Shown here: positions 1 to 51,263 of the stretch, piece by piece
Position numbering within the stretch: position 1 is the first letter of the stretch
Layout: each line of letters begins with the position of its first letter
Sequence record: PZ452599.1
DNA from: a phage
Length of the DNA stretch: 51,263 bases
Strand: one strand, 5' to 3'
Translations under genes and position numbers: made by a program
Notes under the pieces: model-generated
Told to the model about the DNA's origin: nothing
The model's database searches: none
What the model saw: only the letters and a program-made list of their open reading frames with translations

Positions 1-1569
1 ATGATCATATGGGAAGATTTGACGGCGGCGCAAAAGCGAGCCATTAAAGAAATCAGTGAGCATTCATTCGAAAAGATGATCAGAATCTGGTTCCAATTAT
101 TGCAGGGGCAAAAATTCCAGAGCAACTGGCATTTTAGCTTATTGTGCAGTGAGGTAGAGAAGATCATCAATGGAGAGTCGCAGAATGTGATTTTCAACAT
201 TACGCCAGGTAGCGGCAAGACTGAGATTTTCTCGATCCACATGTCACCCTACGCGTCATTGAAAAGCCGGAAAGTGAGAAACCTTAACCTTTCGTTTAGT
301 GATGGCCTTGTCCAGCAAAACAGCAACCGGATAAAGGAGATTATCGGTTCTCCTGAGTGGCAAGAGCTATGGCCTGGAAAACTGGCAAAGGCGAGCGCTA
401 AAGATCTGATAGTCACCGAAGGCGGCAAGGTTAAATTGCAAGTTAACTCACGTTCTATTGGCGGCCAGGTAACAGGTTTGCGTGGCGGATATATGGATGA
501 TGGTTTTACTGGTATGCTGGTTCTTGACGATCCAGACAAGCCGGATGATATGCTTTCTAAGGTCAAGCGCGAGGCTATTCACATGCGGTTAAAAAACACA
601 GTGCGATCGCGTCGAATGAAAGACACCACGCCAATTGTTATGGTGCAACAGCGACTACACGTTAATGATTCCACCTGGTTCATGCTTAATGGCGGGATGG
701 GTGGTATTGAGTTTAAAGTCGTGAGCATTCCGGCGCTGGTTACGAAAGAATACCGCGAAACGCTTCCTGATTGGTTGAAGCCTGAATTTGATCGTGATGT
801 GCTGTCAAGTAAGCCAGTGATGATAGATGGCGTCGCTCATTATTCATTTTGGCCTGCGAAGGAAAGCGCGGAGGAGTTGCTTGCATTGCGCAATGCAGAT
901 CCTTACACGTTCGCCAGCCAATACCAACAGCAACCAATCGCGCTTGGCGGGAACGTGTTTAAAACAGAGTGGTTCCAGTATTACGGCAGCGGCGAAAAGT
1001 GCGCACTACCAAAACCGGATCGCTTTGAATACACATTTATTACTGGAGATACCGCGCAGAAGGCCGGAGAGCTTAACGACTATTCGGTTTTTTGTTATTG
1101 GGGGATGTATAAGAATCGCGTTTACTTCATTGATGGCATTCGCGGAAAGTGGGAAGCGCCGGATCTTGAATTAAATTTTATTGCCTTCGTTAACCAGTGC
1201 TGGAAGCGCAATAAGGAGTGTGGCAGCTTGCGACGTATCCACATTGAGGATAAGGCCAGCGGCACGGGTTTGATTCAGGGGGCCAAAAAGAAGATCCCGA
1301 TTGATATAAATCCCGTTCAGCGAAGCAATGACAAGGTAACGCGAGCAATGGACGCCGCGCCAGTAATGAGGGCCGGACGTGTGGCACTGCCAGAAAATCA
1401 CCCAATGCTGCCTGAGATACTGGCAGAGGTTGCAGCATTCACTTTTGATGATTCTCATCCCCATGATGATATTGTCGATAATATAGTTGATGCTGTTAAC
1501 GTCGAAATGAACTTGGCAGATGATCCGGTGGCAAGGATGAAAAAGCTGGCAGGTCTACGCAATAAATAG
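1..1569 (+). CDS. terL: terminase large subunit
   Basis: 522-aa ORF with Walker A-like NITPGSGKTE and Walker B-like MLVLDDPD; directly follows terS if window ends are joined; ATG at position 1. Confidence 0.8.
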   Translation: MIIWEDLTAAQKRAIKEISEHSFEKMIRIWFQLLQGQKFQSNWHFSLLCSEVEKIINGESQNVIFNITPGSGKTEIFSIHMSPYASLKSRKVRNLNLSFSDGLVQQNSNRIKEIIGSPEWQELWPGKLAKASAKDLIVTEGGKVKLQVNSRSIGGQVTGLRGGYMDDGFTGMLVLDDPDKPDDMLSKVKREAIHMRLKNTVRSRRMKDTTPIVMVQQRLHVNDSTWFMLNGGMGGIEFKVVSIPALVTKEYRETLPDWLKPEFDRDVLSSKPVMIDGVAHYSFWPAKESAEELLALRNADPYTFASQYQQQPIALGGNVFKTEWFQYYGSGEKCALPKPDRFEYTFITGDTAQKAGELNDYSVFCYWGMYKNRVYFIDGIRGKWEAPDLELNFIAFVNQCWKRNKECGSLRRIHIEDKASGTGLIQGAKKKIPIDINPVQRSNDKVTRAMDAAPVMRAGRVALPENHPMLPEILAEVAAFTFDDSHPHDDIVDNIVDAVNVEMNLADDPVARMKKLAGLRNK

Positions 1570-1595
1570 CACTAATTGCTAAAAAGTTATATAAT
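1564..1595 (+). promoter_or_regulatory. variant motif (TAGCACTAATTGCTAAAAAG) followed by TATAAT, between terL and portal
   Basis: Begins with terL stop TAG; TATAAT at about 1590-1595; a near-identical variant follows the kinase gene at 47321-47358. Confidence 0.35.
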
Positions 1596-1598
1596 CAA

Positions 1599-1622
1599 GG
1601 CTGGATTTTTCCAGCCTTTTTT
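1599..1622 (+). terminator. intrinsic terminator after terL
   Basis: Hairpin GGCTGG-ATTTTT-CCAGCC followed by T-run. Confidence 0.55.
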
Positions 1623-1639
1623 ATTATGGAGATTTGACG

Positions 1640-2932
1640 ATGAGTGAAAAAACAAGGCTAGTTAAGGCCGATGGATACAACGAGATTTTCAAGGGTAGCA
1701 AGGGCAATGGGCGTGTGGAGTTGCCTTTCTTTATGCAAGGGTTCGAATACACCACGCACGCTGATTTTTACATTCGCGACGGCCTAGCAAAACGAATTAT
1801 CGACGTTGTTCCAGAAGAAATGGTGACACCTGGATTTAATATTGATGGCGTGGAAGATGAGGAGAGTTTTAGATCTTTGTGGGATGAGAAGCGACTAAAC
1901 GATAAAATCATTGATGCGCTTTGCTGGTCGCGTCTTTTTGGTGGCGCTGCAATCGTGGCAATCGTTCAGGATGGCAGGGCATTAAAGTCACCTGTAGCGC
2001 CTGGTGCAATCCTTGAAGATGTTCGCGTTTACGATCGCTTTCAGGTTCGCGTAGAAAAGCGCGAAACTAATCCACGTAAGGTGCGATATGGTGAGCCATT
2101 AATTTACACCATTTCACCTGGTGCGGACTTGCCAGAATATCAGGTTCACTATTCGCGAGTCTGTATTATCGACGGTGAGCGGCTACCAAATCAGCGACGT
2201 CAGTCAAATGATGGTTGGGGTGAGTCAATCCTGAATAAGCGATTGGTTGAGGCTATTTGTGATTACAACTACTGCGAAAACTTAGCAACTCAATTGTTGC
2301 GACGTAAGCAACAGGCAGTATGGAAAGCTAAAGGACTTGCCGATCTTTGTGATGATGATGATGGTGTTAACGCCGCACGTTTGCGCCTTGCTCAAGTTGA
2401 TGATGAGGGTGGCGTAGGTCGTGCGATCGGCATTGATGCGGAAGATGAGGAATATGATGTTTTAAATTCTGATATTTCCGGCGTCGATTCATTCCTGGAA
2501 AAGAAGATGGATCGCATTGTATCTCTTTCCGGCATCCATGAAATCATCCTCAAAAACAAGAACGTTGGCGGTGTTAGCGCGAGCCAAAACACGGCGCTTG
2601 AAACCTTCTACAAGCTGATCGATCGAAAGCGAAAGGAAGAATACAAACCAATCCTTGAATTTCTGATCCCGTTCCTGATTCAAGAGGAAGAATGGAGTAT
2701 TCAGTTTGCGCCGTTAAGCGTTCCCAGCGAAAAGGACCAGGCCGAGATCTTGAACAAGAATATTGATTCTTTGAGCAAGGCTATTGACGGTCAATTCATG
2801 GATACAGAGGAGGCGCGCGACACATTGCGAGCCATTGCGCCTAACGTTAAACTAAAGGACGGCAATAACATTAAATTACCTGAGCAGGACGTAGAGCCGG
2901 AGCCAGGAACAACCGAGGGTAGCAATCAATGA
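1640..2932 (+). CDS. portal protein
   Basis: 430 aa immediately after terL; ATG 1640 with GGAG 8 nt upstream (track ORF begins at in-frame TTG 1634). Assignment by position and size. Confidence 0.65.
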   Translation: MSEKTRLVKADGYNEIFKGSKGNGRVELPFFMQGFEYTTHADFYIRDGLAKRIIDVVPEEMVTPGFNIDGVEDEESFRSLWDEKRLNDKIIDALCWSRLFGGAAIVAIVQDGRALKSPVAPGAILEDVRVYDRFQVRVEKRETNPRKVRYGEPLIYTISPGADLPEYQVHYSRVCIIDGERLPNQRRQSNDGWGESILNKRLVEAICDYNYCENLATQLLRRKQQAVWKAKGLADLCDDDDGVNAARLRLAQVDDEGGVGRAIGIDAEDEEYDVLNSDISGVDSFLEKKMDRIVSLSGIHEIILKNKNVGGVSASQNTALETFYKLIDRKRKEEYKPILEFLIPFLIQEEEWSIQFAPLSVPSEKDQAEILNKNIDSLSKAIDGQFMDTEEARDTLRAIAPNVKLKDGNNIKLPEQDVEPEPGTTEGSNQ

Positions 2933-3684
2933 TAGTGAAAGGCGTCGTTAAACAATGGCGCTTTCCTGAAGCAAGCGAGCGGCAATTGCGCCGCTCAATT
3001 CAGGAGGCGATAAGGGATCTTGTTGTGCTGATGCGCAGCAAAACAAAGGAAATGAAATTTGACGCGGACACCGAAGAAATCAACGCCGCAGAGGATGAGA
3101 TTAGTAGCTTCGCGTTAAAGCTAATAGCTGGCATCGCCGCATCACTTCCGGTTATCGGCCTTGCTGTTTATAAATTCAACGCAAAGCAATTTATTAACGT
3201 AGCGAAATCAACGGGAGGCAAGTCAAATTCCGCCGTTATCATCCTTATGGCTATTGGGGCCAATGCGAATGAGAGTTGGTATAGGACGCTATACGGTCAA
3301 TGGCATGACATGACGATCGCATCTCTTCAAAAACTATTTGGAAACATCGTGTCTGACTGGTCAACCAATATCAGATCGGCAAACTTTCGCGGAATGAGAG
3401 ATAGTCAGGTTAATGAATTGGCTGGTAAGAGGTTCGCAGTGTATAGCTCTTGGGGTAAGACAAGGGCTGAAAATATCATAGGCGCTTGGAATAGTAGACT
3501 CATGCGCCAGCGTCTTTATGATTCAAAAGTAACTCATTATTTTTGGCATGGTATGCTTGATGACAGAGAACGATTGCAGCATGTACAATGGGAAGGTAAG
3601 CGCATTGCGCTAGATTCTGAACATGATTTTCCTGGTGAGCCTTTCGGTTGTCGTTGTTGGGCCATACCAGACTGGAACAGTTAA
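2929..3684 (+). CDS. minor head / head morphogenesis protein
   Basis: 250 aa; ATGA start-stop overlap with portal; position between portal and scaffold-like gene. Confidence 0.5.
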   Translation: MIVKGVVKQWRFPEASERQLRRSIQEAIRDLVVLMRSKTKEMKFDADTEEINAAEDEISSFALKLIAGIAASLPVIGLAVYKFNAKQFINVAKSTGGKSNSAVIILMAIGANANESWYRTLYGQWHDMTIASLQKLFGNIVSDWSTNIRSANFRGMRDSQVNELAGKRFAVYSSWGKTRAENIIGAWNSRLMRQRLYDSKVTHYFWHGMLDDRERLQHVQWEGKRIALDSEHDFPGEPFGCRCWAIPDWNS

Positions 3685-3694
3685 GAGGTGTTAA

Positions 3695-4810
3695 ATGAAG
3701 GCAAAACAAAGATTTGATAGCGCCAAAGTAAAGGCGCACTTTGATGATAACGGGTTTTTAGTTGATCGCCCTATCGTGGCGCGAATTGGTTTACAAGTCT
3801 ATCAGACTCCCTTCGGTGAGCGCAGAGAATTTCGTCCGGCGTCCGAAGTATTCAAGGCCGACTCACTCGCCACCTTCGCAGGGAAGCCAGTCACGGTTGG
3901 TCACGTTACGGTAACTCCAGAAAACGCCGAAAAGGTTGTGGTTGGTTCTTGTGCTGGCGCTGGTGTGCCGAACGGGATCGGCGTAGAGGTTCCGTTAAGC
4001 ATTTACTCAAAACGAGCAATCGAAAGCGCGAAGAAGCGAGACACGGCTGAAATTTCAGTTGGTTATACCTCGGTTGATATTGATAAACCTGGCTGGGGCA
4101 ATAATAAAACTGGTGAGTACGTTTTCGATGAGGATGTTAGCGAAGACTGGAAACCGGATTCTCCTGATTGGGTTAAGTTTGATGCAATCCAGACTGAAAT
4201 CAAGGTAAACCACATCGCGTTAGTCTTCCGAGGTCGTGCTGGTATTGCAAAATTAAACCTTGATAGTCAGCAAGATTTTCCGTATAGTGACGAAGTTATT
4301 AACAACAAAGAGGATCAAACCATGACTGTAAAAATTAAACTGGATGGCGCTGTAGAATTTGATGTTCCGAAAGCAGTTGCGGATCACATTGAATCACTGA
4401 AAGCTGATGCAAAAGCACAGAAAGAAAAGGCGGACGGCCTGGAAGCTGAGCGAGATGCACTGCAAACCAAAGTAGATGGCATTCAGGATCAGATTGATGC
4501 CGCAGTCAAGAAAGCCAAAGAAGATGCCGCGCAACATGCTCAATTAGTAGCAGACGCTAAAGAGTTAGGAATCAAGTGCGACGGCCTGGATGCGAAAGCA
4601 ATCAAGGTTGCATACATCAAAGAAGTTATGGGCAATGACGTTTCCGATAAAACTGATGCCTATATCGAAACAGCTTTCGACATCGCCAAAAACTCTGATA
4701 AAATGGCGGCGCAGCGTAAGAGCATTAAGGGTGACTCTTTCGCGAATGAAAAACATGATGAAGCAGGTTCTAAGCTGAATCCTAACGCTCGTTTTGAGAA
4801 ACTGAAATAA
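3695..4810 (+). CDS. putative prohead protease / scaffolding protein
   Basis: 371 aa; GAGGTG RBS; C-terminal coiled-coil-like A/K/E/D-rich segment; position before capsid genes. Confidence 0.45.
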   Translation: MKAKQRFDSAKVKAHFDDNGFLVDRPIVARIGLQVYQTPFGERREFRPASEVFKADSLATFAGKPVTVGHVTVTPENAEKVVVGSCAGAGVPNGIGVEVPLSIYSKRAIESAKKRDTAEISVGYTSVDIDKPGWGNNKTGEYVFDEDVSEDWKPDSPDWVKFDAIQTEIKVNHIALVFRGRAGIAKLNLDSQQDFPYSDEVINNKEDQTMTVKIKLDGAVEFDVPKAVADHIESLKADAKAQKEKADGLEAERDALQTKVDGIQDQIDAAVKKAKEDAAQHAQLVADAKELGIKCDGLDAKAIKVAYIKEVMGNDVSDKTDAYIETAFDIAKNSDKMAAQRKSIKGDSFANEKHDEAGSKLNPNARFEKLK

Positions 4811-4822
4811 GGAGTAATTAAA

Positions 4823-5332
4823 ATGGCTAAAATTGGAGCAAGTTATTTTGACACTATGGCGCGTGCGCTTCCTGGTCAGGTATCCGACACGTCAGCATAT
4901 AACATCGACGGCGCTTGCGTTCTTGACAAGGAAGACGGCATCCCAATCCTGGTTGGCGTGGCTGTTAAGCTAAAAGGCGTTGACTCAATGGGTAATAAGC
5001 TGATCGACGCTATTTCTGGTGGTGGTGATGTTCCTTATGGCGTTGGCGTTCGTTCGCACTTTCAAACTACGGCTGATAATGGTCGAATGGTTTATGAGGC
5101 TGGCGGCGGAATCAACGTTATGACTGAGGGCCGTGTCTGGATGATTGGCGATGATTCCGATAAAAGCAAAAAGCCAGAATATCGTGAGCCTGTAAAAATT
5201 GATGAAAACTCTGGCAAGGTGAAAAGTGCTGGCGCTATCAATACAAACTGGGTTTACACTGGCGATAAAACCACTTTTGGAACTGGCAATAATATGTTGA
5301 CTTTGTTTGAAGTTCAGGTCTTCCCAAGCTAA
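4823..5332 (+). CDS. capsid-accessory (decoration-like) protein, paralog A
   Basis: 169 aa; AAGGAG RBS; shares YNIDG and RGVW/EGRVW motifs with the next gene; occupies the lambda gpD-equivalent position before the major capsid gene. Confidence 0.4.
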   Translation: MAKIGASYFDTMARALPGQVSDTSAYNIDGACVLDKEDGIPILVGVAVKLKGVDSMGNKLIDAISGGGDVPYGVGVRSHFQTTADNGRMVYEAGGGINVMTEGRVWMIGDDSDKSKKPEYREPVKIDENSGKVKSAGAINTNWVYTGDKTTFGTGNNMLTLFEVQVFPS

Positions 5333-5338
5333 AATCAA

Positions 5339-5362
5339 GGCGCTCGCTTGAGCGCCTTTTTT
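5339..5362 (+). terminator. intrinsic terminator between the two capsid-accessory paralogs
   Basis: Hairpin GGCGCTC...GAGCGCC followed by TTTTTT. Confidence 0.6.
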
Positions 5363-5382
5363 ATTATGTAAGGAGAAATGAA

Positions 5383-5922
5383 ATGGCTAAAGATTATTCA
5401 TCTATTATGGGTCTTTCTTGCCCTGGTTGTTTGGTTGATTCTACTCGCTACAATATTGATGGTACTGGCGTTTGTGGTTCTGAATCGATCATTGCTGGTA
5501 AGGTTGTTTTCTTTAAGGAGAGAATCGGCGGTTACAACATATTTGTTGACCACAAAGAGGAGGACGCTGTGGTTGCGGGTGTTGCGCTAAGGAGCAACAT
5601 AACAACGACAGTTAACGAGGAAGACGGGTATTCCGACTACAAGGAAGGAGACGCCATCAACATTTTGACAAGAGGTGTTGTATGGTGTGTAACTCAAACA
5701 ATTGAATCTCCCCCTGAGCATGGGGATCTTGTTTATGTTAACAATGATGGTTTTGTAGCAAAGAGTGATGGCGATGAAATCGTCGATGGCTGGATTTTTA
5801 CTGGTGACTTCTACAAGTTTGATGAAACAATAAACATAGTCGGAGTCAGAATAACGCCGCTTTATCATAGAAAATATCTTCTCACTGGTGCGATCATTGA
5901 GGCTGAAAATGGATACATATAG
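5383..5922 (+). CDS. capsid-accessory (decoration-like) protein, paralog B
   Basis: 179 aa; ATG 5383 is 9 nt from AAGGAG; tandem paralog of 4823-5332; ends at TAG 5920-5922 with an open in-frame continuation. Confidence 0.4.
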   Translation: MAKDYSSIMGLSCPGCLVDSTRYNIDGTGVCGSESIIAGKVVFFKERIGGYNIFVDHKEEDAVVAGVALRSNITTTVNEEDGYSDYKEGDAINILTRGVVWCVTQTIESPPEHGDLVYVNNDGFVAKSDGDEIVDGWIFTGDFYKFDETINIVGVRITPLYHRKYLLTGAIIEAENGYI

Positions 5923-6165
5923 GGAACAGAGACGATTGATAACGTCCAATTAAAGGTGACAGTTGTTCCGACTTGGGCCGATGACAAAACTGGTCAGTGG
6001 ACAATTACAAATCCACAAGATCCAATGGTTGCCAGTGTTAGTCGAACAGGCCTTGTTGTTCCTACTGGTGTTGGAGGTAGAGTTAACGTCAACTGGACTG
6101 CTAATGATGGTTCTGGAGTTGCTGACCAGTTTGATATTGTATTTACGAAAACCGCTGGCGAATAA
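5923..6165 (+). CDS. in-frame Ig-like extension downstream of TAG (candidate readthrough product of 5383-5922)
   Basis: No stop between TAG 5920-5922 and TAA 6163-6165 in the same frame; translated segment (VQLKVTVVPTW...WTITNPQDPMVASVSRTGLVVPTGVGGRVNVNWT) resembles a bacterial Ig-like domain; only a weak GTG at 5956 for independent initiation. Confidence 0.35.
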   Translation, partial: GTETIDNVQLKVTVVPTWADDKTGQWTITNPQDPMVASVSRTGLVVPTGVGGRVNVNWTANDGSGVADQFDIVFTKTAGE

Positions 6166-6190
6166 CTAATAGCATAAAAAAACATTGCAC

Positions 6191-6210
6191 GTTTAACAAA
6201 AAGTGCTATC
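6191..6210. promoter_or_regulatory. reverse-oriented motif copy (GTTTAACAAAAAGTGCTATC) upstream of major capsid gene
   Basis: Located between the Ig-like ORF and terminator 6217-6241; function and direction unresolved. Confidence 0.3.
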
Positions 6211-6216
6211 ATCTAG

Positions 6217-6241
6217 GCCGTTACATTTAACGGCCTTTTTT
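6217..6241 (+). terminator. intrinsic terminator upstream of major capsid gene
   Basis: Hairpin GGCCGTT-ACATTT-AACGGCC followed by TTTTTT. Confidence 0.6.
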
Positions 6242-6255
6242 ATGGAGGAAGCAAA

Positions 6256-7227
6256 ATGGCTAAAAAATATGATGAACTAGATGCTACGATTGTGGCGAAT
6301 CATTTGCAGATTCAGGGTGTTAAGTCCGACGCTTCTGATATGGGTATTTGGACCGCTCAAGAGCTACACAAGATCCGCTCTACCGCATACGAGAAAGAGT
6401 ATCCGGCAGGTTCCGCGCTTCGCGTATTCCCTGTAACAAACGAGCTTTCTGATACTGACAAGACTTTCGAATATCAGACTTTTGATAAGGTTGGCTACGC
6501 GAAAATTATCGCCGACTACACCGATGATCTGCCGACTGTGGACGCGTTGATGACTTCTGAGTTTGGCAAAGTGTTCCGCCTGGGTAACGCTTATCTGATC
6601 TCCATTGATGAGATTAAAGCAGGTCAGCGAACTGGCAAGAGCCTGTCAACTCGCAAGGCTAACGCTGCGCAAAATGCACATGATCAGTTGATTAACTTCC
6701 TGGTGTTCAAAGGTTCCAAGCCTCACAAGATCGTTTCCGTTTTCGATCATCCTAACCTTACGAAAATTGTTTCTAAAGGCTGGATGAGCCAGGACGGCAA
6801 TACCAAGTTCCCGGAAGTGGCAAGCGATGAACTGGAGGCCGCAATCGAAACGATCGAGGAAGTAACCAAAGGTCAGCACCGCGCGACCAACATCCTGATC
6901 CCGCCGTCCATGCGTAAAGTCCTAACGGTTCGAATGGAAAATACCACTGAAAGTTATCTGGAATACTTCCAGAAGCAAAACGGCGGTATCACTATCGACT
7001 CTATCGCAGAGCTTGAGGATATTGACGGCAAAGGTACGAAAGGTTGCTTGGTTTACGAAAAAGATCCAATGAACATGAGCATTGAGATTCCAGAAGCGTT
7101 TAACATGCTTCCGGCGCAGCCAAAAGACCTGCATTTCAAAGTTCCTTGCACTTCCAAGTGTACTGGCCTTACGATTTATCGTCCGTTTACGATGGTGCTT
7201 ATTACTGGCTTGAAAAAGTCAGCTTAA
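6256..7227 (+). CDS. major capsid protein
   Basis: 323 aa; GGAGG RBS; preceded and followed by intrinsic terminators; size and position typical of siphovirus major capsid. Confidence 0.7.
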   Translation: MAKKYDELDATIVANHLQIQGVKSDASDMGIWTAQELHKIRSTAYEKEYPAGSALRVFPVTNELSDTDKTFEYQTFDKVGYAKIIADYTDDLPTVDALMTSEFGKVFRLGNAYLISIDEIKAGQRTGKSLSTRKANAAQNAHDQLINFLVFKGSKPHKIVSVFDHPNLTKIVSKGWMSQDGNTKFPEVASDELEAAIETIEEVTKGQHRATNILIPPSMRKVLTVRMENTTESYLEYFQKQNGGITIDSIAELEDIDGKGTKGCLVYEKDPMNMSIEIPEAFNMLPAQPKDLHFKVPCTSKCTGLTIYRPFTMVLITGLKKSA

Positions 7228-7238
7228 TCAGATAACAT

Positions 7239-7268
7239 GGGGAGCCTTAAGGGTTCCCCTTTTTTTTA
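7239..7268 (+). terminator. intrinsic terminator after major capsid gene
   Basis: GC-rich hairpin GGGGAGCC...GGGTTCCCC followed by T8. Confidence 0.65.
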
Positions 7269-7285
7269 TTTATGGAGTACACAAA

Positions 7286-7552
7286 ATGAGCAAAACTTTA
7301 AAACTTAAAGTAACTGGCATTTGCATGATTATTATGGACGGTAAGCGTTATCATCCTGGTGATGAAATTGAAATTGAATCTGAACGCATTAATGATTCCG
7401 CAATTGAATACCTGATCGCTCGCGGTGATGTGGAAGTTAAAGACAATTCCGAAATTAACGAGCAAATCAAGGCGAAAGCGGAGAAGAAGCGCAAAAAAGA
7501 TCCTACCGAGGGCAAGAGCCGCAAAGAGCTAGAGGACGGCGGCGAATATTAA
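7286..7552 (+). CDS. hypothetical protein, structural module
   Basis: 88 aa; GGAG RBS; lysine-rich C-terminus; flanked by terminators. Confidence 0.5.
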
Positions 7553-7557
7553 TAATT

Positions 7558-7576
7558 GGGGCGCTTATGCGCCCTT
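7558..7576 (+). terminator. terminator-like hairpin
   Basis: Hairpin GGGCGC-TTAT-GCGCCC followed by short T-run. Confidence 0.4.
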
Positions 7577-7598
7577 TGTCACATCTGGAGAAAACAAA

Positions 7599-8018
7599 AT
7601 GGTAGATGAATTTTACACAGACGCTGAAATCATGCAGCAAATCGTAAAGTTAGCGCCGCCAATGCAACAAGTTGATCCCGATTTAATTGTGGCATGGATT
7701 GAGCTTGCTAAAGAGTTTGTTTGCAAAAAACGGTTTAAAAACTCATACCCTAAAGCGGTTGCGCTTTACACTCTTCACCTTATGACCTTAGACGGGGCAA
7801 TGAAACAGGAAGGTGAAAGCGTAGAAAGCTACTCCCGCCGCGTTGCCTCGTTCACTCTGACTGGTGAGTTTAGTCAGACGTTTGATCGAATTTCTTCCGA
7901 TACAAGCGGAAAGCAGATCCGACAAACGCCGTGGGGCAAAATGTACGAAGTGTTAAACCGTAAGCACGGTGGCGGCTTTGGCCTTGTGACTGGATTGCGC
8001 CGGAGATGCTGCCGATGA
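7599..8018 (+). CDS. putative head-tail connector / adaptor
   Basis: 139 aa; GGAG RBS; position between capsid and tail genes. Confidence 0.45.
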
Positions 8019-8386
8019 ACTACAATGAGATTGCAAGAATGGCTACGGCTGGGATTAACTTTTTCAGCGATGCTAACGGTATGTTTAAGTGCATCACGCA
8101 GCAGGGAGGGGTTGAGATTATCGGCGGAGAGGAAGTTACCAAGCCGGAGATTTCAGTGATGATAAAGGGGCTTGTTAGATCTCCGAGGACTAGAGAGGTT
8201 GACGGTGAAGCAATCCGAGTAACCGACAAGTTGGGGATATTCACCAATGAAACTGAGATCAAAAATGGTTATCAGATTGAAATTGATGGCGAACGTTATG
8301 TTGTCGTTGAAGCAAGGCCAGTCAGGCAGACTAACATCACGGCGGCTTATCGTCCGATATTAAGGAGGATTGCTGTGCATGGCTGA
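8015..8386 (+). CDS. putative head closure / head-tail joining protein
   Basis: 123 aa from ATG 8015 (ATGA overlap with upstream stop; GGAG 10 nt upstream); track start 8006 lacks RBS spacing. Confidence 0.45.
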
Positions 8387-8822
8387 TAACTATAAGATCA
8401 GGGAATTTCACGGTGATATAAGCAGGTGGATTGATTCAGTAAGCAGCGGCCTTGTTGATTGCGTTGAAATGTTCGCGACAAACGTCCACGAGGATCTTGT
8501 AAATCGCTCGCCAGTTGATACGGGCCGATATAAAGCCAACTGGCAGATAACAGCAAACAAGCCGCCGCTATATGCGCTCAACCAATACGATCGCGATGGT
8601 AGTAAAACCATTGCAGAAGGTAAGCGAGCAATATATGCAATTATGCGTGGCGGTGGCGCTGTGCGGTCAATCTATTTTTCAAACATGCTCATTTACGCAA
8701 ACGCGCTTGAATACGGGCATTCAAAACAAGCGCCGTCCGGCGTACTTGGAATCGTGGCGGTAAAGCTGCGATCTTATATGGCTAAGGCAATAAAGGATTC
8801 GAGGGCAAAAAATGCACTATGA
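8379..8822 (+). CDS. tail completion protein (HK97 gp10-like)
   Basis: 147 aa from ATG 8379 with AAGGAGG 9 nt upstream; DTGRYKANW motif typical of gp10-like neck proteins. Confidence 0.5.
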   Translation: MADNYKIREFHGDISRWIDSVSSGLVDCVEMFATNVHEDLVNRSPVDTGRYKANWQITANKPPLYALNQYDRDGSKTIAEGKRAIYAIMRGGGAVRSIYFSNMLIYANALEYGHSKQAPSGVLGIVAVKLRSYMAKAIKDSRAKNAL

Positions 8823-9213
8823 TTTAATGTTGGCGGCAAGAAAGGCGCTGGCGGCTGAATATGAATCACGATTTAAGATAGCCTATGAAAACGTTGATTT
8901 TGTGCCGCCTGGAGATGGTTCTATGTGGTTAAAATTTAACTACATGGAAGCGGACACGGATCGCATATCTCTTGATAGAAAATGTGTTTCTTACATCGGT
9001 TTGGTTCAGGTTGGAATTGTTATTCCTCCTGGTGGTGGCACTGATAAAGCGCGTTTGCTGGCTAAAGAGATTGCGAGATTTTTCTATGATGGTAGAATGT
9101 TTGAAACTGGCTATATTAGCGAGGGAGCAAACGTCCACGCATTACTAAAAAGTGAAACAGGTTGGTTCTTGCCGATCCGTTTCAGTGTTAGGCTTGACAC
9201 AAAGGAGGAATAA
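8812..9213 (+). CDS. putative tail terminator / tail assembly protein
   Basis: 133 aa; overlaps upstream gene by 11 nt; position immediately before major tail gene. Confidence 0.4.
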   Translation: MHYDLMLAARKALAAEYESRFKIAYENVDFVPPGDGSMWLKFNYMEADTDRISLDRKCVSYIGLVQVGIVIPPGGGTDKARLLAKEIARFFYDGRMFETGYISEGANVHALLKSETGWFLPIRFSVRLDTKEE

Positions 9214-9215
9214 TC

Positions 9216-9878
9216 ATGCACTTGCCTAATGGTTCTCAAATTTTCATCGGCGTTAATATGGGTGAGCCAATTAGCGCGACTCAAATCAGCAATGCTGATA
9301 ATCCTGTTTTTACAACCGAAAACACTCAAAGCATCAAAAAAGGCGCTTATGTTCTTATTGAAACATCTTCTTGGGGAAAACTTGTTAGTCGAGTGCTTCG
9401 AGTTAAGGAAGTATCAGATAATGTAAGTGTTACTCTTGAGGGTGTTAGCACTAAAGATACAAACGTATTTCCAGAAGGACAGAACACAGCAACTTTCCGA
9501 GAAGTGAAATCTTGGGTAGAGGTTCCTTGCGTACAGGATCTTGCGCAGGACGGCGGCGAGCAACAGTATTACACTTATCAGTGTTTGGCTGATGACCAGG
9601 AACAGCAGTTGCCGACCTACAAGAGCGCCGTTTCTCTTACCTATACTTTCGCGCATGAATATGATAATCCGATTTATCCGATCTTGCGCGAGGCTGAGGA
9701 ATCCGGCGACGTAACCGCTTTGCGTATGTACGTGCCGAAAGCTAAAGAGATGCGTTGCTGGGCTGGCGTATTGTCTTTTAATGACATTCCGCAAACCACT
9801 ATGAACGAAATGGAAACTGTTTCCCTTTCCGTATCTCTGAAAGGTCGATTCACGTTCTTACCTTCTGACGTTAAGTAA
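9216..9878 (+). CDS. major tail protein
   Basis: 220 aa; AAAGGAGG RBS; followed by strong terminator; precedes chaperone and tape measure genes. Confidence 0.6.
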   Translation: MHLPNGSQIFIGVNMGEPISATQISNADNPVFTTENTQSIKKGAYVLIETSSWGKLVSRVLRVKEVSDNVSVTLEGVSTKDTNVFPEGQNTATFREVKSWVEVPCVQDLAQDGGEQQYYTYQCLADDQEQQLPTYKSAVSLTYTFAHEYDNPIYPILREAEESGDVTALRMYVPKAKEMRCWAGVLSFNDIPQTTMNEMETVSLSVSLKGRFTFLPSDVK

Positions 9879-9883
9879 AACAA

Positions 9884-9905
9884 GGGGCGTTGCGCCCCTT
9901 TTTTC
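9884..9905 (+). terminator. intrinsic terminator after major tail gene
   Basis: Hairpin GGGGCG-TTG-CGCCCC followed by T7. Confidence 0.7.
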
Positions 9906-9943
9906 ATTCCTGTAAAATCAATCTATCAAATAAATTAATTCCA

Positions 9944-9963
9944 CTTTTAACAAAAAGTGCTAT
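9944..9963. promoter_or_regulatory. reverse-oriented motif copy abutting RBS of tail chaperone gene
   Basis: CTTTTAACAAAAAGTGCTAT immediately followed by AAGGAGA and ATG 9978; contains TGCTATAAG resembling an extended -10. Confidence 0.3.
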
Positions 9964-9977
9964 AAGGAGATCTTGAG

Positions 9978-10295
9978 ATGGCAAAGATGAAACTAACGTT
10001 AGGCCCACTGCCTGATTTTAAACTGCCTGTTTCTTTCGTGCTTCCAAATGGTGATGAGCAAGTTATTGTTTTCACTGTGCGCCACAAGAAGGCAAGCGAG
10101 ATTCACGAACGATACACGGCAGAAAAGCCGATGAGCGACGTAGAAATGATCACCTTCCTTGCTTCCGGTTGGGATCTGGAAGATGAATTTAACGAGGAAA
10201 ACGTTGCTAAATTGCTGGATTATTACCCTTCTGCGTCATTATCGCTGACTGGTCATTATATGAAAGCACTTGCGGGGCAGCGGGTAAAAAACTAA
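9978..10295 (+). CDS. tail assembly chaperone (lambda gpG-like)
   Basis: 105 aa; AAGGAGA RBS; ends with slippery A_AAA_AAC directly before its TAA; -1 frame stays open to 10612. Confidence 0.7.
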   Translation: MAKMKLTLGPLPDFKLPVSFVLPNGDEQVIVFTVRHKKASEIHERYTAEKPMSDVEMITFLASGWDLEDEFNEENVAKLLDYYPSASLSLTGHYMKALAGQRVKN

Positions 10296-10612
10296 AGCGG
10301 GCGGTTTACCTGTTTTACCTCAAGCCGCCAACTGACGCACAATTAGAGGCCGTCGGCCTATCCCGTTCAGACTACGAAGGGGAGGAGCCGCCGGAGGTAA
10401 TTTTTGATGAATCAATGTTTCAATCTTGGGATCTGTTTTGCGCCATGCAGACGCAATGGAGATCGACTAGCGGCAGCGTGTATGGGTTCGACTATAACGT
10501 TTTGCCCATGCTTTTTGACATTTACAAGATTGATGATCGTGAGATGGCGCTAAATGATTTGCGCATCATGGAACAAAAGGCGCTAGAAATGATTCATTCA
10601 AACAAAACATAA
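9978..10612 (+). CDS. tail assembly chaperone frameshift product (gpGT-like; -1 shift at 10286-10292)
   Basis: -1 frame open from 10211 to 10612 overlapping the end of G; slippery heptamer AAAAAAC at 10286-10292; canonical position before the tape measure gene. Confidence 0.6.
10286..10292 (+). other. -1 programmed frameshift slippery heptamer A_AAA_AAC
   Basis: Heptamer sits in zero frame immediately before G stop codon 10293-10295; -1 frame is open through 10612. Confidence 0.6.
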
Positions 10613-10632
10613 GCGCCGCGAGGCGCTTTTTT
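10612..10632 (+). terminator. intrinsic terminator / attenuator between chaperone and tape measure genes
   Basis: Hairpin GCGCC-GCGA-GGCGC followed by TTTTTT. Confidence 0.5.
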
Positions 10633-10651
10633 AATATCTGGAGGTTTTAAA

Positions 10652-13333
10652 ATGGCTGAAAAATACGCTGGCCTAACGCTAGGCGTTGACGTGTCGCAGG
10701 TCAACAATGCTGTTAAATCATTGCAGCAATTCAAGAAGGCAAACGACGACGCAAAAAAAAGCGTTAATGAATTTGTTGATTCTGAGGTTGTGGCCCGACA
10801 GCAAGCAAAACAGCTTGCCGAAGAACTGGCGCGCCAGAAAGCAGAATTTAAGAAAATCCAGGAGTCAATTGATCCCACCGCATCAAAGATGGATAAGCTG
10901 AGAAAGGCAGCGACACAGCTTGATGCGCTATGGAAAAAGGGCGTTGTTCCTGATCAGACTTTTTTTGAGCTTGGGGCAATTCTTGAGACGCAGCAAAACA
11001 AGCTGATCGCAACAAAAAAAGCGATGACAGAGGAAGGCCGCGCGGCGCTTGAGGAATCAAAGAACAAGGCGCGCGCAGCGGAAGAGGCTAAAAAATTCGT
11101 CCAGGCTTTGCGTGAGCAGGAAGAAGCAGCAGGAAAAAGCAAGTCTGAATTGCTGGAAATGAAAGCGGCACAGCTTGGAGTTAGCCAGGAGGCAGCACCT
11201 TACATCGCAAGGCTGAAAGAGCAGGAAAAGCAGATCCAGAAACTTGGGATTTCTACAGGCCAATACAAACAAGCAATGGCGCAATTGCCAATGCAGATCA
11301 CAGACGTGGTGACTTCACTTGCTTCTGGTATGCCAGTTTGGTTGGTCGCAGTCCAGCAGGGTGGACAGATCAAGGATTCTTTTGGTGGTGCATCCAATGC
11401 TTTAAAAGCGTTGCTATCTTTCCTGAATCCGGTAAACGTGGCGTTTGGTTTGCTTTCCGGCACGCTGGCAATTGCTGCATATAATGCCCACAAAGCACAG
11501 ACAGAGCTTGAGGCAATTAAAAAAACCGTTCAGGAAACAACTGGCTTGAGTGGTGAGTTTGCCGAAAAGATTGCTATAGGAATCCAGGAGCTTTCCGACA
11601 AGACAGGCGAAAGCGCCGAAGATCTGGCAAAGGCTTACATCACCACGAAAGACGGCGCGAGCGAGGCGATTAAAAAACTGGTTGACGTTGGAATGACTTA
11701 TGATGACGCGAAAAAGAAAGTCAACGAGTACAAGTGCGCGTCTAGCTTTGTCAGCTTGAATAACGAAATTGCAAACCACAAAAACAAAGTCCTTGAGTTG
11801 GGCGAGTCGTGGTATGAAGTTTTGAAAGCTAAGCGTGATTACGCTTCCCCGTCCGGCGGCCTGTTAGGTAAAGAGCTTGGCTATGTTAATCCTATGCTTA
11901 AGTTTGCACTTAACACTTATGAAGACATTGGAAAGGTCGTAAAAGATGCGAATAAGGACATGGCGGAGCGAGCGGAGCGAATCGACAAAGAAAACCTGTC
12001 ATTAAACAGAGTGAGAGCGGCGCAAGAGGCTTTAAACAAAGCCATTGAGGATCAGAAGGGCGTGGCGCGTTCGGCTGATGAAGAACTGAAAAAGCGCGCG
12101 GCTGAAAACGTGGAGTTCAGACGCAAAGAGCTTGAGGAGATCAAGAAGCAGGAGCAGAAAAAGAAAGAGGCTAAAGGGGGAATAGTTCGCGGCCCTACTG
12201 AGCAGCTTGATAAAGAGTTGTACGTTTTAAAAGCGCAACTGGAAACTCTTAAAGAGCATCGCACTGTTAACGATGTTATTTCTCGCCAGCGTAAATCTTT
12301 ATGGAGCATCGAAAAGCAAATCGAGATCCTGGAGAATGCGCAGAGCAAGCGTAAATTGACCGGAGCGGAACAGGCGCTACTAAACGAGCAAAAAGCCGTT
12401 CTTGAAATGGCAAGACAAAAAGCGGAGCTAGGGGATCAGATTGTTTTGCAGGAGCGCAAAAACAAGCTGGAGCAAGATAGTCTTAAGTTTATCCGTGAAA
12501 CGGAGGCGGCTATTGATGCGATTGGCCTTAAGCAACTTGGCTACACTGAAAAGCAGATCGAGCGTGAGCTAGAGTTACGCAAGCTGCGCACCGACTACGA
12601 GGCGCAAGGCGGAAGCGTTAGCGACGAAGTTTTTCAGCAAATGGAGACGAAACTTAAGCTGTATTACCAGGCACAAGACGAGGCGCAAGGCAACTGGTTA
12701 GCCGGAGCAAAGAACGCATGGGAGCTATTCGCGGAAGATGCAAACAATGCCTATGGCAATGTTCAGCAGATTGCAAGCGAGGCGTTAAACGGCCTTACAA
12801 ACCAATTAGCGAATTTTATCGCTACTGGCAAGGCAAACTTTAAAGACTTCTCGACGGCTATCATCAAAATGATTATTCAGATGATCACGAAAATGGTTGT
12901 CTTTAATGCGTTATCTGGCCTGATGGGTGGTCAAACCTGGACGATGGGGAGCTTGCTTAAGAATATTGGCGGATTTGCTGGCGGTGGATACACTGGCGAT
13001 GGCGGGAAGTATGAGCCAGCCGGAATTGTTCATAAGGGTGAATTTGTCATGACGAAGGAGGCAACGCAGCGTATCGGAGTAGGCAACTTGTACCGCATGA
13101 TGCGAGGCTATGCTAACGGCGGCGTTGTTGGTGGTTCCGGCTATACTGGCGGTGGCACTGTCACTGGTGGAGCACCTCAATTTAACATCGGTGGGATTGA
13201 TGTTAGCATCAATAACGGCAATGATCCGAAGGGTATCGAAACTGGTGTTAAGATGATCTTTACTGATATGATTAGACGTTCCTGTATGCAGGGCGGGGAG
13301 GTTTACGAATTTGTTATGAGCAAGCGAGGTTGA
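10652..13333 (+). CDS. tail tape measure protein
   Basis: 893 aa; GGAGG RBS; long coiled-coil-rich sequence, Gly-rich C-terminus; position after G/GT. Confidence 0.85.
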   Translation: MAEKYAGLTLGVDVSQVNNAVKSLQQFKKANDDAKKSVNEFVDSEVVARQQAKQLAEELARQKAEFKKIQESIDPTASKMDKLRKAATQLDALWKKGVVPDQTFFELGAILETQQNKLIATKKAMTEEGRAALEESKNKARAAEEAKKFVQALREQEEAAGKSKSELLEMKAAQLGVSQEAAPYIARLKEQEKQIQKLGISTGQYKQAMAQLPMQITDVVTSLASGMPVWLVAVQQGGQIKDSFGGASNALKALLSFLNPVNVAFGLLSGTLAIAAYNAHKAQTELEAIKKTVQETTGLSGEFAEKIAIGIQELSDKTGESAEDLAKAYITTKDGASEAIKKLVDVGMTYDDAKKKVNEYKCASSFVSLNNEIANHKNKVLELGESWYEVLKAKRDYASPSGGLLGKELGYVNPMLKFALNTYEDIGKVVKDANKDMAERAERIDKENLSLNRVRAAQEALNKAIEDQKGVARSADEELKKRAAENVEFRRKELEEIKKQEQKKKEAKGGIVRGPTEQLDKELYVLKAQLETLKEHRTVNDVISRQRKSLWSIEKQIEILENAQSKRKLTGAEQALLNEQKAVLEMARQKAELGDQIVLQERKNKLEQDSLKFIRETEAAIDAIGLKQLGYTEKQIERELELRKLRTDYEAQGGSVSDEVFQQMETKLKLYYQAQDEAQGNWLAGAKNAWELFAEDANNAYGNVQQIASEALNGLTNQLANFIATGKANFKDFSTAIIKMIIQMITKMVVFNALSGLMGGQTWTMGSLLKNIGGFAGGGYTGDGGKYEPAGIVHKGEFVMTKEATQRIGVGNLYRMMRGYANGGVVGGSGYTGGGTVTGGAPQFNIGGIDVSINNGNDPKGIETGVKMIFTDMIRRSCMQGGEVYEFVMSKRG

Positions 13334-13335
13334 TA

Positions 13336-13686
13336 ATGAAGCTGGATCAGTTTAAGTGGTGTACGCAGGTTCAGAACGGCGGCGGGGCAATGACGTCATC
13401 GAATAACGATCGAGAGATTGCATTCGGTAACGGATACACACAGGTAGCATCTGGAGGTTTTAACACAATCCGGCGAGAGTTTAGCATTGTTTACGCTGGG
13501 ATTGATTACAGAGATGTTGTCAAGTTCCTGAATGAGCACAGGCTAAAGCCTTTCTTGTGGATCATGCCTGATGGAAGCCCTGGATTGTTCAGGGTGAAAA
13601 GCGGCAGCGTCGGCCTTACTCCACTGTCGCCAACCGTTCAGGAAGTAAAAGCTACTTTTACGGAGCAATTTACATCAATGCAATAA
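13336..13686 (+). CDS. minor tail protein (lambda gpM-like)
   Basis: 116 aa from ATG 13336; immediately after tape measure; followed by terminator. Confidence 0.75.
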   Translation: MKLDQFKWCTQVQNGGGAMTSSNNDREIAFGNGYTQVASGGFNTIRREFSIVYAGIDYRDVVKFLNEHRLKPFLWIMPDGSPGLFRVKSGSVGLTPLSPTVQEVKATFTEQFTSMQ

Positions 13687-13690
13687 TTTA

Positions 13691-13715
13691 AAGCCGCCTT
13701 TGTGCGGCTTTTTTC
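13691..13715 (+). terminator. intrinsic terminator after gpM-like gene
   Basis: Hairpin AGCCGC-CTTTGT-GCGGCT followed by TTTTTT. Confidence 0.6.
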
Positions 13716-13748
13716 TTGATGTTACAATGAGCAAAAAGGAGGTAGAAA

Positions 13749-14510
13749 ATGGCTAATAAAGAATCAGGTAGAGTTGAATTTGAGAACTGCCTACAAAGTT
13801 TGTACCCAGGAGAAATTATAACGCTTGTAGAGATTGACGGGACGAAGTTCGGGGCAAATATTTACCGATTTCACAATGAGAACATTTCTTATACTGCCGA
13901 AGAATTAATGCAAGCGCAGCAAACCGGAATCTTGCCGCCGAAAGATATTATTTTTCAGGGTGAGGTTTACGGAGCGCGGCCTTTCGGTGTGAGCGGGATT
14001 AACTTCACAAGTAACGGCAGGGCAGATAAGCCTCAACTTATAGTGTCAAACCTTGACAGCAGGGTTAGCGCCATGATCAGAAATTACAATGGCATGATGC
14101 AAGCAAAGGTGACTTTCTGGATTACGGCAAAGGAATTTATAGGAGAAGGCGGAGCAATCAAAGATGGCGCTTACAGAAAATTGGTTTATTACATTGAGCG
14201 CCCAAGCCAGTATAATAGAGAGGTGGCGAAATTTGATCTGACGTCGCCTTACGATATGGATGGATTGATGATCCCGCCGCGCATCACTCAAAGCGTTTGC
14301 TATTGGGCGCAAAGGGGGTGGTACAGGAGCGGAAAGGGTTGCTCTTATAACGGATCGGCAATGTTCGATAAAGACAATAAGCCAGTAACAGATCCATCAC
14401 AAGACTATTGCGCAGGAACTGTAACGGCTTGCAAATTGAGATTCGGTCAGCAAAACGAGTTGGATTTCGGCGGTTGCGCGGTGGCGTCACTGCTACGGAG
14501 GAATCAATAA
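13749..14510 (+). CDS. minor tail protein (lambda gpL-like)
   Basis: 253 aa; AAGGAGG RBS; C-terminal cysteine cluster as in gpL. Confidence 0.75.
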   Translation: MANKESGRVEFENCLQSLYPGEIITLVEIDGTKFGANIYRFHNENISYTAEELMQAQQTGILPPKDIIFQGEVYGARPFGVSGINFTSNGRADKPQLIVSNLDSRVSAMIRNYNGMMQAKVTFWITAKEFIGEGGAIKDGAYRKLVYYIERPSQYNREVAKFDLTSPYDMDGLMIPPRITQSVCYWAQRGWYRSGKGCSYNGSAMFDKDNKPVTDPSQDYCAGTVTACKLRFGQQNELDFGGCAVASLLRRNQ

Positions 14511-15241
14511 TGATTAGTGCAAAAATTAAACTTGAAATAATGCAGCACGTTAAAGAGGAATACCCTAAAGAGGCTTGCGGCGTCATAACTCAAAAGTCAC
14601 GGGTACAGAAATATCACCGCATAACCAACGTGCATGACGATCCAGAAAATCATTTTGAAATGGACGCCGTAGAATACGCTGAATCGCTCGACAAAGGCGA
14701 ATTAATCGCGGTGGTGCATTCCCATTGCGGGGATGGTGCTAGTACGATACCGAGCGCGCACGACTCATGTATGTGCGATGAAATGGGTGTATCGTGGATT
14801 ATAGTTTCATGGCCCGAAGGTGATATGAGAATTGTCGAGCCGCAGGAGAGGCCGCTTATCGGTCGCCCGTGGTCGCTGGGGTCGTTCGATTGCTGGGGTC
14901 TTATCATGGCGTGGCATAAACAGCACGGAGTAGTATTGAATGACTTCCGAAAGCCTTACGAGTGGTGGAAGTCAGAATATGGTGAAAATCTTTACCAGGA
15001 TAATTATTTGAAAGAGGGATTTGTTGAAACTAACGAGCCTCCAAAACCTGGTGATATGGTGATTATGCAGCTATCATCGCCAGTCTGGAATCATGCTGGG
15101 ATTTATTTGGGTAACAATCAGCTATTACATCATGCGTTTGGAAAGCTATCTCGCATTGACTTGTATTCTGGATGGTATCAGGAGCACACTGTAAAAATTT
15201 GCCGACATAAGGATCTGAAATATGACATTGAAAGTAATTAA
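14510..15241 (+). CDS. tail assembly protein (lambda gpK-like; JAB/MPN plus NlpC/P60-like)
   Basis: 243 aa from ATG 14510 (TAATG overlap with L); HSHCGDGASTIPSAHD JAMM-like motif and DCWGL Cys/His motif. Confidence 0.8.
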   Translation: MISAKIKLEIMQHVKEEYPKEACGVITQKSRVQKYHRITNVHDDPENHFEMDAVEYAESLDKGELIAVVHSHCGDGASTIPSAHDSCMCDEMGVSWIIVSWPEGDMRIVEPQERPLIGRPWSLGSFDCWGLIMAWHKQHGVVLNDFRKPYEWWKSEYGENLYQDNYLKEGFVETNEPPKPGDMVIMQLSSPVWNHAGIYLGNNQLLHHAFGKLSRIDLYSGWYQEHTVKICRHKDLKYDIESN

Positions 15242-15818
15242 GCTATCTGGTTCCCTGGGTCGTAGGTTTGGCGTCTTTCACAAAATGGCGGTTGACTCAT
15301 ACCCCGAAGCAATACGCGCGTTATCTTCCCAGGTTGAAGGGTTCAAAGACTACATGCAAAGCGAAGTAGGATCACGCATGAAGTATGCTGTATTCGTTGA
15401 CGGTAAAAACATTGGTCAGCATGATGAAAAATCATGGAAGTGCGCGCGAGAGGTTCGAATAGTTCCTGTTCCAACTGGCTCTAAGTCCGGCGGCCTGTTC
15501 AATGTTGTTTTTGGTGCTGTAATTATGGCTACTGCTTTCATTACTGGCGGTGCAAGCCTGGCGGCTATGGGCGCTTTTGCATCTTCCGCATTTATGATGG
15601 GTGGTGCTATCGCGCTTGGCGGTGTCATGCAAATGATCTCGCCGCAGCAGGGTGGAATGAAACTGCAAAGCCAATCAGCAGAAAACAAGCCTTCTTACGC
15701 TTTCGGCGGCGCAGTAAATACCACGGCGGCAGGTTATCCGGTTCCTTTGCCATATGGATATAGGACAGTAGGCGGCGCGATCTGGTCGGCTGGCAGCTAC
15801 GCAGAAGATAAAGCATAA
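15222..15818 (+). CDS. tail assembly protein (lambda gpI-like)
   Basis: 198 aa; overlaps K by 20 nt; Gly/Ala-rich hydrophobic C-terminal half as in gpI. Confidence 0.7.
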   Translation: MTLKVIKLSGSLGRRFGVFHKMAVDSYPEAIRALSSQVEGFKDYMQSEVGSRMKYAVFVDGKNIGQHDEKSWKCAREVRIVPVPTGSKSGGLFNVVFGAVIMATAFITGGASLAAMGAFASSAFMMGGAIALGGVMQMISPQQGGMKLQSQSAENKPSYAFGGAVNTTAAGYPVPLPYGYRTVGGAIWSAGSYAEDKA

Positions 15819-15823
15819 AAAAA

Positions 15824-15848
15824 TACCCGCCTTGCGCGGGTATTTTTG
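15824..15848 (+). terminator. intrinsic terminator after gpI-like gene
   Basis: Hairpin TACCCGC-CTTG-CGCGGGTA followed by TTTTT; TATAAT-like element follows at about 15857. Confidence 0.6.
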
Positions 15849-15896
15849 TGCCTTTATAATGTGCAAACCAAGAAACAGCACAAAAGGTTAAAAGTC

Positions 15897-18800
15897 ATGG
15901 CTAAATATATGATAAGTGGCAGTAAAGGGGGCGGTCAAAAGCCCTACGTGCCAAAAGAGATGGAAGATAACCTGATCTCGATAAATAAGATTAAAGTTTT
16001 GCTTGCTGTATCTGATGGCGAGTGCGATCCAAATTTCACGTTGCGCGATCTTTATCTTGATGATGTTCCGGTTATTGCCAGCGATGGCACTGTTAACTAC
16101 GAGGGAGTTACGGCTGAATATCGACCAGGTACGCAGACGCAAGATTACATCCAGGGGTTTACTGACACATCAAGCGAGGTGACAGTTTCGCGAGATATTA
16201 CAGCAGACAATCCTTATGTTATATCTGTAACAAATAAAAATCTTTCTGCGATCAGAATCAAAATTCTGATGCCAGTTGGCATTAAGACAGAGGATAACGG
16301 CGATCTTGTTGGCGTAAGGGTTCAATATGCCGTAGATATGGCTGTTGATGGCGGTTCTTATAACGAGGTTATGAGAGATGTAATTGACGGCAAGACGAGA
16401 TCAGGATATGACCGCAGCAGAAGGATTGATCTTCCTAAGTTTGATGAGCGCGTTTTAATCAGAGTCAAGCGACTGACTCCAGACAGCACATCTTCAAAGG
16501 TGACTGATAAAATCAAACTGCAAAGTTACGCTGAGGTTGTGGATGCAAAATTCCGTTATCCTCTGACTGGCCTTGTATTCGTAGAATTTGACAGCGAATT
16601 GTTTCCTACGCAAATCCCTAACATTTCTATAAAAAAGAAATGGAAGATTATTAATGTGCCAAGCAACTATGATCCAATATCAAGAGAATATCACGGGTCA
16701 TGGGATGGGACTTTTAAAAAAGCGTGGTCAAATAATCCTGCTTGGGTTCTTTATGATCTGGTAACGAATCAGCGTTATGGGCTTGACCAGCGAGAGTTAG
16801 GAATACAGATCGACAAGTGGAGCTTATACGAGGCTGGCGTTTACTGTGATCAGAAAGTTCCAGACGGTAAGGGCGGTACAGAGCCTCGCTACCTATGCGA
16901 TATGGTGATCCAGAATCAGGTTGAGGCTTATCAGCTAATCCGTGACATTTGCTCAATCTTTCGCGGAATGAGCTTTTGGAATGGTGAGAGCTTATCAATC
17001 GTGATTGATAAGCCGCGCGATCCATCATACGTGTTTACTAATGAAAACGTCATCAACGGTGATTTTCAGTACACAACCGCAAGCGAAAAAAGCATGTACA
17101 CGCAGTGTAACGTGACGTTTGACGACGAACAAAACATGTATCAGCAGGACGTAGAGGGGGTTTTTGACACTGAGGCGGCATTACGATTTGGATACAATCC
17201 AACAAGCATTACAGCGATCGGGTGTACACGCAGGAGCGAAGCGAATCGTCGAGGTCGGTGGGTTTTGAAAACAAACCTTAGAAGCACTACTGTAAACTTT
17301 GCTACCGGACTAGAGGGGATGATTCCATCAATAGGTGATGTGATTGCTATCGCTGATAATTTTCAGAGCAGCAATCTAACGTTAAATCTTTCGGGACGAG
17401 TAATGGAAGTTTCAGGCTTGCAAGTTTTCGTTCCGTTTAAAGTTGATGCGCGTCCTGGTGATTTTATTATCATCAATAAGCCGGACGGCAAGCCAGTTAA
17501 GCGAACGATCTCAAAGGTGAGCGCAGACGGAAAAACCATTGAGTTAAATATTGGCTTTGGTTTTGATGTTAAGCCTGATACTGTTTTTGCGATTGACCGT
17601 ACTGACCTTGCGTTGCAGCAATACGTTGTGACAACTATCAGCAAGGGTGATGACGAAAACGAGTTTACCTATTCAATCACGGCTGTGGAGTACGATCCGA
17701 ACAAATACGACGAGATTGATTATGGCGTAAACATTGATGACAGGCCTACTTCAATTGTTCAGCCTGACGTGATGGAAGCGCCGGAGAATGTTCAGATCTC
17801 ATCTTATTCTCGCGTCGTGCAGGGTGTTAGCGTTGAAACTATGGTTGTTTCATGGGATAAGGTTCCTTACGCATCGCTTTATGAAATGCAGTGGCGAAAA
17901 GGTGATGGCAACTGGCTGAATACGCCGCAGACAGCTAACAAAGAGATAGAGGTAGAAGGAATTTACTCAGGGAACTATCAAGTAAGGGTTAGATCTGTTT
18001 CTGCAAGTGGGAACACCTCCCCGTGGTCAAAGATTGCAACCGCCACCCTGACAGGTAAAGTTGGCGAGCCAGGAGCGCCGATTAATCTTACAGCTTCTGA
18101 TAATGAAGTTTTTGGCATTCGTGTTAAATGGGGTATGCCGGAAGGATCAGGCGATACGGCTTACATTGAGCTTCACCAATCGCCAGACGGAACGGTTGAA
18201 AACTCAAGCCTGCTTACGCTGATTCCATATCCTCAATATGAGTATTGGCATAGCACGTTACCAGCGGGTCAAGTTGTATGGTATAGAATCCGTAGCGTTG
18301 ACAGGATCGGCAATGTTTCCGGCTGGACTGACTTTGTTCGCGGCATGGCGTCAGATGATGTTGAATCTGTTTTAGGCGACATTCTGGACAAGATTTTTGA
18401 TACCGAAGCGGGTCAAGAAATCAAAGAGAACGCCATAGACAGTGCCAACAAAATCAAAGACCAGGCGCAATCAATCATCCAGAACGCATTGGCAAACGAT
18501 GCTGATGTGAAATGGACGCGAGTACAAAACGGAAAGCGCAAGGCTGAATATGGTCACGCTCTTGAGCTTATCGCCAACGAAACGGAGGCGCGAGTAACTC
18601 AAATCGAAGAGTTAAAGGCTTCAATTGATGACGATATAGTTTCAAGTATCAAAACCGTTCAGGAAGCGATTGCCAACGAAGCAGAGACGCGAGCTACTCA
18701 AGTTCAGCAGCTTGATTCTAAATTTACGAAGGAAATAGACGGCGTAAAACGAGATACGGCTGCAAGTATTGGTGAGGTAAGGCAAACCATTGCTAATGAA

Positions 18801-19475
18801 TCAGAAGCGCGTGCTCAGGCAGTTCAGCAGCTTGACGCTAAGTTTACGAAAGAGATAAACGACCTTGACGAAGTGATCAAAACCGAAGTCGAGGCTAACA
18901 TCTCAGAAGTGAAACAGGCGATCGCTAATGAGACAGAGGCAAGGGTTCAGGCCGACCAGTCTTTAACAGCTAAATTCGGAGACGTTGAGTCAGCACTAGC
19001 AGAAAAACTTGATTCGTGGGCTAACGTTGATTCGGTTGGCGCTAAGTACGCTATGAAATTGGGCCTTACTTACAAGGGGCAGAAGTACAGCGCAGGAATG
19101 GTAATGCAGCTATCGCAATCGTCGCAGGGGTTGATCTCACAAATCCTTTTCGATGCTAACAGGTTCGCGATCATGACTAGCTCTACTGGCGGTACGTTTA
19201 CATTGCCGTTTGTAGTAGAAAATAACCAGGTGTTTATCAACAGTTTGTTGGTGAAAAACGGGTCCATTACTAACGCAATGATTGGTAACGTGATTCAGTC
19301 AAATAACTTTGTTCAGAATCAGCAAGGATGGAGGCTTGATAAAAATGGTAACTTTGAGAACTACGGAACGAGAGCGGGAGAAGGAGCTACAAAATTCACT
19401 AACGAAGGCTTAAAAGTGAAAGATGCAAATGGACGATTGAGAGTTGAGATAGGGAGAATAACCGGAAGTTGGTAA
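15897..19475 (+). CDS. tail tip / central fiber protein (lambda gpJ-like host specificity protein)
   Basis: 1192 aa from ATG 15897; NPAWVLYDLV gpJ-like motif; C-terminal IANExEAR tandem repeats; followed by bidirectional terminator. Confidence 0.85.
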   Translation: MAKYMISGSKGGGQKPYVPKEMEDNLISINKIKVLLAVSDGECDPNFTLRDLYLDDVPVIASDGTVNYEGVTAEYRPGTQTQDYIQGFTDTSSEVTVSRDITADNPYVISVTNKNLSAIRIKILMPVGIKTEDNGDLVGVRVQYAVDMAVDGGSYNEVMRDVIDGKTRSGYDRSRRIDLPKFDERVLIRVKRLTPDSTSSKVTDKIKLQSYAEVVDAKFRYPLTGLVFVEFDSELFPTQIPNISIKKKWKIINVPSNYDPISREYHGSWDGTFKKAWSNNPAWVLYDLVTNQRYGLDQRELGIQIDKWSLYEAGVYCDQKVPDGKGGTEPRYLCDMVIQNQVEAYQLIRDICSIFRGMSFWNGESLSIVIDKPRDPSYVFTNENVINGDFQYTTASEKSMYTQCNVTFDDEQNMYQQDVEGVFDTEAALRFGYNPTSITAIGCTRRSEANRRGRWVLKTNLRSTTVNFATGLEGMIPSIGDVIAIADNFQSSNLTLNLSGRVMEVSGLQVFVPFKVDARPGDFIIINKPDGKPVKRTISKVSADGKTIELNIGFGFDVKPDTVFAIDRTDLALQQYVVTTISKGDDENEFTYSITAVEYDPNKYDEIDYGVNIDDRPTSIVQPDVMEAPENVQISSYSRVVQGVSVETMVVSWDKVPYASLYEMQWRKGDGNWLNTPQTANKEIEVEGIYSGNYQVRVRSVSASGNTSPWSKIATATLTGKVGEPGAPINLTASDNEVFGIRVKWGMPEGSGDTAYIELHQSPDGTVENSSLLTLIPYPQYEYWHSTLPAGQVVWYRIRSVDRIGNVSGWTDFVRGMASDDVESVLGDILDKIFDTEAGQEIKENAIDSANKIKDQAQSIIQNALANDADVKWTRVQNGKRKAEYGHALELIANETEARVTQIEELKASIDDDIVSSIKTVQEAIANEAETRATQVQQLDSKFTKEIDGVKRDTAASIGEVRQTIANESEARAQAVQQLDAKFTKEINDLDEVIKTEVEANISEVKQAIANETEARVQADQSLTAKFGDVESALAEKLDSWANVDSVGAKYAMKLGLTYKGQKYSAGMVMQLSQSSQGLISQILFDANRFAIMTSSTGGTFTLPFVVENNQVFINSLLVKNGSITNAMIGNVIQSNNFVQNQQGWRLDKNGNFENYGTRAGEGATKFTNEGLKVKDANGRLRVEIGRITGSW
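18560..18980 (+). repeat. imperfect tandem repeats of about 123 bp (3-4 units) inside gpJ-like gene
   Basis: Repeated IANE(T/A/S)EAR...QQLD(S/A)KFTKEI units; clearest pair near 18666-18740 and 18789-18863. Confidence 0.65.
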
Positions 19476-19509
19476 AAAAAAAGGGGGCATAGCCCCCTTT
19501 AATTTTAAT
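19474..19509. terminator. bidirectional intrinsic terminator between convergent gpJ-like gene and leftward operon
   Basis: A9, hairpin GGGGGC-ATA-GCCCCC, then T-rich run. Confidence 0.7.
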
Positions 19510-20119
19510 CATAATGTGATGAATTTATAACCAAAACAGATGAAGCCGTGTAAATACCAACAGGACCAGAAGTTTGTGCAACCTGCCTAGATAAAGAATA
19601 TACCCCGTTGCCATACGCGGCAGCTTGAGACTCAAATATCATGAATCCACCTAAAGACGGATTACGCACAGAGTTTAAAGCTGTTAGTGATGGCATGATG
19701 GCGCAAGGGTATCCCAAGTTAACGTCAAAAGTGATCCCGCTTACAGATACAAGTTTTGCATCCAAAGGCTTCATCTTTCCATGATAAACCATCTCACCAT
19801 TAGCATTATAAAAAGCTATTCCGTGACTACCAGGAGGAGTAACCATATTGCTAAAAGCATAAACAAATACCTCACCTTGATTGTCTGACTTTTCTATCTT
19901 TATTGCGTGCTTCCCACCATTATTAAACTGAGTAAATGCTATGTATGATTTTGATGTTAATCTTACAAAAAAGAAGCACGGTCTATTTATTGGTATAGAA
20001 GTATTAAAAACGGTTCCTGTTCTTGCTGATATTTTCCCTTTATCTATAAGGTTAACAGGAGTGAAATCTGGACTTAACCACAATGATCCGTCTGGTTTTT
20101 TTATGCTCATCCCGTACAT
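19505..20119 (-). CDS. hypothetical protein; candidate receptor-binding protein (two-repeat)
   Basis: 204 aa from ATG 20119 (GGGGG 6 nt upstream); contains two copies of a ~60-100 aa unit also found in the upstream gene; lies between gpJ-like gene and Cor-like lipoprotein. Confidence 0.35.
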   Translation of the reverse strand: MYGMSIKKPDGSLWLSPDFTPVNLIDKGKISARTGTVFNTSIPINRPCFFFVRLTSKSYIAFTQFNNGGKHAIKIEKSDNQGEVFVYAFSNMVTPPGSHGIAFYNANGEMVYHGKMKPLDAKLVSVSGITFDVNLGYPCAIMPSLTALNSVRNPSLGGFMIFESQAAAYGNGVYSLSRQVAQTSGPVGIYTASSVLVINSSHYD

Positions 20120-20121
20120 TA

Positions 20122-20400
20122 TTACCCCCAAAAAGTATATATATATCTTGAGTCAGATCCAGAAAGTCCGCTCCATGTAACAGTATCACCGCTTACACCT
20201 AAACTTGGAGCGCCAGGATCTCCTCCGCGCCACGAACTCATTCCAACATATATTGCTTTCAACGACTTACCTGGCGGCCTGTTTGAGTAGGTCTTACTGC
20301 CAGATGATTGAGTAAATTTATCCAAGAAAAAAACTGGAGTTAAAAGGCCAGTAACATTTCTACCTTGCTCATCATATATTGCATACCCATATTCAGCCAT
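20122..20400 (-). CDS. hypothetical protein; candidate receptor-binding locus component
   Basis: 92 aa; GAGGTG RBS; start overlaps lipoprotein stop; YGYAIYDEQG motif repeated in downstream gene. Confidence 0.35.
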   Translation of the reverse strand: MAEYGYAIYDEQGRNVTGLLTPVFFLDKFTQSSGSKTYSNRPPGKSLKAIYVGMSSWRGGDPGAPSLGVSGDTVTWSGLSGSDSRYIYTFWG

Positions 20401-20674
20401 TTTTGCACCTCAAATCAATGAATTTTCTTTCATCTTGCCAACGGTTGATAAATTTAACTTCTTTATTGTCAACGCTCAACCTGTATTGCTTTTGGCTGAA
20501 TCTGTTTTCGCGGACAGCATTAATTTTAACTTCATGGAATCCGTTAACAGGGAATGTTTTAACGTTAAATTTTGCCGTGCAATCGATCTCCTTGAAGTTA
20601 CCAGTAGGCGAATAAGAACATCCGGTCAGAGCGGCTACGGTGGATATAACTGCGATTAATTTTTTCATCTTCAA
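20393..20674 (-). CDS. outer-membrane lipoprotein, Cor/Llp-like superinfection exclusion candidate
   Basis: 93 aa; signal peptide with lipobox LTGC (MKMKKLIAVISTVAALTGC); first gene of leftward operon driven by a motif-type promoter. Confidence 0.55.
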   Translation of the reverse strand: MKMKKLIAVISTVAALTGCSYSPTGNFKEIDCTAKFNVKTFPVNGFHEVKINAVRENRFSQKQYRLSVDNKEVKFINRWQDERKFIDLRCKNG

Positions 20675-20699
20675 TACCCCTTAGTTGTTGTTGGCTGTA

Positions 20700-20743
20700 A
20701 CTATACACGATCCGGCAAGCCGAGTTTAGCAAAAAGTGCTACT
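20700..20743 (-). promoter_or_regulatory. motif-type promoter (variant GTAGCACTTTTTGCTAAAC plus TATAGT) for lipoprotein operon
   Basis: Motif reverse-complemented on + strand at 20725-20743; -10-like hexamer 18-19 nt downstream on the - strand. Confidence 0.45.
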
Positions 20744-21112
20744 TGTTATTTTTTGTTTTCAGGTGTTATCGGATTTAAGACGGCGTAAATTTAGCGCAAA
20801 TTTTAACCAACATAAGAACAATAAATAATCAATAAAATAGGTATATACATATAAAATCAATAGTTTATTTATTTATGTATGTGTATTTGTTTTTTCTTGT
20901 TATCTGTGTTTCTTGTGGTTTTGGTTGTTTGTGGTGATTTTTCTTTCTGAGTATCTGTGTGTGCCATCATTCATGTGTATGTATATAATCCTGCGTATCT
21001 GAGAGAACAGAGGAACAAGAAAAATAACACATATTAATCATTAATTTACGTGTCAGATTTGTTTTCTTGTCATCTGAGAACGTTTAGAAAACAGAAAAAA
21101 ACAAAACAACTA

Positions 21113-21140
21113 TTGACTAAATCAACCAAATGGCTACAAT
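21113..21140 (+). promoter_or_regulatory. sigma70-like promoter (TTGACT, 16 nt spacer, TACAAT) for the recombination operon
   Basis: Hexamers at 21113-21118 and 21135-21140, about 30 nt upstream of the RBS of gene 21171; A-rich GAACAAGAAAAA box upstream. Confidence 0.55.
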
Positions 21141-21170
21141 GCACACACAAAGCAACGAGGAGCATTAAAG

Positions 21171-22226
21171 ATGAGTGATTTTAACGCCTATACTAGCGAA
21201 GAAATGAGCAATGAGCTTTATCATGATCCTAACGCGTGGACGGCTGAATACGTCAGCGGTTCCAGCCTGGCGGAGATTTACAGCACTTGCCCTGCGTACT
21301 GGAAGTACAAGCCTCGCCAGGAAACCAAAGCACTTGTTTTCGGTACGCAGTCGCATACCAATTTTGAAAGCAAGGAGTTATTCGAAAAAACATATCGCCG
21401 CGCACCGTCGCAGGATGATTTTAAAGATCTGATCACAAGTCAAACGGCGTTGGCCTCAAAGCTGAAATCTTTTGGCCTGAAAGGTACAACGGGTAAGCAA
21501 TACCCCGAATTGCTGGAAATGCTGTACAAGTGCGGTGAGGATCTCAATGTATGGTGGCTTATCGAAATGATGGCAGAATGCCAGGCCGCAGCGGAAGGCG
21601 TGCAGTTAATCGACGCGAAAGATTATGATGCCTGTGTAGCGATGCGGCGCGTACTTGAGGCAATACCTGAGCATAATGCTTGCATGAATAGCCCAACCGC
21701 GCAGCGTGAAATGTCAATATTCGGGATCATCAATGGCGTAAAAGTTAAAGTGCGCCTTGATCACGTTGACGTAAACAAGGATGTAAAGGCCACAATCATT
21801 AACGGTTACGACGAAAAAGGCCGACCTATTTATGAAGAAGTCATCTATCCAGAAGCTGTGATTATAACTGACTATAAAACAACGGTTAGCGCAAATCCGG
21901 TTGACTTCCAGCGTCTGGCTTACAATCACGGCTATTATCTCAAAATGGCTTTGCAACATGATTTATTCAAAAAGGCGTATCCAGACGAGGAAAGACCAGT
22001 AATTGTGAGATTGCTTGCTCAAGAGAAGAAAGAGCCTTACTTGCCGCTCGCATTCCGAATGAACATTGAGCAATTGAAGATCGGGCGTATCCAGTACATG
22101 AGCGTGATCAACAAGTTCAACGTTTGCCAACAGTTAGATGAATGGCCTTCGTATGCAAACGGACAACCAGAAATTGATCTTGATACTCCTGATTGGGTGC
22201 GCGCTCAATTCAGGCAGTATCTATAA
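21171..22226 (+). CDS. putative recombination exonuclease (PD-(D/E)XK superfamily)
   Basis: 351 aa; GAGGAG RBS; RLDHVD...IITDYKTT nuclease-like motifs; first gene after a sigma70-like promoter; upstream of Erf-like and SSB genes. Confidence 0.55.
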   Translation: MSDFNAYTSEEMSNELYHDPNAWTAEYVSGSSLAEIYSTCPAYWKYKPRQETKALVFGTQSHTNFESKELFEKTYRRAPSQDDFKDLITSQTALASKLKSFGLKGTTGKQYPELLEMLYKCGEDLNVWWLIEMMAECQAAAEGVQLIDAKDYDACVAMRRVLEAIPEHNACMNSPTAQREMSIFGIINGVKVKVRLDHVDVNKDVKATIINGYDEKGRPIYEEVIYPEAVIITDYKTTVSANPVDFQRLAYNHGYYLKMALQHDLFKKAYPDEERPVIVRLLAQEKKEPYLPLAFRMNIEQLKIGRIQYMSVINKFNVCQQLDEWPSYANGQPEIDLDTPDWVRAQFRQYL

Positions 22227-22301
22227 CAAACTAAACAAATAGCTAAACTTTTATAATGGTTGGTGATATAATTCGCCAACCAGATAACAGGAGAATGAGA
22301 A

Positions 22302-22559
22302 ATGACAGACAAAGACAATGCCACATTATTGCATTTAGAACGATTCATTGATCGAGTAACTATTGCAATGAAAGAATTTATTAAGCCGATGAACATTAAA
22401 GAGTCGGAAGAAATGAAGACTTACATCAAGGACGTGGTTGCATCCATTGACAACGTTATCCTTGTTGCAACGATGAGCAAGGGAAACAAAGAGCGCGAGA
22501 GGTTGGTTACTGAATCAACAGAAGAATTTATTAAAATGATTGAAAGCGAGAAGGAATAA
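22302..22559 (+). CDS. hypothetical protein
   Basis: 85 aa; AGGAG RBS 9 nt upstream. Confidence 0.5.
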   Translation: MTDKDNATLLHLERFIDRVTIAMKEFIKPMNIKESEEMKTYIKDVVASIDNVILVATMSKGNKERERLVTESTEEFIKMIESEKE

Positions 22560-23216
<657 letters not shown>

Positions 23217-23221
23217 TAAAC

Positions 23222-23243
23222 GGGGCGCTTGCGCCCCTTTTGT
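23222..23243 (+). terminator. intrinsic terminator / attenuator between Erf-like and ssb
   Basis: Hairpin GGGGCGC-TTG-CGCCCC followed by TTTT. Confidence 0.5.
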
Positions 23244-23259
23244 CATAGGAGAAAACAAA

Positions 23260-23712
23260 ATGCACGTTATTACAGGTGAGATCAGAAAAGAGCCAAAGGT
23301 AAAGCAAATGCCTAACGGCAGCACGCTATATGTTGTTGAGCTTTCCGAGCGATACAAAGACCGAGAGGGAAATTGGCAGTATACAAACTATGTGTTTTTC
23401 TTTAACGCGAAAACAGACGGCCTGAATGGTTGGTATGCTGAGGCTTTCCAAGTAGGAAAGGTTATTTCTGTTTCCTGCGATACCTTGCGAGTTGAAACGC
23501 GAGAATACAACGGAAAGATTTACAGCACCGTGCAGCCTGGCGGATTTGCAAACCTGCTATTTAGCCAGCGCGGAGAAAGCCAGCAACAATATCAGCAGCG
23601 AACGCAAGGAGGCTGGGGGCAACCACAACAGCAACAGCAACAAAATACTCAACAGCAGCCACAGCAAAGCAATCAGCCGCCGATTGACTTTGACGATGAT
23701 ATACCATTCTAA
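23260..23712 (+). CDS. ssb: single-stranded DNA-binding protein
   Basis: 150 aa from ATG 23260 (GGAG RBS); Q/P-rich linker and canonical acidic tail DFDDDIPF. Confidence 0.85.
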   Translation: MHVITGEIRKEPKVKQMPNGSTLYVVELSERYKDREGNWQYTNYVFFFNAKTDGLNGWYAEAFQVGKVISVSCDTLRVETREYNGKIYSTVQPGGFANLLFSQRGESQQQYQQRTQGGWGQPQQQQQQNTQQQPQQSNQPPIDFDDDIPF

Positions 23713-23715
23713 TAA

Positions 23716-23748
23716 CAAAAAGCCCCGCATATGCGGGGCATTTTTATT
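23716..23748. terminator. bidirectional intrinsic terminator between ssb and lateral fiber gene
   Basis: A-run, hairpin GCCCCGC-ATAT-GCGGGGC, T-run. Confidence 0.7.
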
Positions 23749-26047
23749 TGAGATCAACAAGTTTTGCAACCATCGACTTTAATTCGTCAACCTCACTTCT
23801 TAGCGATCGCAATTCCTCCTCCTGCTCTTTGCAAACTTGCAATATGTATGCAGTTACCGCTGAGTAGTCAACTTGTAGAAATCTTTCCTTCCCAATAAGT
23901 TCGCTACCGTCTTTTGTTGGGCCATGCAATTGCTGATAATCCTCAAAAGAACTAATAGCCTCCGGCACAACCTCCATGATCTCTTGAGCTATAACTCCAG
24001 CATAAGGCATACCATCTTTCTTTAACGTGTATGTATACCCACTAACTTTCTCAAGACCTAGCCTTGCATTTTCAATTGGTTTAATGTCAGTTTTCAAATC
24101 TCTGTCTGACCCATGGTTAAATGCTGTTGCGTTCACAGGTCCGTTAACTTGCAGGTGTTTAGAGTTATTTGAGTTTAACTGAGCATAGAACACCCATCCA
24201 GGGCCGTTATCGAAACCCCACTCAATAACCGACTGACGATCTGACCCGTTGCCCCACAACTTGAAGGTTGCCGGGTGTGACGAGTTGCCATCGTTCAGCA
24301 TTTTGAAATACTTACCACTCGGTCGGTCTATCTCCAAACTCGCCGCCTGTACATATGCTTTCCCCGCGAAATTCTTAGTTCCGAGTACGACGCCGTCGGT
24401 GATCAATTCAACCCTAGAAGACGTGATGTCGTTCAGAAACAGGGCGCTCGTTCCGGTGTCCTTCCCTAAAAACCAAAGACGTGTGCCTGCGGAGTTGTAC
24501 CCTGTTACATGCAGTGGTTGGTTGTTTGTTGACGCTGTTCCGTCGATACGAAAACCGCCATTGGCTGTTGTAACTTTAAGGCTGGGTACGGTCATAGCGA
24601 ATGCGCCACTGGCCGCAAGGCCGTTATACGCGATCAGCTTGTTGTCATACGCAAACTCACCATTGTCGCGCATTTGTAGCGCTTTCTGCGACGTCCTGTT
24701 GCGAATGCCAACATCAGATCCGCCAACAAACATCTCAACAATTCTAGACCCGCTTTTAGCTCTTACATAAGCATTAAATTCAGGAGACGACCCCGCGTTA
24801 TACAACTCGTACCATTGCGACCAGTTGCCAGTAGCAGCGTTACTAAGCCATCGCATAAAACGACGCCCGCTGCTGAATGTTGTATACGTCTGTATGCAGC
24901 TTTTAGGATCGTTAGCGCCAGTGCGCTGAACAAGTAGGCAGCCTGCCGCCTGAATGGGATAATTACGCTCCGGCGTTGCGCTGGCAGACGTGCTAGTATA
25001 ATAAAATCCAGCCTTATCGCCCTGAAGAACGTTAAGATCTTCGCTTACCAACGATGCCTGTCGCTCGTGCATTGCCTGAAGGTTTTTTCTCGCGCCCTGG
25101 TCGTTCGATGCGCCTGTCCCGCCGTCCCCGATCGCCACGTCACCGTTAGCACCCAGCTTCGCCAGTTCAATGGCGCCCACATTTCCAGATGAGCCGTTAA
25201 TCGCGGCATTGTTTCCAGCGAAAACCTTCACGCGAGATGTCTGGTAGTCAACGTTAAACGCAAAAAATGTGTCACCAGCCCCGCCGCACACCCCTGGACC
25301 ATACCTGAACGGCGTCATATCGCCAGAAGGGAACTGCGTAATATCATCGACGCGCCAGAATCCTCCTTTGACAGTATCGCGCAACCGCTTGAGCATATCC
25401 CTTACGCCAGTCGGCGCAGGTAATGTTACACCCGCATACGGCACTCTATTTTGAGCTTCTGAACTTTCAGCAGCAGCCGCTGCGCGATCAGCTTCTGTTT
25501 TAGCCTTGTTTGCACTGTTTGCAGCATTAGTTTCAGATGTTTTGGCGTTTGTCTCAGAAGTCTTCGCGGCACTAGCCGAGTTAGCAGCATTAGTTTCCGA
25601 TGTTTTAGCGTTTGTCTCAGAAGTCTTCGCAGCGCTGGCGCTTTGTTTTGCTGATTCAGCGCCTTGTTTCACCTGATTTACAAGATCTTTCAACCCATCA
25701 AGATCGAAATCTTTAAAAAATTCAAGTGCGTCAGCGATCTCCGTTTCCTTGCTTTGATAGTAACGCAGTGTTTCCGCTACGTCCTGCGCCAGCCCGTCAA
25801 CCGTTAACGAGTCATGAAGCAAGATCAGGTAATTTGTCTTTTGGACTACCGCGCCGCCAGTAGTAATTGCGCGAATGCTTGTATCGCTAATCACCTCTGT
25901 AATCACAGCAGCTTGCAAAGGTTGAGTAAGAAAGAAAATAGTTGCACCTGGGCGAATCAATGTTAATTGCTCACGCCATTTTGTATCGTAACCAGTTACA
26001 TAACCTTGCGCGTCCATAGACGCTTGGCCTTGTCTGTAAATCGCCAT
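23744..26047 (-). CDS. lateral tail fiber with C-terminal intramolecular chaperone (S74-like) domain
   Basis: 767 aa from ATG 26047 (GGAGG RBS); tandem [22 protein letters not shown] repeat; C-terminal [13 protein letters not shown] with [11 protein letters not shown]...VDYSAV resembling auto-cleaving chaperone domains of tail fibers. Confidence 0.7.
25521..25646 (-). repeat. tandem 63-bp direct repeat (2 copies) inside lateral fiber gene
   Basis: 25521-25583 and 25584-25646 are about 90 percent identical; encode [22 protein letters not shown] twice. Confidence 0.8.
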
Positions 26048-26065
26048 TTGTAAAATCCTCCTAAA

Positions 26066-26097
26066 TAGCACTTTTTGCTAATGACAATGCAGATAAT
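26066..26097 (+). promoter_or_regulatory. motif copy (variant TAGCACTTTTTGCTAATGAC) adjacent to lateral fiber start
   Basis: Plus-oriented copy whose reverse complement abuts the fiber RBS; GATAAT at 26092-26097; direction of action unresolved. Confidence 0.35.
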
Positions 26098-26112
26098 AGC
26101 ATTTTCAAGTGT

Positions 26113-26138
26113 AAAAAAAAACCCCGCATAAGCGGGGC
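26113..26138 (-). terminator. intrinsic terminator after primase gene
   Basis: Hairpin CCCCGC-ATAA-GCGGGG preceded on + strand by A9 (T-run on - strand). Confidence 0.6.
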
Positions 26139-26153
26139 AATACTAGCGGAGTT

Positions 26154-27083
26154 TTATAGCAGTGATTCAGGCTTGTAGATTTTTCTTTCTACACCCTGTT
26201 TAAAATTATCGTTAACAGGCATCATTATGTCAAGCCCTCTTTCCTCTGCCGCGATTATCACATCACGATCATCTTTCCGGCAGACTACGCGCATCCTTCT
26301 TTCTCCTTTATATCTATGCGCAACCATTTCAAGATTTGAAGGAGTAAAGCAAGCCCACACCTCTTGACCAGTTGATAAATGAACATGCTGGGAATCAACC
26401 CAATCAAGGCACAAATAGATCGTCTTATCCGTGCTACCTGTTTTAACAACAGATCCGCGCGTGTAGTCGCGAGCTAAAAACCAATCCTTTCCATCCTCAT
26501 CAATGAAAAGCACGTTACACATTTCATCATCCAGCCCGTCATCATGCACCAGGTGACAAGGTAGCGCGTGAATGTATCGACCATCCTTGACGCCGCAATC
26601 ATAATGACAATCTTCCGGCGGATATATCCCCTCATAAACGCTTAAGGGTGTGCGATCGAATTTTAATGTTTTTGCCATCACTTTTTCGCAGCATTCATGA
26701 CTTGCCTGTTTCCCGAACGAGTAGCCAGAAGAACGTGAAGCGCGTTTGTTTGCTCTGATCCTGTAATCCTGCGGCACTTTGCCGAGGAAGCGGCCCAAAA
26801 TGTTGATGGCCTCGCTGTAAGGTTCGCCAGTCAATTTCATTAACCAACCGATTCCAGTGTCGTTACCGCACACGTTGCAGATCGCGCCGCCGTCGCCCTC
26901 TTCGTTTAGCTTATCAGTCCATCTAAAACGATCCTTACCGCCGCAGTGTGGGCAAGGCTGATGCTTTTTGTTGAAAACATCGCTATGCAGTCCGCAAATG
27001 CTTTGTAGCGCTTCACGCCATAACCCCTTCATATATGGCAAAACATCTTCTTTCTGATAGGTCATAAAGTTTTCAGTATTCAT
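26154..27083 (-). CDS. DNA primase (zinc-ribbon plus TOPRIM-like)
   Basis: 309 aa from ATG 27083 (GAGG RBS); CPHCGG...CNVCG zinc ribbon; acidic TOPRIM-like C-terminal region. Confidence 0.6.
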   Translation of the reverse strand: MNTENFMTYQKEDVLPYMKGLWREALQSICGLHSDVFNKKHQPCPHCGGKDRFRWTDKLNEEGDGGAICNVCGNDTGIGWLMKLTGEPYSEAINILGRFLGKVPQDYRIRANKRASRSSGYSFGKQASHECCEKVMAKTLKFDRTPLSVYEGIYPPEDCHYDCGVKDGRYIHALPCHLVHDDGLDDEMCNVLFIDEDGKDWFLARDYTRGSVVKTGSTDKTIYLCLDWVDSQHVHLSTGQEVWACFTPSNLEMVAHRYKGERRMRVVCRKDDRDVIIAAEERGLDIMMPVNDNFKQGVERKIYKPESLL

Positions 27084-27137
27084 GGCAAACCTCAATAAAA
27101 AGCCCAGCAAATATTATCATTTCGCTGGGCCTTATCA

Positions 27138-27614
27138 TTAGCTATTCGTGCTGTTATCACCTTTGTAGAATCGTCCGCCTGGTTCGTAGTCTGAATTTTT
27201 GACTACGCGCAACATTTCGTATTTGTCGCAACGGGTAGTAAGTGGCTTGCCGTTAGAGTCAAACCGCAGATCTGGACGACAAAATGATGCGCGGTATCCT
27301 TTGCATCCATTATATTTGTAGTCGTTATGCACCTTTTGTGCTCCGGAGGCTGAAATCATACCACGCTTTCGCCATTGGTTAACGACTTGCTGAGATACGC
27401 GCAGACGTCGAGCCATAGCAGGAACACCGCCGTAATACTCGATCAGAATGTCAAGGCGAGATTTCAGGCTTGCTTTTACCTCATCTCGCAGGATAAGAAA
27501 TCCGGTTCGGTGTTTTCGTGGCTTTTTGTCTTTACCTCTTCGCGTTCCGTTGTTACCGTTAATAGTGCGCTTGTCGATCTCACCCGTAGACACTGCAATT
27601 CGTGCATCTTTCAT
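27138..27614 (-). CDS. putative HTH DNA-binding protein
   Basis: 158 aa; GAGGTG RBS; central helix-turn-helix-like segment ARRLRVSQQVVNQWRKRG; start abuts a motif copy. Confidence 0.45.
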   Translation of the reverse strand: MKDARIAVSTGEIDKRTINGNNGTRRGKDKKPRKHRTGFLILRDEVKASLKSRLDILIEYYGGVPAMARRLRVSQQVVNQWRKRGMISASGAQKVHNDYKYNGCKGYRASFCRPDLRFDSNGKPLTTRCDKYEMLRVVKNSDYEPGGRFYKGDNSTNS

Positions 27615-27626
27615 CTAGTCACCTCA

Positions 27627-27669
27627 TAGCATTTTTTGTTAAAACAGTTTATTGTAATGAGTCTATTAT
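27627..27669 (+). promoter_or_regulatory. motif-type promoter for helicase operon in divergent region
   Basis: TAGCATTTTTTGTTAAAAC at 27627-27645, 18-nt spacer, TATTAT 27664-27669; the same motif abuts the RBS of divergent gene 27138-27614. Confidence 0.5.
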
Positions 27670-27701
27670 ATACTCCAAATGGCATTTTTTAAAGGTTTAA
27701 G

Positions 27702-29699
27702 ATGATTCCAAATATCGAAAAACAAATATCAGCGTTAGGCGAGTCAGTAATAAAAAGCATCCAAGAGCGATTCACGGTTGGCAATATAGTGCCTTATCCT
27801 TATCAGTGCGTTGCGTATGCCGAGATCGCAAAGCGCATGAAAAACTATGAGCATCCTTTCTTTGTTAAGGCTTCTGTGTCGGCTGGTAAAACATTGATGT
27901 TTGCGATGGTTGCGGCGCAATGCCGCAAGATGGGATTGAAAATGATGGTCCTTGCTCGCCAGGCTGAAATTGTTGATCAGGATTCAGAAGAGATCAGCAA
28001 TCTTGGCGTGCCAAACTCAATCTATTGCGCCGGACTGAAAACAAAAAGCGCATACTTTCCGATCGTAGTCGGTTCTGAGGGCACTGTAGTAAACGGATTG
28101 TTTAAGTCGTTAGGTGATTATGTTCCGCACGTTATCGGTATTGATGAATGTCACCAGGTGGATTGGGAGGATCTCGCTGATGCGATAGAAAATAATGAAT
28201 CTTACCAGCAGATGACCACTAAGAAGGATTTGCCTGTACTGATTGGAGAAGAACAGCAATTTGATTCCAATGGCGATCCAATGTTCGGAACAGGGCGCAC
28301 ACAGTACACCGTAATAATCATGGAAATGATGCGCAGGTGTCGCGAGGCATACGGGCACGAATTGCGAATATTCGGTATGACTGGATCTGAGTTTCGCGGC
28401 GTGGTTCCAATACTGGTTGAAGATAAGAACAAAAAGGGATTCTGGCGTGAGCAGGTGACTAACATAGACACAAACTACTTAATCAAATTTGGCTCGGTAG
28501 TGCCAACAAATTTCGGCGACGTAGGCGATCTGGGGTATGACCTTTCAGAGTTCGAAGCCAGTAGCGAGGATGGCGTTTCAGACTTTGACGCTAAAACATT
28601 GCGCAAGATGGAAGAAAAGATCCATCAAGACGCAACAATGACACAGAAAATCATGGCTAAAGTCCATGAGATATGCAAAGACAGGAACGGAGTTTTAGTT
28701 ACATGCGCAGGGGAAAGACACTGCAAGGAGGCCGCCGCCGCACTGCCGCCAGGCGTTGAATACAGGATCATAACTGGCAAGACTGGAGATAATCAGCGTA
28801 AAGAGTGGCTGAGGGAGGCATACGAGGGAAAAGTAAAATACATCTTCCAGGTACAGGCGCTTACCACTGGCGTTAACGTTCCGTTTTGGGATACTTCGGT
28901 AATACTGAGAAAGATAGGATCTCTAACATTGCTTATCCAGCTTTTGGGGCGCGGTATGCGACTGCTTAAGCAATGGCACATTGAGCAGGGATTCAAGAAA
29001 AAAGACCATCTTGTATTGGATTTTGCCGGTACTATGGATGAGTTAGGGGATTTGTATTTCGATCCAATCCTTGAGCAAGCGCAATTCCAAAAGAGATTTA
29101 CAAACGGGAAAGAGCCTAAGACTTGTCCGATATGTGGAACGCTAAACAGCTTTTACGCTCGCCGATGTATGCACGTAGACGATAACGGGAAGAGATGCGA
29201 GCATTTTTGGACTTACAGAATTTGCGAGGACCAGGTAGATCCGAGAACGAAAAAGATAATCAAGCGCGGTTGCGGAACAAAAAACGACGTAGTGGCGAGA
29301 GTATGCCGTTGTTGCGATATTTCTCTTGTCGATCCTAACGAGAAGTTAAGCGGCAAGCACTACACCAAAAACGATTGGTGCAACGTTAAATCTTTCCGCG
29401 TTGATATGACGAAAAACCAGAAAGGAATTGTTTTTTGCTATGAGCTTGAGGCCAACGGCGACACGTTCAAGGCATACGAAAGATTTTTCCCTGAGTCAGA
29501 AAGCAACATTTGCCGGACGATATGGAGAAAAATAGCATTGCAGCACATACCGGATCGCAAGATTGCTGGTATGGTGGCGAGCTATAGAAATGCGCGTAAA
29601 ATAATGTCATACGCTCATCACATCATGCCTCCTGTACGCGTAACGCATCGCAAAAACGGCAAAGGTGAGGATAACATTGCAAAACGGGAGTTTGTTTAA
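27702..29699 (+). CDS. SF2 DNA helicase (DExH-box) with C-terminal Cys-rich zinc-finger region
   Basis: 665 aa; Walker A SVSAGKT, Walker B GIDECHQ; C-terminal CPICG...CxxC clusters. Confidence 0.75.
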   Translation: MIPNIEKQISALGESVIKSIQERFTVGNIVPYPYQCVAYAEIAKRMKNYEHPFFVKASVSAGKTLMFAMVAAQCRKMGLKMMVLARQAEIVDQDSEEISNLGVPNSIYCAGLKTKSAYFPIVVGSEGTVVNGLFKSLGDYVPHVIGIDECHQVDWEDLADAIENNESYQQMTTKKDLPVLIGEEQQFDSNGDPMFGTGRTQYTVIIMEMMRRCREAYGHELRIFGMTGSEFRGVVPILVEDKNKKGFWREQVTNIDTNYLIKFGSVVPTNFGDVGDLGYDLSEFEASSEDGVSDFDAKTLRKMEEKIHQDATMTQKIMAKVHEICKDRNGVLVTCAGERHCKEAAAALPPGVEYRIITGKTGDNQRKEWLREAYEGKVKYIFQVQALTTGVNVPFWDTSVILRKIGSLTLLIQLLGRGMRLLKQWHIEQGFKKKDHLVLDFAGTMDELGDLYFDPILEQAQFQKRFTNGKEPKTCPICGTLNSFYARRCMHVDDNGKRCEHFWTYRICEDQVDPRTKKIIKRGCGTKNDVVARVCRCCDISLVDPNEKLSGKHYTKNDWCNVKSFRVDMTKNQKGIVFCYELEANGDTFKAYERFFPESESNICRTIWRKIALQHIPDRKIAGMVASYRNARKIMSYAHHIMPPVRVTHRKNGKGEDNIAKREFV

Positions 29700-30118
29700 T
29701 GGCTATAACTGATAAAGGCGATTATCTTGAGTTTTACGAAAGGGATCCAACCGACACGAGAAGGGAAGTTAATCACCAGATAGATAGTTTTCAGTGGTTG
29801 ACTTATGCTCATCCTTATTTGCTGGCGTGGCATACGGTAAACGAGAATGAGAAGTCTAAAGCAACGGCGATGATTGATCAGCAGTCCGGCTTGGTTAAGG
29901 GAGTAAGCGATTTCATCATCCTGATTGGTTTAAACGGAAAATACCCCTTTGCAGCGATTGAGATCAAACGAGTGAATAAATCAGGCAAGGGGAAAGCATC
30001 ACCAGTCAGCGATGAACAAAAGGCTTTTTTGCGTCGCGTTCGCAGCTTAGGAGGATTCGCTGCGGTAGCCTACGGATTCAATCAGTTTAAGTTGGCTATT
30101 GAATACATGCTTAAATAG
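29699..30118 (+). CDS. VRR-NUC domain nuclease
   Basis: 139 aa; TAATG overlap with helicase; GVSDFIILIG...AIEIK PD-(D/E)XK-like motif. Confidence 0.55.
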   Translation: MAITDKGDYLEFYERDPTDTRREVNHQIDSFQWLTYAHPYLLAWHTVNENEKSKATAMIDQQSGLVKGVSDFIILIGLNGKYPFAAIEIKRVNKSGKGKASPVSDEQKAFLRRVRSLGGFAAVAYGFNQFKLAIEYMLK

Positions 30119-30158
30119 CACTTTTTGTTAAAACTGGCGCGATGGATTGCGCCATAAT
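30116..30158 (+). promoter_or_regulatory. motif-type promoter (motif, 18-nt hairpin spacer, CATAAT)
   Basis: TAGCACTTTTTGTTAAAAC 30116-30134; spacer hairpin GGCGC...GCGCC; CATAAT 30153-30158; upstream of dam. Confidence 0.5.
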
Positions 30159-30198
30159 TCAATAACACGAGATGGCTTTTAATAGCGGAGAAATGAAA

Positions 30199-30924
30199 AT
30201 GGCTAAAGATATTTTAGATAAAGACACCCATGACGCATTCGTTAGCTTTGAGCAGTTGGAGAGAGAAACGTTTATAGGGAATGCCCTTGCAACTGGAGGC
30301 CATTACCAGGCAGTAAAGCCAAATCAATATTATAAGGTAAGCGGAAACCGATACGCTGGAAGCACTACGCCGGACGTTGTGCGAGATATGTGGAGCACGC
30401 CTCAAGAGATCGTGGAGTGGATGGAATCAGAATTTGGTGAATACGATCTCGACGCGGCAGCAAGCCAGGAAAACGCAGTTTGCGAGAAGTTCTATAGCAA
30501 GGAGACAAACTGCTTAAAGCGTTGGTGGGGTAGCAACAAGCACGTATGGCTTAACCCGCCGTACAGCAACCCAACTCCATTTATCAAGAAAGCAATTGAG
30601 CAAATGGAGCACAACAACCAAATTGATGTTTTGTTGCCAGCAGACAACTCTACAGCATGGTTTTATGAGGCGCAGAAAAACGCGGCTGAAATTATCTGGA
30701 TCACTGGCGAGGTTTACGAAGAGGGTGGAGTAGAATACTCCCGCACCGGAAGAATTGCCTTTGTGTCTGGATTGACTGGTGAGCCTGTGCAGGGCAACAA
30801 CAAGGGAAGCGTGATTTTTGTCATGCGCAAACTTAAAGAAGGCGAGGAGCAGAAAACGCGATACGTTAAGATCAGCGATATTTGCCCTTCTGTAACCGAA
30901 CGTCGCGCACGCAAACGGAGCTAA
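30199..30924 (+). CDS. dam: DNA N6-adenine methyltransferase (phage Dam-like)
   Basis: 241 aa from ATG 30199 (GGAG 9 nt upstream); catalytic NPPY motif (VWLNPPYSN). Confidence 0.7.
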   Translation: MAKDILDKDTHDAFVSFEQLERETFIGNALATGGHYQAVKPNQYYKVSGNRYAGSTTPDVVRDMWSTPQEIVEWMESEFGEYDLDAAASQENAVCEKFYSKETNCLKRWWGSNKHVWLNPPYSNPTPFIKKAIEQMEHNNQIDVLLPADNSTAWFYEAQKNAAEIIWITGEVYEEGGVEYSRTGRIAFVSGLTGEPVQGNNKGSVIFVMRKLKEGEEQKTRYVKISDICPSVTERRARKRS

Positions 30925-30928
30925 CACG

Positions 30929-31186
30929 ATGGAAAAAGAGAGAAGCGTTTATTTAAATGAAACTGGCGAGTGGTTGTTATTTCGTGCTATGGTGTGCGAT
31001 GCACTTGATAAAAACCCTAACGTGAAAAAAATGATTGATTGCGATCCGTGGGAATTTTCAAGCGCATTAGATATGAGCTTTGAGGAGACAAGAAAACTCC
31101 CGCTTGAAAAATGGCACGAACAAATCAGAAATGACATGCAAGAGTTTGTCGATTCGTGGAATTTTCAGCACGGAATGATCCACTAA
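30929..31186 (+). CDS. hypothetical protein
   Basis: 85 aa; stop is followed directly by a motif copy. Confidence 0.5.
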   Translation: MEKERSVYLNETGEWLLFRAMVCDALDKNPNVKKMIDCDPWEFSSALDMSFEETRKLPLEKWHEQIRNDMQEFVDSWNFQHGMIH

Positions 31187-31229
31187 TAGCACTTTTTGTT
31201 AAAACGCCCGGCCTAGTGTCGGGCATAAT
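31187..31229 (+). promoter_or_regulatory. motif-type promoter
   Basis: Motif 31187-31205; spacer hairpin GCCCG...CGGGC; CATAAT 31224-31229; upstream of gene 31262. Confidence 0.5.
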
Positions 31230-31261
31230 TATTTCAACGAAGCAAACATGAGGAAATAAAA

Positions 31262-31441
31262 ATGGTGGTATTCGATAAACGCGCTTTTAATCTTGCTCAA
31301 GAAGCAGCAAAAGGTTCAGTAGAGGGCGGTTCAAAGGAAGGATTCCAGTTTGATTGGGAGATCGCAATGTTTTTACTGAAAGTTGCATACGGTCACGCGC
31401 CAATTGAACAAGCGGAGGCATATTATAAGCATGAAGGTTGA
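31262..31441 (+). CDS. hypothetical small protein (59 aa, not in ORF track)
   Basis: ATG 31262 with GAGGA RBS, downstream of motif promoter 31187-31229; stop overlaps next start. Confidence 0.5.
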   Translation: MVVFDKRAFNLAQEAAKGSVEGGSKEGFQFDWEIAMFLLKVAYGHAPIEQAEAYYKHEG

Positions 31442-31673
31442 GCAAGGGAGAGATGCGGTATGGAATCACGCTAAAGAATGCGGTATTGCCGACGATATAA
31501 AGAAGATCGCGCAATACTTTGATATTGCAGATGTGAGCATAATTAGCGGCGACAAGATGACTTTCCTCAAGGAAAGGCCGCGAAAAATGGTAAGAGTTCC
31601 AGCAGTTCCAACAAAAATTGATTTCAAAGAGGCAATGGCTAAAATCCGAGAGCCTCGCAAATATTATAAATGA
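31431..31673 (+). CDS. hypothetical protein
   Basis: 80 aa from ATG 31431; overlaps upstream stop (coupling); track start 31383 lies inside the preceding gene. Confidence 0.45.
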   Translation: MKVEQGRDAVWNHAKECGIADDIKKIAQYFDIADVSIISGDKMTFLKERPRKMVRVPAVPTKIDFKEAMAKIREPRKYYK

Positions 31674-31767
31674 GGATAGTTATCATGTGGCGCTTGTTTG
31701 TTCTACCGTTACCCGTTATCATCGCTGTTACAGTTATGTACCATATAGTGATGAGATAGGTAGCAGA

Positions 31768-32883
31768 ATGAAAAATGTAAAAATTACAGATGAGCAATTC
31801 AAGATCGAACGGGCGGCAGGTAAGACATATAAACAGATCGCTCAAGAGTACGGAATGAATGTGAGAAGCGTCGAGCGTCGCGCGGCGCGTCTTGCAAAGC
31901 AAGGACAGTTATCGACCATCGGAGCGCCTGGTTTTGGTGTTCATGGTGAGTCAGTAATGACTGACAAAGAAGGAAATATAATCCTCAAGTGGACCAAAAC
32001 CAGCAAGGATAAAGAGCAATTAGAGGCACTGATGCGCGCAGCTATGGAGGCGTTTAGCGAGGAAGTGCCGCGATTAGATCCAGTTCCATTGCAGGAGCGT
32101 AACTATAATGAAACGCTTTCATTGTATCCGATCTTTGACATGCACTTAGGCGCTATGGCCCATAAGCACGAATGCGGCGAAAATTGGGATACTGCTACGG
32201 CGGAGCGCGTTATGAATAACTTTATCGACTATGCTTTGATGTGCGCACCGGACAGCGAAAAGGCTGTTATCCTGATTGGTGGCGATATGCTGCATAGCGA
32301 CGGCCTTGAGGCGGTGACACCTGCAAGCGGTCACGTACTTGATCAAGATAGCCGATATGCAAAATTGGTTTACGTTGCAATCCGCGCAATGCGTCGCGCA
32401 ATTAATAAAATGCTGTTAAAGCATAAACATGTTGAGGTCCAGATCGTAGAGGGCAATCACGACCAATCAGGAATGATTTGGCTACGCGCAGCGATGGCGG
32501 CAGCATATGAGAACGAGCCGCGCGTTTACGTTGATGTTTCTCCTCGCGTTGTTCACCACACGCAATACGGAAAAACTTTCCTTGCGTACCATCACGGGCA
32601 CACAGTGCGCAAACCTGAGACTTTGCTAATGATGTGCGCGTCAGATTGGCGGGAGGACTTCGGAAACTCAAAAACGATGTATGCGCACGTAGGGCACTGG
32701 CATCACCAGACCGTAACAGAAACGTCGCTTGGCATCGTGGAGGTGCATAGCACCCTGGCGGCAAAAGACGCATACGCCGCGCGAGGTGGCTGGAGATCTC
32801 GACGCCGTGCAGCGGTTATCATTTACGACAAAGAGCATGGAGAAGTGGGGCGATTTGTTCACTATCCAGAAATGATGAATTGA
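31768..32883 (+). CDS. metallophosphoesterase with N-terminal HTH-like domain
   Basis: 371 aa from ATG 31768; calcineurin-like motifs DMH, GDMLHSD, GNHDQ, GHWHH; N-terminal KTYKQIAQEYGMNVRSVERRAARL HTH-like segment. Confidence 0.6.
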   Translation: MKNVKITDEQFKIERAAGKTYKQIAQEYGMNVRSVERRAARLAKQGQLSTIGAPGFGVHGESVMTDKEGNIILKWTKTSKDKEQLEALMRAAMEAFSEEVPRLDPVPLQERNYNETLSLYPIFDMHLGAMAHKHECGENWDTATAERVMNNFIDYALMCAPDSEKAVILIGGDMLHSDGLEAVTPASGHVLDQDSRYAKLVYVAIRAMRRAINKMLLKHKHVEVQIVEGNHDQSGMIWLRAAMAAAYENEPRVYVDVSPRVVHHTQYGKTFLAYHHGHTVRKPETLLMMCASDWREDFGNSKTMYAHVGHWHHQTVTETSLGIVEVHSTLAAKDAYAARGGWRSRRRAAVIIYDKEHGEVGRFVHYPEMMN

Positions 32884-32929
32884 TGAATTTTTATTTAAAT
32901 CAATGACAAATTAAATCAAAAACTTGCAA

Positions 32930-32960
32930 AGGGGCGGCGTTTGTCGCCTCTTTTTTTTGT
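32930..32960 (+). terminator. intrinsic terminator after metallophosphoesterase gene
   Basis: GC-rich short hairpin followed by T8. Confidence 0.5.
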
Positions 32961-33029
32961 TTAATTTTTTTACCATGTGCGTTTATCATGCGGTCAATAT
33001 ATTGACTTTAATTAATATGGAGAATAAAA

Positions 33030-33245
33030 ATGAAAGATTTTATTAACGCAGCTACCGCCGGATCTGGCGGTTCATCTATCGCAAGCGCCGCTACAGGGCA
33101 GTTAACCATTGCTATTGCTAGCTTTGTTTTAATGGCTGCATTCGGTGCATGGGGCGCTTACCTTCGCTGGCGTGATAGTAAAAAATTCCACGAGGCGATC
33201 GAAAAAGGTGATATTCAAAAAGCTATTGAGATCAGGGGCAAGTAA
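33030..33245 (+). CDS. holin (pinholin-like, two TMDs)
   Basis: 71 aa; GGAG RBS; Gly/Ala/Ser-rich weak TMD1 plus hydrophobic TMD2 and charged C-terminus; directly upstream of endolysin. Confidence 0.6.
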
Positions 33246-33736
33246 TGAGCATAAAGAACAGGGTAGCGGCTGCGGCCTTTGGCGTTGCGGTTGCCTTGAC
33301 TTCTCCACTTCTTGAAGAGATCGAAGGGGTAAGATACAAGCCATACAAAGATATTGCGGGGGTATGGACGGTTTGCGCAGGAATCACCGGACCAGATGTT
33401 ATCCTGGGGAAAACGTACACTAAAAAAGAGTGTGATGCTTTGTTGGCTAAACATATCCAGGTTGCTAAAAAAGAAGTTGACAAGCAGGTTAAGGTTGACA
33501 TTCCTGATAGTATGCGTGCAGCAATGTACTCATTCACTTATAATGCAGGCGTGGGAGCTTTCAGAAATTCAACAATGCTGAAACTCATCAACCAGGGGAA
33601 ATTAAACGAGGCTTGCGATCAGCTTTATCGTTGGACGTATTACCATAACCCCAAAACAGGAAAGCGCGAGAAGTCTAAAGGCTTACTTAACAGGCGCAAG
33701 GTCGAATACAAATATTGCACGATGGATCTGAAATGA
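33245..33736 (+). CDS. SAR endolysin (T4/lambda-type lysozyme)
   Basis: 163 aa; TAATG overlap with holin; N-terminal weakly hydrophobic SAR-like segment; catalytic E-8aa-D-5aa-T triad. Confidence 0.7.
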
Positions 33737-34128
33737 TGAAGAAATTTTTACTTACACCAATCGCAATGGCGGTGATCTTGTCTGGATGTTCAAGCGTTAT
33801 GCCACTGACCGGATTAATCGGCAGTAAGCCGGAAATCACAGCACAGGCTGGCGCGGAGAACGTGAAGCAGACAGTTGGCATTACAGCAAAGCATGACGCC
33901 AGCACAAAACAGAAAACCACAATAAAGGAATCTGCGGTTGACAAGGTGGACACGTCCAGCAAGAAGGATTTCACAACATCAACCATTCAGGCCAATACCA
34001 TCAAGGCAGACAAAATTCAGGTCGTGCAGGGTAATAACGGCAGATGGTACGATCCAATAATCATATGCGTGGTTGTGTTCATTGTGCTGATTTGTCTTTA
34101 CTGGAGGGAAAAGAAAAAGGAGGCTTAA
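33733..34128 (+). CDS. unimolecular spanin (u-spanin)
   Basis: 131 aa; N-terminal lipoprotein signal with lipobox ILSGC and C-terminal [19 protein letters not shown]; overlaps endolysin stop. Confidence 0.65.
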
Positions 34129-34146
34129 TGCCTCCTTTATTTTTAT
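34119..34146. terminator. bidirectional terminator after spanin gene
   Basis: Hairpin GGAGGC-TTAAT-GCCTCC (includes spanin stop) followed by T-rich run; convergent with leftward gene 34143-34367. Confidence 0.55.
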
Positions 34147-34367
34147 GTGTCGGGCCACATATGAGTTTCGTTTGTTGGCTTGTTCGATTCGTCGTAATGC
34201 CTTACTTCAATGCTGCAAGTGTCGCCGTACAGTTCTGCAATCTTGCGCTCATTTTCAACAGCCGATTGCTCACTCCATCCAAAATCCCTGTCATAAATTG
34301 TCGGGATTTCAGCAGAAGATCCGTTGTCATGATTATATACGCGAACTACTAAAAACTTGCTGGACAT
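34143..34367 (-). CDS. hypothetical protein
   Basis: 74 aa; AAAGG RBS; downstream of motif promoter 34404-34448. Confidence 0.5.
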   Translation of the reverse strand: MSSKFLVVRVYNHDNGSSAEIPTIYDRDFGWSEQSAVENERKIAELYGDTCSIEVRHYDESNKPTNETHMWPDT

Positions 34368-34403
34368 AATTTTACCTTTTGGTTGTTTCGTTTCGATGAA
34401 ACA

Positions 34404-34448
34404 AATATACCCGACAATAGGTCGGGCGTTTTAACAAAAAATGCTATT
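34404..34448 (-). promoter_or_regulatory. motif-type promoter
   Basis: Motif variant (AAAAAATGCTATT) 34428-34448; spacer hairpin CCCGAC...GTCGGG; TATATT -10; upstream of gene 34143-34367. Confidence 0.45.
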
Positions 34449-34638
34449 CCATGCGCTTTACCGTAACCAGTAATACACCATCATCATTGCATAAAACATG
34501 TTCAGTGGTGCTAAAAGCGAGCATATCTGAATAAAGTAGCGTAAGTAAAGCATGAATAAAATCCTCATGTGATATTGAATTTACGGCGCAGTGCTTCAAG
34601 ATCTTGTCTATTAGCTTTTGCCTGGAACAATTCATCAT
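34444..34638 (-). CDS. hypothetical protein (start uncertain)
   Basis: 64-aa ORF whose stop lies inside a motif copy as for other genes; overlaps 34565-34960 by 74 nt in another frame. Confidence 0.3.
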   Translation of the reverse strand: MMNCSRQKLIDKILKHCAVNSISHEDFIHALLTLLYSDMLAFSTTEHVLCNDDGVLLVTVKRME

Positions 34639-34960
34639 CGCCCATCTCCCCTATTCTAGCCATATCCCTGATCCAGTCGTTGCGCATACCATCCAGGCTA
34701 TACAATTCGAATCCGAAAGGCCGCTTTGACGATCCTTTGGACCAGTATTTTCCGCAGACCCCATCTATATAACCAGCCGTCATCATTCTTGCGCAAAATT
34801 CCTTAGATGCAAGGCTGGCGAACATTCGCGGCGTAAGTCCGGCGGCCCGTGCGATCCGCTCGCATTCTCTATGCTGATAGATAAATTTGGCTATGTGCTG
34901 CCTGTTAAACCAGTCGTATGACTCACACCATTTATACAGATCAAGCAAAAACATAATCAT
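34565..34960 (-). CDS. hypothetical protein
   Basis: 131 aa; ATGA overlap with upstream gene stop. Confidence 0.5.
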   Translation of the reverse strand: MIMFLLDLYKWCESYDWFNRQHIAKFIYQHRECERIARAAGLTPRMFASLASKEFCARMMTAGYIDGVCGKYWSKGSSKRPFGFELYSLDGMRNDWIRDMARIGEMGDDELFQAKANRQDLEALRRKFNIT

Positions 34961-36537
34961 CCCAGCAGTATTGGATTTACAAAAATAACACCATTAATCA
35001 CACAAACATAATTTCTCTCTTCCAGCATTGGCAGCAAGTGCCCTTCTATCCTCTTCATTACGCCAGCTTGACCAACGAAAGGTTTTACCTTTCTCGCTGA
35101 TTCGTACAGGGCGCGAATATTCAGAATCCCTTTATTAGCCTTGCCGTGTCTAGTGATCAATTCAATCAATTTACCCATTTCAGCATCATCACCAGCATAA
35201 CCAGAAGCATTGGCGGCGCTAATGTATGTTTTGCTCAATTCCTGAAACATGATCAGCGCCTCTTGCATTGTTTCCACGTCGATCTCTTTCGACTTCTGCG
35301 GGTATCCAGCAGGATTAAACCAGTTGCGGATAACATGCAGGACGGAAGCAAGCCTGATCACCTGTTTATCCATTTTACCAAGCGCACCGCGTAACATTGT
35401 ATGAGAATACTTTCCGCCGTCTGCAAGATGCGGTTCCATATCCTGACGAGCAATGTTTAGCACTCGCATAGCTGAACGGCTTATTTTCAGCGATATATTT
35501 GATTCGCTCATGATGTTATGCACCAATTGATAATATTGGGCCTTCAATTCAGAATCCACCGCCTCATAGGTAGAATCACCATTTTCATCAATGAATGAGC
35601 GACGGCCTAAGAATGATTCCTCGCGGACCAACAAAAAGCGCTCACTCACACCGATACCGCGCGATCCAGCGTCCATGATTCCGCTTATCGTTTCATCCTG
35701 GGCTATAACGCTCATACATCCAAGCGCGCGAAAACTCATGTTATTGTCAGCATTAGCACGGGCAATTGATACGTGACCATTATCCCACGCCTTAAGCACT
35801 AGCTCACTGTTAGTCTTCCTTTCGCTATTTGCATAGGTCAAGCCTAGCAGACTGTTAATACTTGTTGCTTCGTCAGATATTACGGCAAAGTTACCTTGCT
35901 TGTTGTTGATTTTCGCCAAGCCTTCTGGAGTGGTATCTGAAACAGGGAAAGTTATATCACACATCTTTTCCAGCTTCTCCTCCAGATCCTCTTTTTCCTG
36001 GTATAGAGATTCCATATCAGCGCCTGATCTTTCGCTTTTCATCTCCTTTGCAAGACCTGCCAACTTTGCCTGTATTTTCTTTCTTTCCTTGCGGCGTTGC
36101 TCGTTGATCTTCTCAACTTCCGCAATCATCGGAGCAATAGCCATGCTGTTGATCGCAGATTTACCAGTTGACGGCGGCTGGCTTGTAACGACGTAAAGCG
36201 CAGTCGGCTGATCTGTTCCGTGATAGTCAACCGTAAAGCGTCCAAGCATAGCGGCAGAAATGCAGCCGATAAAGTGCATGTAAGCCGATGATTCAGGGAA
36301 TTGAACGGATCGCGCAATGCTGCGTGATAGCTTGCCGACAACATCAATATCATTACCAAGAGAAATAACGGGGTAGCGATCGTGACCGCTATTTACATCC
36401 TTCACGTCGCCCCAAAAGCTGGACGACTGGCGATAGCCGTTAGCCTGAATTGATACGCGAACTGGTGAAAGGTTCTGGCTTTCAGCCATAGCGATTATTT
36501 GCTGTGGAGTTAATTTGTTCGTTTCTAATGAAAACAT
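34957..36537 (-). CDS. P-loop NTPase, putative replication-associated protein
   Basis: 526 aa; AAAGGAGA RBS; Walker A-like SQPPSTGKSA; large early gene on the same strand as primase. Confidence 0.5.
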   Translation of the reverse strand: MFSLETNKLTPQQIIAMAESQNLSPVRVSIQANGYRQSSSFWGDVKDVNSGHDRYPVISLGNDIDVVGKLSRSIARSVQFPESSAYMHFIGCISAAMLGRFTVDYHGTDQPTALYVVTSQPPSTGKSAINSMAIAPMIAEVEKINEQRRKERKKIQAKLAGLAKEMKSERSGADMESLYQEKEDLEEKLEKMCDITFPVSDTTPEGLAKINNKQGNFAVISDEATSINSLLGLTYANSERKTNSELVLKAWDNGHVSIARANADNNMSFRALGCMSVIAQDETISGIMDAGSRGIGVSERFLLVREESFLGRRSFIDENGDSTYEAVDSELKAQYYQLVHNIMSESNISLKISRSAMRVLNIARQDMEPHLADGGKYSHTMLRGALGKMDKQVIRLASVLHVIRNWFNPAGYPQKSKEIDVETMQEALIMFQELSKTYISAANASGYAGDDAEMGKLIELITRHGKANKGILNIRALYESARKVKPFVGQAGVMKRIEGHLLPMLEERNYVCVINGVIFVNPILLG

Positions 36538-36565
36538 TCGTTAGCTTCTCCTTTGTGGGCCGTAA

Positions 36566-36610
36566 ATTTTAACGGCCCAATACTACCCCGTTTTGTCAAA
36601 AAGTGCTATT
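36566..36610 (-). promoter_or_regulatory. motif-type promoter (variant with TTGACA)
   Basis: Motif 36590-36610 (- strand reads AATAGCACTTTTTGACAAAAC); spacer hairpin GGGCCGTT...AACGGCCC; TAAAAT -10; upstream of P-loop gene. Confidence 0.5.
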
Positions 36611-36827
36611 TGATCCGCTCTATTGCAACCAGAAGTCGATCAGGCTGGCGGTCGCTGTAGCATTCTCCTGTAATCCCATCCTTAAACGTAAAGTAAAGCG
36701 CCTTATGATATGAAAAACCAATCAGCCAACCTACCGCCGTTTTTTTGATGGGCCTGACTATATCGCCAGGCTTGAAAGTCTTTGTGGTAGAATGCGTTAC
36801 TTTGTAACGGTTCTCACTGTTTATCAC
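36606..36827 (-). CDS. hypothetical protein
   Basis: 73 aa; GTG start overlapping upstream stop (GTGA); stop inside motif copy. Confidence 0.4.
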   Translation of the reverse strand: MINSENRYKVTHSTTKTFKPGDIVRPIKKTAVGWLIGFSYHKALYFTFKDGITGECYSDRQPDRLLVAIERIK

Positions 36828-37210
36828 AGATATTTGCCCTCAAACAGATAACATCCGCCAGCAGAGAATCCGACCTCTTCACGGTACAGGTTCCAGCGGT
36901 CGCCGCACTCATCAAAAACATAACCCGCAACGCTTCCAAGCGGTCGCCCTTTCTCGATCTGGTATCGCTTGCCCTGCTTAAAGTGCTTTTTGCACGGCAT
37001 GTTATGATCTACAAACGTGCAAAGAACGGTTTTTGTGTTAATGGCGCGGTAATCATCTCGGTTTGCTGGAAGCCAGCGGCTACCCTTAACAAGCGTCTTA
37101 ACTTGGAACTCTTCCACCTCGATCACATCATCACTTCCTGCAATCTTCTGATAAACCTTTTTAAAACGGCCTTTCATCAATACGTTGGTTTCATTACAGA
37201 TAACATTCAT
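36824..37210 (-). CDS. hypothetical protein
   Basis: 128 aa; AAGGAGA RBS; downstream of motif promoter 37241-37284. Confidence 0.55.
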   Translation of the reverse strand: MNVICNETNVLMKGRFKKVYQKIAGSDDVIEVEEFQVKTLVKGSRWLPANRDDYRAINTKTVLCTFVDHNMPCKKHFKQGKRYQIEKGRPLGSVAGYVFDECGDRWNLYREEVGFSAGGCYLFEGKYL

Positions 37211-37240
37211 GATCAGATCTCCTTTGTTTGTTCGATGTGA

Positions 37241-37284
37241 TTATGCCAGGTTTTTACACCTGGCTTTTAACAAAAAGTGCTATT
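37241..37284 (-). promoter_or_regulatory. motif-type promoter
   Basis: Motif 37264-37284; spacer hairpin GCCAGG...CCTGGC; CATAAT -10; upstream of gene 36824-37210. Confidence 0.5.
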
Positions 37285-37990
37285 TTGAGTTTGACTCAAA
37301 GACGGCGCGAGCAAATCCGCGCGGAGTGAGGGAGCGGATCATCTTTGTGCGCGATGACTTACCGCCAGTTTTGGCCCAGCCTGGATTATCTTTGTCTTCC
37401 TCTTTCGGCAGGATTAAAGCGCGCGGAGGAATAACAAAGCCGTTGCCAGTCCAGAGGCACGTTTTCTTAAAATAGCGATCCCGTGCCGGAATAATATCAG
37501 GGAAGTCGGGATGTTTATCATCTTCCGGCAGATAGCCAGCGTAATCGCACGGATGGAACGTATAATCAGGCTTTCGCCATAACGTTGACAACTTGCCAAC
37601 CGGATTTTCGATCATGTAAGGAACACCGAAATAATCAGCTATATCAGCCGCGATTCTGCAAGTGTCGGCGGCCTCATCTTGGAACGATGGATTCTCAAGG
37701 CGTTTTTTGGCCCAATGGCGAGATCCGCTATTTGCAAGGTCGGTGCACGGCGGAAATGCCATAATAAAGTCAGGAATGCCCCATTCCTCCCAGCGCGCGC
37801 GGTGGTAAAATCTTTCATCAATCCAGACGTTAACGTATTCGATATTCTCATGCTGTATGCGCACTGACTGGTAATCACCGTGATCGCCGCCGTCAGCATT
37901 AAAGCAAATGCACTTATAGCCATTATCAGCCCAATCTTTAACGGCTTTACCAGATCCATCAAATAGGGAGAATATTAAACCTTTATACAT
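37280..37990 (-). CDS. DNA (cytosine-5)-methyltransferase-like protein
   Basis: 236 aa from ATG 37990 (GAGG 8 nt upstream); motif I FDGSG, motif IV FPPCTDLANSG, motif VI ENPVG. Confidence 0.6.
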   Translation of the reverse strand: MYKGLIFSLFDGSGKAVKDWADNGYKCICFNADGGDHGDYQSVRIQHENIEYVNVWIDERFYHRARWEEWGIPDFIMAFPPCTDLANSGSRHWAKKRLENPSFQDEAADTCRIAADIADYFGVPYMIENPVGKLSTLWRKPDYTFHPCDYAGYLPEDDKHPDFPDIIPARDRYFKKTCLWTGNGFVIPPRALILPKEEDKDNPGWAKTGGKSSRTKMIRSLTPRGFARAVFESNSK

Positions 37991-38000
37991 CGTCATTACC

Positions 38001-38225
38001 TCAAAACGGAAAACAGCTCGGACAACTAGGATCGAAATCGCATCCACAATCATTAACAATCATATTGGGATCTGCAAATATTGCGCTTGATTCAAGATCC
38101 ATATCCATATCACCTAAAGCCTCATCAAGAGTCTTAATTTTATATGCCACTTCAAGCGCCGCCTCTTTATTTAGTCCGGCATCTTCTGCCATTTGAAGGC
38201 GCTCAAAAAAACCGTCCTGACTCAT
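38001..38225 (-). CDS. small acidic protein (candidate DNA-mimic / anti-restriction)
   Basis: 74 aa, strongly D/E-rich with C-terminal CGCDFDPSCPSC; GGGAG RBS; ATGA-coupled to upstream membrane peptide; immediately upstream of the C5-MTase gene. Confidence 0.45.
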   Translation of the reverse strand: MSQDGFFERLQMAEDAGLNKEAALEVAYKIKTLDEALGDMDMDLESSAIFADPNMIVNDCGCDFDPSCPSCFPF

Positions 38226-38338
38226 CGCATAACTCCCTTAATAACAGCCAAGATAATAGCCAGGCCAGCAGCAGTAACCAAAAATCCAACCGCGCCAATA
38301 ATCGAATAAAAAAAGAAATCAATAGCTTTATCTATCAT
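38222..38338 (-). CDS. small membrane peptide (38 aa, not in ORF track)
   Basis: ATG 38338 with GAGGTG RBS; single hydrophobic helix; stop overlaps next ATG. Confidence 0.45.
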   Translation of the reverse strand: MIDKAIDFFFYSIIGAVGFLVTAAGLAIILAVIKGVMR

Positions 38339-38349
38339 TTTTCACCTCA

Positions 38350-38373
38350 TTTAAAAGGCGGCAAAACGCCGCC
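38350..38373 (-). terminator. intrinsic terminator
   Basis: Hairpin GGCGGC-AAAA-CGCCGCC with A-run on + strand (T-run on - strand) after gene 38381-38608. Confidence 0.5.
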
Positions 38374-38380
38374 AGATTAA

Positions 38381-38608
38381 TTAAAGAGCGCGCCAACTTT
38401 GAATATAGAAAGCGTTTTCTTCCAGTAATTCTTTTACCTGATCTTTATTGTATTTGCGCACCTTACCGCCTGGATGGATACCAATAAGATAGCCGCCTTT
38501 GCCCTCGGTGATAGTGATTTGGCTAATTCCGCAGGACTTATCAAGTTTTACAGCCACGCGGTGATGAGCGTCAATAGTTGCCATAATGTTTAAAACTTTT
38601 GCTTTCAT
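38381..38608 (-). CDS. hypothetical protein
   Basis: 75 aa; GAGGA RBS; followed by leftward intrinsic terminator. Confidence 0.5.
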   Translation of the reverse strand: MKAKVLNIMATIDAHHRVAVKLDKSCGISQITITEGKGGYLIGIHPGGKVRKYNKDQVKELLEENAFYIQSWRAL

Positions 38609-38716
38609 TTAAATATCCTCAATTGAAATATGAATGACGTGGCGCTCTTTTTCCGTCGCCGCCGTAATGGTCATTTGCAACCGCCACCATCCAAGCGTTT
38701 TTGAAAATAAATAGCC

Positions 38717-38929
38717 TCATTTCTTATTTTTCAGCTTAAATTTATGACCTGGAACACCAGCTCCAATATACCCATCGTTGTATTCCATTAAATAAAGGTG
38801 AAGACCATTATCTGAAATTACATGAGGATCTTCTTTGAGATTTCCCATTAGTGGATATTCTTTTCCGCGCGTAAATTTCCAAATTGAGTTATAAGTTTCT
38901 ACGCATTTAAGTTTTAATTGCTTTGCCAT
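38717..38929 (-). CDS. hypothetical protein
   Basis: 70 aa; TAATG-type overlap with upstream gene. Confidence 0.45.
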   Translation of the reverse strand: MAKQLKLKCVETYNSIWKFTRGKEYPLMGNLKEDPHVISDNGLHLYLMEYNDGYIGAGVPGHKFKLKNKK

Positions 38930-39210
38930 TATGCGATCCCAGTTACGTTAAAACTTACAGCCTTTGTTGCGCTAAATACATAAGCATCAACAGCGCCGCC
39001 AAATACACGAATTTTACCCTGGCCGTACTGCGCATTCATATTTCGCCAAACCGTTCTATTAGAGCAGAATGCGCTACCAGTCTTAATAAGCGTATCCATC
39101 TCTTTTCTTAGATCGCGATAGTCCAGCCAGAATCTAAAGGCACGCTGTTTAATTCGCGCCGCCTTGATTTTTTCTCTTGCGCTATTGAAATCATTCTTTC
39201 CGTATGCCAT
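38929..39210 (-). CDS. hypothetical protein
   Basis: 93 aa; overlapping start/stop with neighbours. Confidence 0.45.
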   Translation of the reverse strand: MAYGKNDFNSAREKIKAARIKQRAFRFWLDYRDLRKEMDTLIKTGSAFCSNRTVWRNMNAQYGQGKIRVFGGAVDAYVFSATKAVSFNVTGIA

Positions 39211-39407
39211 TAAATGATCTCCATGTATGTTTCAAAGCCATTTAACTTGAACAGGCCGTTTTCACATTTGCGCACGTTCCAAGTTAGCCCTGAGTGGTAC
39301 GCCTCCATATCATCAAGGTCAATGGTGATTTCAGCACCTTTCTTAAACAAACCTTTTTCGTGAGACTTGTCGCGCTTAACAACTTTAACATCAACCTGAT
39401 TTTCCAT
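39210..39407 (-). CDS. hypothetical protein
   Basis: 65 aa from ATG 39407 (GAGGA 7 nt upstream); track start 39458 would lie inside promoter motif 39463-39483. Confidence 0.5.
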   Translation of the reverse strand: MENQVDVKVVKRDKSHEKGLFKKGAEITIDLDDMEAYHSGLTWNVRKCENGLFKLNGFETYMEII

Positions 39408-39438
39408 CTTTAAATCCTCGCTTGTTGTCGATGGGTGT

Positions 39439-39483
39439 AATATACCATTCAGGCGCACATAGTTTTTAACAAAAAGTGCTATT
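39439..39483 (-). promoter_or_regulatory. motif-type promoter with conserved leader
   Basis: Motif 39463-39483; TATATT -10; leader ACACCCATCGACAACAAGCGAGGA nearly identical to that at 39915-39944. Confidence 0.5.
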
Positions 39484-39769
39484 AAACAACTTTTCCAGTT
39501 AAAGAGATAAGTTGCCTTGTGATTTTGTGGCGGCGATACTGACGCTCGACAACAGGAAGGTTTTCACCGATTTGATGACCAAAACAGATCGGCAATTCAC
39601 CTTCAAGGGATCGGAAGCCACCAAATTCAAGATCCCGCACTGGCTTAGCGCGCCAGGCTTCAATAAATCCGCGCTCGTCACGAGTGATATAGCGGTATAT
39701 ATTCGGGAGGGGCAATTGTATCCCCTCAAAATCCACTGTGTCGGTGTAGCTGTAAAACTTAGAACTCAT
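39482..39769 (-). CDS. hypothetical protein
   Basis: 95 aa from ATG 39769; track start 39820 overlaps an upstream small gene; stop inside motif copy. Confidence 0.45.
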   Translation of the reverse strand: MSSKFYSYTDTVDFEGIQLPLPNIYRYITRDERGFIEAWRAKPVRDLEFGGFRSLEGELPICFGHQIGENLPVVERQYRRHKITRQLISLTGKVV

Positions 39770-39912
39770 AGTCAACAACTCCAAACTCGTTAACGATTTG
39801 CGCCTTATAGAAGCCACCATTTTTCGCCAGGTTGTAACAAGCGGCTAAGGTTTCAAATTCGCGCGCTTCCGGCTGGCTGTTTTCGTGTTCCCAGGTAATC
39901 AGAGTAACCATT
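39763..39912 (-). CDS. hypothetical small protein (49 aa, not in ORF track)
   Basis: ATG 39912 with GAGGA RBS, downstream of motif promoter 39945-39989; leader nearly identical to that of gene 39210-39407. Confidence 0.45.
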
Positions 39913-39944
39913 TTCAAATCCTCGCATTCGTTGTCGATGCGTGT

Positions 39945-39989
39945 AATGTACAGGAATACGAGGATTGAGTTTTAACAAAAAGTGCTATT
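39945..39989 (-). promoter_or_regulatory. motif-type promoter with conserved leader
   Basis: Motif 39969-39989; TACATT -10; leader ACACGCATCGACAACGAATGCGAGGA. Confidence 0.5.
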
Positions 39990-40252
39990 TAGTCCAGGAA
40001 TTCGATTTCACGCTCTCCAGTTAACGGATCCACAAGCCAGAATCCGAGCGGTTCGCCGTGAACACCGCCATAGAATCCAAGCGCTGTCAGATCTTCACCT
40101 TTAACGAATACCAGGTTTCCGCTACGGCTTACGTGAGACACGTTAACGATAACCGGAAATGTGCGATCCTTAAATGCAGGCCGCAGGGCGTAACATCCGT
40201 TGTTGAGCAAACGTGCTTTGCGCTTAACTGGAATAGGTGCATTAATTTTCAT
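39989..40252 (-). CDS. hypothetical protein
   Basis: 87 aa; AAGGAG RBS; stop inside motif copy. Confidence 0.5.
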   Translation of the reverse strand: MKINAPIPVKRKARLLNNGCYALRPAFKDRTFPVIVNVSHVSRSGNLVFVKGEDLTALGFYGGVHGEPLGFWLVDPLTGEREIEFLD

Positions 40253-40478
40253 GGTTATTACTCCTTATCGTAAAGATTTAAAGACGTATAGTTTATTGCG
40301 GTAACTATATATCCGCATTGTTATTTCTCGCAGTGCAATATATTCCTTCCTGTTTTCCGGCAGACTGGCGAGCAATAACAGGCAGTATTTATAAGCGCGG
40401 TCAAGATTTCTTTCCGTGCCCCTGCAATATCCCTTGTTGCGCCTGGAACGGTACAGCCATAACAATTTCTTGAACATT

Positions 40479-40688
40479 TCAGATACGCCCATACAGATCA
40501 CAGACTTCGTTGATAAAACAGCGTTGAGACTCTTTATCCTGCTTCTCAAACATCGCACGGCACTCATAGCGGTGATTATGCACGATGACAACAACCATAT
40601 TTTCAGGTGCTGACGGGTGACGCGCGGAAGCGTCGCAGATTGAAACATCCATACCCATCTCATGTGCTTTCTTGATCACATCCAACAT
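40479..40688 (-). CDS. hypothetical protein
   Basis: 69 aa from ATG 40688 (AGGAGA 7 nt upstream). Confidence 0.45.
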   Translation of the reverse strand: MLDVIKKAHEMGMDVSICDASARHPSAPENMVVVIVHNHRYECRAMFEKQDKESQRCFINEVCDLYGRI

Positions 40689-40942
40689 TTTTTCTTCTCC
40701 TGCAATAAGCAAACATCATTGATAAAATCAGCACGGCCCTTAATGTTGCTGATGTGGAACGTCTTTTCAGCGTACAGGCCATCACCTTCAATCACGATCA
40801 TTACGCGAGTCGGTTTATTCACGGGCGCACACGAAAAGAGTGGTCGCACCGGAAGAAATTTAGTAGCCACATCCAGGTTAGCCCTGGCGGCCCTGCAAAA
40901 TGCCTCCGCCAGATCCAAATCATTTTCGGTAATCACCGCCAT
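40676..40942 (-). CDS. hypothetical protein
   Basis: 88 aa; start overlaps upstream stop. Confidence 0.45.
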   Translation of the reverse strand: MAVITENDLDLAEAFCRAARANLDVATKFLPVRPLFSCAPVNKPTRVMIVIEGDGLYAEKTFHISNIKGRADFINDVCLLQEKKKCWM

Positions 40943-41214
40943 TACTTCTTGATCTCCTCACTGATAAATTTCAGCACCTGACGCAAGAAAACCTCGTTGT
41001 TGATAGTCGCTGGCAATTCTTCTTTCACTTCTTGCGGCAGATAGATATTGCCGTGCCAGGTCAAGCAATCGTAGTTGATACGATAAGAGCAAAGCCACTC
41101 GCAATCGTTATCTGCTTCCCAAATACAGAGTTGCAGAACATCGCCAAAATCTTCAACAGTCAGATCCAGACCGTGACGCTTAGCGAAATTGAAAGTGGTT
41201 TTGCTGATGTTCAT
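40942..41214 (-). CDS. hypothetical protein
   Basis: 90 aa; GGAG RBS; first gene downstream of motif promoter 41249-41293. Confidence 0.5.
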   Translation of the reverse strand: MNISKTTFNFAKRHGLDLTVEDFGDVLQLCIWEADNDCEWLCSYRINYDCLTWHGNIYLPQEVKEELPATINNEVFLRQVLKFISEEIKK

Positions 41215-41248
41215 TGCTATCTCCTGAGCGGTTCGTTTTGATGTGTGT

Positions 41249-41293
41249 AATGTACCCGATCAGACGACCTGAGTTTTAACAAAAAGTGCTATT
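41249..41293 (-). promoter_or_regulatory. motif-type promoter with conserved leader
   Basis: Motif 41273-41293; TACATT -10; leader ACACACATCAAAACGAACCG; upstream of gene 40942-41214. Confidence 0.5.
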
Positions 41294-41322
41294 TGACGGT
41301 TAGCGCCAGGATTGTGATCGAA

Positions 41323-41413
41323 ATAATCAGAAGTAATCATTCGTAATCAAATCACGTCAAAATGATGATTGCCTTTGCAAATTTGATGAGAAAAGTAATC
41401 ACGTTTAATCATT
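41323..41413. repeat. cluster of short GTAATCA / TAATCA iteron-like repeats
   Basis: At least five copies in 90 bp inside the 600-bp non-coding region; a related TTAATCATTAAT element occurs at about 21035-21047. Confidence 0.45.
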
Positions 41414-41831
41414 GGTTGCAGGGGAGATAGTGAAACCTTCCCCTCTTGCCTCACTTTTCCGCCTGGCTGTCAGTGGTTGTTATGTTCCGTTCCCACGTGT
41501 TTTTTTGTTGACCTTCCGCAAAATACGATAACAAAAAATAACAAACAATACCTATATAATACATTGAAAAATAAGGATTATTTATTTATATGTATCTATA
41601 TATTCTCTTTTGTTATCTTGGTTATTGTGGTATTTGGTGGGGGTATATAGTTTTTGTGTATCTGTATGTGTGTATGGGTATGTAGGGGCATATATATCTA
41701 TATGGCGCTTTCCGCGCGAAAACTTCGATAACAGGCAATGATAACATTGATTTATAAGGAAAAATAACGCCCATATTGTTATTGTGCCACCATATAAAAT
41801 TGATAAAACACGCGGGAACAAGAAAAAACAG

Positions 41832-41860
41832 TTGACACATTAAATAGCATTATTGATAAT
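41832..41860 (+). promoter_or_regulatory. sigma70 consensus-like promoter (TTGACA, 17 nt spacer, GATAAT) for the rightward early operon
   Basis: Hexamers at 41832-41837 and 41855-41860; GGAACAAGAAAAA box immediately upstream; RBS and ATG 41889 follow. Confidence 0.6.
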
Positions 41861-41888
41861 GCCCACACCTAACAACCAGGAGGCAGAA

Positions 41889-42353
41889 ATGAGCGAGCAA
41901 TCATTCACTGACACGCTGCGCCGTGCCGCTATTATGCTGGCTAACGGCGAGGAAGAGACGATCAAGATTCCTGACGCGTATTTGCAGGTCCACATGTTCG
42001 GCAAGAAGTCGGCAAGCAATCCGGCGGCCTACATTCGCCAGATCATGAGTCGAGTGCCAGAAGTCGCCGAGCGGGGGCGCGTATCCGTTACCCGTGGCGT
42101 TTACGGGCCGGAAGATGAAAACTTCGGTAGCACTTTCTACGAGGTGCGGATTGTTGAAGGTCGCCGCAAGGTTTACAACAAAGAGGCACTGGAAAGGGCA
42201 GTACGCCAGGCCAAGCGCAAAGTTGCAGAGGCGATCATTGATATGTCACCCAACCTGGCAAACTATGAGCCGGAAGAGTACGAAACATTATCAAAGGCCG
42301 TCGCTGACTTTCACGCGATGATCAAAAAAACTTTCCTGGAGGATGAGCAATGA
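41889..42353 (+). CDS. hypothetical early protein
   Basis: 154 aa from ATG 41889 (AGGAGG RBS); first gene after canonical promoter 41832-41860. Confidence 0.55.
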   Translation: MSEQSFTDTLRRAAIMLANGEEETIKIPDAYLQVHMFGKKSASNPAAYIRQIMSRVPEVAERGRVSVTRGVYGPEDENFGSTFYEVRIVEGRRKVYNKEALERAVRQAKRKVAEAIIDMSPNLANYEPEEYETLSKAVADFHAMIKKTFLEDEQ

Positions 42354-42613
42354 AAAAGGCATTAATCAGCGTTTTGGCGGCAATGGCATTCCTGACCGGA
42401 TGTAATGGTGATGGCGCTTACGTCGATGCGCAAATGGCTAACCCTTCCGATACTTACAACGTCAGAAAACTATTTACAGTTGATGGTTGCGATGTGTACA
42501 GGTTCAGCGATAGCCGATACGTGTACTTTACCAACTGCCAGGGTAGCGCAAACTGGTCAACTAACGAAGGTAAGTCGGTTGGTCACTACCAGAACACAAC
42601 AAACGTGAAATAG
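42350..42613 (+). CDS. lipoprotein (second; candidate superinfection exclusion or surface-modifying protein)
   Basis: 87 aa; ATGA coupling; signal peptide with lipobox FLTGC (MKKALISVLAAMAFLTGC). Confidence 0.55.
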   Translation: MKKALISVLAAMAFLTGCNGDGAYVDAQMANPSDTYNVRKLFTVDGCDVYRFSDSRYVYFTNCQGSANWSTNEGKSVGHYQNTTNVK

Positions 42614-42653
42614 CACTTTTTGTTAAAACGCCAGGTGCAAAGCCTGGCATAAT
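42611..42653 (+). promoter_or_regulatory. motif-type promoter
   Basis: Motif 42611-42629 (begins with stop codon of lipoprotein gene); spacer hairpin GCCAGG...CCTGGC; CATAAT 42648-42653. Confidence 0.5.
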
Positions 42654-42685
42654 AGCCTCATCGAAACGAGATTGAGGAAACAAAA

Positions 42686-42871
42686 ATGGCACGTCGCATC
42701 ACCAAAGACCTTAAAGTTCTTAACAAAGAAAACGTAGTTAAAATCCTGGTTATTTGGGGCTACAACGAAGAAACAGCAAAGCAGAAGGTAGAGGCAGGTT
42801 ATGACCTGGCTGTAAAAGCAATGCCAAACGACGACGCCAAAGGCATTGCAAACTATGTAGCTTTCTTTTAA
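42686..42871 (+). CDS. hypothetical protein
   Basis: 61 aa; GAGGAAA RBS; downstream of motif promoter 42611-42653. Confidence 0.5.
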   Translation: MARRITKDLKVLNKENVVKILVIWGYNEETAKQKVEAGYDLAVKAMPNDDAKGIANYVAFF

Positions 42872-42886
42872 TTAGCGGGTGAATAA

Positions 42887-43072
42887 ATGAAAACGAAATT
42901 AGTCCATAAATCAGAAATTAAGATCGGCGATACTGTGATTCACAACGGCGAGCTTAGAACGGTTGGCAAAGAGTCAATAAGCCACGATGAATTTATGGGG
43001 ATCTTGTTGTTCGGTGACTCTTATCGTCTTGGTTACAAGATGGTTGAGCTTGTGGAAGAGGTAAAATTCTAA
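42887..43072 (+). CDS. hypothetical protein
   Basis: 61 aa; GGGTG RBS; C-terminus VELVEEVKF resembles C-termini of 44364 and 44582 gene products. Confidence 0.45.
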   Translation: MKTKLVHKSEIKIGDTVIHNGELRTVGKESISHDEFMGILLFGDSYRLGYKMVELVEEVKF

Positions 43073-43073
43073 A

Positions 43074-43116
43074 TAGCACTTTTTGTTAAAACTCGAAAAC
43101 GATAACCAGGCATAAT
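43074..43116 (+). promoter_or_regulatory. motif-type promoter
   Basis: Motif 43074-43092; 18-nt spacer; CATAAT 43111-43116; upstream of gene 43172. Confidence 0.5.
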
Positions 43117-43171
43117 AAATCACATAGGGCGGCACGGCGTCACCCAGTTAAACCAATCAGGAGAAAGCACC

Positions 43172-44065
43172 ATGTTAAAACTTGCTGACATTAAATTCCC
43201 TATCACCTTCGAATCTCGCGGCATTGGTCATTACATTTTTACCGATGAAAAAACATGCCATAAGGTTGATATGAATAGCGACAAACTAAGCCCATCAACA
43301 ATGGAGATCCTGCACTTTATTGATGCGCACAATACGCATTACAACGCACTTAAAGACTATGGCTATGCAATGCCAGGCTACACATGTTTGCACTACAAGC
43401 CATATAAGGGCCAGGTGTTACCAGTGCGCTCACCGGAACGCGCAGAGATTCCGATGGTCAATATGAAAACCTGCGACTACAAAAAGCTGTGGTGCTTAAG
43501 TCTGGACAATATCAAGTATCCGATCACGTTCCACACGACTGGTAAGTCAACGATTCGCTACACATCGCGCGACAATGGCGTTTATAGCGATGGTACGAAA
43601 TCAGAGTTGAAAGTTGATTTCTTTGTCAACGGTCACAACAAATTCAATCCGCACAACGAAGAGGATAAAGTGTATTACGTGGAAGACATTACAAAACACT
43701 TGTTTGGAGAAACTCCATTCGGCGGCGGAAAGACGTCAATTCAAAAAATCATTGGCGAGGAGATCCACAAAGCGGCTGCCGAAATGAAAGCGCCTGGAGG
43801 CTGGCGTATTGATAAGAGCGCCTTTGCCTATCAAGAAATCGTAACGCAGGGCGCGATTGAAGATATGCCAGTTGCAGCCACGCTAAAAGGAGTCCGACTT
43901 GATGACGGCACATGGTATGAGTTAACGGCTACACCAAAGACGATCGAAATTCATGATGATGTTGTTATCCTTCTGCTTCACTACGGCGGCACTAAAAACC
44001 GGACTGTTGCAGGTGAGATCAGCATCAAGCGCGGAACGATGGTTAAGTGGAAGGTGAAGATTTGA
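43172..44065 (+). CDS. hypothetical protein with internal duplication
   Basis: 297 aa; AGGAGA RBS; two related segments (LADIKFPITFESRG... / LDNIKYPITFHTTG...). Confidence 0.55.
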   Translation: MLKLADIKFPITFESRGIGHYIFTDEKTCHKVDMNSDKLSPSTMEILHFIDAHNTHYNALKDYGYAMPGYTCLHYKPYKGQVLPVRSPERAEIPMVNMKTCDYKKLWCLSLDNIKYPITFHTTGKSTIRYTSRDNGVYSDGTKSELKVDFFVNGHNKFNPHNEEDKVYYVEDITKHLFGETPFGGGKTSIQKIIGEEIHKAAAEMKAPGGWRIDKSAFAYQEIVTQGAIEDMPVAATLKGVRLDDGTWYELTATPKTIEIHDDVVILLLHYGGTKNRTVAGEISIKRGTMVKWKVKI

Positions 44066-44141
44066 GTTTGCTCACTGCGGCGCACGTCGCCGCATGGATC
44101 GGATTGTTTGCCTACCTGTTTAGCTTTTATTGAGGTGAGAG

Positions 44142-44294
44142 ATGGCTACCTGGATTTTGCTGATTCTTATGATTGATGGCGGCGTTGACCATATCGAAAT
44201 GAATAGCCAGCAATCTTGCATTGAGGCACGAGAGCAGATCAAGAACAACAACAGGTTTTATGCGTACACTCACACGCTATGTATTAAGAAATAG
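44142..44294 (+). CDS. small membrane protein (50 aa, not in ORF track)
   Basis: ATG 44142 with GAGGTGAGAG RBS; N-terminal hydrophobic helix WILLILMI; stop TAG begins next motif copy. Confidence 0.45.
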   Translation: MATWILLILMIDGGVDHIEMNSQQSCIEAREQIKNNNRFYAYTHTLCIKK

Positions 44295-44333
44295 CACTTT
44301 TTGTTAAAACTCAAATGTGGGGCCAGGTATAAT
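44292..44333 (+). promoter_or_regulatory. motif-type promoter
   Basis: Motif 44292-44310; TATAAT 44328-44333 lies in the loop of hairpin GGGCC...GGCCC; upstream of gene 44364. Confidence 0.5.
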
Positions 44334-44363
44334 GGCCCTACTTTCAACGAAGGAGATAAAACG

Positions 44364-44582
44364 ATGTACATTAAAAAGAAGATGAAATGCGTTTCCGTTA
44401 ACTATGCTTGCTCTGGTATGTTCAAGCCTGGCGAAATCTATACAGCGCAAAAACTGAAATCATCAACCGGATCTTTTTACGTGAGCAATAGTAAGGGGCA
44501 TCGCATGTTCCTGAACGGCGGCGAAGGCACTAAGGTTATGGCACACGCTATGGTAATGGCTGAATTTGAGGAGGTGAAATAA
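44364..44582 (+). CDS. small protein of FxPGxxY family, paralog 1
   Basis: 72 aa from ATG 44364 (AAGGAG RBS); FKPGEIY...FLNGGEG and C-terminal AEFEEVK shared with next gene and HAD-protein C-terminus. Confidence 0.5.
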   Translation: MYIKKKMKCVSVNYACSGMFKPGEIYTAQKLKSSTGSFYVSNSKGHRMFLNGGEGTKVMAHAMVMAEFEEVK

Positions 44583-44815
44583 TGATCATTGAAAACAACT
44601 TTCTTTGCGTTAAGAGCAATCGACCATTCTTCACGCCTGGCAAGGTGTACCAGGGCAAGAAGGACACAAGAGATGGTCACTCTTATCATGTTCACTGCAA
44701 CAACGGATACAAGTTTTACCTTAACGGCGAGAATGGAACTGAGATCGTTGCTTTTGAAAACGTAGTTGCCGAGTTTGAGCAGCTTACAGACGCTGAATTT
44801 GAGGAAGTGAAATAA
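44582..44815 (+). CDS. small protein of FxPGxxY family, paralog 2
   Basis: 77 aa; TAATG overlap; FTPGKVY...YLNGENG; ends AEFEEVK. Confidence 0.5.
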   Translation: MIIENNFLCVKSNRPFFTPGKVYQGKKDTRDGHSYHVHCNNGYKFYLNGENGTEIVAFENVVAEFEQLTDAEFEEVK

Positions 44816-44817
44816 TC

Positions 44818-45027
44818 ATGGATCAGAACAAAACAGCAAAATATAAATTCACTGACGACTACGGAGACACTATCGACGTTTATCAGCGTGGGAATCAGAT
44901 CTTTATAGATGGCACTTTCGAATATGGCCGGATGCCAGACTTTCGGGGAATACTTTCGGCAGATAGCGCGCGACGCATGGCGAACGTGTTAAATAAACTG
45001 GCGGCAAAGATTGAGGCGATGCAATGA
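44818..45027 (+). CDS. hypothetical protein
   Basis: 69 aa; tightly packed after paralog 2. Confidence 0.45.
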   Translation: MDQNKTAKYKFTDDYGDTIDVYQRGNQIFIDGTFEYGRMPDFRGILSADSARRMANVLNKLAAKIEAMQ

Positions 45028-45815
45028 AAAAATACACTTTCGAACTGTGGGGCAAGAAGTACGAATTAATCACCAGCAAGCCGATTGTTATCGTTGATCT
45101 GGACGGCACGCTATCGGAAGGATCGCATCGTTTGCATTTGCTGCCAACTGAAAACTTGCACCTTACGGAATCGTGGCGCGAGTTTAACAGGGCCGCCGCC
45201 GGAGATTCACCGATTAAAAGCACTATCGCGGTTATTAACGGTTTATGGGTGTCGGGATTTGCCATCGTCATCTTGACCGGACGCAGCGACGAGGTTCGCT
45301 ATGAAACCTGCAAATGGTTGAATGAGAACGGCGTGAAGTTTGACGAAATCATCATGCGCCGCCAGGAGGACAACCGAAAGGATACGGTTATTAAAGAAGA
45401 AGCCTTGCGCGCTATTGGCCTGGACAACATTGTTTGCGCCTTTGACGATTCGCCGAACGTGGTTAAGCACTTCCGCAGCTTGGGGATCACAACCTATCAG
45501 GTCACGGAATACGACAAGCCACACGCTCACATACAATCTCACGGCGTGGATGAATTGAAGTCAAAAATCGAATGCGAAGGCGAGCACTGTTTTAGTGTGG
45601 TTGATGGTAAATGTTTGCGTTGCGGCGTGGAATCAATCAAGATCACGAAGCGCGCCCGATTCGTCGGCAGCAAAGACAGCCTGGTCAATGCCAGCTTTAT
45701 CAAAGGCAAGGTTTATGATGTTCATAGCCATGATAAAAACCGATTCTTTTTGTGGGATGAAAAAGGTTTTGGCTGGTGCTTTAAGCATGACGACGGCGAT
45801 TTTGTTAATGCGTAA
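45024..45815 (+). CDS. HAD-family phosphatase with C-terminal zinc-ribbon / FxPGxxY-like domain
   Basis: 263 aa; HAD motif I VIVDLDGTL, motif II ILTGRSD, motif IV FDDS; C-terminal CxxC...CxxC followed by FIKGKVYDV...FLWDEKG. Confidence 0.6.
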   Translation: MKKYTFELWGKKYELITSKPIVIVDLDGTLSEGSHRLHLLPTENLHLTESWREFNRAAAGDSPIKSTIAVINGLWVSGFAIVILTGRSDEVRYETCKWLNENGVKFDEIIMRRQEDNRKDTVIKEEALRAIGLDNIVCAFDDSPNVVKHFRSLGITTYQVTEYDKPHAHIQSHGVDELKSKIECEGEHCFSVVDGKCLRCGVESIKITKRARFVGSKDSLVNASFIKGKVYDVHSHDKNRFFLWDEKGFGWCFKHDDGDFVNA

Positions 45816-45858
45816 TAGCACTTTTTGTTAAAACATCTTAACGGGCTTGCGGTATAGT
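45816..45858 (+). promoter_or_regulatory. motif-type promoter
   Basis: Motif 45816-45834; TATAGT 45853-45858 inside hairpin GGGCTT...AAGCCC; upstream of gene 45890. Confidence 0.5.
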
Positions 45859-45889
45859 AAGCCCATCAACAACAAACGAGGATTAAATC

Positions 45890-46153
45890 ATGGCTAACAA
45901 GATCGAATTTTTCAAAGCGGTAGACATTATTGATGGCGCGCCTAGCTTCTTTGCGATCCATTCTATTGACGGCAAGGATATTGGGTACAACGTTATCCGT
46001 CGAGATGGAATCTCAAAACTTAGCGATCTGGTAGGACATATTGTGTCAAACGGGAAATGCGCATGGCCCGATTCGCAACGAGAGCCACGCCGCCGCGACA
46101 TGGTAGAGCCTGTTCTGCTTTACACTCTGGTAGTAGAAGGAGAAAATAAATGA
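45890..46153 (+). CDS. hypothetical protein
   Basis: 87 aa; GAGGA RBS; downstream of motif promoter 45816-45858. Confidence 0.5.
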   Translation: MANKIEFFKAVDIIDGAPSFFAIHSIDGKDIGYNVIRRDGISKLSDLVGHIVSNGKCAWPDSQREPRRRDMVEPVLLYTLVVEGENK

Positions 46154-46335
46154 TTTGGTTACTTGCTTTTTTGGTTGTTTTTCTTTACATTTCAGGCTTG
46201 TTTACGTTCCGCGCGTTGGTGAAATATTCTGACGCGACAGACAAAGACGATAAAATCGTTCTCGCTTTCTGGTTTGTTTGGGTGTGGTTAGCAATTTACG
46301 AGATCATCAGAGACAAACAGAAATTTGAGTGGTGA
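46150..46335 (+). CDS. small membrane protein (two predicted TMDs)
   Basis: 61 aa; ATGA coupling; hydrophobic LLAFLVVFLYISGLF and LAFWFVWVWLAIY segments. Confidence 0.45.
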   Translation: MIWLLAFLVVFLYISGLFTFRALVKYSDATDKDDKIVLAFWFVWVWLAIYEIIRDKQKFEW

Positions 46336-46391
46336 TTCTTGCTATGGCGCATTCATGCAGTGCGCCATGTTGAGAAAACCTAAAGGGGGAA

Positions 46392-46535
46392 ATGATGCGT
46401 AACTTTGAAAAAATCATTACCAAAAAGAAGCGTCGCGGGTACGATGAGCATGTGGAGTTTGTGAACAAACAGCGCAAGAAGCGCCATAGACGCGAAATGC
46501 TGCATAATATCAAATCACGCTATGGAGAAAACTAA
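46392..46535 (+). CDS. small basic protein (47 aa, not in ORF track)
   Basis: ATG 46392 with AGGGGG RBS; K/R-rich; stop abuts next ATG. Confidence 0.4.
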   Translation: MMRNFEKIITKKKRRGYDEHVEFVNKQRKKRHRREMLHNIKSRYGEN

Positions 46536-46727
46536 ATGCAATTGCCACCATTTGACAAAAAAAGCGAAGAGATTGCCAAAACTGCATGTCACCTTCGAGA
46601 GCTTGCCGACATGATAGAGCGCGGTCAGGTTATGATTGTCAATATGACGATCAAAAGCGAGAATAGAAATTTCAAGGTTTTAAGCGAGACAACAGAAATT
46701 ACCGTCTTGAAAGCAAGGGGAGAGTAA
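46536..46727 (+). CDS. hypothetical protein
   Basis: 63 aa; immediately after small basic ORF and before kinase. Confidence 0.45.
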   Translation: MQLPPFDKKSEEIAKTACHLRELADMIERGQVMIVNMTIKSENRNFKVLSETTEITVLKARGE

Positions 46728-46729
46728 TC

Positions 46730-47320
46730 ATGAAACGAGACATTATCATCCTTAATGGGCCTCCAGGTTGTGGAAAGGACACTATTGCAGCTTACCTAAC
46801 GGGCCATCGTTACCCTGCTGTCAAGGCGTCATTCAAACAGCCGATGTTCGATATTGCGTTTTCCATGCTGGGAGTGTACCGATACGATGAATTTATGGAC
46901 CTGTACAACGACCGAGAACAAAAAGAAAAGCCTCAAGTTATTTTGGGCGGCAAGTCACCTCGACAATTCATGATCTGGATTAGCGAGGATGTAATGAAGC
47001 CAGTTTTTGGAGATCACTATTTCGGGCGTCGAATGGTTGAAGAGATTCACGAGATGTACCGAGATTTGGCGGTTGTGATCAGTGATGGCGGATTCCCCGA
47101 AGAAATCAAACCGCTGGTTAAGGCAGGGCATGAAGTGCATATTTGCCGATTGCATCGCGACGGCTTCACGTTTGCTGGCGATTCGAGAGACTACATTGAC
47201 CTGAGCGGTTATCACTATCGAATCCATCACTATGACTTCCACTTGCAGGACGGCAAACCGGAACTGGCTGTAAACGAGATCGTCAATGCTGTCAAATGGA
47301 AACACACGCAGATTAAATAG
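46730..47320 (+). CDS. P-loop nucleotide/nucleoside-monophosphate kinase (T4 gp1 dNMP kinase-like)
   Basis: 196 aa; Walker A LNGPPGCGKDT; stop is followed by a variant motif copy. Confidence 0.55.
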   Translation: MKRDIIILNGPPGCGKDTIAAYLTGHRYPAVKASFKQPMFDIAFSMLGVYRYDEFMDLYNDREQKEKPQVILGGKSPRQFMIWISEDVMKPVFGDHYFGRRMVEEIHEMYRDLAVVISDGGFPEEIKPLVKAGHEVHICRLHRDGFTFAGDSRDYIDLSGYHYRIHHYDFHLQDGKPELAVNEIVNAVKWKHTQIK

Positions 47321-47358
47321 CACGAATTGCTAAACGCGGGGCGCAATGCCTCGCTATA
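47321..47358 (+). promoter_or_regulatory. variant motif (TAGCACGAATTGCTAAAC) followed by TATAAT
   Basis: Begins with kinase stop TAG; TATAAT at 47353-47358; upstream of gene 47391. Confidence 0.4.
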
Positions 47359-47390
47359 ATGCAAACACCAATCAACGAGAGGAAATCACA

Positions 47391-47771
47391 ATGGTTAACA
47401 TCAGAAAAATCCGCGTCGGCACTAAATTCTTAGTTACTTACGCAATTCCAGATAGCGGAATGAAGAAGGGCCAGATTGTTAAGGTTGATAGCAAAAGATT
47501 CGGAATCCCTGGTATCAATGGCTATCTAATCAATAGAGATCTTGGATTCGACGGCTTCGCTATCCGTGCGCTTGAGGGTATTGTTGCCACTCTTAAACGA
47601 ATCACTAATCATCGCGGCTGCCCAATCAAGACGATTAAAGCGCCAATAAATTACGGCAAACTGGATAATCGTCGAATCCGCCGCCTGGCGCGTAACGCGT
47701 TAAAATTCCGTGGCGTAGGCGATGATTTCTACTATGGATACAAGAGGATTGCGCGCAATGCTGGGAAATAA
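47391..47771 (+). CDS. hypothetical protein
   Basis: 126 aa from ATG 47391 (GAGAGG RBS), downstream of TATAAT at 47353-47358. Confidence 0.45.
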   Translation: MVNIRKIRVGTKFLVTYAIPDSGMKKGQIVKVDSKRFGIPGINGYLINRDLGFDGFAIRALEGIVATLKRITNHRGCPIKTIKAPINYGKLDNRRIRRLARNALKFRGVGDDFYYGYKRIARNAGK

Positions 47772-47870
47772 CAATAACGCAACGAATCCTAAGCCACCTT
47801 TTGATTTTCATTCCGCAATGATTGCGGTATTATCAATGCTACTTTTTCTTTATAGCATGAGGGCGCTACT

Positions 47871-48119
47871 ATGGTTTTTAACGCATTAAAACGACTGTTT
47901 AAGCCGGAATACCGGATCGTATTTTGCCGCGACTGTTCTACTTATCATGTGCAGCGACGCAGCTTAGGCGGCAATTGGCACTATGTTACAGATGACTTTT
48001 TCGGCATCATTGCCACTGAATTTAAGTATTACAGTGATGCTTATATGTACGTGAAGAAGCGCCACCGCTTACGCAAGTGTCGTTTTTCCGTGCTGATTCA
48101 CGTTAATGATTGTTACTGA
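47871..48119 (+). CDS. hypothetical Cys-containing basic protein
   Basis: 82 aa; GAGGG RBS; CRDC motif. Confidence 0.45.
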   Translation: MVFNALKRLFKPEYRIVFCRDCSTYHVQRRSLGGNWHYVTDDFFGIIATEFKYYSDAYMYVKKRHRLRKCRFSVLIHVNDCY

Positions 48120-48126
48120 GGTGAAA

Positions 48127-48309
48127 ATGAAAACTGGTATTATTATTCTTTTCCTGATCCTTTTCGGTAGCCATTTAACCATTAACTATGAGGGCATTAT
48201 GGCCTTTTGGGGCAACTTGATGGTTTTTGCCGCTGGTTCAATTACTGGCTACTCTGACGGGAAAAAGGACGGTGTTCGCAAGATGCTGATGGGACTTAAA
48301 CAAAAATAA
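48127..48309 (+). CDS. small membrane protein
   Basis: 60 aa from ATG 48127 (GAGGTG RBS); hydrophobic IIILFLILFG and LMVFAAGSITG segments. Confidence 0.45.
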   Translation: MKTGIIILFLILFGSHLTINYEGIMAFWGNLMVFAAGSITGYSDGKKDGVRKMLMGLKQK

Positions 48310-48320
48310 GGGGATCTGAA

Positions 48321-48611
48321 ATGGCAAACAAAACTTACCGCAAACTACTGGTTAACGCTTTTGAAAACATTGCGCAGTGTAACAAGTGGAACGACTCTAA
48401 ACACTCGCCAGTCACAATGAAGCGCGCCGGATTCAAAAATGCTCGTTCATGGGCGCGAGCTTTCGCAGCTTGCTATATGCCGGATGGTGGACTAGGAGCG
48501 ATGAACGATTTTTTGATCAACATGATAGAGGAAGCTGCGCGAGAGGATCGACCGCTGACACAGCGAGATTTTGACGACTTCGCGCGCGATGAGCTTTACT
48601 ATCTGAGCTAA
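48321..48611 (+). CDS. hypothetical protein
   Basis: 96 aa; AAGGGG RBS; stop followed by motif copy. Confidence 0.5.
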   Translation: MANKTYRKLLVNAFENIAQCNKWNDSKHSPVTMKRAGFKNARSWARAFAACYMPDGGLGAMNDFLINMIEEAAREDRPLTQRDFDDFARDELYYLS

Positions 48612-48654
48612 TAGCACTTTTTGTTAAAACTTCCGCAAGGGCATTTGATAAAGT
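48612..48654 (+). promoter_or_regulatory. motif-type promoter
   Basis: Motif 48612-48630; GATAAA-like -10 inside hairpin AAGGGCA...TGCCCTT; upstream of gene 48687. Confidence 0.45.
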
Positions 48655-48686
48655 GCCCTTATTGAAGCGAAACAGAGGAAAGCGCA

Positions 48687-48899
48687 ATGAAAATCAAAAT
48701 CACCAAAATCGACACCATCAACGGCGACGGATCAATCACTCTTGAGCAATGCGGTTTGGTTGTTGGTGATGTGCTGGAGGTTGACGGTCATTTCAGCGAC
48801 GGATCTTATTGTGTTATTGCGCCGCGTAACAGCGAGTTTATCAAGGCTGGCGATAATATTAGTGTTAACCATGACGAATGCGAGGTAGTAGAAGAATGA
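48687..48899 (+). CDS. hypothetical protein
   Basis: 70 aa; GAGGAAA RBS; downstream of motif promoter 48612-48654. Confidence 0.5.
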   Translation: MKIKITKIDTINGDGSITLEQCGLVVGDVLEVDGHFSDGSYCVIAPRNSEFIKAGDNISVNHDECEVVEE

Positions 48900-49159
48900 T
48901 CACGATTAACCTGTCAGAGCAGCAAGCGCGCATTATGTTAGCGGCCTTTGGTTGGCGAGATGATGACGGTATTCAGGCAACGGTTAAAATCCCTGAGACG
49001 GTAGCGCGTGAAGTTTTTAACCAGCTTGAACACGCATTTGTTCCTGTTGGCACTGATCAGGCAGAAACAGCGGCTTGGTTCGGAGAGAACGGATACAGAG
49101 ATCAGCAAGTCGAAAACTGGAAGCGCATAAACGAGACTATGGAGGAATCAGGTTTATGA
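48896..49159 (+). CDS. hypothetical protein
   Basis: 87 aa from ATG 48896; ATGA coupling. Confidence 0.45.
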   Translation: MITINLSEQQARIMLAAFGWRDDDGIQATVKIPETVAREVFNQLEHAFVPVGTDQAETAAWFGENGYRDQQVENWKRINETMEESGL

Positions 49160-49470
49160 TTTACATTCACTACTACCAAATCGGAACTAACGAGAACAAA
49201 AAAGAGCATCGTTTCATCCACGATGATTTTGACAAGGCAAAGGCCCAGCAACAGGTTTTAGGCGGCGTTATTCAGGCTTTTGAGCCTGTGGAAGATATTG
49301 AGTACCGCGAGCATTTAAAAGATGTTGTTATTGATGAGATCTCTTGCTTGATTGATGATATGACAAATCACGGCCCTGGTTCCCCGTGGGAAGATGCAGG
49401 ATCTGTAACGTGGGATAAGGCCAAAGTTAAGACGCTAAACAACTTTCGAGAGATTCTCGACGGTTTTTAA
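49156..49470 (+). CDS. hypothetical protein
   Basis: 104 aa from ATG 49156 (GGAGG RBS); ATGA coupling. Confidence 0.5.
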   Translation: MIYIHYYQIGTNENKKEHRFIHDDFDKAKAQQQVLGGVIQAFEPVEDIEYREHLKDVVIDEISCLIDDMTNHGPGSPWEDAGSVTWDKAKVKTLNNFREILDGF

Positions 49471-49540
49471 TTAAAAACGCATAGCCGTTAGAGCGCCTCA
49501 ATCGCATTCTAACGAGCTATTTTTCTGGTAAGGTGATTTA

Positions 49541-49669
49541 ATGGATGAGTACAAACAACCTTCGCAGTGGTGCAAAGAGAAGCAAGAAGAGGCACTGGAG
49601 CGCGGAGATGTGGAAGAAGCTATGAACTATTTCAAACTTGCGGAAGAATGGAAGGGGAGAGGATACTGA
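49541..49669 (+). CDS. hypothetical small acidic protein (42 aa, not in ORF track)
   Basis: ATG 49541 with AAGGTG RBS; stop overlaps next ATG; alternative to the RBS-less upstream extension of track ORF 49567-49899. Confidence 0.35.
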   Translation: MDEYKQPSQWCKEKQEEALERGDVEEAMNYFKLAEEWKGRGY

Positions 49670-49899
49670 TGTTCGGCATGAATGAGGCGCAATTCAACGC
49701 AGCTAAACGCCAGGCTAAAAAGTGCGGCGAGGCGATGAAAGCGGATGTGGAAAAGCGCGGGAAGTATGTTGATGAAGTAATGAAGGGCATCATTGCAGAA
49801 CACTACCAGCCAATCGCGCCAATGTTGACGATCACTCAATTCATTTGGCTATGTGGTTACTTGCGTGGACGTTGGGGGAACGCTTTCGACAGGGAATGA
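49669..49899 (+). CDS. hypothetical protein
   Basis: 76 aa from ATG 49669 (GGAGAGGA upstream); shorter form of track ORF 49567-49899. Confidence 0.45.
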   Translation: MFGMNEAQFNAAKRQAKKCGEAMKADVEKRGKYVDEVMKGIIAEHYQPIAPMLTITQFIWLCGYLRGRWGNAFDRE

Positions 49900-50061
49900 T
49901 TGACAACTCTTTCCTGATTGGTTAGCATGGCGTCGTTTACATAAGAGCGGCTTAGTCCGAACGCGTGACGCGATAGTCACACAGCAACGGCGATATGCAG
50001 GAGGTTTTTGCAATGCAAGATAATCCGTAAGACGTATCGCCTTTTTTAATGGAGATCCAAA

Positions 50062-50295
50062 ATGATTAAATACAAATTAACCGTTTCTTTCCGTGATACC
50101 GTTATTCATCCTTTCTACAATAGCTTTGTTAACAGCTTTACAGTAGAAGCGACAGAGGATCAGCTGGACGGTGACGAAACTTGCATTTCTATTGGAAATG
50201 TTGCTTACCCGATTCACAACATTACCAGCATTAAGCGTGAGGTTGTCGCTGATGAATTACAAAGTGAAGATGACGATCCGGCGAATGGGGCGTAA
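50062..50295 (+). CDS. hypothetical protein with acidic C-terminus
   Basis: 77 aa; GGAG RBS; preceded by hairpin plus T-run. Confidence 0.5.
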   Translation: MIKYKLTVSFRDTVIHPFYNSFVNSFTVEATEDQLDGDETCISIGNVAYPIHNITSIKREVVADELQSEDDDPANGA

Positions 50296-50437
50296 TTGCC
50301 AATCATGCAAACAGGAATATGAATGCGTAGTTGATGCTCTTGATGAACTGGAAGCAGTAGCAAAAGCAAAAGAGCAATCGGGCGCTAATCCTGAAACACA
50401 TCAATTTTCAATTAACCTTGTGAGGGCTTTACAATGA
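50252..50437 (+). CDS. hypothetical protein (start uncertain)
   Basis: 61 aa from ATG 50252 (GAGG 9 nt upstream); overlaps end of previous gene in another frame; ATGA-coupled to next gene; alternative starts at 50270 and 50285. Confidence 0.35.
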   Translation: MNYKVKMTIRRMGRNCQSCKQEYECVVDALDELEAVAKAKEQSGANPETHQFSINLVRALQ

Positions 50438-50658
50438 TCGCATTATCTTTCTGCATTGGTTTTATCATGGCTATCATTATCTTTTCCGTTGTCATGCGCT
50501 TTGCTTATAAGTTCGTGATTAATAAAGGTTGGTACGCTTCTGCAATCTGGAGCGAAAAACAAAAGAAATGGCTTGTACGTGGTCAATACCTGATGATCGG
50601 TAGCAAGATCCTAAATTCCATTCGAGCCAAAGATGGGAAAGTAAAATATACAGCTTAA
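50434..50658 (+). CDS. small membrane protein
   Basis: 74 aa; N-terminal TMD IALSFCIGFIMAIIIFSVV; followed by terminator. Confidence 0.5.
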   Translation: MIALSFCIGFIMAIIIFSVVMRFAYKFVINKGWYASAIWSEKQKKWLVRGQYLMIGSKILNSIRAKDGKVKYTA

Positions 50659-50662
50659 AAAT

Positions 50663-50688
50663 CACCCGCCGCACGGCGGGTTTTTTAT
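50663..50688 (+). terminator. intrinsic terminator before terS promoter
   Basis: Hairpin CCCGCCG-CAC-GGCGGG followed by TTTTTT. Confidence 0.65.
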
Positions 50689-50699
50689 TGCCCGTTGTT

Positions 50700-50708
50700 T
50701 GGTATAAT
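50700..50708 (+). promoter_or_regulatory. extended -10 promoter element (TGGTATAAT) upstream of terS
   Basis: TGnTATAAT at 50700-50708, between terminator 50663-50688 and terS RBS. Confidence 0.5.
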
Positions 50709-50736
50709 CAGGCATCTAACCAAAGGAGGATTAACA

Positions 50737-51263
50737 ATGGCTAAAAACGTTGAGCCTGCTGTAAAGGCATTAAATTTCAAAGAGTTATACAATAAAACTT
50801 ATGGCGATATTGTTACGCTAAACAACCGCCACAAGTACACGCCGGAACAGGTTTTTGATATGGCGATCCGCTATTTCACTTGGGCCGAAGAGAATCACAT
50901 CCAGGCGGCTGAAACTGCTTCCTTTCAGGGTGACGTGTACGAGAGCAGAGTTTACAAGCCTCGCGTTTTCACGGTTAACGGATTCAGCTTGTATCTCGGC
51001 GTGACTGAGGCCGCCGTAAGCAAATGGCGTAAAGAGCCTGGATTCTGCGATGTGATGGAGTTTGTTGATAAAGTAATTTACGAGCAAAAATTCCAGCTTG
51101 CGGCAAATAACATGATTAACGCTGGATTTATCGGTAAAGAGATCGGAGTAGAGAAGCCAGCAACAGTGAGCGTTGAAGCGAGCGCGGCAGCTAATGCAAG
51201 CATTGACGCAGTAACTGCCGATGAGGTGAAAGAGGCTGTGATTGATATTCTGGAGCAACTTTA
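50737..51263 (+). CDS. terS: terminase small subunit (3' end completed only if window ends are joined)
   Basis: AAAGGAGGA RBS; 175 codons to window end; final TA plus position 1 A forms TAA overlapping terL ATG; HTH-like FSLYLGVTEAAVSKW segment. Confidence 0.6.
   Translation, partial: MAKNVEPAVKALNFKELYNKTYGDIVTLNNRHKYTPEQVFDMAIRYFTWAEENHIQAAETASFQGDVYESRVYKPRVFTVNGFSLYLGVTEAAVSKWRKEPGFCDVMEFVDKVIYEQKFQLAANNMINAGFIGKEIGVEKPATVSVEASAAANASIDAVTADEVKEAVIDILEQL

Follow-up and report, generated by a model that had tools for sequence, protein, structure and literature searches.

Two neighbouring genes with related products lie before the major capsid protein (MCP) gene of this phage and are divided by a predicted terminator, an arrangement that raises two questions: what the pair contributes to the virion, and whether the second gene, with its immunoglobulin (Ig)-like extension, is expressed at a lower level than the first. 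The window (the whole stretch of DNA analysed, 51,263 nt) comes from a Warwickvirus of the family Drexlerviridae and is about 98% identical to phage tonnikala. The locus is a known system, a pair whose structure has been solved in phage T1, with a minor new allele. Probably, all three elements of our reading hold jointly: the cement pair of a T1-like phage, a second gene dosed by transcriptional read-through, and an Ig-like domain lopped off by an amber codon. The genes concerned are:

4823..5332, plus strand: gene 1, encoding the major cement (decoration) protein of 169 aa and 17.9 kDa; T1 ortholog, gp49
5383..5922, plus strand: gene 2 in its present form, encoding the minor cement paralog of 179 aa and 19.6 kDa; T1 ortholog, gp48
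6256..7227, plus strand: MCP gene, ortholog of T1 gp47 (PF09950, 182 bits; PHROG 264, major head protein; HK97 fold family)

Both cement ORFs were found where the first-pass annotation had placed them, and the paralogy that it had read from common motifs (SAYNIDGACV in gene 1 and TRYNIDGTGV in gene 2; VMTEGRVWMIGDD and ILTRGVVWCVTQT) holds on formal alignment, with 50 identities in 162 positions (31%) and E = 2e-14 (BLASTP; a single-comparison value). Both products belong to the Phage_cement family PF22758 (84.4 bits for gene 1 and 80.5 bits for gene 2, gathering score 27), pass the curated cut-off of PF23982 (XM1 gp53 minor capsid protein), and match PHROG 1989. The gene 1 product is 100% identical to tonnikala gp59 and 46% identical to T1 ST49 (BLASTP, E 1e-42); it resembles the solved 158-aa cement protein (PDB 9kmg_a/9kzj; phmmer, E 2.6e-36) and, like a gp49-type protein, is encoded between the protease gene and a second cement gene. 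Gene 2 is highly diverged among lineages, with 25–35% identity between genera; its gp48-type similarity nevertheless extends across both domains when the restored or intact sequence is used. The restored 260-aa form (Glu at codon 180) aligns with T1 gp48 (9kzj_H) at E 8.9e-14, residues 9–245 with 8–236, and tonnikala gp60, the intact form, aligns with T1 ST48 over both domains at 29% identity (BLASTP, E 7e-16). GC3 is highest in the MCP gene (0.52), followed by gene 1 (0.42) and the two parts of gene 2 (0.37 and 0.30).

The T1 cement proteins are gp49 (158 aa) and gp48 (255 aa, with a BIG2 domain), represented in PDB 9KZJ, 9KMG, and 9KMH; gp49 and the N-terminal part of gp48 are beta-tulip folds, analogous to lambda gpD and TW1 gp56, that bind at threefold positions, and the N-terminus of gp49 is inserted as far as the inner surface of the capsid (PMC11945409). 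Trimers of two kinds are present in the capsid (9KZJ), 80 of gp49 alone and 60 of the heteromeric form gp48:gp49₂, giving 360 copies of gp49 and 60 of gp48, and the Ig-like C-terminus of gp48 appears as weak protruding density (PMC11945409). Both proteins were modelled in cryo-EM density, which indirectly supports the capsid accessory role originally proposed for the window pair, whose genes do lie before the MCP gene. An 18.5-kDa band of phage TLS has been assigned tentatively to the gene 1 ortholog. The likeness to T1 includes the gene order (protease, cement 1, terminator, cement 2, MCP in both phages), the Pfam family, and a gene 2 product with an N-terminus shorter than that of gene 1, as in gp48; the difference is that the Big_2 domain of the window has been lost to an amber codon.

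By homology with T1, the gene 1 product would form homotrimers at the true and some of the quasi-threefold positions and would contribute two chains to each trimer at the other 60. The gene 2 product would be the third chain of these 60 heterotrimers, normally extending a flexible C-terminal Big_2 Ig-like domain off the shell. The beta-tulip fold and threefold position of the window proteins are likewise suggested by analogy with the T1 structure; an AlphaFold2 model of the 179-aa product built on a 22-sequence alignment (mean pLDDT 45.3, pTM 0.37) was too poor for a fold search.

The prototypes of the two Pfam families, E217 gp24 and Pam3 gp6 for PF22758 and XM1 gp53 for PF23982, share with the window proteins the similarity that carries both of these over the curated cut-offs. 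Their family names and the titles of the corresponding papers identify the prototypes as myophage proteins, and each of these phages apparently has a single cement protein and not a major and a minor one of which one bears an Ig domain. Lambda, too, places one protein, gpD, at all 140 sites, in contrast to the gp49 and gp48 of T1.

The Ig-like extension ascribed to gene 2 by the first-pass annotation is not expressed as an extension here. Gene 2 had been closed at 5922 without recognition that its stop is a nonsense mutation, which cuts the Ig domain off:

5920..5922, plus strand: amber codon TAG at codon 180; GAG (Glu) in all close relatives, a single G to T change at 5920
5923..6165, plus strand: Big_2 Ig-like remnant (PF02368), intact, in frame, and untranslated; 80 codons plus TAA

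The translation of the remnant scores 30.7 bits against PF02368 (gathering score 22.8). The profile match begins at model position 19, so the first Ig strand lies upstream of the TAG, and the truncated product keeps a complete cement domain, the linker, and that first strand. Gene 2 is one continuous ORF in the relatives checked (255–337 codons, cement domain plus C-terminal Big_2), and none of ten homologs has an internal stop. The aligned codon is GAG in tonnikala, FritzSarasin, and Poky, which, like two IMG/VR contigs, have an uninterrupted 260-aa ORF; the cement and Big_2 domains are joined in one polypeptide in those three phages and in T1, PHB07, and Kalemo, whereas the TAG separates them in the window. 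The allele in the window derives, by truncation, from a gp48-type family member. Mapped on the window, tonnikala gp60 shows 98.8% identity and one internal stop. No 28-mer spanning the T at 5920 occurs in 50,697 GenBank phage records; an exact-pattern scan of IMG/VR returned no match to the TAG allele but also none to the GAG control, and so was powerless.

One reading of this codon is that it is a sequencing or assembly error and that gene 2 is an intact 260-codon gene, as in the relatives. The allele is a one-base difference read from one assembled sequence, a collection of 15 billion proteins has no exact match to the truncated product, and the Ig-coding part shows no decay, with only two substitutions and the stop distinguishing gene 2 from its tonnikala counterpart. 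We nonetheless think an error unlikely: the TAG is the sole internal stop among 78 mapped tonnikala CDSs, which are otherwise free of frame breaks; it replaces a base, unlike the indels of homopolymer runs, and stands among hundreds of genuine SNPs that separate the isolate from tonnikala; and an independent related phage, described below, carries nonsense codons in the same domain.

The intact, in-frame state of the Ig-coding remnant would also suit partial amber read-through, in a supE or supF host or by natural suppression, yielding 19.6-kDa and 28-kDa forms and a host-dependent Ig display. The supE44 allele is carried by common Escherichia coli K-12 laboratory hosts, and the Henu7 record names E. 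coli DH5 as host. This possibility appears quite improbable, since the window genome contains no tRNA genes and hence no suppressor tRNA of phage origin, TAG is the ordinary stop of seven of its genes, including TerL, and the codon is Glu in relatives, hence not a conserved recoding site. Recoding or programmed read-through was rejected on the same observations. Scarcely credible is the proposal that the 179-aa gene 2 and a 69-aa Ig-like ORF starting at GTG (5956–6165) are two separate functional genes. The ORF figures in a mechanically generated ORF list; it is, however, in frame with gene 2 and part of a single continuous ORF in all relatives, its GTG has no spaced Shine-Dalgarno sequence (AAAGG abuts it directly), and its product would be a free, partial Ig domain with no capsid anchor. 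The continuous ORF of the relatives and the missing spaced Shine-Dalgarno sequence led us to reject it as a gene of its own, and the exact 69-aa sequence is absent from the 15-billion-protein collection.

The preferred reading is thus that gene 2 ends at a genuine amber mutation. Versions of gene 2 that lack the Ig domain exist in nature (153 aa in Henu7; 169 aa in the P0011 cluster, with 365 members), which indicates that the cement domain alone is a viable form. Assembled in a non-suppressing host, the particle would carry the gene 2 cement domain and lack the 60 Ig projections.

The second question, the level of gene 2 expression, depends on the signals around the two cement genes. The terminator and ribosome-binding features are:

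5337..5364, plus strand: predicted intrinsic terminator between gene 1 and gene 2, with a 9-bp stem (AAGGCGCTC/GAGCGCCTT), loop GCTT, and T-run
5370..5375, plus strand: gene 2 Shine-Dalgarno sequence AAGGAG, 5 nt past the T-run, with 7 nt between it and the ATG
6215..6242, plus strand: second terminator-like hairpin and T-run, 2 nt past the -10 element of the MCP promoter-like site
7239..7268, plus strand: predicted terminator after the MCP gene; the T1 equivalent is annotated at 16107–16137

The terminator proposed between the paralogs is borne out. Its hairpin (5337–5358; six G-C pairs in the stem, loop of 4 nt) is followed by TTTTATTATG, the T-run comprising six T's if the last two of the stem are counted. 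The calculated centroid energy of the hairpin is -16 kcal/mol (z = -2.3 relative to shuffled sequences). It thus has the sequence features of a rho-independent terminator: a G+C-rich stem-loop, an adjoining T-run, and an intergenic position. In all 12 Drexlerviridae loci compared, a hairpin and T-run follow the cement gene; among them are at least eight different, unrelated stem sequences, so that structure is kept while sequence changes, and the T1 record (NC_005833) annotates a rho-independent terminator at the equivalent site (14235–14267). The terminator abuts the gene 2 Shine-Dalgarno sequence in all the two-gene phages (T1, PHB07, Henu7, and Kalemo); in the window, the two are so close (5 nt) that no promoter would fit downstream of the hairpin.

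Two promoter-like sites flank the pair:

4677..4704, plus strand: promoter-like site of gene 1, TCGACA, 16-nt spacer, TG-extended TAAAAT, within the 3'-terminal part of the protease/scaffold gene
6185..6212, plus strand: candidate promoter-like site of the MCP gene, TTGCAC, 16-nt spacer, TG-extended TATCAT

The first, 118 nt upstream of gene 1, is a candidate promoter for the major cement gene. Sites of this form (at least 9/12 matches, 16-nt spacer, TG) occur at the equivalent position in all ten phages examined, and the TG derives from a Ser codon, TCT in 8/8; because the site overlaps the conserved peptide FDxAKxSDKM, coding constraint may partly account for its conservation. The second site, whose base is the family's 18–21 nt direct repeat in inverted orientation, keeps its form (TTGACG/TTGAAC/TTGCAC/TTGACC, 16 nt, TGcTAT(C/T/A)(A/T/C)T) in T1, LeonhardEuler, Kalemo, PHB07, Henu7, and KOX1; the corresponding elements in 12210I are TTGCGT and TGTATAAT. 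Transcripts starting at the MCP site would probably miss most of the 5' arm of the 6215..6242 hairpin. A minus-strand antisense promoter derived from the inverted repeat copy (6192–6212) is doubtful, as its -10 candidates either end without the invariant T or sit out of place relative to the 12 early copies. Relatives with a single cement gene have the order cement, terminator, promoter, MCP.

No promoter-like site with at least 8/12 matches was found for gene 2 in T1, LeonhardEuler, Kalemo, or Henu7. The window has a weak 9/12 site (TTGAAG, 17 nt, TAAAAT; 5307–5335) that abuts the inter-cement hairpin and could feed gene 2 directly; as a dedicated gene 2 promoter it is only a lesser alternative, because its conservation extends no further than the genus and PHB07.

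These features suggest a scheme in which the conserved terminator uncouples the transcription of the two cement genes. Gene 1 would form a unit with a conserved promoter-like site before it and the terminator after it, the MCP gene would have a conserved promoter of its own, and gene 2, lacking a conserved promoter, would lie between the two units; its mRNA would on that account arise mainly by read-through of the terminator, giving a lower dose of the minor subunit. Lower expression of gene 2, as the first-pass annotation suspected, is plausible and fits both the 360:60 copies of T1 and the missing conserved promoter. The layout (promoter, abundant gene, terminator, promoter-less minor gene, next promoter) suggests a simple way of setting a 6:1 ratio. 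A phage antitermination mechanism is also possible.

The hairpin may instead be a real but general-purpose terminator, one of about nine in the late region, that insulates modules, protects 3' ends, or blocks early or antisense transcription. What sets the 6:1 ratio would then be which threefold sites accept gp48, surplus protein going unused, or else a weak gene 2 promoter. We regard this as possible, though short of probable. T1 heterotrimers sit at defined quasi-threefold positions, and gp48 copy number there may be set by site-specific binding instead of dosage. Similar strong hairpins with T-runs are found after TerL (1597–1618), the MCP gene (7239–7259), and the major tail protein gene (9882–9900), before the tape measure gene (10611–10628), and near 13690 and 19480, and the T1 record annotates more than 20 terminators. 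The next gene's Shine-Dalgarno sequence follows directly after each terminator, so that read-through must be routine. A further point for this reading is the weak site adjoining the hairpin. Against it are the lack of conservation of that site in T1, LeonhardEuler, Kalemo, and Henu7; the equally strong AAGGAG ribosome-binding sites of the two genes, which leave the RNA level as the only source of a dosage difference; and the position of gene 2, the sole head gene between a terminator and the next conserved promoter.

Dosage by read-through is the scheme favoured here. The late region of T1 has been described as a series of "transcriptons" flanked by terminators (Roberts et al. 2004, as summarised in PMC11447400), and the window resembles it in having late genes punctuated by rho-independent terminators and sigma-70-like promoters; most such promoters were not confirmed in a re-analysis of TLS (PMC11447400). 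A promoter-less slot dosed by read-through, as proposed for gene 2, would go beyond the transcripton scheme. Our literature search found no transcriptome data for Drexlerviridae.

The domain that gene 2 has lost has counterparts on other capsids. Hoc of T4 and pb10 of T5 are Ig-like capsid decorations (cf. Fraser 2006, through a citing paper), and the T1 capsid paper cites such decorations for phicrAss001 and T5 (PMC11945409). They resemble the domain discussed here as surface-displayed accessory domains, thought to aid weak adherence, that are dispensable and evolutionarily labile. Hoc and pb10 are separate monomeric decoration proteins, whereas here the Ig domain is fused to a heterotrimer-forming cement paralog.

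A metagenomic phage, L016 (run SRR29834454; 79% identical), has amber codons at two places in the same Ig domain, codon 189 (TAG for CAG) and codon 206 (TAG for TGG). These two changes are its sole differences over 3,375 bp from an intact contig of the neighbouring run SRR29834453, which hints at selected loss of the Ig domain. That such loss by amber mutation is recurrent and positively selected in these phages is a tentative idea that we hold to be somewhat unlikely. A literature search on escape from defence via capsid Ig domains returned nothing relevant, the top match concerning host mutations. If the idea is correct, the 60 Ig projections would be costly under some conditions (by sticking to debris, slowing diffusion in plaques, or being recognised by a host factor or defence), and the domain would be switched off by nonsense mutation, with lineages that have 0, 1, or 2 Big_2 domains as a record of longer-term turnover.

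The main value of these results lies in correct annotation. Public records of the genus Warwickvirus name the cement genes HtjA, "hypothetical protein," "scaffolding protein," and even "zonula occludens toxin"; gene 1 encodes the major and gene 2 the minor capsid cement protein, as structurally defined in T1. The amber allele, together with the second, independently truncated relative, provides a natural knockout for probing the role of the capsid Ig-like domain in T1-like phages.

The tandem genes encode two capsid cement proteins, a pair that is the system already characterised in T1, the family's type phage, and is explained by published work. They lie within a siphophage head module, between the prohead protease/scaffold gene and the major capsid protein (MCP) gene, as mapped from open reading frames (ORFs):

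1-1569, large terminase
1634-2932, portal
2929-3684, Mu-F-like head morphogenesis protein
3695-4810, prohead protease/scaffold
4823-5332 (+), gene 1, major cement protein, 169 aa
5383-5922 (+), gene 2, minor cement paralog, 179 aa
6256-7227, HK97-type MCP

By megablast, the region belongs to the genus Warwickvirus (family Drexlerviridae, subfamily Tempevirinae), with 99.4% identity to phage tonnikala over 4700-6300; genome-wide identity is ~92-99% in collinear blocks, so the window represents a distinct isolate. Tonnikala gp13, an HNH endonuclease, and the small genes gp23 and gp24 lack counterparts in the window (~34140-34600 and 39480-39970), and several early genes are mosaic (e.g., gp29 at 29% and gp30 at 63% identity; also 41892-42583 and 43172-44579), which is ordinary modular variation. 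In several GenBank records of relatives, protease and cement orthologs are mislabelled "zonula occludens toxin," "scaffolding protein," "beta-galactosidase," or "HtjA."

The products of genes 1 and 2 align at 31% identity over 162 residues (E = 2e-14), bearing out the paralogy proposed in the first-pass annotation, and both contain the motifs quoted there. Both exceed the curated thresholds of Pfam PF22758 ("Structural cement protein (E217 gp24/Pam3 gp6)") and PF23982, and both are assigned to PHROG 1989. In the PDB, gene 1 matches a 158-aa "cement protein II / decoration protein" of the phage T1 capsid (E 2.6e-36; 9KZJ, 9KMG, and 9KMH), and gene 2, when extended by its in-frame continuation, matches a 255-aa "BIG2 domain-containing protein" across both domains (E 8.9e-14); the chains are T1 ST49 and ST48, respectively. 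Since the pair matches T1 capsid cement chains, its reading as capsid-accessory genes at the decoration position was right; the finding is real and its interpretation correct in outline.

The T1 head (T = 7) contains 415 copies of the MCP gp47, 360 of gp49, and 60 of gp48, with the cement proteins arranged as 80 gp49 homotrimers and 60 heterotrimers, each of one gp48 and two gp49 (PMC11945409). Both gp48 and gp49 have a beta-tulip fold; the gp49 N-terminus extends to the inner surface of the shell, gp48 is confined to the outside, and C-terminal residues 154-255 of gp48 form a weak, flexible protrusion proposed to aid adsorption (PMC11945409). By its sequence, its domains, its synteny, and its regulatory layout, the window pair belongs to the T1 gp49/gp48 cement system, and it shows the same N-terminal length difference; by analogy with T1, fold and virion location would be the same. 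Unlike T1 gp48, gene 2 does not encode a single polypeptide with the Ig-like domain Big_2 (PF02368), solely because of a nonsense codon.

The annotated gene 2 of tonnikala, FritzSarasin, and Poky is one 783-nt ORF (260 aa); alignment with these phages shows that in the window a single base substitution (G to T, 5920) converts GAG (Glu180) to TAG. The first-pass annotation missed this change, which severs the Ig-like extension it had assigned to gene 2: codon 180 lies ~11 residues past the Big_2 start inferred from the Pfam profile offset, and no foldable Ig domain remains in the truncated product. None of 10 aligned gene 2 homologs has an internal stop, a 28-mer spanning the T is absent among 50,697 phage records, and of the 78 tonnikala proteins mapping to the window, that of gene 2 alone meets an internal stop. 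Recoding of the TAG is excluded, as TAG ends seven ordinary window genes, terminase included, and the window contains no tRNA genes. Because the 243 nt downstream of the TAG are still intact, the nonsense mutation is either recent or possibly erroneous. A polar effect of the amber codon on the MCP gene would not be expected, since that gene apparently has a promoter of its own.

A second case increases the chance that the amber codon is genuine. A 188-aa homolog (P0005) on a 50-kb contig from run SRR29834454 agrees at every residue with an intact 258-aa homolog (P0006) from the adjacent run SRR29834453. In the P0005 DNA, the Big_2 part is interrupted in frame by TAG twice, at codons 189 (CAG to TAG) and 206 (TGG to TAG):

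L016 (logan:SRR29834454_9513) 3065-3067 and 3116-3118, TAG codons, relative to L041 (ena:ERZ26858496 NODE_11474)

These are the sole differences between the contigs over 3,375 aligned bases. Neutral change seldom gives two nonsense mutations out of two differences, both within one 240-nt domain, which points either to selected loss of the Ig domain or to a source that is engineered or artefactual; the L016 contig suggests a recent, possibly selected, Ig-domain knockout. In a census of ~33 two-cement loci, only the window and this contig have a stop-interrupted gene 2; IMM-001 is frameshifted, but its record is poorly assembled.

The minor paralog carries zero, one, or two Big_2 domains by lineage, with one in most phages (the loci covered also include L018 2501-3010, L011, L012, and L014):

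Henu7, L008 3019-3480, 153 aa, no Big_2
Metagenomic cluster P0011 (365 member sequences), 169 aa, no Big_2
Kalemo, L009 3040-4053, 337 aa, two Big_2

In Henu7 and P0011 the capsid-gene promoter region directly follows the Ig-less paralog. Webervirus (1513 and KOX1) and Veterinaerplatzvirus (12210I) have a single cement gene. Across genera, gene 1 orthologs share 33-77% identity and gene 2 cement domains only 25-35%, indicating that the duplication is old and that the minor copy evolves faster.

The terminator said to separate the two genes is well supported. The hairpin at 5337-5358 (9 bp, six G-C, a 4-nt loop, then TTTTATTATG) ranks among the region's best terminator-like sites, and the T1 GenBank record already places a rho-independent terminator (14235-14267) between ST49 and ST48. 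Folding of the region 3' of the (first) cement gene revealed a hairpin and T-run in 12 of 12 Drexlerviridae from several genera. The stems are unrelated between phages (GGCGCTC, GGGGACTATCC, AAAGCCGTTC, GGGCGCTC, GGGACCATCC, GGTGGGGC, GGGGC, and AGCCTCC), and retention of the hairpin despite this is strong comparative support for terminator function. About nine strong sites of this kind occupy intergenic gaps of the late region, among them:

1597-1618 and 5337-5358, hairpins with identical tails (TTTTATTATG)
6215-6236, hairpin and T-run
7239-7259, hairpin and T-run
9882-9900, hairpin and T-run
10611-10628, hairpin and T-run
13690-13711, hairpin and T-run
19480-19500, hairpin and T-run

In two-gene phages the gene 2 Shine-Dalgarno (SD) sequence comes only a few bases after the T-run, leaving no space for a promoter downstream of the hairpin, and the three gaps examined in the head region (5337, 6215, and 7239) show the same placement of the next gene's SD. 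Downstream late genes must therefore use read-through or hairpin-overlapping promoters, and read-through is evidently routine.

Promoter-like sites flank the pair. The gene 1 site lies inside the protease/scaffold gene:

4677-4704, TG-extended, 16-nt spacer

Its equivalent was found in 10 of 10 Drexlerviridae examined (115-123 nt upstream of the gene in eight, 172 nt in two Webervirus), although coding constraint is a confounder, as the site overlaps the conserved peptide FDxAKxSDKM; in 8/8, TCT is the Ser codon that contributes the TG, despite divergence elsewhere. A sigma-70-like site (TTGACG, TTGCAC, TTGAAC, or TTGACC; 16 nt; TG-extended -10) precedes the MCP gene in all seven two-gene phages scanned and in single-cement KOX1, and a similar TTGCGT / TGTATAAT site was read by eye in 12210I. 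In the window its -10 ends at 6212 and the second hairpin starts at 6215; transcripts begun at this site would contain little of the 5' arm and escape termination there, and upstream-derived transcripts would encounter the complete hairpin. At 5307-5335, 6185-6212, and 7210-7238, promoter-like sites precede three successive terminators, each with its -10 ending 1-3 nt before the hairpin, which suggests composite terminator/promoter modules with new transcripts starting inside the 5' arm.

A repeat, TTTAACAAAAAGTGCTAT, whose reverse complement is the direct repeat ATAGCACnnnTTGnTAAAA of TLS, occurs 14 times in the window (0 expected):

6192-6212 and 9946-9966 (+), late region
27623, 30112, 31183, 42607, 43070, 44288, 45812, and 48608 (-), early region
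37266, 39465, 39971, and 41275 (+), early region

The two late copies run opposite to the direction of late transcription. All 12 early copies are oriented with their genes and have a -10-like cATAAT 20 nt downstream; most have a start codon ~60-80 nt after the repeat, and in many the spacer holds an inverted repeat. They resemble early or middle phage promoters that carry a conserved element upstream.

Before gene 2, this genus has only a 9/12 site without TG (5307-5335), and promoter scans of T1, LeonhardEuler, Kalemo, and Henu7 found none of at least 8/12. Both paralogs have the same strong ribosome-binding site (AAGGAG). The single-cement relatives Klebsiella phage 1513, KOX1, and E. coli phage 12210I have the order cement, terminator, promoter, MCP, and the second paralog occupies exactly the terminator-to-promoter slot. 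Judged from sequence, this layout fits lower production of the second copy, as the first-pass annotation suggested, and agrees with the 6:1 stoichiometry of T1; whether the terminator itself sets the dose of gene 2 is, in our estimate, an evenly balanced question.

The analysis adds a natural Ig-less amber allele of gene 2 with a parallel case in another phage, the double-amber case being the only mildly new angle. It also provides better annotation of the cement genes for the genus Warwickvirus and, from comparison among relatives, a case for the terminator as what doses the minor subunit.

What the first reader, a model, noticed from the sequence alone, without database searches (positions are those of the whole stretch)
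9944..9977. Same motif in opposite orientation abutting the RBS of structural and divergent genes
At 9944-9963, 6191-6210, 26066-26085 (read on the minus strand) and 27627-27645 (read on the minus strand) the reverse complement of the motif sits immediately upstream of the RBS of the tail chaperone, major capsid, lateral fiber and HTH genes. In this orientation it contains TGCTAT(A/C/T)A, resembling an extended -10. The element may therefore work bidirectionally, or act as a late-gene or antisense promoter.
Basis: partly seen in the sequence, partly recalled or inferred. Interest (0 to 1): 0.5.

Follow-up and report, generated by a model that had tools for sequence, protein, structure and literature searches.

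The report
Host marbox sites wired into phage promoters
The repeated 20-base motif of this T1-like phage matches, in sequence and in spacing, the binding site ("marbox") of the host stress regulators MarA/SoxS/Rob; the "reversed" copies sit inside or beside late-gene promoters, which suggests a testable way the phage could time its genes using a host factor.

Summary
The window is a T1-like coliphage (Drexlerviridae, Warwickvirus; 98.5% identical to phage Poky). The motif ATAGCACTTTTTGTTAAAAC is the known but unexplained "21-nt repeat" of TLS and T1.

**The four sites.** All four exist, but they are four different things:
- **HTH (pir) copy:** an ordinary forward copy serving the divergent helicase gene.
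- **Capsid copy:** lies inside a family-wide sigma70 promoter, TTGnnn-16 bp-TGnTAnnnT. It forms the spacer and the first half of the -10. A hairpin, not the RBS, follows it.
- **Tail-chaperone copy:** a complete motif-plus-(-10) promoter pointing antisense, overlapping a conserved sense promoter. Its sense "TATnnn" never ends in T.
- **Fibre copy:** lies at about +4 to +22 of a conserved extended -10 promoter.

**New reading.** The motif fits the published E. coli marbox pattern gcannwwntgnnaaa (19 exact hits against 1.5 expected). In 62 of 68 forward copies from four genera it sits 18 bp from a -10 hexamer and there is no -35. [quoted passage not shown] No MarA or Rob homologue is encoded by the phage.

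**Best model.** Host Rob/MarA/SoxS activates the early cassettes and represses or competes at the late promoters. Binding is untested. I found no paper making this link.

The parts
9944..9963 (-). Marbox-type 20-mer ATAGCACTTTTTGTTAAAAG, the 'reverse' copy before the tape-measure chaperone gene. It abuts AAGGAG, with the ATG at 9978.
   Evidence: Invariant across 21 distinct sequences while the flanks vary.
9920..9925 (-). -10 hexamer TAGATT of the antisense cassette, 18 nt after the 20-mer. The predicted leftward start is near 9913.
   Evidence: TAnnnT at this offset in 21 of 21 sequences. Absent where the motif is absent. The start site is inferred, not measured.
9890..9918 (+). Sense promoter of the chaperone gene: -35 TTGCGC (9890-9895, in the terminator loop), 17 bp, -10 TAAAAT (9913-9918). 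The predicted start is near 9925, so the motif lies at about +21 to +39.
   Evidence: TTGCnn-17-TA(A/G/C)AAT or TAATAT is conserved in T1, TLS and the IMG/VR lineages.
9882..9900 (.). Terminator-like hairpin flagged on both strands, after the major tail gene. It would end the antisense transcript after about 36 nt.
   Evidence: both strands listed; -13.9 kcal/mol, z -3.2.
6191..6209 (-). Marbox-type copy ATAGCACTTTTTGTTAAAC lying between the -35 and -10 of the major capsid promoter.
6185..6212 (+). Major capsid promoter: -35 TTGCAC (6185-6190), 16-bp spacer with TG at 6204-6205, -10 TATCAT (6207-6212). The predicted start is at 6218-6220.
   Evidence: 66 of 70 distinct sequences keep the full pattern. 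The T1 record annotates the equivalent site as a promoter.
6215..6241 (+). Terminator hairpin plus T-run starting 3 nt after the -10. The predicted start lies inside its 5' arm.
   Evidence: (full hairpin -15.7 kcal/mol; RNA from 6220 -4.4 kcal/mol).
26065..26083 (+). Marbox-type copy ATAGCACTTTTTGCTAATG (second recognition element imperfect), reverse to the lateral fibre gene. It abuts TTAGGAGG, with the ATG at 26047.
26093..26101 (-). Extended -10 TGcTATTAT of the fibre promoter. The motif then lies at about +4 to +22.
   Evidence: TGnTA(T/G/A)(A/T)AT is conserved after the primase terminator in all lineages, with or without the motif.
27626..27645 (+). Ordinary forward cassette marbox for the helicase gene (ATG 27702). 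It also abuts the RBS of the divergent HTH (pir-like) gene.
27664..27670 (.). Overlapping -10 hexamers: TATTAT (+, helicase cassette, 27664-27669) and TATAAT (-, HTH gene promoter, 27670-27665).
   Evidence: T1 has the same layout.
1566..1618 (+). Forward marbox ATAGCACTAATTGCTAAAA (1566-1584) only 5 nt from TATAAT (1590-1595), followed 1 nt later by a terminator hairpin (1597-1618), before the portal gene.
15832..15893 (+). Tail-fibre J promoter TTGCGC (15832-15837)-17-TATAAT (15855-15860), with a one-mismatch marbox ACAGCACAAAAGGTTAAAA (15875-15893) covering the RBS, 3 nt from the ATG.
   Evidence: The same element is in T1 (25021) and TLS (24908).
20724..20742 (-). Forward cassette for the leftward cor-like operon, with TATAGT at the standard spacing.
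30115..30133 (+). Forward cassette (before the dam gene). The TAG stop of the upstream gene lies inside the motif.
31186..31204 (+). Forward cassette.
34429..34447 (-). Forward cassette.
36591..36609 (-). Forward cassette.
37265..37283 (-). Forward cassette.
39464..39482 (-). Forward cassette.
39970..39988 (-). Forward cassette.
41274..41292 (-). Forward cassette, the first of the leftward early operon.
42610..42628 (+). Forward cassette.
43073..43091 (+). Forward cassette.
44291..44309 (+). Forward cassette.
45815..45833 (+). Forward cassette.
47317..47335 (+). Forward cassette of the GAA class (ATAGCACGAATTGCTAAAC).
48611..48629 (+). Forward cassette.
27138..27614 (-). HTH regulator gene, homologue of T1 Pir/Orf23 (58% identity). 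This is the rival candidate for the motif-binding protein.
   Evidence: T1 experiments in PMC6737242.

Best explanation
**What the motif is.** The repeated 20-mer is a marbox, the asymmetric binding site of the enterobacterial AraC-family activators MarA, SoxS and Rob (RamA in Klebsiella).

**The ordinary copies.** In 17 copies of this window the marbox faces the downstream gene. It overlaps the position where a -35 would be, and it lies exactly 18 bp from a -10 hexamer. These are class II marbox promoters like E. coli micF. A host activator bound at about -41 would replace -35 recognition and switch on the early and middle genes.

**The 'reversed' copies.** They are the same site placed where it cannot activate the neighbouring late gene.
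- Capsid promoter: the site fills the spacer and supplies TG plus the first half of the -10. This is the layout of the marbox-repressed E. coli pbpG promoter.
- Chaperone gene: the site forms a complete class II promoter pointing backwards. Its -10 and start interleave with those of the sense late promoter, so polymerase recruited to it would exclude the late promoter. It would make only a roughly 36-nt terminated RNA.
- Fibre gene and HTH (pir) gene: the site lies just downstream of the start site.

**Inferred consequence.** While the host factor is available, early cassettes are on and these late promoters are held down. Late promoters would be released as the factor decays or is titrated by replicating phage DNA.

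**Shown versus inferred.** Shown here: the sequence match, orientation, spacing, conservation and promoter elements. Inferred: binding by the host proteins, the start sites, the direction of regulation and the timing model.
For: **Sequence match to the marbox.**
- The marbox pattern used for E. coli, 5'-gcannwwntgnnaaa-3' (PMC12052159), has 19 exact matches in the window against 1.49 expected. Every one is a motif copy.
- The variable positions of the phage motif (8-10 and 14) are the degenerate positions of the marbox. Positions 9-10 are A or T in 66 and 68 of 68 cassettes.
- The micF site read from E. coli K-12 is ACAGCACTGAATGTCAAAAC, which is 15 of 20 identical to the phage 20-mer. The mar site is ATGCCACGTTTTGCTAAATC.

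**Geometry.**
- micF has 18 nt between the 20-mer and its -10, TAGAAT.
- 62 of 68 cassettes in Warwickvirus, T1, TLS and Webervirus have the same 18 nt; 5 have 17 and 1 has 19.
- GCAC therefore falls at about -47 to -44, where Rob contacts G-47 and A-45 in the Rob-polymerase structure (PMC9178005).
- Class II sites are forward, centred near -41, and lack a -35 (PMC10268841). The cassettes have AAAACn at the -35 position.

**No phage-encoded candidate of this family.** No MarA or Rob homologue is encoded by the four phages (phmmer best E 0.5).

**Reverse copies.**
- A marbox in a promoter spacer represses pbpG.
- The E. coli rob promoter reads AACAGCAAAAAATGCTATTAT, close to the phage capsid promoter AACAAAAA(A/G)TGCTAT(C/T)AT.
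- The capsid promoter pattern is kept in 66 of 70 sequences.
- The chaperone antisense -10 is kept in 21 of 21 sequences and is tied to the presence of the motif.
- The HTH copy lies between that gene's promoter and its RBS, and T1 Pir expression is negatively controlled there (PMC6737242).
Against: - No binding, start-site or expression data exist for these phages. Every position relative to +1 assumes a start 7 nt after the hexamer.
- Position 19 is usually A, whereas the 20-bp consensus I recall from Martin et al. 1999 has a pyrimidine there. micF also has A at this position.
- In T1, the phage protein Pir activates the dam promoter (a forward cassette) and represses its own promoter. A phage factor could therefore be the real ligand.
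- MarA and SoxS are scarce in unstressed cells, and Rob is reported to be largely sequestered. Dependence of all early genes on them would be risky for a virulent phage.
- Repression at +14 to +31 is weaker than at core positions in known systems.
- The Webervirus capsid copies have an eroded GCAC (ATATCAC) while the promoter itself is intact. The marbox is therefore dispensable there.
- The TLS group lacks the chaperone and fibre copies.
Confidence: 0.6

Rival explanations
1. A phage-encoded regulator is the ligand. The candidate is the conserved HTH protein (27138-27614, homologue of T1 Pir/Orf23), acting as a dimer on the imperfect dyad TAGCA-N5-TG(C/T)TA. It would activate from about -42, as lambda cI does at PRM, and repress where the site overlaps or follows a promoter. 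On this view the resemblance to the marbox is coincidental or mimicry.
For: - In T1, Pir activates the dam promoter, whose 150-bp fragment contains a forward cassette at 38953. Pir also represses its own promoter, where the motif abuts the RBS (PMC6737242).
- Orf65 activates its own promoter, which carries a GAA-class cassette at 4344.
- Pir is conserved in all lineages, next to a cassette.
- Half-site centres are 10 bp apart (matrix).
Against: - The constraints are not symmetric. G4 is invariant, but its partner position 14 is C or T about equally, and the TAAAA arm is conserved outside the dyad.
- Pir also regulates the hol and recE promoters, which have no motif.
- Orf65 has no homologue in this window although the motif is present.
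- The exact fit to the marbox pattern and to micF spacing would have to be coincidence.
Confidence: 0.2
2. One reading: in reverse orientation the motif is itself an extended -10 promoter (TGCTATnA) that drives the adjacent late or HTH genes. The element would therefore be generally bidirectional.
For: - This holds for the capsid copy: a conserved -35, TG and TAnnnT.
- The T1 record annotates a predicted promoter there.
Against: - T at -7 is missing in 0 of 21 chaperone copies, in nearly all fibre copies, in the HTH copy, and in 12 of 13 ordinary copies.
- A start would fall within or after the RBS at 9978 and 26047.
- Separate conserved promoters lie upstream of the motif.
Confidence: 0.08
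3. An RNA-level element. Reverse copies in late 5' leaders (GUUUUAACAAAAAGUGCUAU next to the RBS) would pair with the complementary forward copies carried in read-through early mRNAs, or bind a translational regulator. Translation would be blocked or RNase III cleavage triggered.
For: - Three reverse copies end 1-4 nt from the RBS in many lineages.
- Forward copies begin at the stop codon of the upstream gene with no terminator in between, so they would be transcribed.
Against: - The fixed 18-bp distance to a -10 in 62 of 68 copies is a DNA-level promoter constraint.
- The capsid copy lies upstream of the predicted start.
- Distance to the ATG varies from 12 to 23 nt, while distance to the promoter elements does not.
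- The proximity to the RBS is explained by compaction.
Confidence: 0.07
4. The reverse copies are non-functional relics: scars of recombination or inversion between repeated promoter cassettes, comparable to the shuffling cassettes of T4-type phages.
For: - The copies are lost in some lineages (TLS group, Webervirus) without loss of the neighbouring promoters.
- The cassettes are repeated and modular.
Against: - The 19-mer is invariant in 21 chaperone sequences whose flanks and proteins have diverged to 56% identity.
- It is coupled to a conserved antisense -10.
- The capsid copy is present across subfamilies.
Confidence: 0.05

Closest known systems
E. coli mar/sox/rob regulon class II promoters (micF as the type; also lpxC P2, lpxL P1, rfaY P1)
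   Same: - 20-bp asymmetric site with GCAC and (C/T)AAA elements.
- Forward orientation, overlapping the -35 position.
- 18 bp to the -10 hexamer and no recognisable -35.

   Different: - The sites are in a virulent phage, about 20 per 51 kb. They are nearly identical to each other and closer to consensus than most chromosomal sites.
- They begin at the stop codon of the preceding gene.
- Binding by MarA, SoxS or Rob has not been tested.
Marbox-repressed E. coli promoters: pbpG (marbox in the spacer) and rob (Schneiders and Levy 2006)
   Same: - The capsid copy lies between -35 and -10, as at pbpG.
- The rob promoter sequence AACAGCAAAAAATGCTATTAT closely resembles the phage capsid promoter.
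   Different: - The position and orientation of the published rob marbox are from my memory. Only the paper's title could be confirmed.
- The phage site is a much better marbox than the rob one.
- Repression has not been tested.
The '21-nt direct repeat' aaATAGCACnnnTTGnTAAAA of phage TLS, also noted in T1, Rtp and Rogue1 (PMC11447400)
   Same: It is the same element, with the same position about 76 nt upstream of start codons.
   Different: - That paper reports all intergenic copies as co-directional with transcription and leaves the function open, suggesting stoperators, enhancers or UP elements.
- The reverse copies do exist: at the capsid gene in TLS itself, and at the capsid, chaperone and fibre genes in T1.
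- The marbox identity is not mentioned there.
Stoperators of mycobacteriophage L5 (repressor gp71 sites)
   Same: Many copies of an asymmetric site in short intergenic gaps, often touching stop codons.
   Different: - Stoperators act in one orientation within transcribed DNA to block elongation in a lysogen, and they are bound by the phage repressor.
- Here the site is at a fixed distance from a -10 (a promoter element), occurs in both orientations, and the phage is virulent.
T4 middle promoters (MotA box at -30 plus a sigma70 -10) and lambda PRM/PR (cI at -42)
   Same: An activator site replaces or flanks the -35 of a promoter with a good -10. The same protein can repress where its site overlaps a core promoter.
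   Different: - Those use phage-encoded proteins.
- The sequences are unrelated.
- The lambda operators are dyads.

Membership tests
Marbox (MarA/SoxS/Rob binding site) | Sequence fits the consensus gcannwwntgnnaaa. From memory, the 20-bp form is AYnGCACnnWnnRYYAAAYn. | tested here: met
   19 exact matches against 1.49 expected. The positional matrix of 68 cassettes fits every specified position of the 15-mer. Position 19 of the recalled 20-mer is A rather than Y, as in micF.
Marbox (MarA/SoxS/Rob binding site) | Non-palindromic, with two recognition elements (GCAC and YAAA) one helical turn apart. | tested here: met
   GCAC at positions 4-7 and TAAA at 15-18 are both near-invariant, with an A/T-rich, variable stretch between them. 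The elements are described in PMC9178005.
Marbox (MarA/SoxS/Rob binding site) | Bound by MarA, SoxS, Rob or RamA. | not testable with these tools
   This needs EMSA, footprinting or ChIP. The only indirect point is that no phage-encoded homologue exists.
Class II marbox promoter | Forward orientation, overlapping the -35, centred near -41, with 18-19 bp between the 20-mer and the -10. | tested here: met
   62 of 68 cassettes have 18 nt, 5 have 17 and 1 has 19. micF read from the genome has 18 nt. The rules are in PMC12052159 and PMC10268841. Numbering assumes a start 7 nt after the hexamer.
Class II marbox promoter | No recognisable -35 hexamer, together with a canonical -10. | tested here: met
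   The -35 position reads AAAACn (2-3 of 6 matches). The -10 hexamers are CATAAT, TATAAT, TATATT, TATAGT and similar. Class II promoters average 1.9 matches at the -35.
Class II marbox promoter | Transcription depends on the activator. | not testable with these tools
   No expression data in rob, marA or soxS mutants were found.
Class I marbox promoter (reverse orientation, upstream of a good -35) | Reverse marbox centred at about -52 to -85 from a start site, with a -35 about 15 nt beyond it as at mar. | tested here: not met
   No -35 and -10 pair exists at the required distance downstream of the copies at 9963, 6209 or 26065. That space is RBS and coding sequence (mar layout).
Repressive marbox within a core promoter (pbpG type) | Marbox overlaps the spacer or -10 of a sigma70 promoter. 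| tested here: met
   Capsid copy: 6191-6209 lies between TTGCAC (6185) and TATCAT (6207). This is conserved in 66 of 70 sequences. Whether it represses was not tested.
   Met at the capsid copy. Not met at the chaperone copies (0 of 21 with T at -7), at most fibre copies, or at the HTH copy.
Stoperator (L5-type) | A single orientation relative to transcription throughout the genome, a phage repressor as ligand, and action on elongation. | tested here: not met
   Both orientations occur relative to flanking genes. The site is locked to a -10 at 18 bp, so it is a promoter element. The ligand was not tested.
Drexlerviridae 21-nt intergenic repeat (TLS paper) | aaATAGCACnnnTTGnTAAAA, intergenic, about 76 nt upstream of start codons. 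| tested here: met

The most novel reading that the evidence does not exclude
T1-like phages run their whole temporal programme on a host stress regulator. Rob, MarA or SoxS (RamA in Klebsiella) would switch on about 17 early and middle class II cassettes. The same factor would hold down the portal, capsid, chaperone, J and fibre promoters through marboxes placed in or just after their cores. One of these is a decoy antisense promoter. The early-to-late switch would follow from decay of MarA and SoxS after host shut-off, or from titration of Rob by hundreds of replicated genomes each carrying about 20 sites. Phage development would then be coupled to bile salts, oxidative stress and antibiotic exposure of the host.
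Probability: 0.3. Interest if true: 0.85.

Novelty: new variant of a known kind. Interest (0 to 1): 0.68.

Why it matters
[quoted passage not shown] Reading the repeat as a consensus marbox in class II geometry can be tested within days. The tests are gel shifts with Rob, MarA and SoxS, infection of a rob marA soxS mutant, and 5'-end mapping.
- **If true, it would be unusual phage biology.** I know of no other virulent phage family whose promoters are built around the binding site of a host antibiotic- and stress-response regulator. It would also explain how a phage with no polymerase, sigma factor or known late activator orders its genes.
- **Practical consequences.** It would link phage efficacy to mar/sox/rob status, which is often altered in multidrug-resistant clinical isolates. 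This matters for phage therapy with Drexlerviridae against E. coli and Klebsiella.
- **Tools.** The cassettes would also serve as compact, strong, Rob/MarA/SoxS-responsive promoter parts.

Tried and rejected
1. **Sigma54 promoter.** TAGCAC-N3-TTG resembles TGGCAC-N5-TTGC, but the spacing is 2 bp short, GG is AG, and a sigma70 -10 follows. Rejected.
2. **TTGTTA as a -35.** It lies 22 bp from the -10, which is too far. Rejected.
3. **UP element.** The GAA-class copies lack the T-tract and GCAC is invariant. Rejected.
4. **Dyad operator for a dimeric HTH protein.** I held this until the marbox match. It is kept as a rival, but the constraints are asymmetric.
5. **Chi-like or packaging signal.** Absolute strand orientation is mixed (11 plus, 9 minus) and follows the genes. 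Rejected.
6. **Class I geometry for the reverse copies.** There are no promoter elements at the required distance. Rejected.
7. **Antisense cassette at the capsid and fibre copies.** TAnnnT at the standard offset occurs in only 2 of 52 capsid sequences. At the fibre copy it sits at offset 13, as a by-product of the sense TGCTA. Rejected.
8. **The tool's promoter scan.** It does not list the window's capsid promoter, because TTGCAC scores 3 of 6 at the -35. The case for that promoter rests on comparative conservation, not on this scan.
9. **Pfam scan of 81 ORFs.** It prints only 25 of 62 families, so it could not exclude an AraC-type protein. I replaced it with phmmer of MarA and the Rob N-terminal domain against six-frame translations of four phages (nothing found).
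10. **The Schneiders and Levy 2006 paper on rob repression.** It is not held. I read the rob promoter from the genome instead.
11. **Literature searches.** I looked for T1-like start-site or transcriptome data and for any link between marbox and phage. Nothing relevant turned up.
Full report
**What the window is.** The first 20 kb are 98.5% identical to Escherichia phage vB_EcoD_Poky (Drexlerviridae, Tempevirinae, Warwickvirus). More distant relatives include T1, TLS and the Klebsiella Webervirus phages. Structural genes run rightward from 1 to about 19.5 kb. Replication genes and many small early genes fill the rest in blocks of alternating direction.

**The motif and what was already known.** AACAAAAAGTGCTAT with up to 3 mismatches occurs 23 times against 3.3 expected. 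The degenerate form ATAGCACNNNTTGNTAAAA occurs 23 times against 2.4 expected. It is the "21-nt direct repeat" aaATAGCACnnnTTGnTAAAA described for TLS. [quoted passage not shown] It notes the repeat also in T1, Rtp and Rogue1. It leaves the function open and lists it among the unanswered questions for T1-like phages (PMC11447400).

**Architecture of the ordinary copies.**
- Seventeen copies in the window face the downstream gene.
- The stop codon of the preceding gene usually lies inside or against the first four bases.
- After the 20-mer come 18 variable bases, often a GC-rich inverted repeat. Next is a -10-like hexamer (CATAAT, TATAAT, TATATT, TATAGT and similar), then a conserved CATCGAAAC-like stretch, an RBS and the ATG.
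- Across the window, T1, TLS and Webervirus K7 there are 68 such cassettes. In 62 the hexamer starts 18 nt after the 20-mer; in 5 it starts after 17 nt and in 1 after 19 nt.
- There is no -35. That position reads AAAACn.

**Checking the four sites of the finding.**

*HTH copy (27626-27644).* This is not a reverse copy. It is the ordinary cassette of the divergent helicase gene (ATG 27702), with TATTAT at the standard spacing. The HTH gene has its own TATAAT on the other strand, overlapping that hexamer. The motif therefore ends up between the HTH gene's predicted start and its RBS. This layout holds in every lineage examined and in T1.

*Capsid copy (6191-6209).*
- It is followed by a hairpin and T-run, not by the RBS.
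- It is flanked by TTGCAC on one side, and its own TGCTAT continues into TATCAT on the other.
- The full pattern TTGNNN-N13-TGN-TANNNT is kept in 66 of 70 distinct capsid-upstream sequences whose capsid proteins are 54-100% identical to the window's.
- The -35 varies among TTGACG, TTGCAC, TTGAAC and TTGACC. The -10 varies among TATTCT, TATCAT, TATATT and TATTAT.
- This variation at free positions with retention of the critical ones is the signature of a real sigma70 promoter. The T1 record annotates a predicted promoter and a terminator at the equivalent place.
- In Webervirus-type genomes the terminator lies upstream of the promoter instead.
- In the window the predicted start (6218-6220) falls inside the 5' arm of the hairpin. 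RNA from 6205 folds at -15.7 kcal/mol, while RNA from 6220 folds at -4.4 kcal/mol. Read-through from upstream should therefore terminate, while promoter-initiated RNA should not. This step is inferred from spacing rules, not measured.

*Chaperone copy (9944-9963).*
- A conserved sense promoter lies upstream. Its -35, TTGCGC, sits in the loop of the major-tail terminator, followed by 17 bp and then TAAAAT. Other lineages have TAGAAT, TACAAT or TAATAT. This is also true in lineages with no motif.
- The motif therefore lies at about +21 to +39.
- Its sense-strand pseudo-hexamer (TATAAG, TATCAA, TATCGG, TATTTA, TATCAC, TATTAG, TATTCA, TATTAC) never has T at -7 in 21 distinct sequences.
- The hexamer 18 nt after the 20-mer in the motif's own direction is TAnnnT in all 21, in 11 different versions.
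- Lineages without the motif lack this AnnnTA.
- This copy is therefore a complete cassette pointing antisense. Its predicted start (about 9913) and -10 (9920-9925) interleave with the -10 (9913-9918) and start (about 9925) of the sense promoter.
- Its transcript would meet the terminator-like hairpin at 9900-9882, which the scan lists on both strands, after about 36 nt.

*Fibre copy (26065-26083).* It lies 11-12 nt after a conserved extended -10 (TGcTATTAT; elsewhere TGcTATAAT, TGcTAGAAT or TGcTAAAAT) that follows the primase terminator, at about +4 to +22. The copy is present in several lineages and in T1, and absent in TLS, Webervirus and two other groups. No correctly spaced antisense -10 accompanies it.

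*Other late-promoter copies, outside the finding.*
- A forward copy at 1566-1584 lies only 5 nt from a TATAAT that is again followed at once by a terminator hairpin, before the portal gene.
- A one-mismatch copy at 15875-15893 covers the RBS of tail-fibre J, downstream of TTGCGC-17-TATAAT. It is conserved in T1 and TLS.

**What the motif is.** I recalled that the sequence resembles the marbox, the binding site of MarA, SoxS and Rob, and I tested this against sources.
- *Pattern match.* The pattern used to scan E. coli, 5'-gcannwwntgnnaaa-3' (PMC12052159), has 19 exact matches in the window against 1.49 expected. All are motif copies. Allowing one mismatch adds the fibre and J copies.
- *Positional agreement.* The phage motif varies exactly where the marbox is degenerate. 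Positions 9 and 10 are A or T in 66 and 68 of 68 cassettes.
- *Comparison with micF.* The micF promoter read from E. coli K-12 is ACAGCACTGAATGTCAAAAC, then 18 nt, then TAGAAT. That is 15 of 20 identical to the phage 20-mer, with an identical distance to the -10.
- *Comparison with mar.* The mar site is ATGCCACGTTTTGCTAAATC, in reverse orientation upstream of TTGACT.
- *Geometry rules.* Class II marbox promoters carry a forward site overlapping the -35, centred near -41, and lack a recognisable -35. In the Rob-polymerase structure on micF, Rob contacts G-47 and A-45 and displaces sigma region 4 (PMC9178005). The cassette geometry places its GCAC at about -47 to -44.
- *No phage homologue.* None of four phage genomes encodes a MarA or Rob homologue (best phmmer E 0.5 among 2,318 six-frame segments).
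- *Literature.* I found no paper that connects the Drexlerviridae repeat with the marbox.

**How the reverse copies would work on this reading.** In E. coli, marboxes centred between -35 and +25 are treated as core-overlapping. The one in the pbpG spacer mediates direct repression by MarA, SoxS and Rob.
- *Capsid copy.* It has the pbpG layout. The E. coli rob promoter, reported to be repressed by MarA (title confirmed; details from my memory), reads AACAGCAAAAAATGCTATTAT. This is close to the phage AACAAAAA(A/G)TGCTAT(C/T)AT.
- *Chaperone copy.* The activator would recruit polymerase to the backward cassette, and this would exclude polymerase from the interleaved late promoter.
- *Fibre, J and HTH copies.* The site lies just downstream of the start.
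- *Overall model.* The host factor turns on early cassettes and restrains late promoters. Release would come with loss or titration of the factor. I regard the identity of the site as well supported and the direction of regulation as plausible. The timing model is speculation. The instability of MarA and SoxS and the abundance of Rob are from my own knowledge.

**The main rival.** In T1, the HTH protein Pir (Orf23; the window's 27138-27614 product is 58% identical) activates the dam promoter and represses its own. The dam fragment contains a forward cassette. Orf65 activates its own promoter, which carries a cassette (PMC6737242). A phage protein could therefore be the ligand, perhaps on the imperfect dyad TAGCA-N5-TG(C/T)TA.

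Against this rival:
- Pir also controls the hol and recE promoters, which lack the motif.
- Orf65 has no homologue here.
- The positional constraints are asymmetric.
- The match to the marbox and to micF spacing would be coincidence.

**Verdict.**
- *Observation:* real but imprecise. One site does not abut the RBS, one is not a reverse copy, and the stated -10 pattern fits two of four sites.
- *Interpretation:* right for the capsid copy (a late promoter) and, in a different sense, for the chaperone copy (an antisense promoter). It is wrong as a general rule.
- *Larger result:* the family-wide repeat appears to be a host marbox in class II configuration. This is a concrete, testable answer to an acknowledged open question. 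It rests entirely on sequence, geometry and conservation. No binding or transcript data were available.

Noticed in passing
window 9882-9918 and 15819-15860: Two late promoters (chaperone and tail-fibre J) place their -35 hexamer, TTGCGC, in the loop and descending arm of the preceding gene's terminator hairpin, 17 bp before the -10. The design is conserved in T1, TLS and distant lineages (TTGCAC, TTGCGT, TTGTGC).
   Followed up: partly
window 1590-1618 and 6207-6236: Two promoters (portal and capsid) have a terminator hairpin starting 1-3 nt after the -10, so the predicted start lies inside the 5' arm of the stem. Full hairpins fold at -16.8 and -15.7 kcal/mol. RNAs from the predicted starts fold at -4.4 kcal/mol. 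Upstream read-through would stop, while promoter-initiated RNA would pass.
   Followed up: partly
L118 (E. coli K-12 rob promoter, NC_000913.3 about 4635350-4635400, minus strand): The host rob promoter reads ACTGAATGCTAAAACAGCAAAAAATGCTATTAT. Its -10 region is nearly identical to the phage capsid promoter, and it shares the 13-mer AAAATGCTATTAT with the window's fibre promoter (26105-26093).
   Followed up: partly
window, forward cassettes (e.g. 30116-30118, 42611-42613, 44292-44294, 47318-47320, 34446-34444): In about 14 of 17 forward copies the stop codon of the preceding gene is the TAG inside ATAGCAC, or a TAA overlapping or abutting its first A. There is no spacer between a gene and the next promoter.
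   Followed up: partly
window 42629-42647, 31205-31223, 34428-34410, 37264-37246, 30135-30152: About half of the cassettes carry a GC-rich inverted repeat inside the 18-bp stretch between the marbox and the -10 (for example GCCAGGTGCAAAGCCTGGC). On the opposite strand each looks like a hairpin followed by GTTTT. Purpose unknown.
   Followed up: no
window, about 7 nt after each cassette hexamer (e.g. 42659-42668): A conserved CATCGAAAC(G)-like sequence sits at the predicted start of the cassette transcripts. It is shared with T1, TLS and Webervirus cassettes and with the motif-less T1 recE promoter (CATCGTAAACGAAGGAG).
   Followed up: no
L002 (T1) 30305-30345: The T1 recE promoter, reported as Pir-repressed, is TTGACT-16-TATAAT. 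It has a degenerate motif-like CGATTGACTAAAC whose TTG serves as the -35, as if it were a cassette with a spacer 6 bp shorter.
   Followed up: no
L003 (TLS) 15024-15042: TLS itself has a reverse copy in its capsid promoter, although the TLS paper describes all intergenic repeats as lying in the direction of transcription.
   Followed up: yes
L051-L082 (Webervirus-type contigs), capsid upstream: In many Klebsiella-phage contigs the capsid-promoter copy has decayed to ATATCACGAATCG(T/C)TAA(A/G)C, while TTGACG-16-TGaTATTCT is intact. The promoter outlives the marbox.
   Followed up: partly

What the first reader, a model, noticed from the sequence alone, without database searches (positions are those of the whole stretch)
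19505..20760. Leftward three-gene locus behind the gpJ-like gene: lipoprotein plus two repeat-containing proteins (candidate receptor-binding / superinfection-exclusion locus)
A motif-type promoter (20700-20743) drives a Cor/Llp-like lipoprotein (lipobox LTGC) translationally coupled to a 92-aa and a 204-aa protein. These share a repeated ~60-100 aa unit beginning (Y/H)G..(I/F)...(D/N)G and ending GG, present three times across the two proteins. The position between the central tail fiber gene and the early region, and the pairing with a lipoprotein, fit a receptor-binding protein with its cognate exclusion factor, as described for FhuA-dependent siphoviruses. The repeat family itself is not one I recognise.
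Basis: inference. Interest (0 to 1): 0.6.

Follow-up and report, generated by a model that had tools for sequence, protein, structure and literature searches.

The report
Split receptor-binding protein plus exclusion lipoprotein
This three-gene block behind the tail-tip gene of a T1-like coliphage most likely encodes the protein that recognises the host's BtuB outer-membrane receptor, made here as two separate chains, together with a small lipoprotein that blocks that receptor in infected cells; it is a known kind of locus with an internal architecture not described before.

Summary
Three tightly packed leftward genes (a 91-aa lipoprotein, a 92-aa and a 204-aa protein) lie between the gpJ gene and a phage-specific upstream motif, and end at a shared terminator. 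The window is a Warwickvirus (Drexlerviridae). The cassette is the allele carried by three small siphoviruses reported as BtuB-dependent, so the likely receptor is BtuB, not FhuA.

Caveats: nothing has been tested for the BtuB allele, and deletions of the Stx-phage homologues were not among the genes essential for plaque formation.

The parts
20700..20744 (-). Phage-specific upstream motif (TAGCACTTTTTGCTAAA at 20741..20725) followed by TATAGT (20705..20700); presumed promoter of the cassette
   Evidence: 17 copies in the window, 0 expected (families D1-D9). The same motif precedes the lipoprotein gene in FritzSarasin and PeterMerian, and a one-base variant does so in KarlJaspers. It is not called by the sigma-70 scan.
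20393..20668 (-). Cor-type superinfection-exclusion lipoprotein (91 aa precursor, lipobox LTGC, mature form 75 aa starting at the lipidated Cys17; further Cys at 30 and 88)
   Evidence: Pfam LPAM_1. PHROG 1119 Cor, E 1.9e-6. tblastn finds it in only 83 phage records, which include the three phages reported as BtuB-dependent: Bas04, Bas06 and PTXU06.
20122..20400 (-). 92-aa protein: module 1 of the receptor-binding protein (counterpart of the N-terminal ~90 residues of single-chain relatives)
   Evidence: PHROG 557, E 6.6e-21. Its family profile aligns to residues 1-84 of ~320-aa relatives, and the concatenated pair aligns end to end with them. Homologous to module 2 (E 3.6e-7). No signal peptide or hydrophobic segment.
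19505..20119 (-). 204-aa protein: modules 2 and 3 of the receptor-binding protein
19480..19500 (.). Hairpin terminator read on both strands, shared with the convergent gpJ gene
   Evidence: 9-bp stem with 6 G-C pairs, called on both strands, with a T-run on the minus strand.
15897..19475 (+). gpJ-like central tail-fibre (tail tip) gene, the presumed docking partner. The start is taken as the ATG giving 1192 aa, as annotated in PeterMerian; the listed TTG ORF starts at 15846.

Best explanation
The locus is the BtuB-type host-recognition and superinfection-exclusion cassette of a Warwickvirus (Drexlerviridae).

The 92-aa and 204-aa products together form one receptor-binding protein built from three homologous beta-rich modules of about 95 residues each. 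Module 1 is the 92-aa chain; modules 2 and 3 are the 204-aa chain. In other phages the same three modules form a single ~320-aa polypeptide. The two-chain protein is inferred to sit as one copy on the distal tip of the trimeric gpJ fibre. There it would bind the extracellular face of the BtuB barrel and commit the phage to DNA ejection.

The lipoprotein, the first gene in the unit, is exported and lipidated. By analogy with T5 Llp on FhuA and Rtp45 on LptD, it would bind the periplasmic side of the same receptor, so that the receptor no longer accepts the receptor-binding protein. That would exclude superinfecting phages and spare progeny from adsorbing to debris.

Shown here: gene structure, family membership, the repeat, the split/fusion relationship and the predicted fold match. 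Inferred: BtuB specificity (from homologues in phages reported as BtuB-dependent), attachment to gpJ, stoichiometry and the exclusion mechanism.
For: Identity of the phage and cassette. The region is 98% identical to Warwickviruses JLBYU07, JLBYU26, JLBYU10 and vB_EcoS-95. Those JLBYU phages are reported as not FhuA-dependent. It is 87% identical in DNA to FritzSarasin (Bas04), listed as BtuB-dependent.

The cassette tracks BtuB. The same lipoprotein / ~92-aa / 204-aa cassette, convergent with J, occurs in Bas06 KarlJaspers (Hanrivervirus, BtuB in the BASEL table) and in PTXU06 (Dhillonvirus, called BtuB-dependent). Protein identities to the window are 52-90%, 71-92% and 58-87% respectively. 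By tblastn the lipoprotein is confined to 83 phage records carrying this cassette.

Cassette swap. PeterMerian, of the same genus but FhuA-dependent, carries a different cassette at the same site. This fits the published match between allele and receptor.

Not membrane proteins. Neither protein has a signal peptide or a transmembrane-like segment.

Virion association of a homologue. phi24B gp54 (204 aa) was detected in the virion proteome, and extra density sits at the needle tip. The window proteins are 48% identical to the corresponding pair of Stx2 phage 86.

Independent modelling. AlphaFold-Multimer work on FhuA-type and BamA-type homologues placed one copy of the larger protein on the J trimer.
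Against: No experiment exists for the BtuB-type proteins. Receptor specificity rests on correlation across phages.

In the Stx2 phage Sp5, primers for single deletions of ORF72 (92 aa) and ORF73 (205 aa) are listed. These are taken as homologues from their size and position between the J-like ORF71 and the lom-like ORF74. Neither is among the nine genes essential for plaque formation and lysogenisation on K-12.

The fused homologue Vid5 gp23 is not named among the virion proteins found by mass spectrometry.

No sequence similarity to the Oekolampad protein is detectable, so the link is structural only and rests on AlphaFold models.

The last 100 residues of gpJ are about as similar to a FhuA-type congener (84%) as to BtuB-type phages (80-89%), so I saw no co-variation between the J tip and the cassette.

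The Cor assignment rests on one weak profile hit. There is no match to solved Llp or Rtp45 sequences.
Confidence: 0.75

Rival explanations
1. Only the 204-aa protein is the receptor-binding protein. The 92-aa protein is a separate accessory, for instance a trimeric Ig-like adaptor between gpJ and the larger protein or an assembly factor, rather than an integral third module.
For: AlphaFold-Multimer modelling of FhuA-type homologues considered trimers of the small protein on the J tip, and the authors called it Ig-like. The 2026 receptor-prediction preprint treats neighbours of the receptor-binding protein as 'accessory proteins'. phi24B gp55, the small partner, was not detected in virions.
Against: Natural single-chain relatives contain the 92-aa homology in cis at a 1:1 ratio. 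Adding that module raises the aligned length against 9rpt_C from 147 to 209 residues. The same published modelling favoured termination of the tip by the larger protein over the trimeric small one.
Confidence: 0.13
2. The two proteins are a dispensable, auxiliary adhesin or host-range modifier. Primary recognition would lie elsewhere, in gpJ itself or in the lateral fibres.
For: The Sp5 ORF72 and ORF73 deletions are not among the essential genes. TolC- and LamB-specific relatives recognise their receptor with a C-terminal extension of gpJ and lack the locus.
Against: Here gpJ ends in the short conserved tip shared by FhuA- and BtuB-type phages and has no extra receptor domain. Receptor specificity follows the cassette 'without exception' in the BASEL small siphoviruses. 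The structural homologue binds its receptor directly.
Confidence: 0.08
3. The two proteins are membrane-associated partners of Cor that act in superinfection exclusion, as their database names and one recent paper suggest.
For: [quoted passage not shown] The KanT1 paper assumed a role in superinfection exclusion from their linkage with cor, after finding no Foldseek or HHpred hits. Here they share a transcription unit with the lipoprotein.
Against: Neither has a signal peptide or a hydrophobic segment, and published membrane-affinity estimates for homologues are low. The fold matches a virion receptor-binding protein. In ES18, P400, PeterMerian and Vid5 the genes are co-directional with J, and in ES18 and PeterMerian they are separate from cor. 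A homologue is in the phi24B virion proteome.
Confidence: 0.04

Closest known systems
BtuB allele of the 'bona fide RBP locus' downstream of gpJ in small siphoviruses (Maffei et al. 2021, PMC8594841; bioRxiv 10.64898/2026.04.02.716166), e.g. FritzSarasin bas04_0023-0025
   Same: Same position, same three genes in the same order and orientation, with 87-92% protein identity. The locus is proposed there to encode the receptor-binding protein plus the cognate exclusion protein.
   Different: Nothing substantive; the window carries a member of this allele. The literature treats the small protein as an accessory and calls the receptor families 'unrelated'. It does not describe the split-gene relation or the three-module repeat found here.
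Oekolampad (Bas18) receptor-binding protein and its exclusion lipoprotein; Rtp44/Rtp45 (Dunbar et al. 2025, PMC12685063; PDB 9RPT)
   Different: Single chain rather than two. It targets LptD. No detectable sequence similarity. The lipoproteins are unrelated in sequence.
cor cassette of T1, phi80, N15, HK022 and ES18 (Cor plus an 'outer membrane protein' and a 'membrane associated protein'); also PeterMerian bas05_0023-0025
   Same: Homologous pair (PHROG 557/425). ES18 gp30 and gp31 are 17% and 27% identical to the window proteins, align collinearly and carry the same three YG/WG hairpin motifs. A Cor-type lipoprotein lies next door.
   Different: FhuA-specific. The pair is co-transcribed with J and cor lies alone on the opposite strand, whereas here all three genes form one leftward unit.
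T5 pb5 / Llp (FhuA) and the BF23-type BtuB system
   Same: Same logic: a monomeric receptor-binding protein at the tip of a trimeric fibre, plus a small lipoprotein that blocks the same receptor from the periplasmic side.
   Different: No homology detected. pb5 is a much larger single chain of a different family, encoded elsewhere in the genome. The lipoprotein tblastn search found no T5-like phage.
Stx-phage tip pair (phi24B gp55/gp54; Sp5 ORF72/ORF73; Stx2-86 gp27/gp28)
   Same: The closest relatives outside the BtuB group: 48% identity for both proteins, with the same sizes and order after a J-like needle gene.
   Different: Short-tailed temperate phages with BamA as the reported receptor. 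A lom-like gene follows rather than a Cor-type lipoprotein. The pair is not essential in Sp5.

Membership tests
Small-siphovirus receptor-binding locus downstream of gpJ, BtuB allele | Lies directly downstream of the gpJ homologue | tested here: met
   gpJ ends at 19475; the cassette spans 19505-20668 and is convergent with it.
Small-siphovirus receptor-binding locus downstream of gpJ, BtuB allele | Allele homologous (>30% identity, full coverage) to that of phages reported as BtuB-dependent | tested here: met
   58-87% identity for the 204-aa protein against Bas04, Bas06 and PTXU06.
Small-siphovirus receptor-binding locus downstream of gpJ, BtuB allele | This phage depends on BtuB for infection | not testable with these tools
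   Needs plating on a btuB mutant. The nearest relatives are reported only as 'not FhuA-dependent'.
Oekolampad/Rtp44-type receptor-binding protein fold (PDB 9RPT chain C) | Same three-dimensional fold | tested here: met
Oekolampad/Rtp44-type receptor-binding protein fold (PDB 9RPT chain C) | Detectable sequence homology | tested here: not met
   hmmsearch and hhalign against the Oekolampad sequence give E 0.06-0.2. No PDB hit by sequence.
Oekolampad/Rtp44-type receptor-binding protein fold (PDB 9RPT chain C) | Binds the extracellular face of an outer-membrane barrel | not testable with these tools
   No complex-prediction or binding assay is available.
Cor/Llp-type superinfection-exclusion lipoproteins | Signal peptide with lipobox and a small mature protein | tested here: met
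   MKKLIAVISTVAALTG|C; Pfam LPAM_1. The mature form is 75 aa.
Cor/Llp-type superinfection-exclusion lipoproteins | Match to the Cor family profile | tested here: met
   PHROG 1119, E 1.9e-6 over residues 3-91. The match is weak: pairwise BLASTP against ES18 Cor gives E 0.35 but shares the CTA...VR...QYR...W...C pattern.
Cor/Llp-type superinfection-exclusion lipoproteins | Sequence relation to solved Llp or Rtp45 | tested here: not met
   phmmer against PDB sequences finds nothing up to E 10.
Cor/Llp-type superinfection-exclusion lipoproteins | Confers resistance to phages that use the same receptor | not testable with these tools
   Needs expression in a host and phage challenge.
cor-cassette pair (PHROG 557 + PHROG 425) | Both proteins match the family profiles and are adjacent, in the order small then large | tested here: met
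   E 6.6e-21 and 4.7e-51. The small proteins align collinearly with ES18, PeterMerian, P400 and Stx homologues.
Membrane proteins (as the database names imply) | Signal peptide, transmembrane helix or barrel signature | tested here: not met
   Maximum 19-residue hydropathy is 0.59 and 1.23, and neither has an N-terminal hydrophobic stretch. No Pfam hit.

The most novel reading that the evidence does not exclude
The three homologous modules, each opening with a conserved YG-x-x-(I/F)-x-x-x-x-G beta-hairpin, form a pseudo-threefold cap in which one hairpin docks on each chain of the gpJ trimer. A single asymmetric protein, or here a two-chain protein, would thereby resolve the symmetry mismatch between a trimeric fibre and a monomeric barrel receptor.

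On this reading the FhuA, BtuB and LptD receptor-binding proteins of small siphoviruses, and the Stx-phage tip pair, are one ancient superfamily rather than 'unrelated' families. The break between modules 1 and 2 would be a tolerated split point that might be useful for engineering receptor swaps.
Probability: 0.3. Interest if true: 0.6.

Novelty: new member of a known kind. Interest (0 to 1): 0.4.

Why it matters
Receptor choice in T1-like phages is set by this swappable cassette, so knowing which chains make up the receptor-binding protein matters for predicting host range from sequence and for engineering phages onto new receptors.

Three points from this work are not in the papers I read. 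First, the 'accessory' small protein corresponds to the N-terminal module of single-chain relatives. Second, the whole protein is a triplicated module. Third, the BtuB type shares a predicted fold with the solved LptD-binding protein. Together they link families recently described as unrelated, and they argue against the 'membrane protein' annotations that another recent paper took at face value.

They also give a concrete construct for structural work on BtuB recognition: co-express both chains.

Tried and rejected
BLASTP between the two proteins and between the halves of the 204-aa protein found nothing. Shallow-alignment hhalign saw only a 15-residue motif. The repeat became significant only with roughly 100-sequence alignments.

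Sequence searches of the PDB with both family profiles and with the lipoprotein found nothing useful.

Sequence comparison of the family with the Oekolampad protein was negative.

I looked for co-variation between the gpJ C-terminus and the cassette type and saw none at the level of percent identity.

I checked Vid5 virion proteomics for the fused homologue; it is not among the proteins named.

The generic sigma-70 scan does not support a canonical promoter upstream of the cassette.

An early idea that the hairpin motif marks a bulb-type lectin or YD repeat got only one weak BFVD hit (rank 14) and no Pfam support. I dropped it.

Full report
**What is in the sequence**

On the minus strand, directly behind the convergent gpJ-like gene (which ends at 19475), lie three close-packed ORFs.
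- A 91-aa lipoprotein precursor, 20668..20393. The ATG is preceded by AAGGGG, and the signal peptide ends in the lipobox LTG|C.
- A 92-aa ORF, 20400..20122. Its ATG overlaps the upstream stop codon (ATGGCTGA).
- A 204-aa ORF, 20119..19505. Its ATG lies two bases after the upstream TAA.

A G+C-rich hairpin with a T-run (19500..19480) ends the unit and is shared with gpJ.

Upstream lies one copy of an element, TAGCACTTTTTGYTAAA, that occurs 17 times in the window against none expected. A TATAGT follows 21 nt after its TTGCTA. The generic sigma-70 scan does not call this a promoter. Two other copies point against the local genes. I therefore treat promoter function as plausible but unproven. The same element precedes the lipoprotein gene in related Tempevirinae.

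**Where the window comes from, and which receptor**

The region is 98% identical to Warwickviruses (Drexlerviridae) such as JLBYU07, JLBYU26, JLBYU10 and vB_EcoS-95. It is 87% identical to FritzSarasin (Bas04).
- The BASEL supplementary table lists Bas04 as BtuB-dependent.
- The JLBYU Warwickviruses are reported as not FhuA-dependent, with their receptor unknown.
- The same cassette (lipoprotein, ~92 aa, 204 aa), convergent with J, is present in KarlJaspers (Bas06, Hanrivervirus), listed as BtuB in the BASEL table.
- It is also present in vB_EcoS_PTXU06 (Dhillonvirus), called BtuB-dependent.

Identities to the window proteins are 52-90% for the lipoprotein, 71-92% for the 92-aa protein and 58-87% for the 204-aa protein. 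By tblastn the lipoprotein occurs in only 83 phage records, all small siphovirus-sized genomes carrying this cassette.

PeterMerian, of the same genus but FhuA-dependent, carries a different cassette at the same site. There a 103-aa and a 197-aa gene are co-directional with J, and a cor-like gene lies alone on the other strand.

This is the pattern described by Maffei et al. 2021 as 'bona fide RBP loci' whose alleles match the terminal receptor. A 2026 preprint confirmed it. The most likely receptor is therefore BtuB. This is an inference from homologues, not a test.

**The lipoprotein**

It matches the PHROG Cor family (E 1.9e-6 over nearly its whole length). It shares with ES18 Cor a pattern of a Cys soon after the lipobox, VR...QYR, a Trp and a C-terminal Cys. 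Cys30 and Cys88 are conserved in all BtuB-type homologues examined. It has no sequence match to solved structures.

Solved examples of the same logic exist. T5 Llp on FhuA and Rtp45 on LptD both bind the periplasmic side of the receptor and prevent binding of the receptor-binding protein. I infer the same mechanism here, acting on BtuB.

**The two downstream proteins**

They belong to PHROG 557 and 425 (E 6.6e-21 and 4.7e-51). [quoted passage not shown] The same pair occurs in short-tailed Stx phages, Klebsiella T1-like phages and others. Neither protein has a signal peptide or a hydrophobic segment, so the names are misleading.

**A split gene**

An exhaustive profile search with the 204-aa family found 130 representative proteins. 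About 11 of these are 309-325 aa long, and in them the homology begins near residue 94-115.
- Their N-terminal ~85 residues match the profile of the 92-aa family (26 bits, conditional E 2e-9).
- The concatenated 92+204 sequence aligns with them end to end at 21-26% identity.
- Pantoea phage Vid5 gp23 (326 aa) is such a fusion directly after its J-like gene. Yersinia phage P400 has the split form.
- A fused query hits both adjacent genes in Warwickviruses by tblastn.

In the 204-aa model on its own, the two hairpin-motif segments (residues 1-20 and 96-115) are the low-confidence parts. In the fused model the equivalent segments are confident. This fits the idea that the first module completes the fold, although the two predictions also differ in alignment depth.

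I conclude that the 92-aa and 204-aa products are the two chains of one receptor-binding protein. In other lineages the same protein is a single polypeptide of about 320 aa, close to the 321 aa of the Oekolampad protein.

**The repeat**

It also appears in FhuA-type ES18 gp30 and gp31.

With alignments of about 100 sequences per module, profile-profile comparison gives the following.
- 92-aa family against residues 1-90 of the 204-aa family: probability 93%, E 3.6e-7, 85 columns.
- 92-aa family against the C-terminal half (from residue 96): E 7e-6.
- The two halves of the 204-aa family against each other: E 3.5e-6.

Reversed or column-shuffled controls score E of 0.045 or worse. The protein is thus a triplicated module of about 95 residues, split after the first copy. 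Foldseek against viral models also finds ~95-aa phage proteins that match one module of the 204-aa model. The 'ending GG' is not conserved.

**Evidence from relatives, for and against**

For:
- A 2025 modelling paper proposed that the FhuA-type, BamA-type and a Pseudomonas-phage pair are misannotated tail-tip components. In its models one copy of the larger 'hand-like' protein caps the J trimer.
- A 2026 cryo-EM and proteomics preprint on phi24B found gp54 (204 aa) in virions at low abundance. It also saw a small asymmetric density at the needle tip.
- The window proteins are 48% identical to the corresponding pair of Stx2 phage 86.

Against:
- In Stx2 phage Sp5, primers for single deletions of ORF72 (92 aa) and ORF73 (205 aa) are listed. 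I take these as homologues from their size and position after the J-like ORF71. Neither is among the nine genes essential for plaque formation or lysogenisation on K-12.
- Vid5 gp23 is not named among the virion proteins found by mass spectrometry.
- The KanT1 paper, which found no structural hits, assumed that the pair works with Cor in exclusion.
- I saw no clear co-variation between the gpJ C-terminus and the cassette type.

**Verdict**

This is the receptor-recognition and superinfection-exclusion cassette of a T1-like phage. It is a known kind of locus whose BtuB allele is already catalogued, and the window adds one more member.

This analysis adds four things: the structural link to a solved receptor-binding protein, the split-gene relationship, statistical confirmation of the three-module repeat, and the correction of the receptor to BtuB.

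The mechanistic steps remain inferences. These are attachment to gpJ, 1:1 stoichiometry, BtuB binding and periplasmic blocking by the lipoprotein.

Noticed in passing
window, 17 sites (e.g. 6192-6208 -, 9946-9962 -, 20725-20741 -, 30116-30132 +, 42611-42627 +, 48612-48628 +): A conserved element, TAGCACTTTTTG(T/C)TAAA, is followed after about 20 nt (often a short palindrome such as GCCAGG...CCTGGC) by CATAAT or TATAGT. It occurs 17 times against 0 expected. The spacing is too long for a canonical sigma-70 promoter. Two copies in the structural-gene region point against the local genes. It may be a phage-specific promoter or regulator site.
   Followed up: partly
window 20865-20944 and 41578-41638: A T/G-rich element of about 60 nt (TTATTTATTTATGTATGTGTATTTG...TGTGGTTTTGGT) occurs in the 410-bp gap between the cassette and the rightward exonuclease gene, partly as an internal direct repeat offset by 19 nt, and again near 41.6 kb. 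Its function is unknown; it could be part of a divergent control region or an origin.
   Followed up: no
L009 (PeterMerian MZ501101) 8051-9286 versus window 19505-20744: Within one genus the cassette is exchanged wholesale and its gene orientation differs. In the FhuA type the two tip-protein genes are co-transcribed with J and only cor sits behind the TAGCACTTTTTG motif. In the BtuB type all three genes sit behind it. This implies different timing control of the receptor-binding protein in the two types.
   Followed up: partly
phage records MG065643, MG065649, MG065680, MG065681 ('Campylobacter phage' E6, A143, A113, A139; each 49,946 bp): Records labelled as Campylobacter jejuni phages carry this E. 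coli T1-like cassette (53-63% protein identity). They are probably mislabelled or contaminant Drexlerviridae genomes.
   Followed up: no
L002 (Stx2 phage 86) 5714-6618; Sp5 ORF72/ORF73: The tip pair of short-tailed Stx phages is 48% identical to the BtuB-type pair, far closer than the FhuA-type pair is (17-27%). By the >30% identity rule used in a 2026 preprint it would fall in the 'BtuB' family, yet these phages are reported to use BamA, and the pair is dispensable in Sp5. Its target in Stx phages is worth testing.
   Followed up: partly
window 18664-18741 and 18784-18861 (inside gpJ); 25517-25639 (inside the 775-aa minus-strand ORF at the position where FritzSarasin has its lateral tail-fibre gene): There are in-frame tandem duplications. 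A 120-nt-spaced repeat in gpJ encodes IANE(T/S)EAR...QQLD(S/A)KFTKEI segments. A 63-nt repeat at 90% identity lies in the probable lateral-fibre gene. Both suggest length variation in the fibre shafts.
   Followed up: no

What the first reader, a model, noticed from the sequence alone, without database searches (positions are those of the whole stretch)
20675..21170. 500-bp non-coding control region with GT-rich repeats, TAATCATTAAT element and A-tract box upstream of a sigma70-like promoter
This is the largest gap in the left half of the genome and separates the leftward lipoprotein operon from the rightward recombination operon. It holds repeated TTCTTGT(T/C)ATCTG and TGTGTATCTGT blocks, a GAACAAGAAAAA box, and the promoter TTGACT-16-TACAAT. 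It shares extended similarity with the second control region at 41294-41888, so the two look like duplicated regulatory modules.
Basis: seen in the sequence. Interest (0 to 1): 0.5.

Follow-up and report, generated by a model that had tools for sequence, protein, structure and literature searches.

The report
Twin easily-melted non-coding phage modules
This 500-bp gap in a T1-like coliphage genome is a real, conserved control region made of two promoters plus a module that occurs twice per genome and is the easiest DNA in the genome to melt; that module may be the still-unmapped replication origin of T1-like phages.

Summary
The window is a complete T1-like phage genome (Drexlerviridae, Warwickvirus). 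Region 20675-21170 has no credible ORF and no RNA family hit. It resembles 41215-41889 far more than shuffled sequence does (z about 21).

The similarity has three separate sources:
1. A leftward copy of the known 21-nt T1-like direct repeat. I find it always sits exactly 18 nt from a -10 hexamer, so it looks like a phage-specific promoter element.
2. The known sigma70 early promoters, equivalent to P51 and P01 of phage TLS.
3. A two-copy core of about 155 bp (20808-20963 and 41519-41670) that I did not find described in the papers I could search.

The core has an A-rich arm, a TATA centre and a T-rich arm, followed by a G+T-rich stretch. Its TATA centres are the two least stable duplex segments in the genomes of this phage, TLS, T1 and Rtp. 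The T-rich arm is under purifying selection. A 17-bp box is almost confined to the two regions. The two copies stay alike within each genome but cannot be aligned between subfamilies.

Best reading (0.4): paired origin-like unwinding elements recognised by a phage-specific factor. Main rival (0.3): an upstream architectural or regulatory region of the early promoters. A structured RNA and a small peptide are rejected.

The parts
20675..21170 (.). Non-coding region A, between the leftward lipoprotein gene and the rightward exonuclease VIII-like gene (ATG at 21171). The lipoprotein gene's likely ATG is at 20668; the mechanical ORF list gives a TTG at 20674.
   Evidence: The region is conserved in 146 phage records, and 122 of them cover at least 80% of it.
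20700..20705 (-). -10 hexamer TATAGT of the leftward direct-repeat-type promoter.
   Evidence: It lies exactly 18 nt from the direct repeat, as in 15 of the 17 repeat copies. AACTATACA is invariant or nearly so in 10 phages.
20724..20744 (-). Leftward copy of the T1-like 21-nt direct repeat: AAGTAGCACTTTTTGCTAAAC.
   Evidence: Repeat families D1/D2. Consensus aaATAGCACnnnTTGnTAAAA is given in PMC11447400.
20744..20760 (-). 17-bp A-rich box, copy 1: GAAAACAAAAAATAACA.
   Evidence: 7 genome matches against 0.88 expected, and 6 of them lie in regions A and B.
20808..20963 (+). Two-copy core module, paralogous to 41519-41670.
20832..20871 (.). TATA-rich centre. It is the least stable 40-bp duplex in the genome, tied with 41563-41602.
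   Evidence: Nearest-neighbour free-energy scan. GC content is 0.17.
20855..20867 (+). AATCAATAGTTTA, an exact match to the IHF core consensus WATCAANNNNTTR.
   Evidence: One of only 5 matches in the genome. It is conserved in about 60% of the aligned copies. IHF binding is inferred only.
20872..20925 (+). T-rich arm, with TGTT repeated at a period of about 10 bp. It contains box copy 2 at 20888-20904 (-), GATAACAAGAAAAAACA.
   Evidence: Identity to other genera is 0.70-0.85, against 0.45-0.55 at third codon positions of the neighbouring gene. Box.
20926..20985 (+). Variable G+T-rich stretch. The 120-nt window starting at 20863 is 81% G+T, the highest in the genome.
   Evidence: Length and sequence vary among relatives.
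21012..21024 (+). GGAACAAGAAAAA, a partial box. Its only other exact copy is at 41815.
21036..21048 (+). AATCATTAATTTA, an IHF-like core with 1 mismatch.
   Evidence: Most relatives carry ATCAANNNNCTTA at this position. Binding is inferred.
21058..21074 (-). Box copy 3: GATGACAAGAAAACAAA.
21087..21103 (+). Box copy 4, GAAAACAGAAAAAAACA, at the UP-element position upstream of the -35 hexamer.
21113..21140 (+). sigma70 early promoter of the exonuclease operon: TTGACT-16-TACAAT. It is equivalent to TLS P51.
   Evidence: TATTGACTAAA and GCTAnAAT are invariant in 10 phages. TLS promoter table.
41249..41294 (-). Region B leftward direct-repeat-type promoter: repeat at 41274-41294, 18-nt spacer, and -10 hexamer TACATT at 41249-41254.
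41324..41411 (+). Segment present only in region B, with five TAATCA repeats (41324, 41334, 41344, 41396, 41406) spaced 10 bp apart within each cluster. It is the likely packaging (pac) / genome-end region.
   Evidence: The deposited T1, TLS, Rtp, haarsle and PHB17 records start inside the equivalent gap. PMC7718038 places pac there.
41519..41670 (+). Core module, copy B. It holds a box at 41527-41543 (+), TATAAT at 41555-41560, the TATA centre at 41563-41602, and then the T-rich and G+T-rich arms.
   Evidence: Against phage tonijn, the stretch from the TATAAT/TATA centre into the T-arm (about 41550-41625) is an island of conservation between diverged flanks.
41814..41860 (+). Box GGGAACAAGAAAAAACA directly abutting the sigma70 promoter TTGACA-17-GATAAT. 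Equivalent to TLS P01.

Best explanation
Region A is a composite control region with three parts.

At the left edge, a phage-specific promoter (21-nt direct repeat, 18-nt spacer, -10 hexamer) drives the leftward lipoprotein gene. At the right edge, a host sigma70 early promoter with an A-rich upstream box drives the exonuclease/annealing-protein/SSB operon.

Between them lies a core module that every T1-like genome examined carries twice: here, and next to the genome end. I propose that this module is an origin-like DNA-unwinding element.
- Its TATA centre is the easiest duplex in the genome to open.
- The centre is flanked by A-rich/T-rich arms that carry short boxes (the GAWAACA/TGTT family in this subfamily, TGTAACA in T1), which a phage-encoded protein would recognise.
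- Opening would be helped by negative supercoiling behind the adjacent promoters, and possibly by RNA polymerase binding the conserved TATAAT in the centre.
- Opening would let the phage helicase and primase load, either directly or through an R-loop on the G+T-rich side.

Shown: the anatomy, the copy number, the helix instability, the selection, the confinement of the boxes to the two regions, and the within-genome similarity of the copies. Inferred: protein binding, melting in vivo, and any role in replication.
For: 1. The module is a discrete two-copy element. A profile built from 10 region-A homologues finds exactly two places in the window, and also finds the region-B copies of other phages. 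A profile built from A and B copies finds exactly two places in TLS.

2. At window sizes of 40, 80 and 150 bp, the two least stable duplex segments of the whole genome are the two module centres. The same two genomic positions hold the two least stable segments in T1 and in TLS and Rtp, with z of 4.4-5.2. This covers three subfamilies.

3. Sequence, not only composition, is constrained. T-arm identity is 0.70-0.85, against 0.45-0.55 at third codon positions of the adjacent gene. Between this phage and tonijn, the stretch from the TATAAT/TATA centre into the T-arm of copy B stays about 90% identical while both flanks have diverged.

4. Short boxes are confined to the regions.
- The 17-bp box has 7 genome matches against 0.88 expected, and 6 of them are in regions A and B.
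- In T1, all 6 genomic TGTAACA sites lie in the two regions; in region A they bracket the TATA centre.

5. The A and B copies resemble each other within each genome: 72-83% identity, z 7-31. The A copies of different subfamilies are not alignable (z 0.5-2.1), although all four phages infect E. coli. This points to a lineage-specific trans-acting factor or to gene conversion.

6. No origin has been found for T1-like phages by searches for oriC-like or lambda-like features (PMC11447400; PMC7718038), so the role is vacant.

7. Precedents, from my own knowledge and not tested here:
- SPP1 has two sequence-related origins, oriL and oriR, each with initiator boxes next to an AT-rich stretch.
- T4 oriF and oriG consist of a promoter followed by an unwinding element.
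- The lactococcal phage c2 origin lies in the gap between divergent early and late promoters.
Against: - There is no direct evidence of replication initiation here.
- The boxes are degenerate and their exact consensus is lineage-restricted. TLS has none within 3 mismatches in its two regions.
- The inverted-repeat brackets around the core are only patchily significant, with z from 0.9 to 4.8.
- The module is 5-14 kb from the primase and helicase genes, whereas many phage origins lie in or next to the initiator gene.
- There are no DnaA boxes above chance.
- Cumulative GC skew follows gene orientation and cannot separate replication from transcription.
- The same box also sits at the UP-element position of both early promoters. 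That fits a purely transcriptional role equally well.
Confidence: 0.4

Rival explanations
1. The module is an upstream architectural or regulatory region of the two early promoters. The A-rich boxes would be UP-like or factor-binding sites, and together with IHF-type bends they would build a nucleoprotein complex. The easily melted centre would act as a supercoil-sensitive element that tunes or times the adjacent sigma70 and direct-repeat-type promoters. This is comparable to the upstream activating regions of rrnB P1 or ilvPG.
For: - The box abuts the -35 hexamer of both sigma70 promoters (21087-21103 and 41814-41830).
- These are two of only three intergenic sigma70-consensus promoters in this genome and in TLS.
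- An IHF core consensus lies in region A in 3 of the 4 genomes, against about 0.1 expected per genome.
- A second IHF-like site at 21036 is conserved.
- In this phage both regions are divergent promoter regions, where negative supercoils would accumulate.
Against: - The third early promoter (27692, - strand) sits in an 87-bp gap with no such module, so the module is not needed for an early promoter.
- The centre lies 250-270 bp upstream of the -35 hexamers, far for UP or class I effects.
- Sites read only by host factors should stay alike among phages of the same host, yet the modules are subfamily-specific.
- In TLS and P-K7R, region A has no leftward gene, but the module persists.
Confidence: 0.3
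2. The module is a recombination or gene-exchange element: a G+T-rich, easily invaded stretch that serves as a preferred site for the phage's own recombination system, or as a homology anchor for swapping early-gene cassettes. A link to packaging is possible for copy B.
For: - Many relatives of the same genus match region B only up to about 41640-41645.
- The tonijn alignment shows a mosaic junction right after the T-arm.
- Within-genome similarity of A and B could reflect gene conversion.
- Copy A sits directly upstream of the exonuclease/Erf/SSB operon.
- Copy B lies about 100-150 bp from the probable packaging-site / genome-end segment.
Against: - There is no Chi site and no excess of one-mismatch Chi variants.
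- Copy A has no packaging-type TAATCA array.
- A junction next to a conserved island is also what any essential cis-element flanked by exchangeable DNA would produce.
Confidence: 0.12
3. The G+T-rich strand is expressed, either as a non-coding RNA or as a tiny hydrophobic peptide (MYVYLFFLVICVSCGFGCLW in A; MYLYILFCYLGYCGIWWGYIVFVYLYVCMGM in B).
For: - Both copies hold a short ORF beginning MY(V/L)Y.
- A consensus TATAAT lies upstream in copy B and in most other modules.
Against: - The ATG is absent in most homologues, and indels are not multiples of three.
- There is no Shine-Dalgarno sequence in copy A.
- Rfam gives nothing at gathering thresholds and only chance-level hits at E<=1.
- Folding z-scores are 0.03 and -0.41.
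- RNAalifold predicts 0 conserved pairs over 16 modules.
- There is no intrinsic terminator and no -35 element.
Confidence: 0.05

Closest known systems
21-nt direct repeats and sigma70 promoters P51/P01 of phage TLS (Drexlerviridae; PMC11447400)
   Same: The left edge of region A is a copy of that repeat, and the right edge is the counterpart of P51. Region B holds the counterpart of P01.
   Different: That paper leaves the repeat's function open and does not describe the two-copy core module. Here the repeat is shown to sit exactly 18 nt from a -10 hexamer in 15 of 17 copies.
Bacillus phage SPP1 oriL/oriR (own knowledge, not tested here)
   Same: SPP1 is a headful-packaging (pac) siphovirus with two distant, sequence-related cis-regions, each combining short repeated boxes with an adjacent AT-rich stretch.
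   Different: In SPP1 the boxes are bound by a known initiator (G38P), and oriL lies inside its gene. Here no initiator is identified, both copies are intergenic, and replication function is untested.
Phage T4 oriF(uvsY)/oriG(34) and the T7 primary origin (own knowledge)
   Same: These combine a promoter element with a downstream unwinding element, and an origin can occur more than once per genome. Here a conserved TATAAT sits at the edge of the least stable DNA, followed by a G+T-rich non-template strand that would favour an R-loop.
   Different: No -35 element or activator box has been defined, and no transcript or R-loop has been shown.
Upstream activating regions of strong E. coli promoters: rrnB P1 (UP element plus Fis sites) and ilvPG (IHF plus a supercoil-destabilised upstream element) (own knowledge)
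   Same: There are A-rich boxes at the UP position of both early promoters, IHF-consensus sites, and a highly destabilisable stretch upstream.
   Different: The distance is 250-270 bp. The sequence is phage-lineage-specific rather than shaped by host factors. The third early promoter lacks the module.
Lactococcal phage c2 origin (own knowledge)
   Same: It is a non-coding gap of about 500 bp between divergent transcription units that serves as the origin and depends on transcription from an adjacent promoter.
   Different: It is present once per genome, and there is no sequence relationship.

Membership tests
Replication origin (unwinding element plus initiator boxes) | AT-rich DNA-unwinding element of minimal helix stability | tested here: met
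   The two modules rank first and second for lowest duplex stability in the window, T1, TLS and Rtp.
Replication origin (unwinding element plus initiator boxes) | Repeated initiator-binding sites next to the unwinding element | tested here: inconclusive
   Boxes confined to the two regions exist, but they are degenerate and lineage-restricted. No binding protein is known.
Replication origin (unwinding element plus initiator boxes) | Initiation of DNA synthesis maps to the element, or the element supports replication | not testable with these tools
   This needs marker-frequency sequencing, 2D gels or a plasmid-amplification assay.
Host DnaA-dependent origin (oriC type) | Cluster of DnaA boxes (TTWTNCACA) | tested here: not met
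   There are no exact boxes in the regions, and one-mismatch boxes occur at chance level in all four genomes.
sigma70 promoter with UP-like element | -35 and -10 hexamers at 16-18 bp spacing, conserved, with an A-rich -40 to -60 region | tested here: met
   TTGACT-16-TACAAT matches 10 of 12. The hexamers are invariant in 10 phages. The A-rich box is at 21087-21103. The transcription start site is not mapped.
T1-like 21-nt direct repeat (aaATAGCACnnnTTGnTAAAA) | Consensus sequence, intergenic position, orientation in the direction of transcription, about 76 nt upstream of a start codon | tested here: met
   20724-20744 (-) reads AAGTAGCACTTTTTGCTAAAC, with mismatches only at the first and last positions of the core consensus. 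It points toward the leftward gene, whose ATG lies about 76 nt downstream (PMC11447400).
Structured non-coding RNA / sRNA | Conserved secondary structure, a promoter and a terminator | tested here: not met
   There is no real Rfam hit. Folding z-scores are about 0. RNAalifold predicts 0 consensus pairs. There is no terminator.
Small protein-coding gene | Conserved start codon and reading frame | tested here: not met
   The ATG at 20875 is absent in most relatives, and indels break the frame.
Packaging (pac) site region | Location at the physical genome end, with terminase-type repeat arrays | tested here: not met
   The TAATCA array and the deposited genome ends map only to region B. Region A lacks that segment.
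IHF-dependent supercoil-destabilised upstream activator (ilvPG type) | IHF site within or next to a destabilised upstream element, close enough to act on the promoter | tested here: inconclusive
   An exact IHF core lies at 20855, next to the TATA centre, but only about 60% of copies keep it. The promoter is about 260 bp away.

The most novel reading that the evidence does not exclude
T1-like phages carry two co-evolving, lineage-specific origin elements, one beside the genome end and one beside the recombination operon. A phage-encoded protein would read short boxes flanking the genome's most meltable DNA, and firing would be coupled to early transcription. If so, this would locate the origins of the T1 family, which are still unmapped, and explain why the two copies stay alike within each genome.
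Probability: 0.35. Interest if true: 0.6.

Novelty: new member of a known kind. Interest (0 to 1): 0.42.

Why it matters
T1 is one of the classic T phages and a notorious laboratory contaminant. Even so, recent re-annotations state that no origin of replication could be found, and they list the function of the intergenic repeats as an open question (PMC11447400, PMC7718038).

This analysis gives two concrete, bounded candidate sequences per genome, each about 150 bp. They are conserved in position across three subfamilies and can be tested directly by deletion, marker-frequency sequencing or plasmid assays.

It also sharpens the picture of T1-type transcription. There are only three host-type promoters. 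A separate class of about 17 promoters is defined by the 21-nt repeat at a fixed 18-nt distance from a -10 hexamer. That geometry is too long for an ordinary -35 element and so implies a phage-encoded factor.

Tried and rejected
- Structured RNA: rejected. There is no real Rfam hit, folding z-scores are about 0, and RNAalifold finds no consensus pairs over 16 modules.
- DNA hairpin or cruciform at the A-arm/T-arm dyad: weak. The z-score is -1.1 for copy A and -2.85 for copy B, and there is no covariation.
- Hydrophobic mini-ORFs: rejected, because neither start codon nor frame is conserved.
- Tandem repeats: only trivial two-copy arrays.
- DnaA boxes, Chi sites and GATC clustering in the modules: none. 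GATC is depleted there.
- Long inverted repeats bracketing the module (transposon-like ends): only short boxes, inconsistently significant.
- GC-skew mapping of an origin: uninformative, because skew follows gene orientation.
- Looking for a replication or regulatory protein with a hypervariable domain that tracks the module type: nothing decisive.
- Literature: searches for an origin, transcript map or any description of this gap in T1-like phages found nothing beyond the TLS and SU57 papers.

Full report
**What the window is**

The 51,263-bp window is a complete T1-like siphovirus genome, rotated to start at the large terminase gene. Region 20600-21250 is 97% identical to Escherichia phages tonijn and vB_EcoS-95, and 85 phage records match it by megablast. 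Relatives are classified as Drexlerviridae, Tempevirinae, Warwickvirus.

The finding lies between two genes.
- On the left is a leftward gene with a lipoprotein signal. The ORF list gives 20393-20674, but the likely ATG is at 20668, preceded by AAGGGG.
- On the right is a rightward PD-(D/E)XK exonuclease gene starting at 21171. Homologous records annotate it as exonuclease VIII.

**Check of the observation**

- TTCTTGTYATCTG occurs exactly twice and only here.
- GGAACAAGAAAAA occurs once here and once in the second gap.
- TTGACT-16-TACAAT is at 21113-21140.
- TGTGTATCTGT is exact only in the second gap, but near-matches cluster in both gaps on the + strand.

The gap has no ORF of 50 codons or more.

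- The proposed intervals align with score 60, against 21.6 +/- 3.0 for dinucleotide shuffles.
- The best local alignment, 20808-20963 against 41519-41670, scores 79 against 22 +/- 2.6.
- With a stricter control that shuffles within 20-nt blocks, it still gives z = 7.9, with 72% identity over 164 columns.

**The similarity has three sources**

First, the left ends of both gaps carry CAAAAAGTGCTA. This belongs to a family of about 18 copies spread over the genome and oriented with transcription. It is the 21-nt direct repeat aaATAGCACnnnTTGnTAAAA described for TLS, T1 and Rtp, whose function the TLS authors list as an open question (PMC11447400).

I aligned the 17 strict copies in this genome. 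In 15 of them the repeat (ending ...TAAAAC) is followed by exactly 18 nt and then a -10-like hexamer such as CATAAT, TATAAT, TACATT or TATAGT. The TTGnTA inside the repeat is therefore 22 nt from the -10 hexamer, too far for a normal -35 element. The repeat looks like the upstream element of a phage-specific promoter class.

In region A the leftward copy is at 20724-20744, and its -10 hexamer TATAGT is at 20700-20705. Both are conserved in ten phages from five genera.

Second, the right ends of both gaps are host-type promoters: TTGACT-16-TACAAT and TTGACA-17-GATAAT. They correspond to P51 and P01 of TLS, where only three sigma70 promoters were found.

My own scan gives the same picture. Fifteen sites match at least 10 of 12 consensus positions, and the intergenic ones are these:
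- 21113 (+);
- 27692 (-);
- 41832 (+);
- one further site at 20961 (+), inside region A.

Third, between these lies a core that truly exists in two copies.
- A profile built from ten region-A homologues finds exactly two places in the window (the second at E = 2.8e-13). It also finds the region-B copies of other phages.
- A combined A+B profile finds exactly two places in TLS.

**Anatomy of the core**

Reading rightward, the core consists of:
- an A-rich arm;
- a TATA-rich centre (20832-20871);
- a T-rich arm (20872-20925) in which TGTT recurs about every 10 bp;
- a variable stretch that is 81% G+T;
- a second short alternating TG/TA run;
- a GC-rich clamp.

GAWAACAAGAAAAAACA with up to 3 mismatches has 7 matches in the genome, against 0.88 +/- 1.02 expected (0 of 100 shuffles reach 7). 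Six of the seven lie in the two gaps:
- 20744 (-), 20888 (-), 21058 (-) and 21087 (+) in region A;
- 41527 (+) and 41814 (+) in region B.

The copies at 21087 and 41814 sit directly upstream of the -35 hexamers. The copies at 41527 (+) and 20888 (-) form the arms around the TATA centres. This explains why the profile also hits the minus strand of the same place.

**Properties that make the core stand out**

*Helix stability.* With nearest-neighbour energies, the two least stable segments in the whole genome at 40, 80 and 150 bp are the two module centres. The same holds for T1 at the equivalent positions, and for TLS and Rtp with z of 4.4-5.2. So the property is conserved in position across Tempevirinae, Tunavirinae and Braunvirinae.

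*Strand asymmetry.* The two modules are also the two most G+T-rich 120-nt windows of this genome: 0.81 and 0.76, against 0.50 +/- 0.056.

*Selection.* Against seven phages of other genera (the same-genus FritzSarasin is excluded), the T-arm keeps 0.70-0.85 identity. Third codon positions of the adjacent exonuclease gene keep 0.45-0.55. The other parts of the gap are near that neutral level, apart from the two promoter segments: the sigma70 segment keeps 0.75-0.85, and the repeat-promoter segment keeps 0.76-0.87 in the four nearer phages but only 0.52-0.61 in the three most distant.

Between this phage and tonijn, the left part of gap B is 98% identical. The flanks of the module have diverged. 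The stretch from the TATAAT/TATA centre into the T-arm remains an island of about 90% identity.

*Co-variation of the two copies.* Within each of four genomes, A and B align significantly:
- window: 72% identity;
- TLS: 73%;
- T1: 76%;
- Rtp: 83% over 123 columns, z = 31.

The A copies of different subfamilies do not align (window against T1, z = 2.1; window against Rtp, z = 0.5).

In T1 the short site confined to the regions is different. All six TGTAACA in the genome lie in the two gaps, and in gap A they bracket the TATA centre.

All four phages infect E. coli. A module read only by host proteins should therefore not be subfamily-specific. The pattern suggests either a phage-encoded reader or gene conversion between the copies.

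**What it is not**

- It is not a known RNA. Rfam finds nothing at gathering thresholds and only chance-level hits at E <= 1.
- It is not a structured RNA. Folding z-scores are 0.03 and -0.41. RNAalifold finds no consensus pair in 16 modules. There is no terminator.
- It is not a peptide gene. Both copies contain a short hydrophobic ORF beginning MY(V/L)Y. However, the start codon is missing in most homologues and indels break the frame.
- It is not an oriC-type origin, because DnaA boxes occur only at chance level. It has no Chi sites, and GATC is under-represented in it.
- The dyad of the arms does not give a convincing hairpin.

**How region A differs from region B**

Gap B has an extra segment of about 190 bp (41300-41490). 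It carries five TAATCA repeats, spaced 10 bp apart within each of two clusters.

The deposited T1, TLS, Rtp, haarsle and PHB17 genomes begin inside the equivalent gap. The SU57 paper states that the packaging (pac) site of T1-like phages lies in this untranslated region. Gap B therefore equals gap A plus a probable packaging-site / genome-end segment.

**Most likely mechanism**

I favour, at 0.4, an origin-like unwinding element. The arguments are:
- the most meltable DNA of the genome is flanked by boxes confined to the two regions;
- part of it is under sequence-level selection;
- it is present twice;
- it is kept matched within a genome;
- it sits where transcription from adjacent promoters would underwind it.

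Most copies also hold a consensus TATAAT without a -35 element at the edge of the centre, followed by a G+T-rich non-template strand. This would suit transcription-primed initiation of the kind known in T4, T7 and lactococcal phage c2. The two-copy layout has a precedent in SPP1 oriL/oriR. These comparisons rest on my own knowledge. None of the functional steps was tested.

The main rival, at 0.3, is an upstream architectural region of the early promoters.
- For it: the same box occupies the UP position of both promoters, and IHF-consensus cores occur in region A in three of four genomes.
- Against it: the third early promoter has no such module, the distance is large, and the sequence is lineage-specific.

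A recombination or mosaic-junction role (0.12) is suggested by the breakpoint right after the T-arm in many relatives. Such a breakpoint is equally expected beside any essential cis-element.

**Novelty and verdict**

The two promoter types at the edges are already in the literature, but only as in-silico features. I did not find the two-copy core, or its properties, described in any paper I could search.

Whatever its role, it would be a new member of a known kind of element (a phage origin or a control region), not a new category. Interest is moderate. The analysis turns an acknowledged gap in T1 biology into a directly testable proposal, but function remains inferred.

Noticed in passing
window 1566, 6209, 9963, 27626, 30115, 31186, 34447, 37283, 39482, 39988, 41292, 42610, 43073, 44291, 45815, 47317, 48611 (repeat start, either strand), plus 20744: In 15 of 17 copies the 21-nt T1-like direct repeat is followed by exactly 18 nt and then a -10-like hexamer. 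The embedded TTGnTA is therefore 22 nt from the -10 hexamer. This looks like a phage-specific, probably activator-dependent, promoter class. The published description leaves its function open.
   Followed up: partly
window 30135-30152, 31206-31223, 34410-34427, 37246-37264, 42630-42647, 47336-47354: In about six of these promoters the 18-nt spacer is itself a GC-rich inverted repeat (for example GCCAGGTGCAAAGCCTGGC). Read on the opposite strand, this is a hairpin followed by GTTTTAAC, so the element might also terminate transcription coming from the other direction.
   Followed up: no
window 41300-41490: This segment is present only in gap B. It holds five TAATCA repeats at 41324, 41334, 41344 and at 41396, 41406, spaced 10 bp apart within each cluster, along with TGATGA-type inverted copies and a GATC. 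ATTGGTTGCAGGGG at about 41411 resembles the T1 record junction ...GTGATT|GTTGCATGG. This is the probable packaging (pac) / genome-end region.
   Followed up: partly
window 27615-27701: This is a third divergent gap, only 87 bp long. It holds a sigma70-like leftward promoter (TTAAAA-16-TATAAT at 27692, - strand), the counterpart of TLS P57, for the Cro-like HTH gene and the primase. It also holds a rightward direct-repeat-type promoter at 27626 for the SF2 helicase. There is no core module here.
   Followed up: partly
window 20961-20989: GTGCCA-17-TATAAT matches 10 of 12 consensus positions inside region A, about 150 bp upstream of the exonuclease-operon promoter. The TATAT part is conserved but the -35 part is not. 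It could be a weak second rightward promoter, or chance.
   Followed up: no
window about 41625-41645, compared with L020 (tonijn) and the hits: More than 20 relatives of the same genus match gap B only up to this point, and their downstream sequence, including the promoter region, is different. This marks a recurrent mosaic junction right after the T-arm of module B.
   Followed up: partly
whole window: GATC occurs 311 times, against about 200 expected from length alone, but it is under-represented in the two gaps (3 sites, about 7 expected). In T1 and TLS, GATC sites cluster next to the genome end. The phage family encodes a Dam-type methylase.
   Followed up: no
window 25517-25639 and 18664-18861: There are in-gene direct repeats: two 60-nt copies 63 nt apart at 90% identity inside the long leftward ORF 23744-26071 (tail-fibre position by synteny with T1), and two 78-nt copies 120 nt apart at 76% identity inside the 1209-aa tail-tip ORF.
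   Followed up: no
window 50737-51263 and position 1: The record is a circular permutation that starts at the ATG of the large terminase gene. The small terminase ORF (start about 50737) runs to the end of the window, so it is missing from the mechanical ORF list.
   Followed up: no
L017 (Rtp) 28042-28165 and 169-292: The two Rtp modules are 83% identical over 123 columns, much closer to each other than the two copies in the other genomes. This suggests recent gene conversion between the copies in that lineage.
   Followed up: partly
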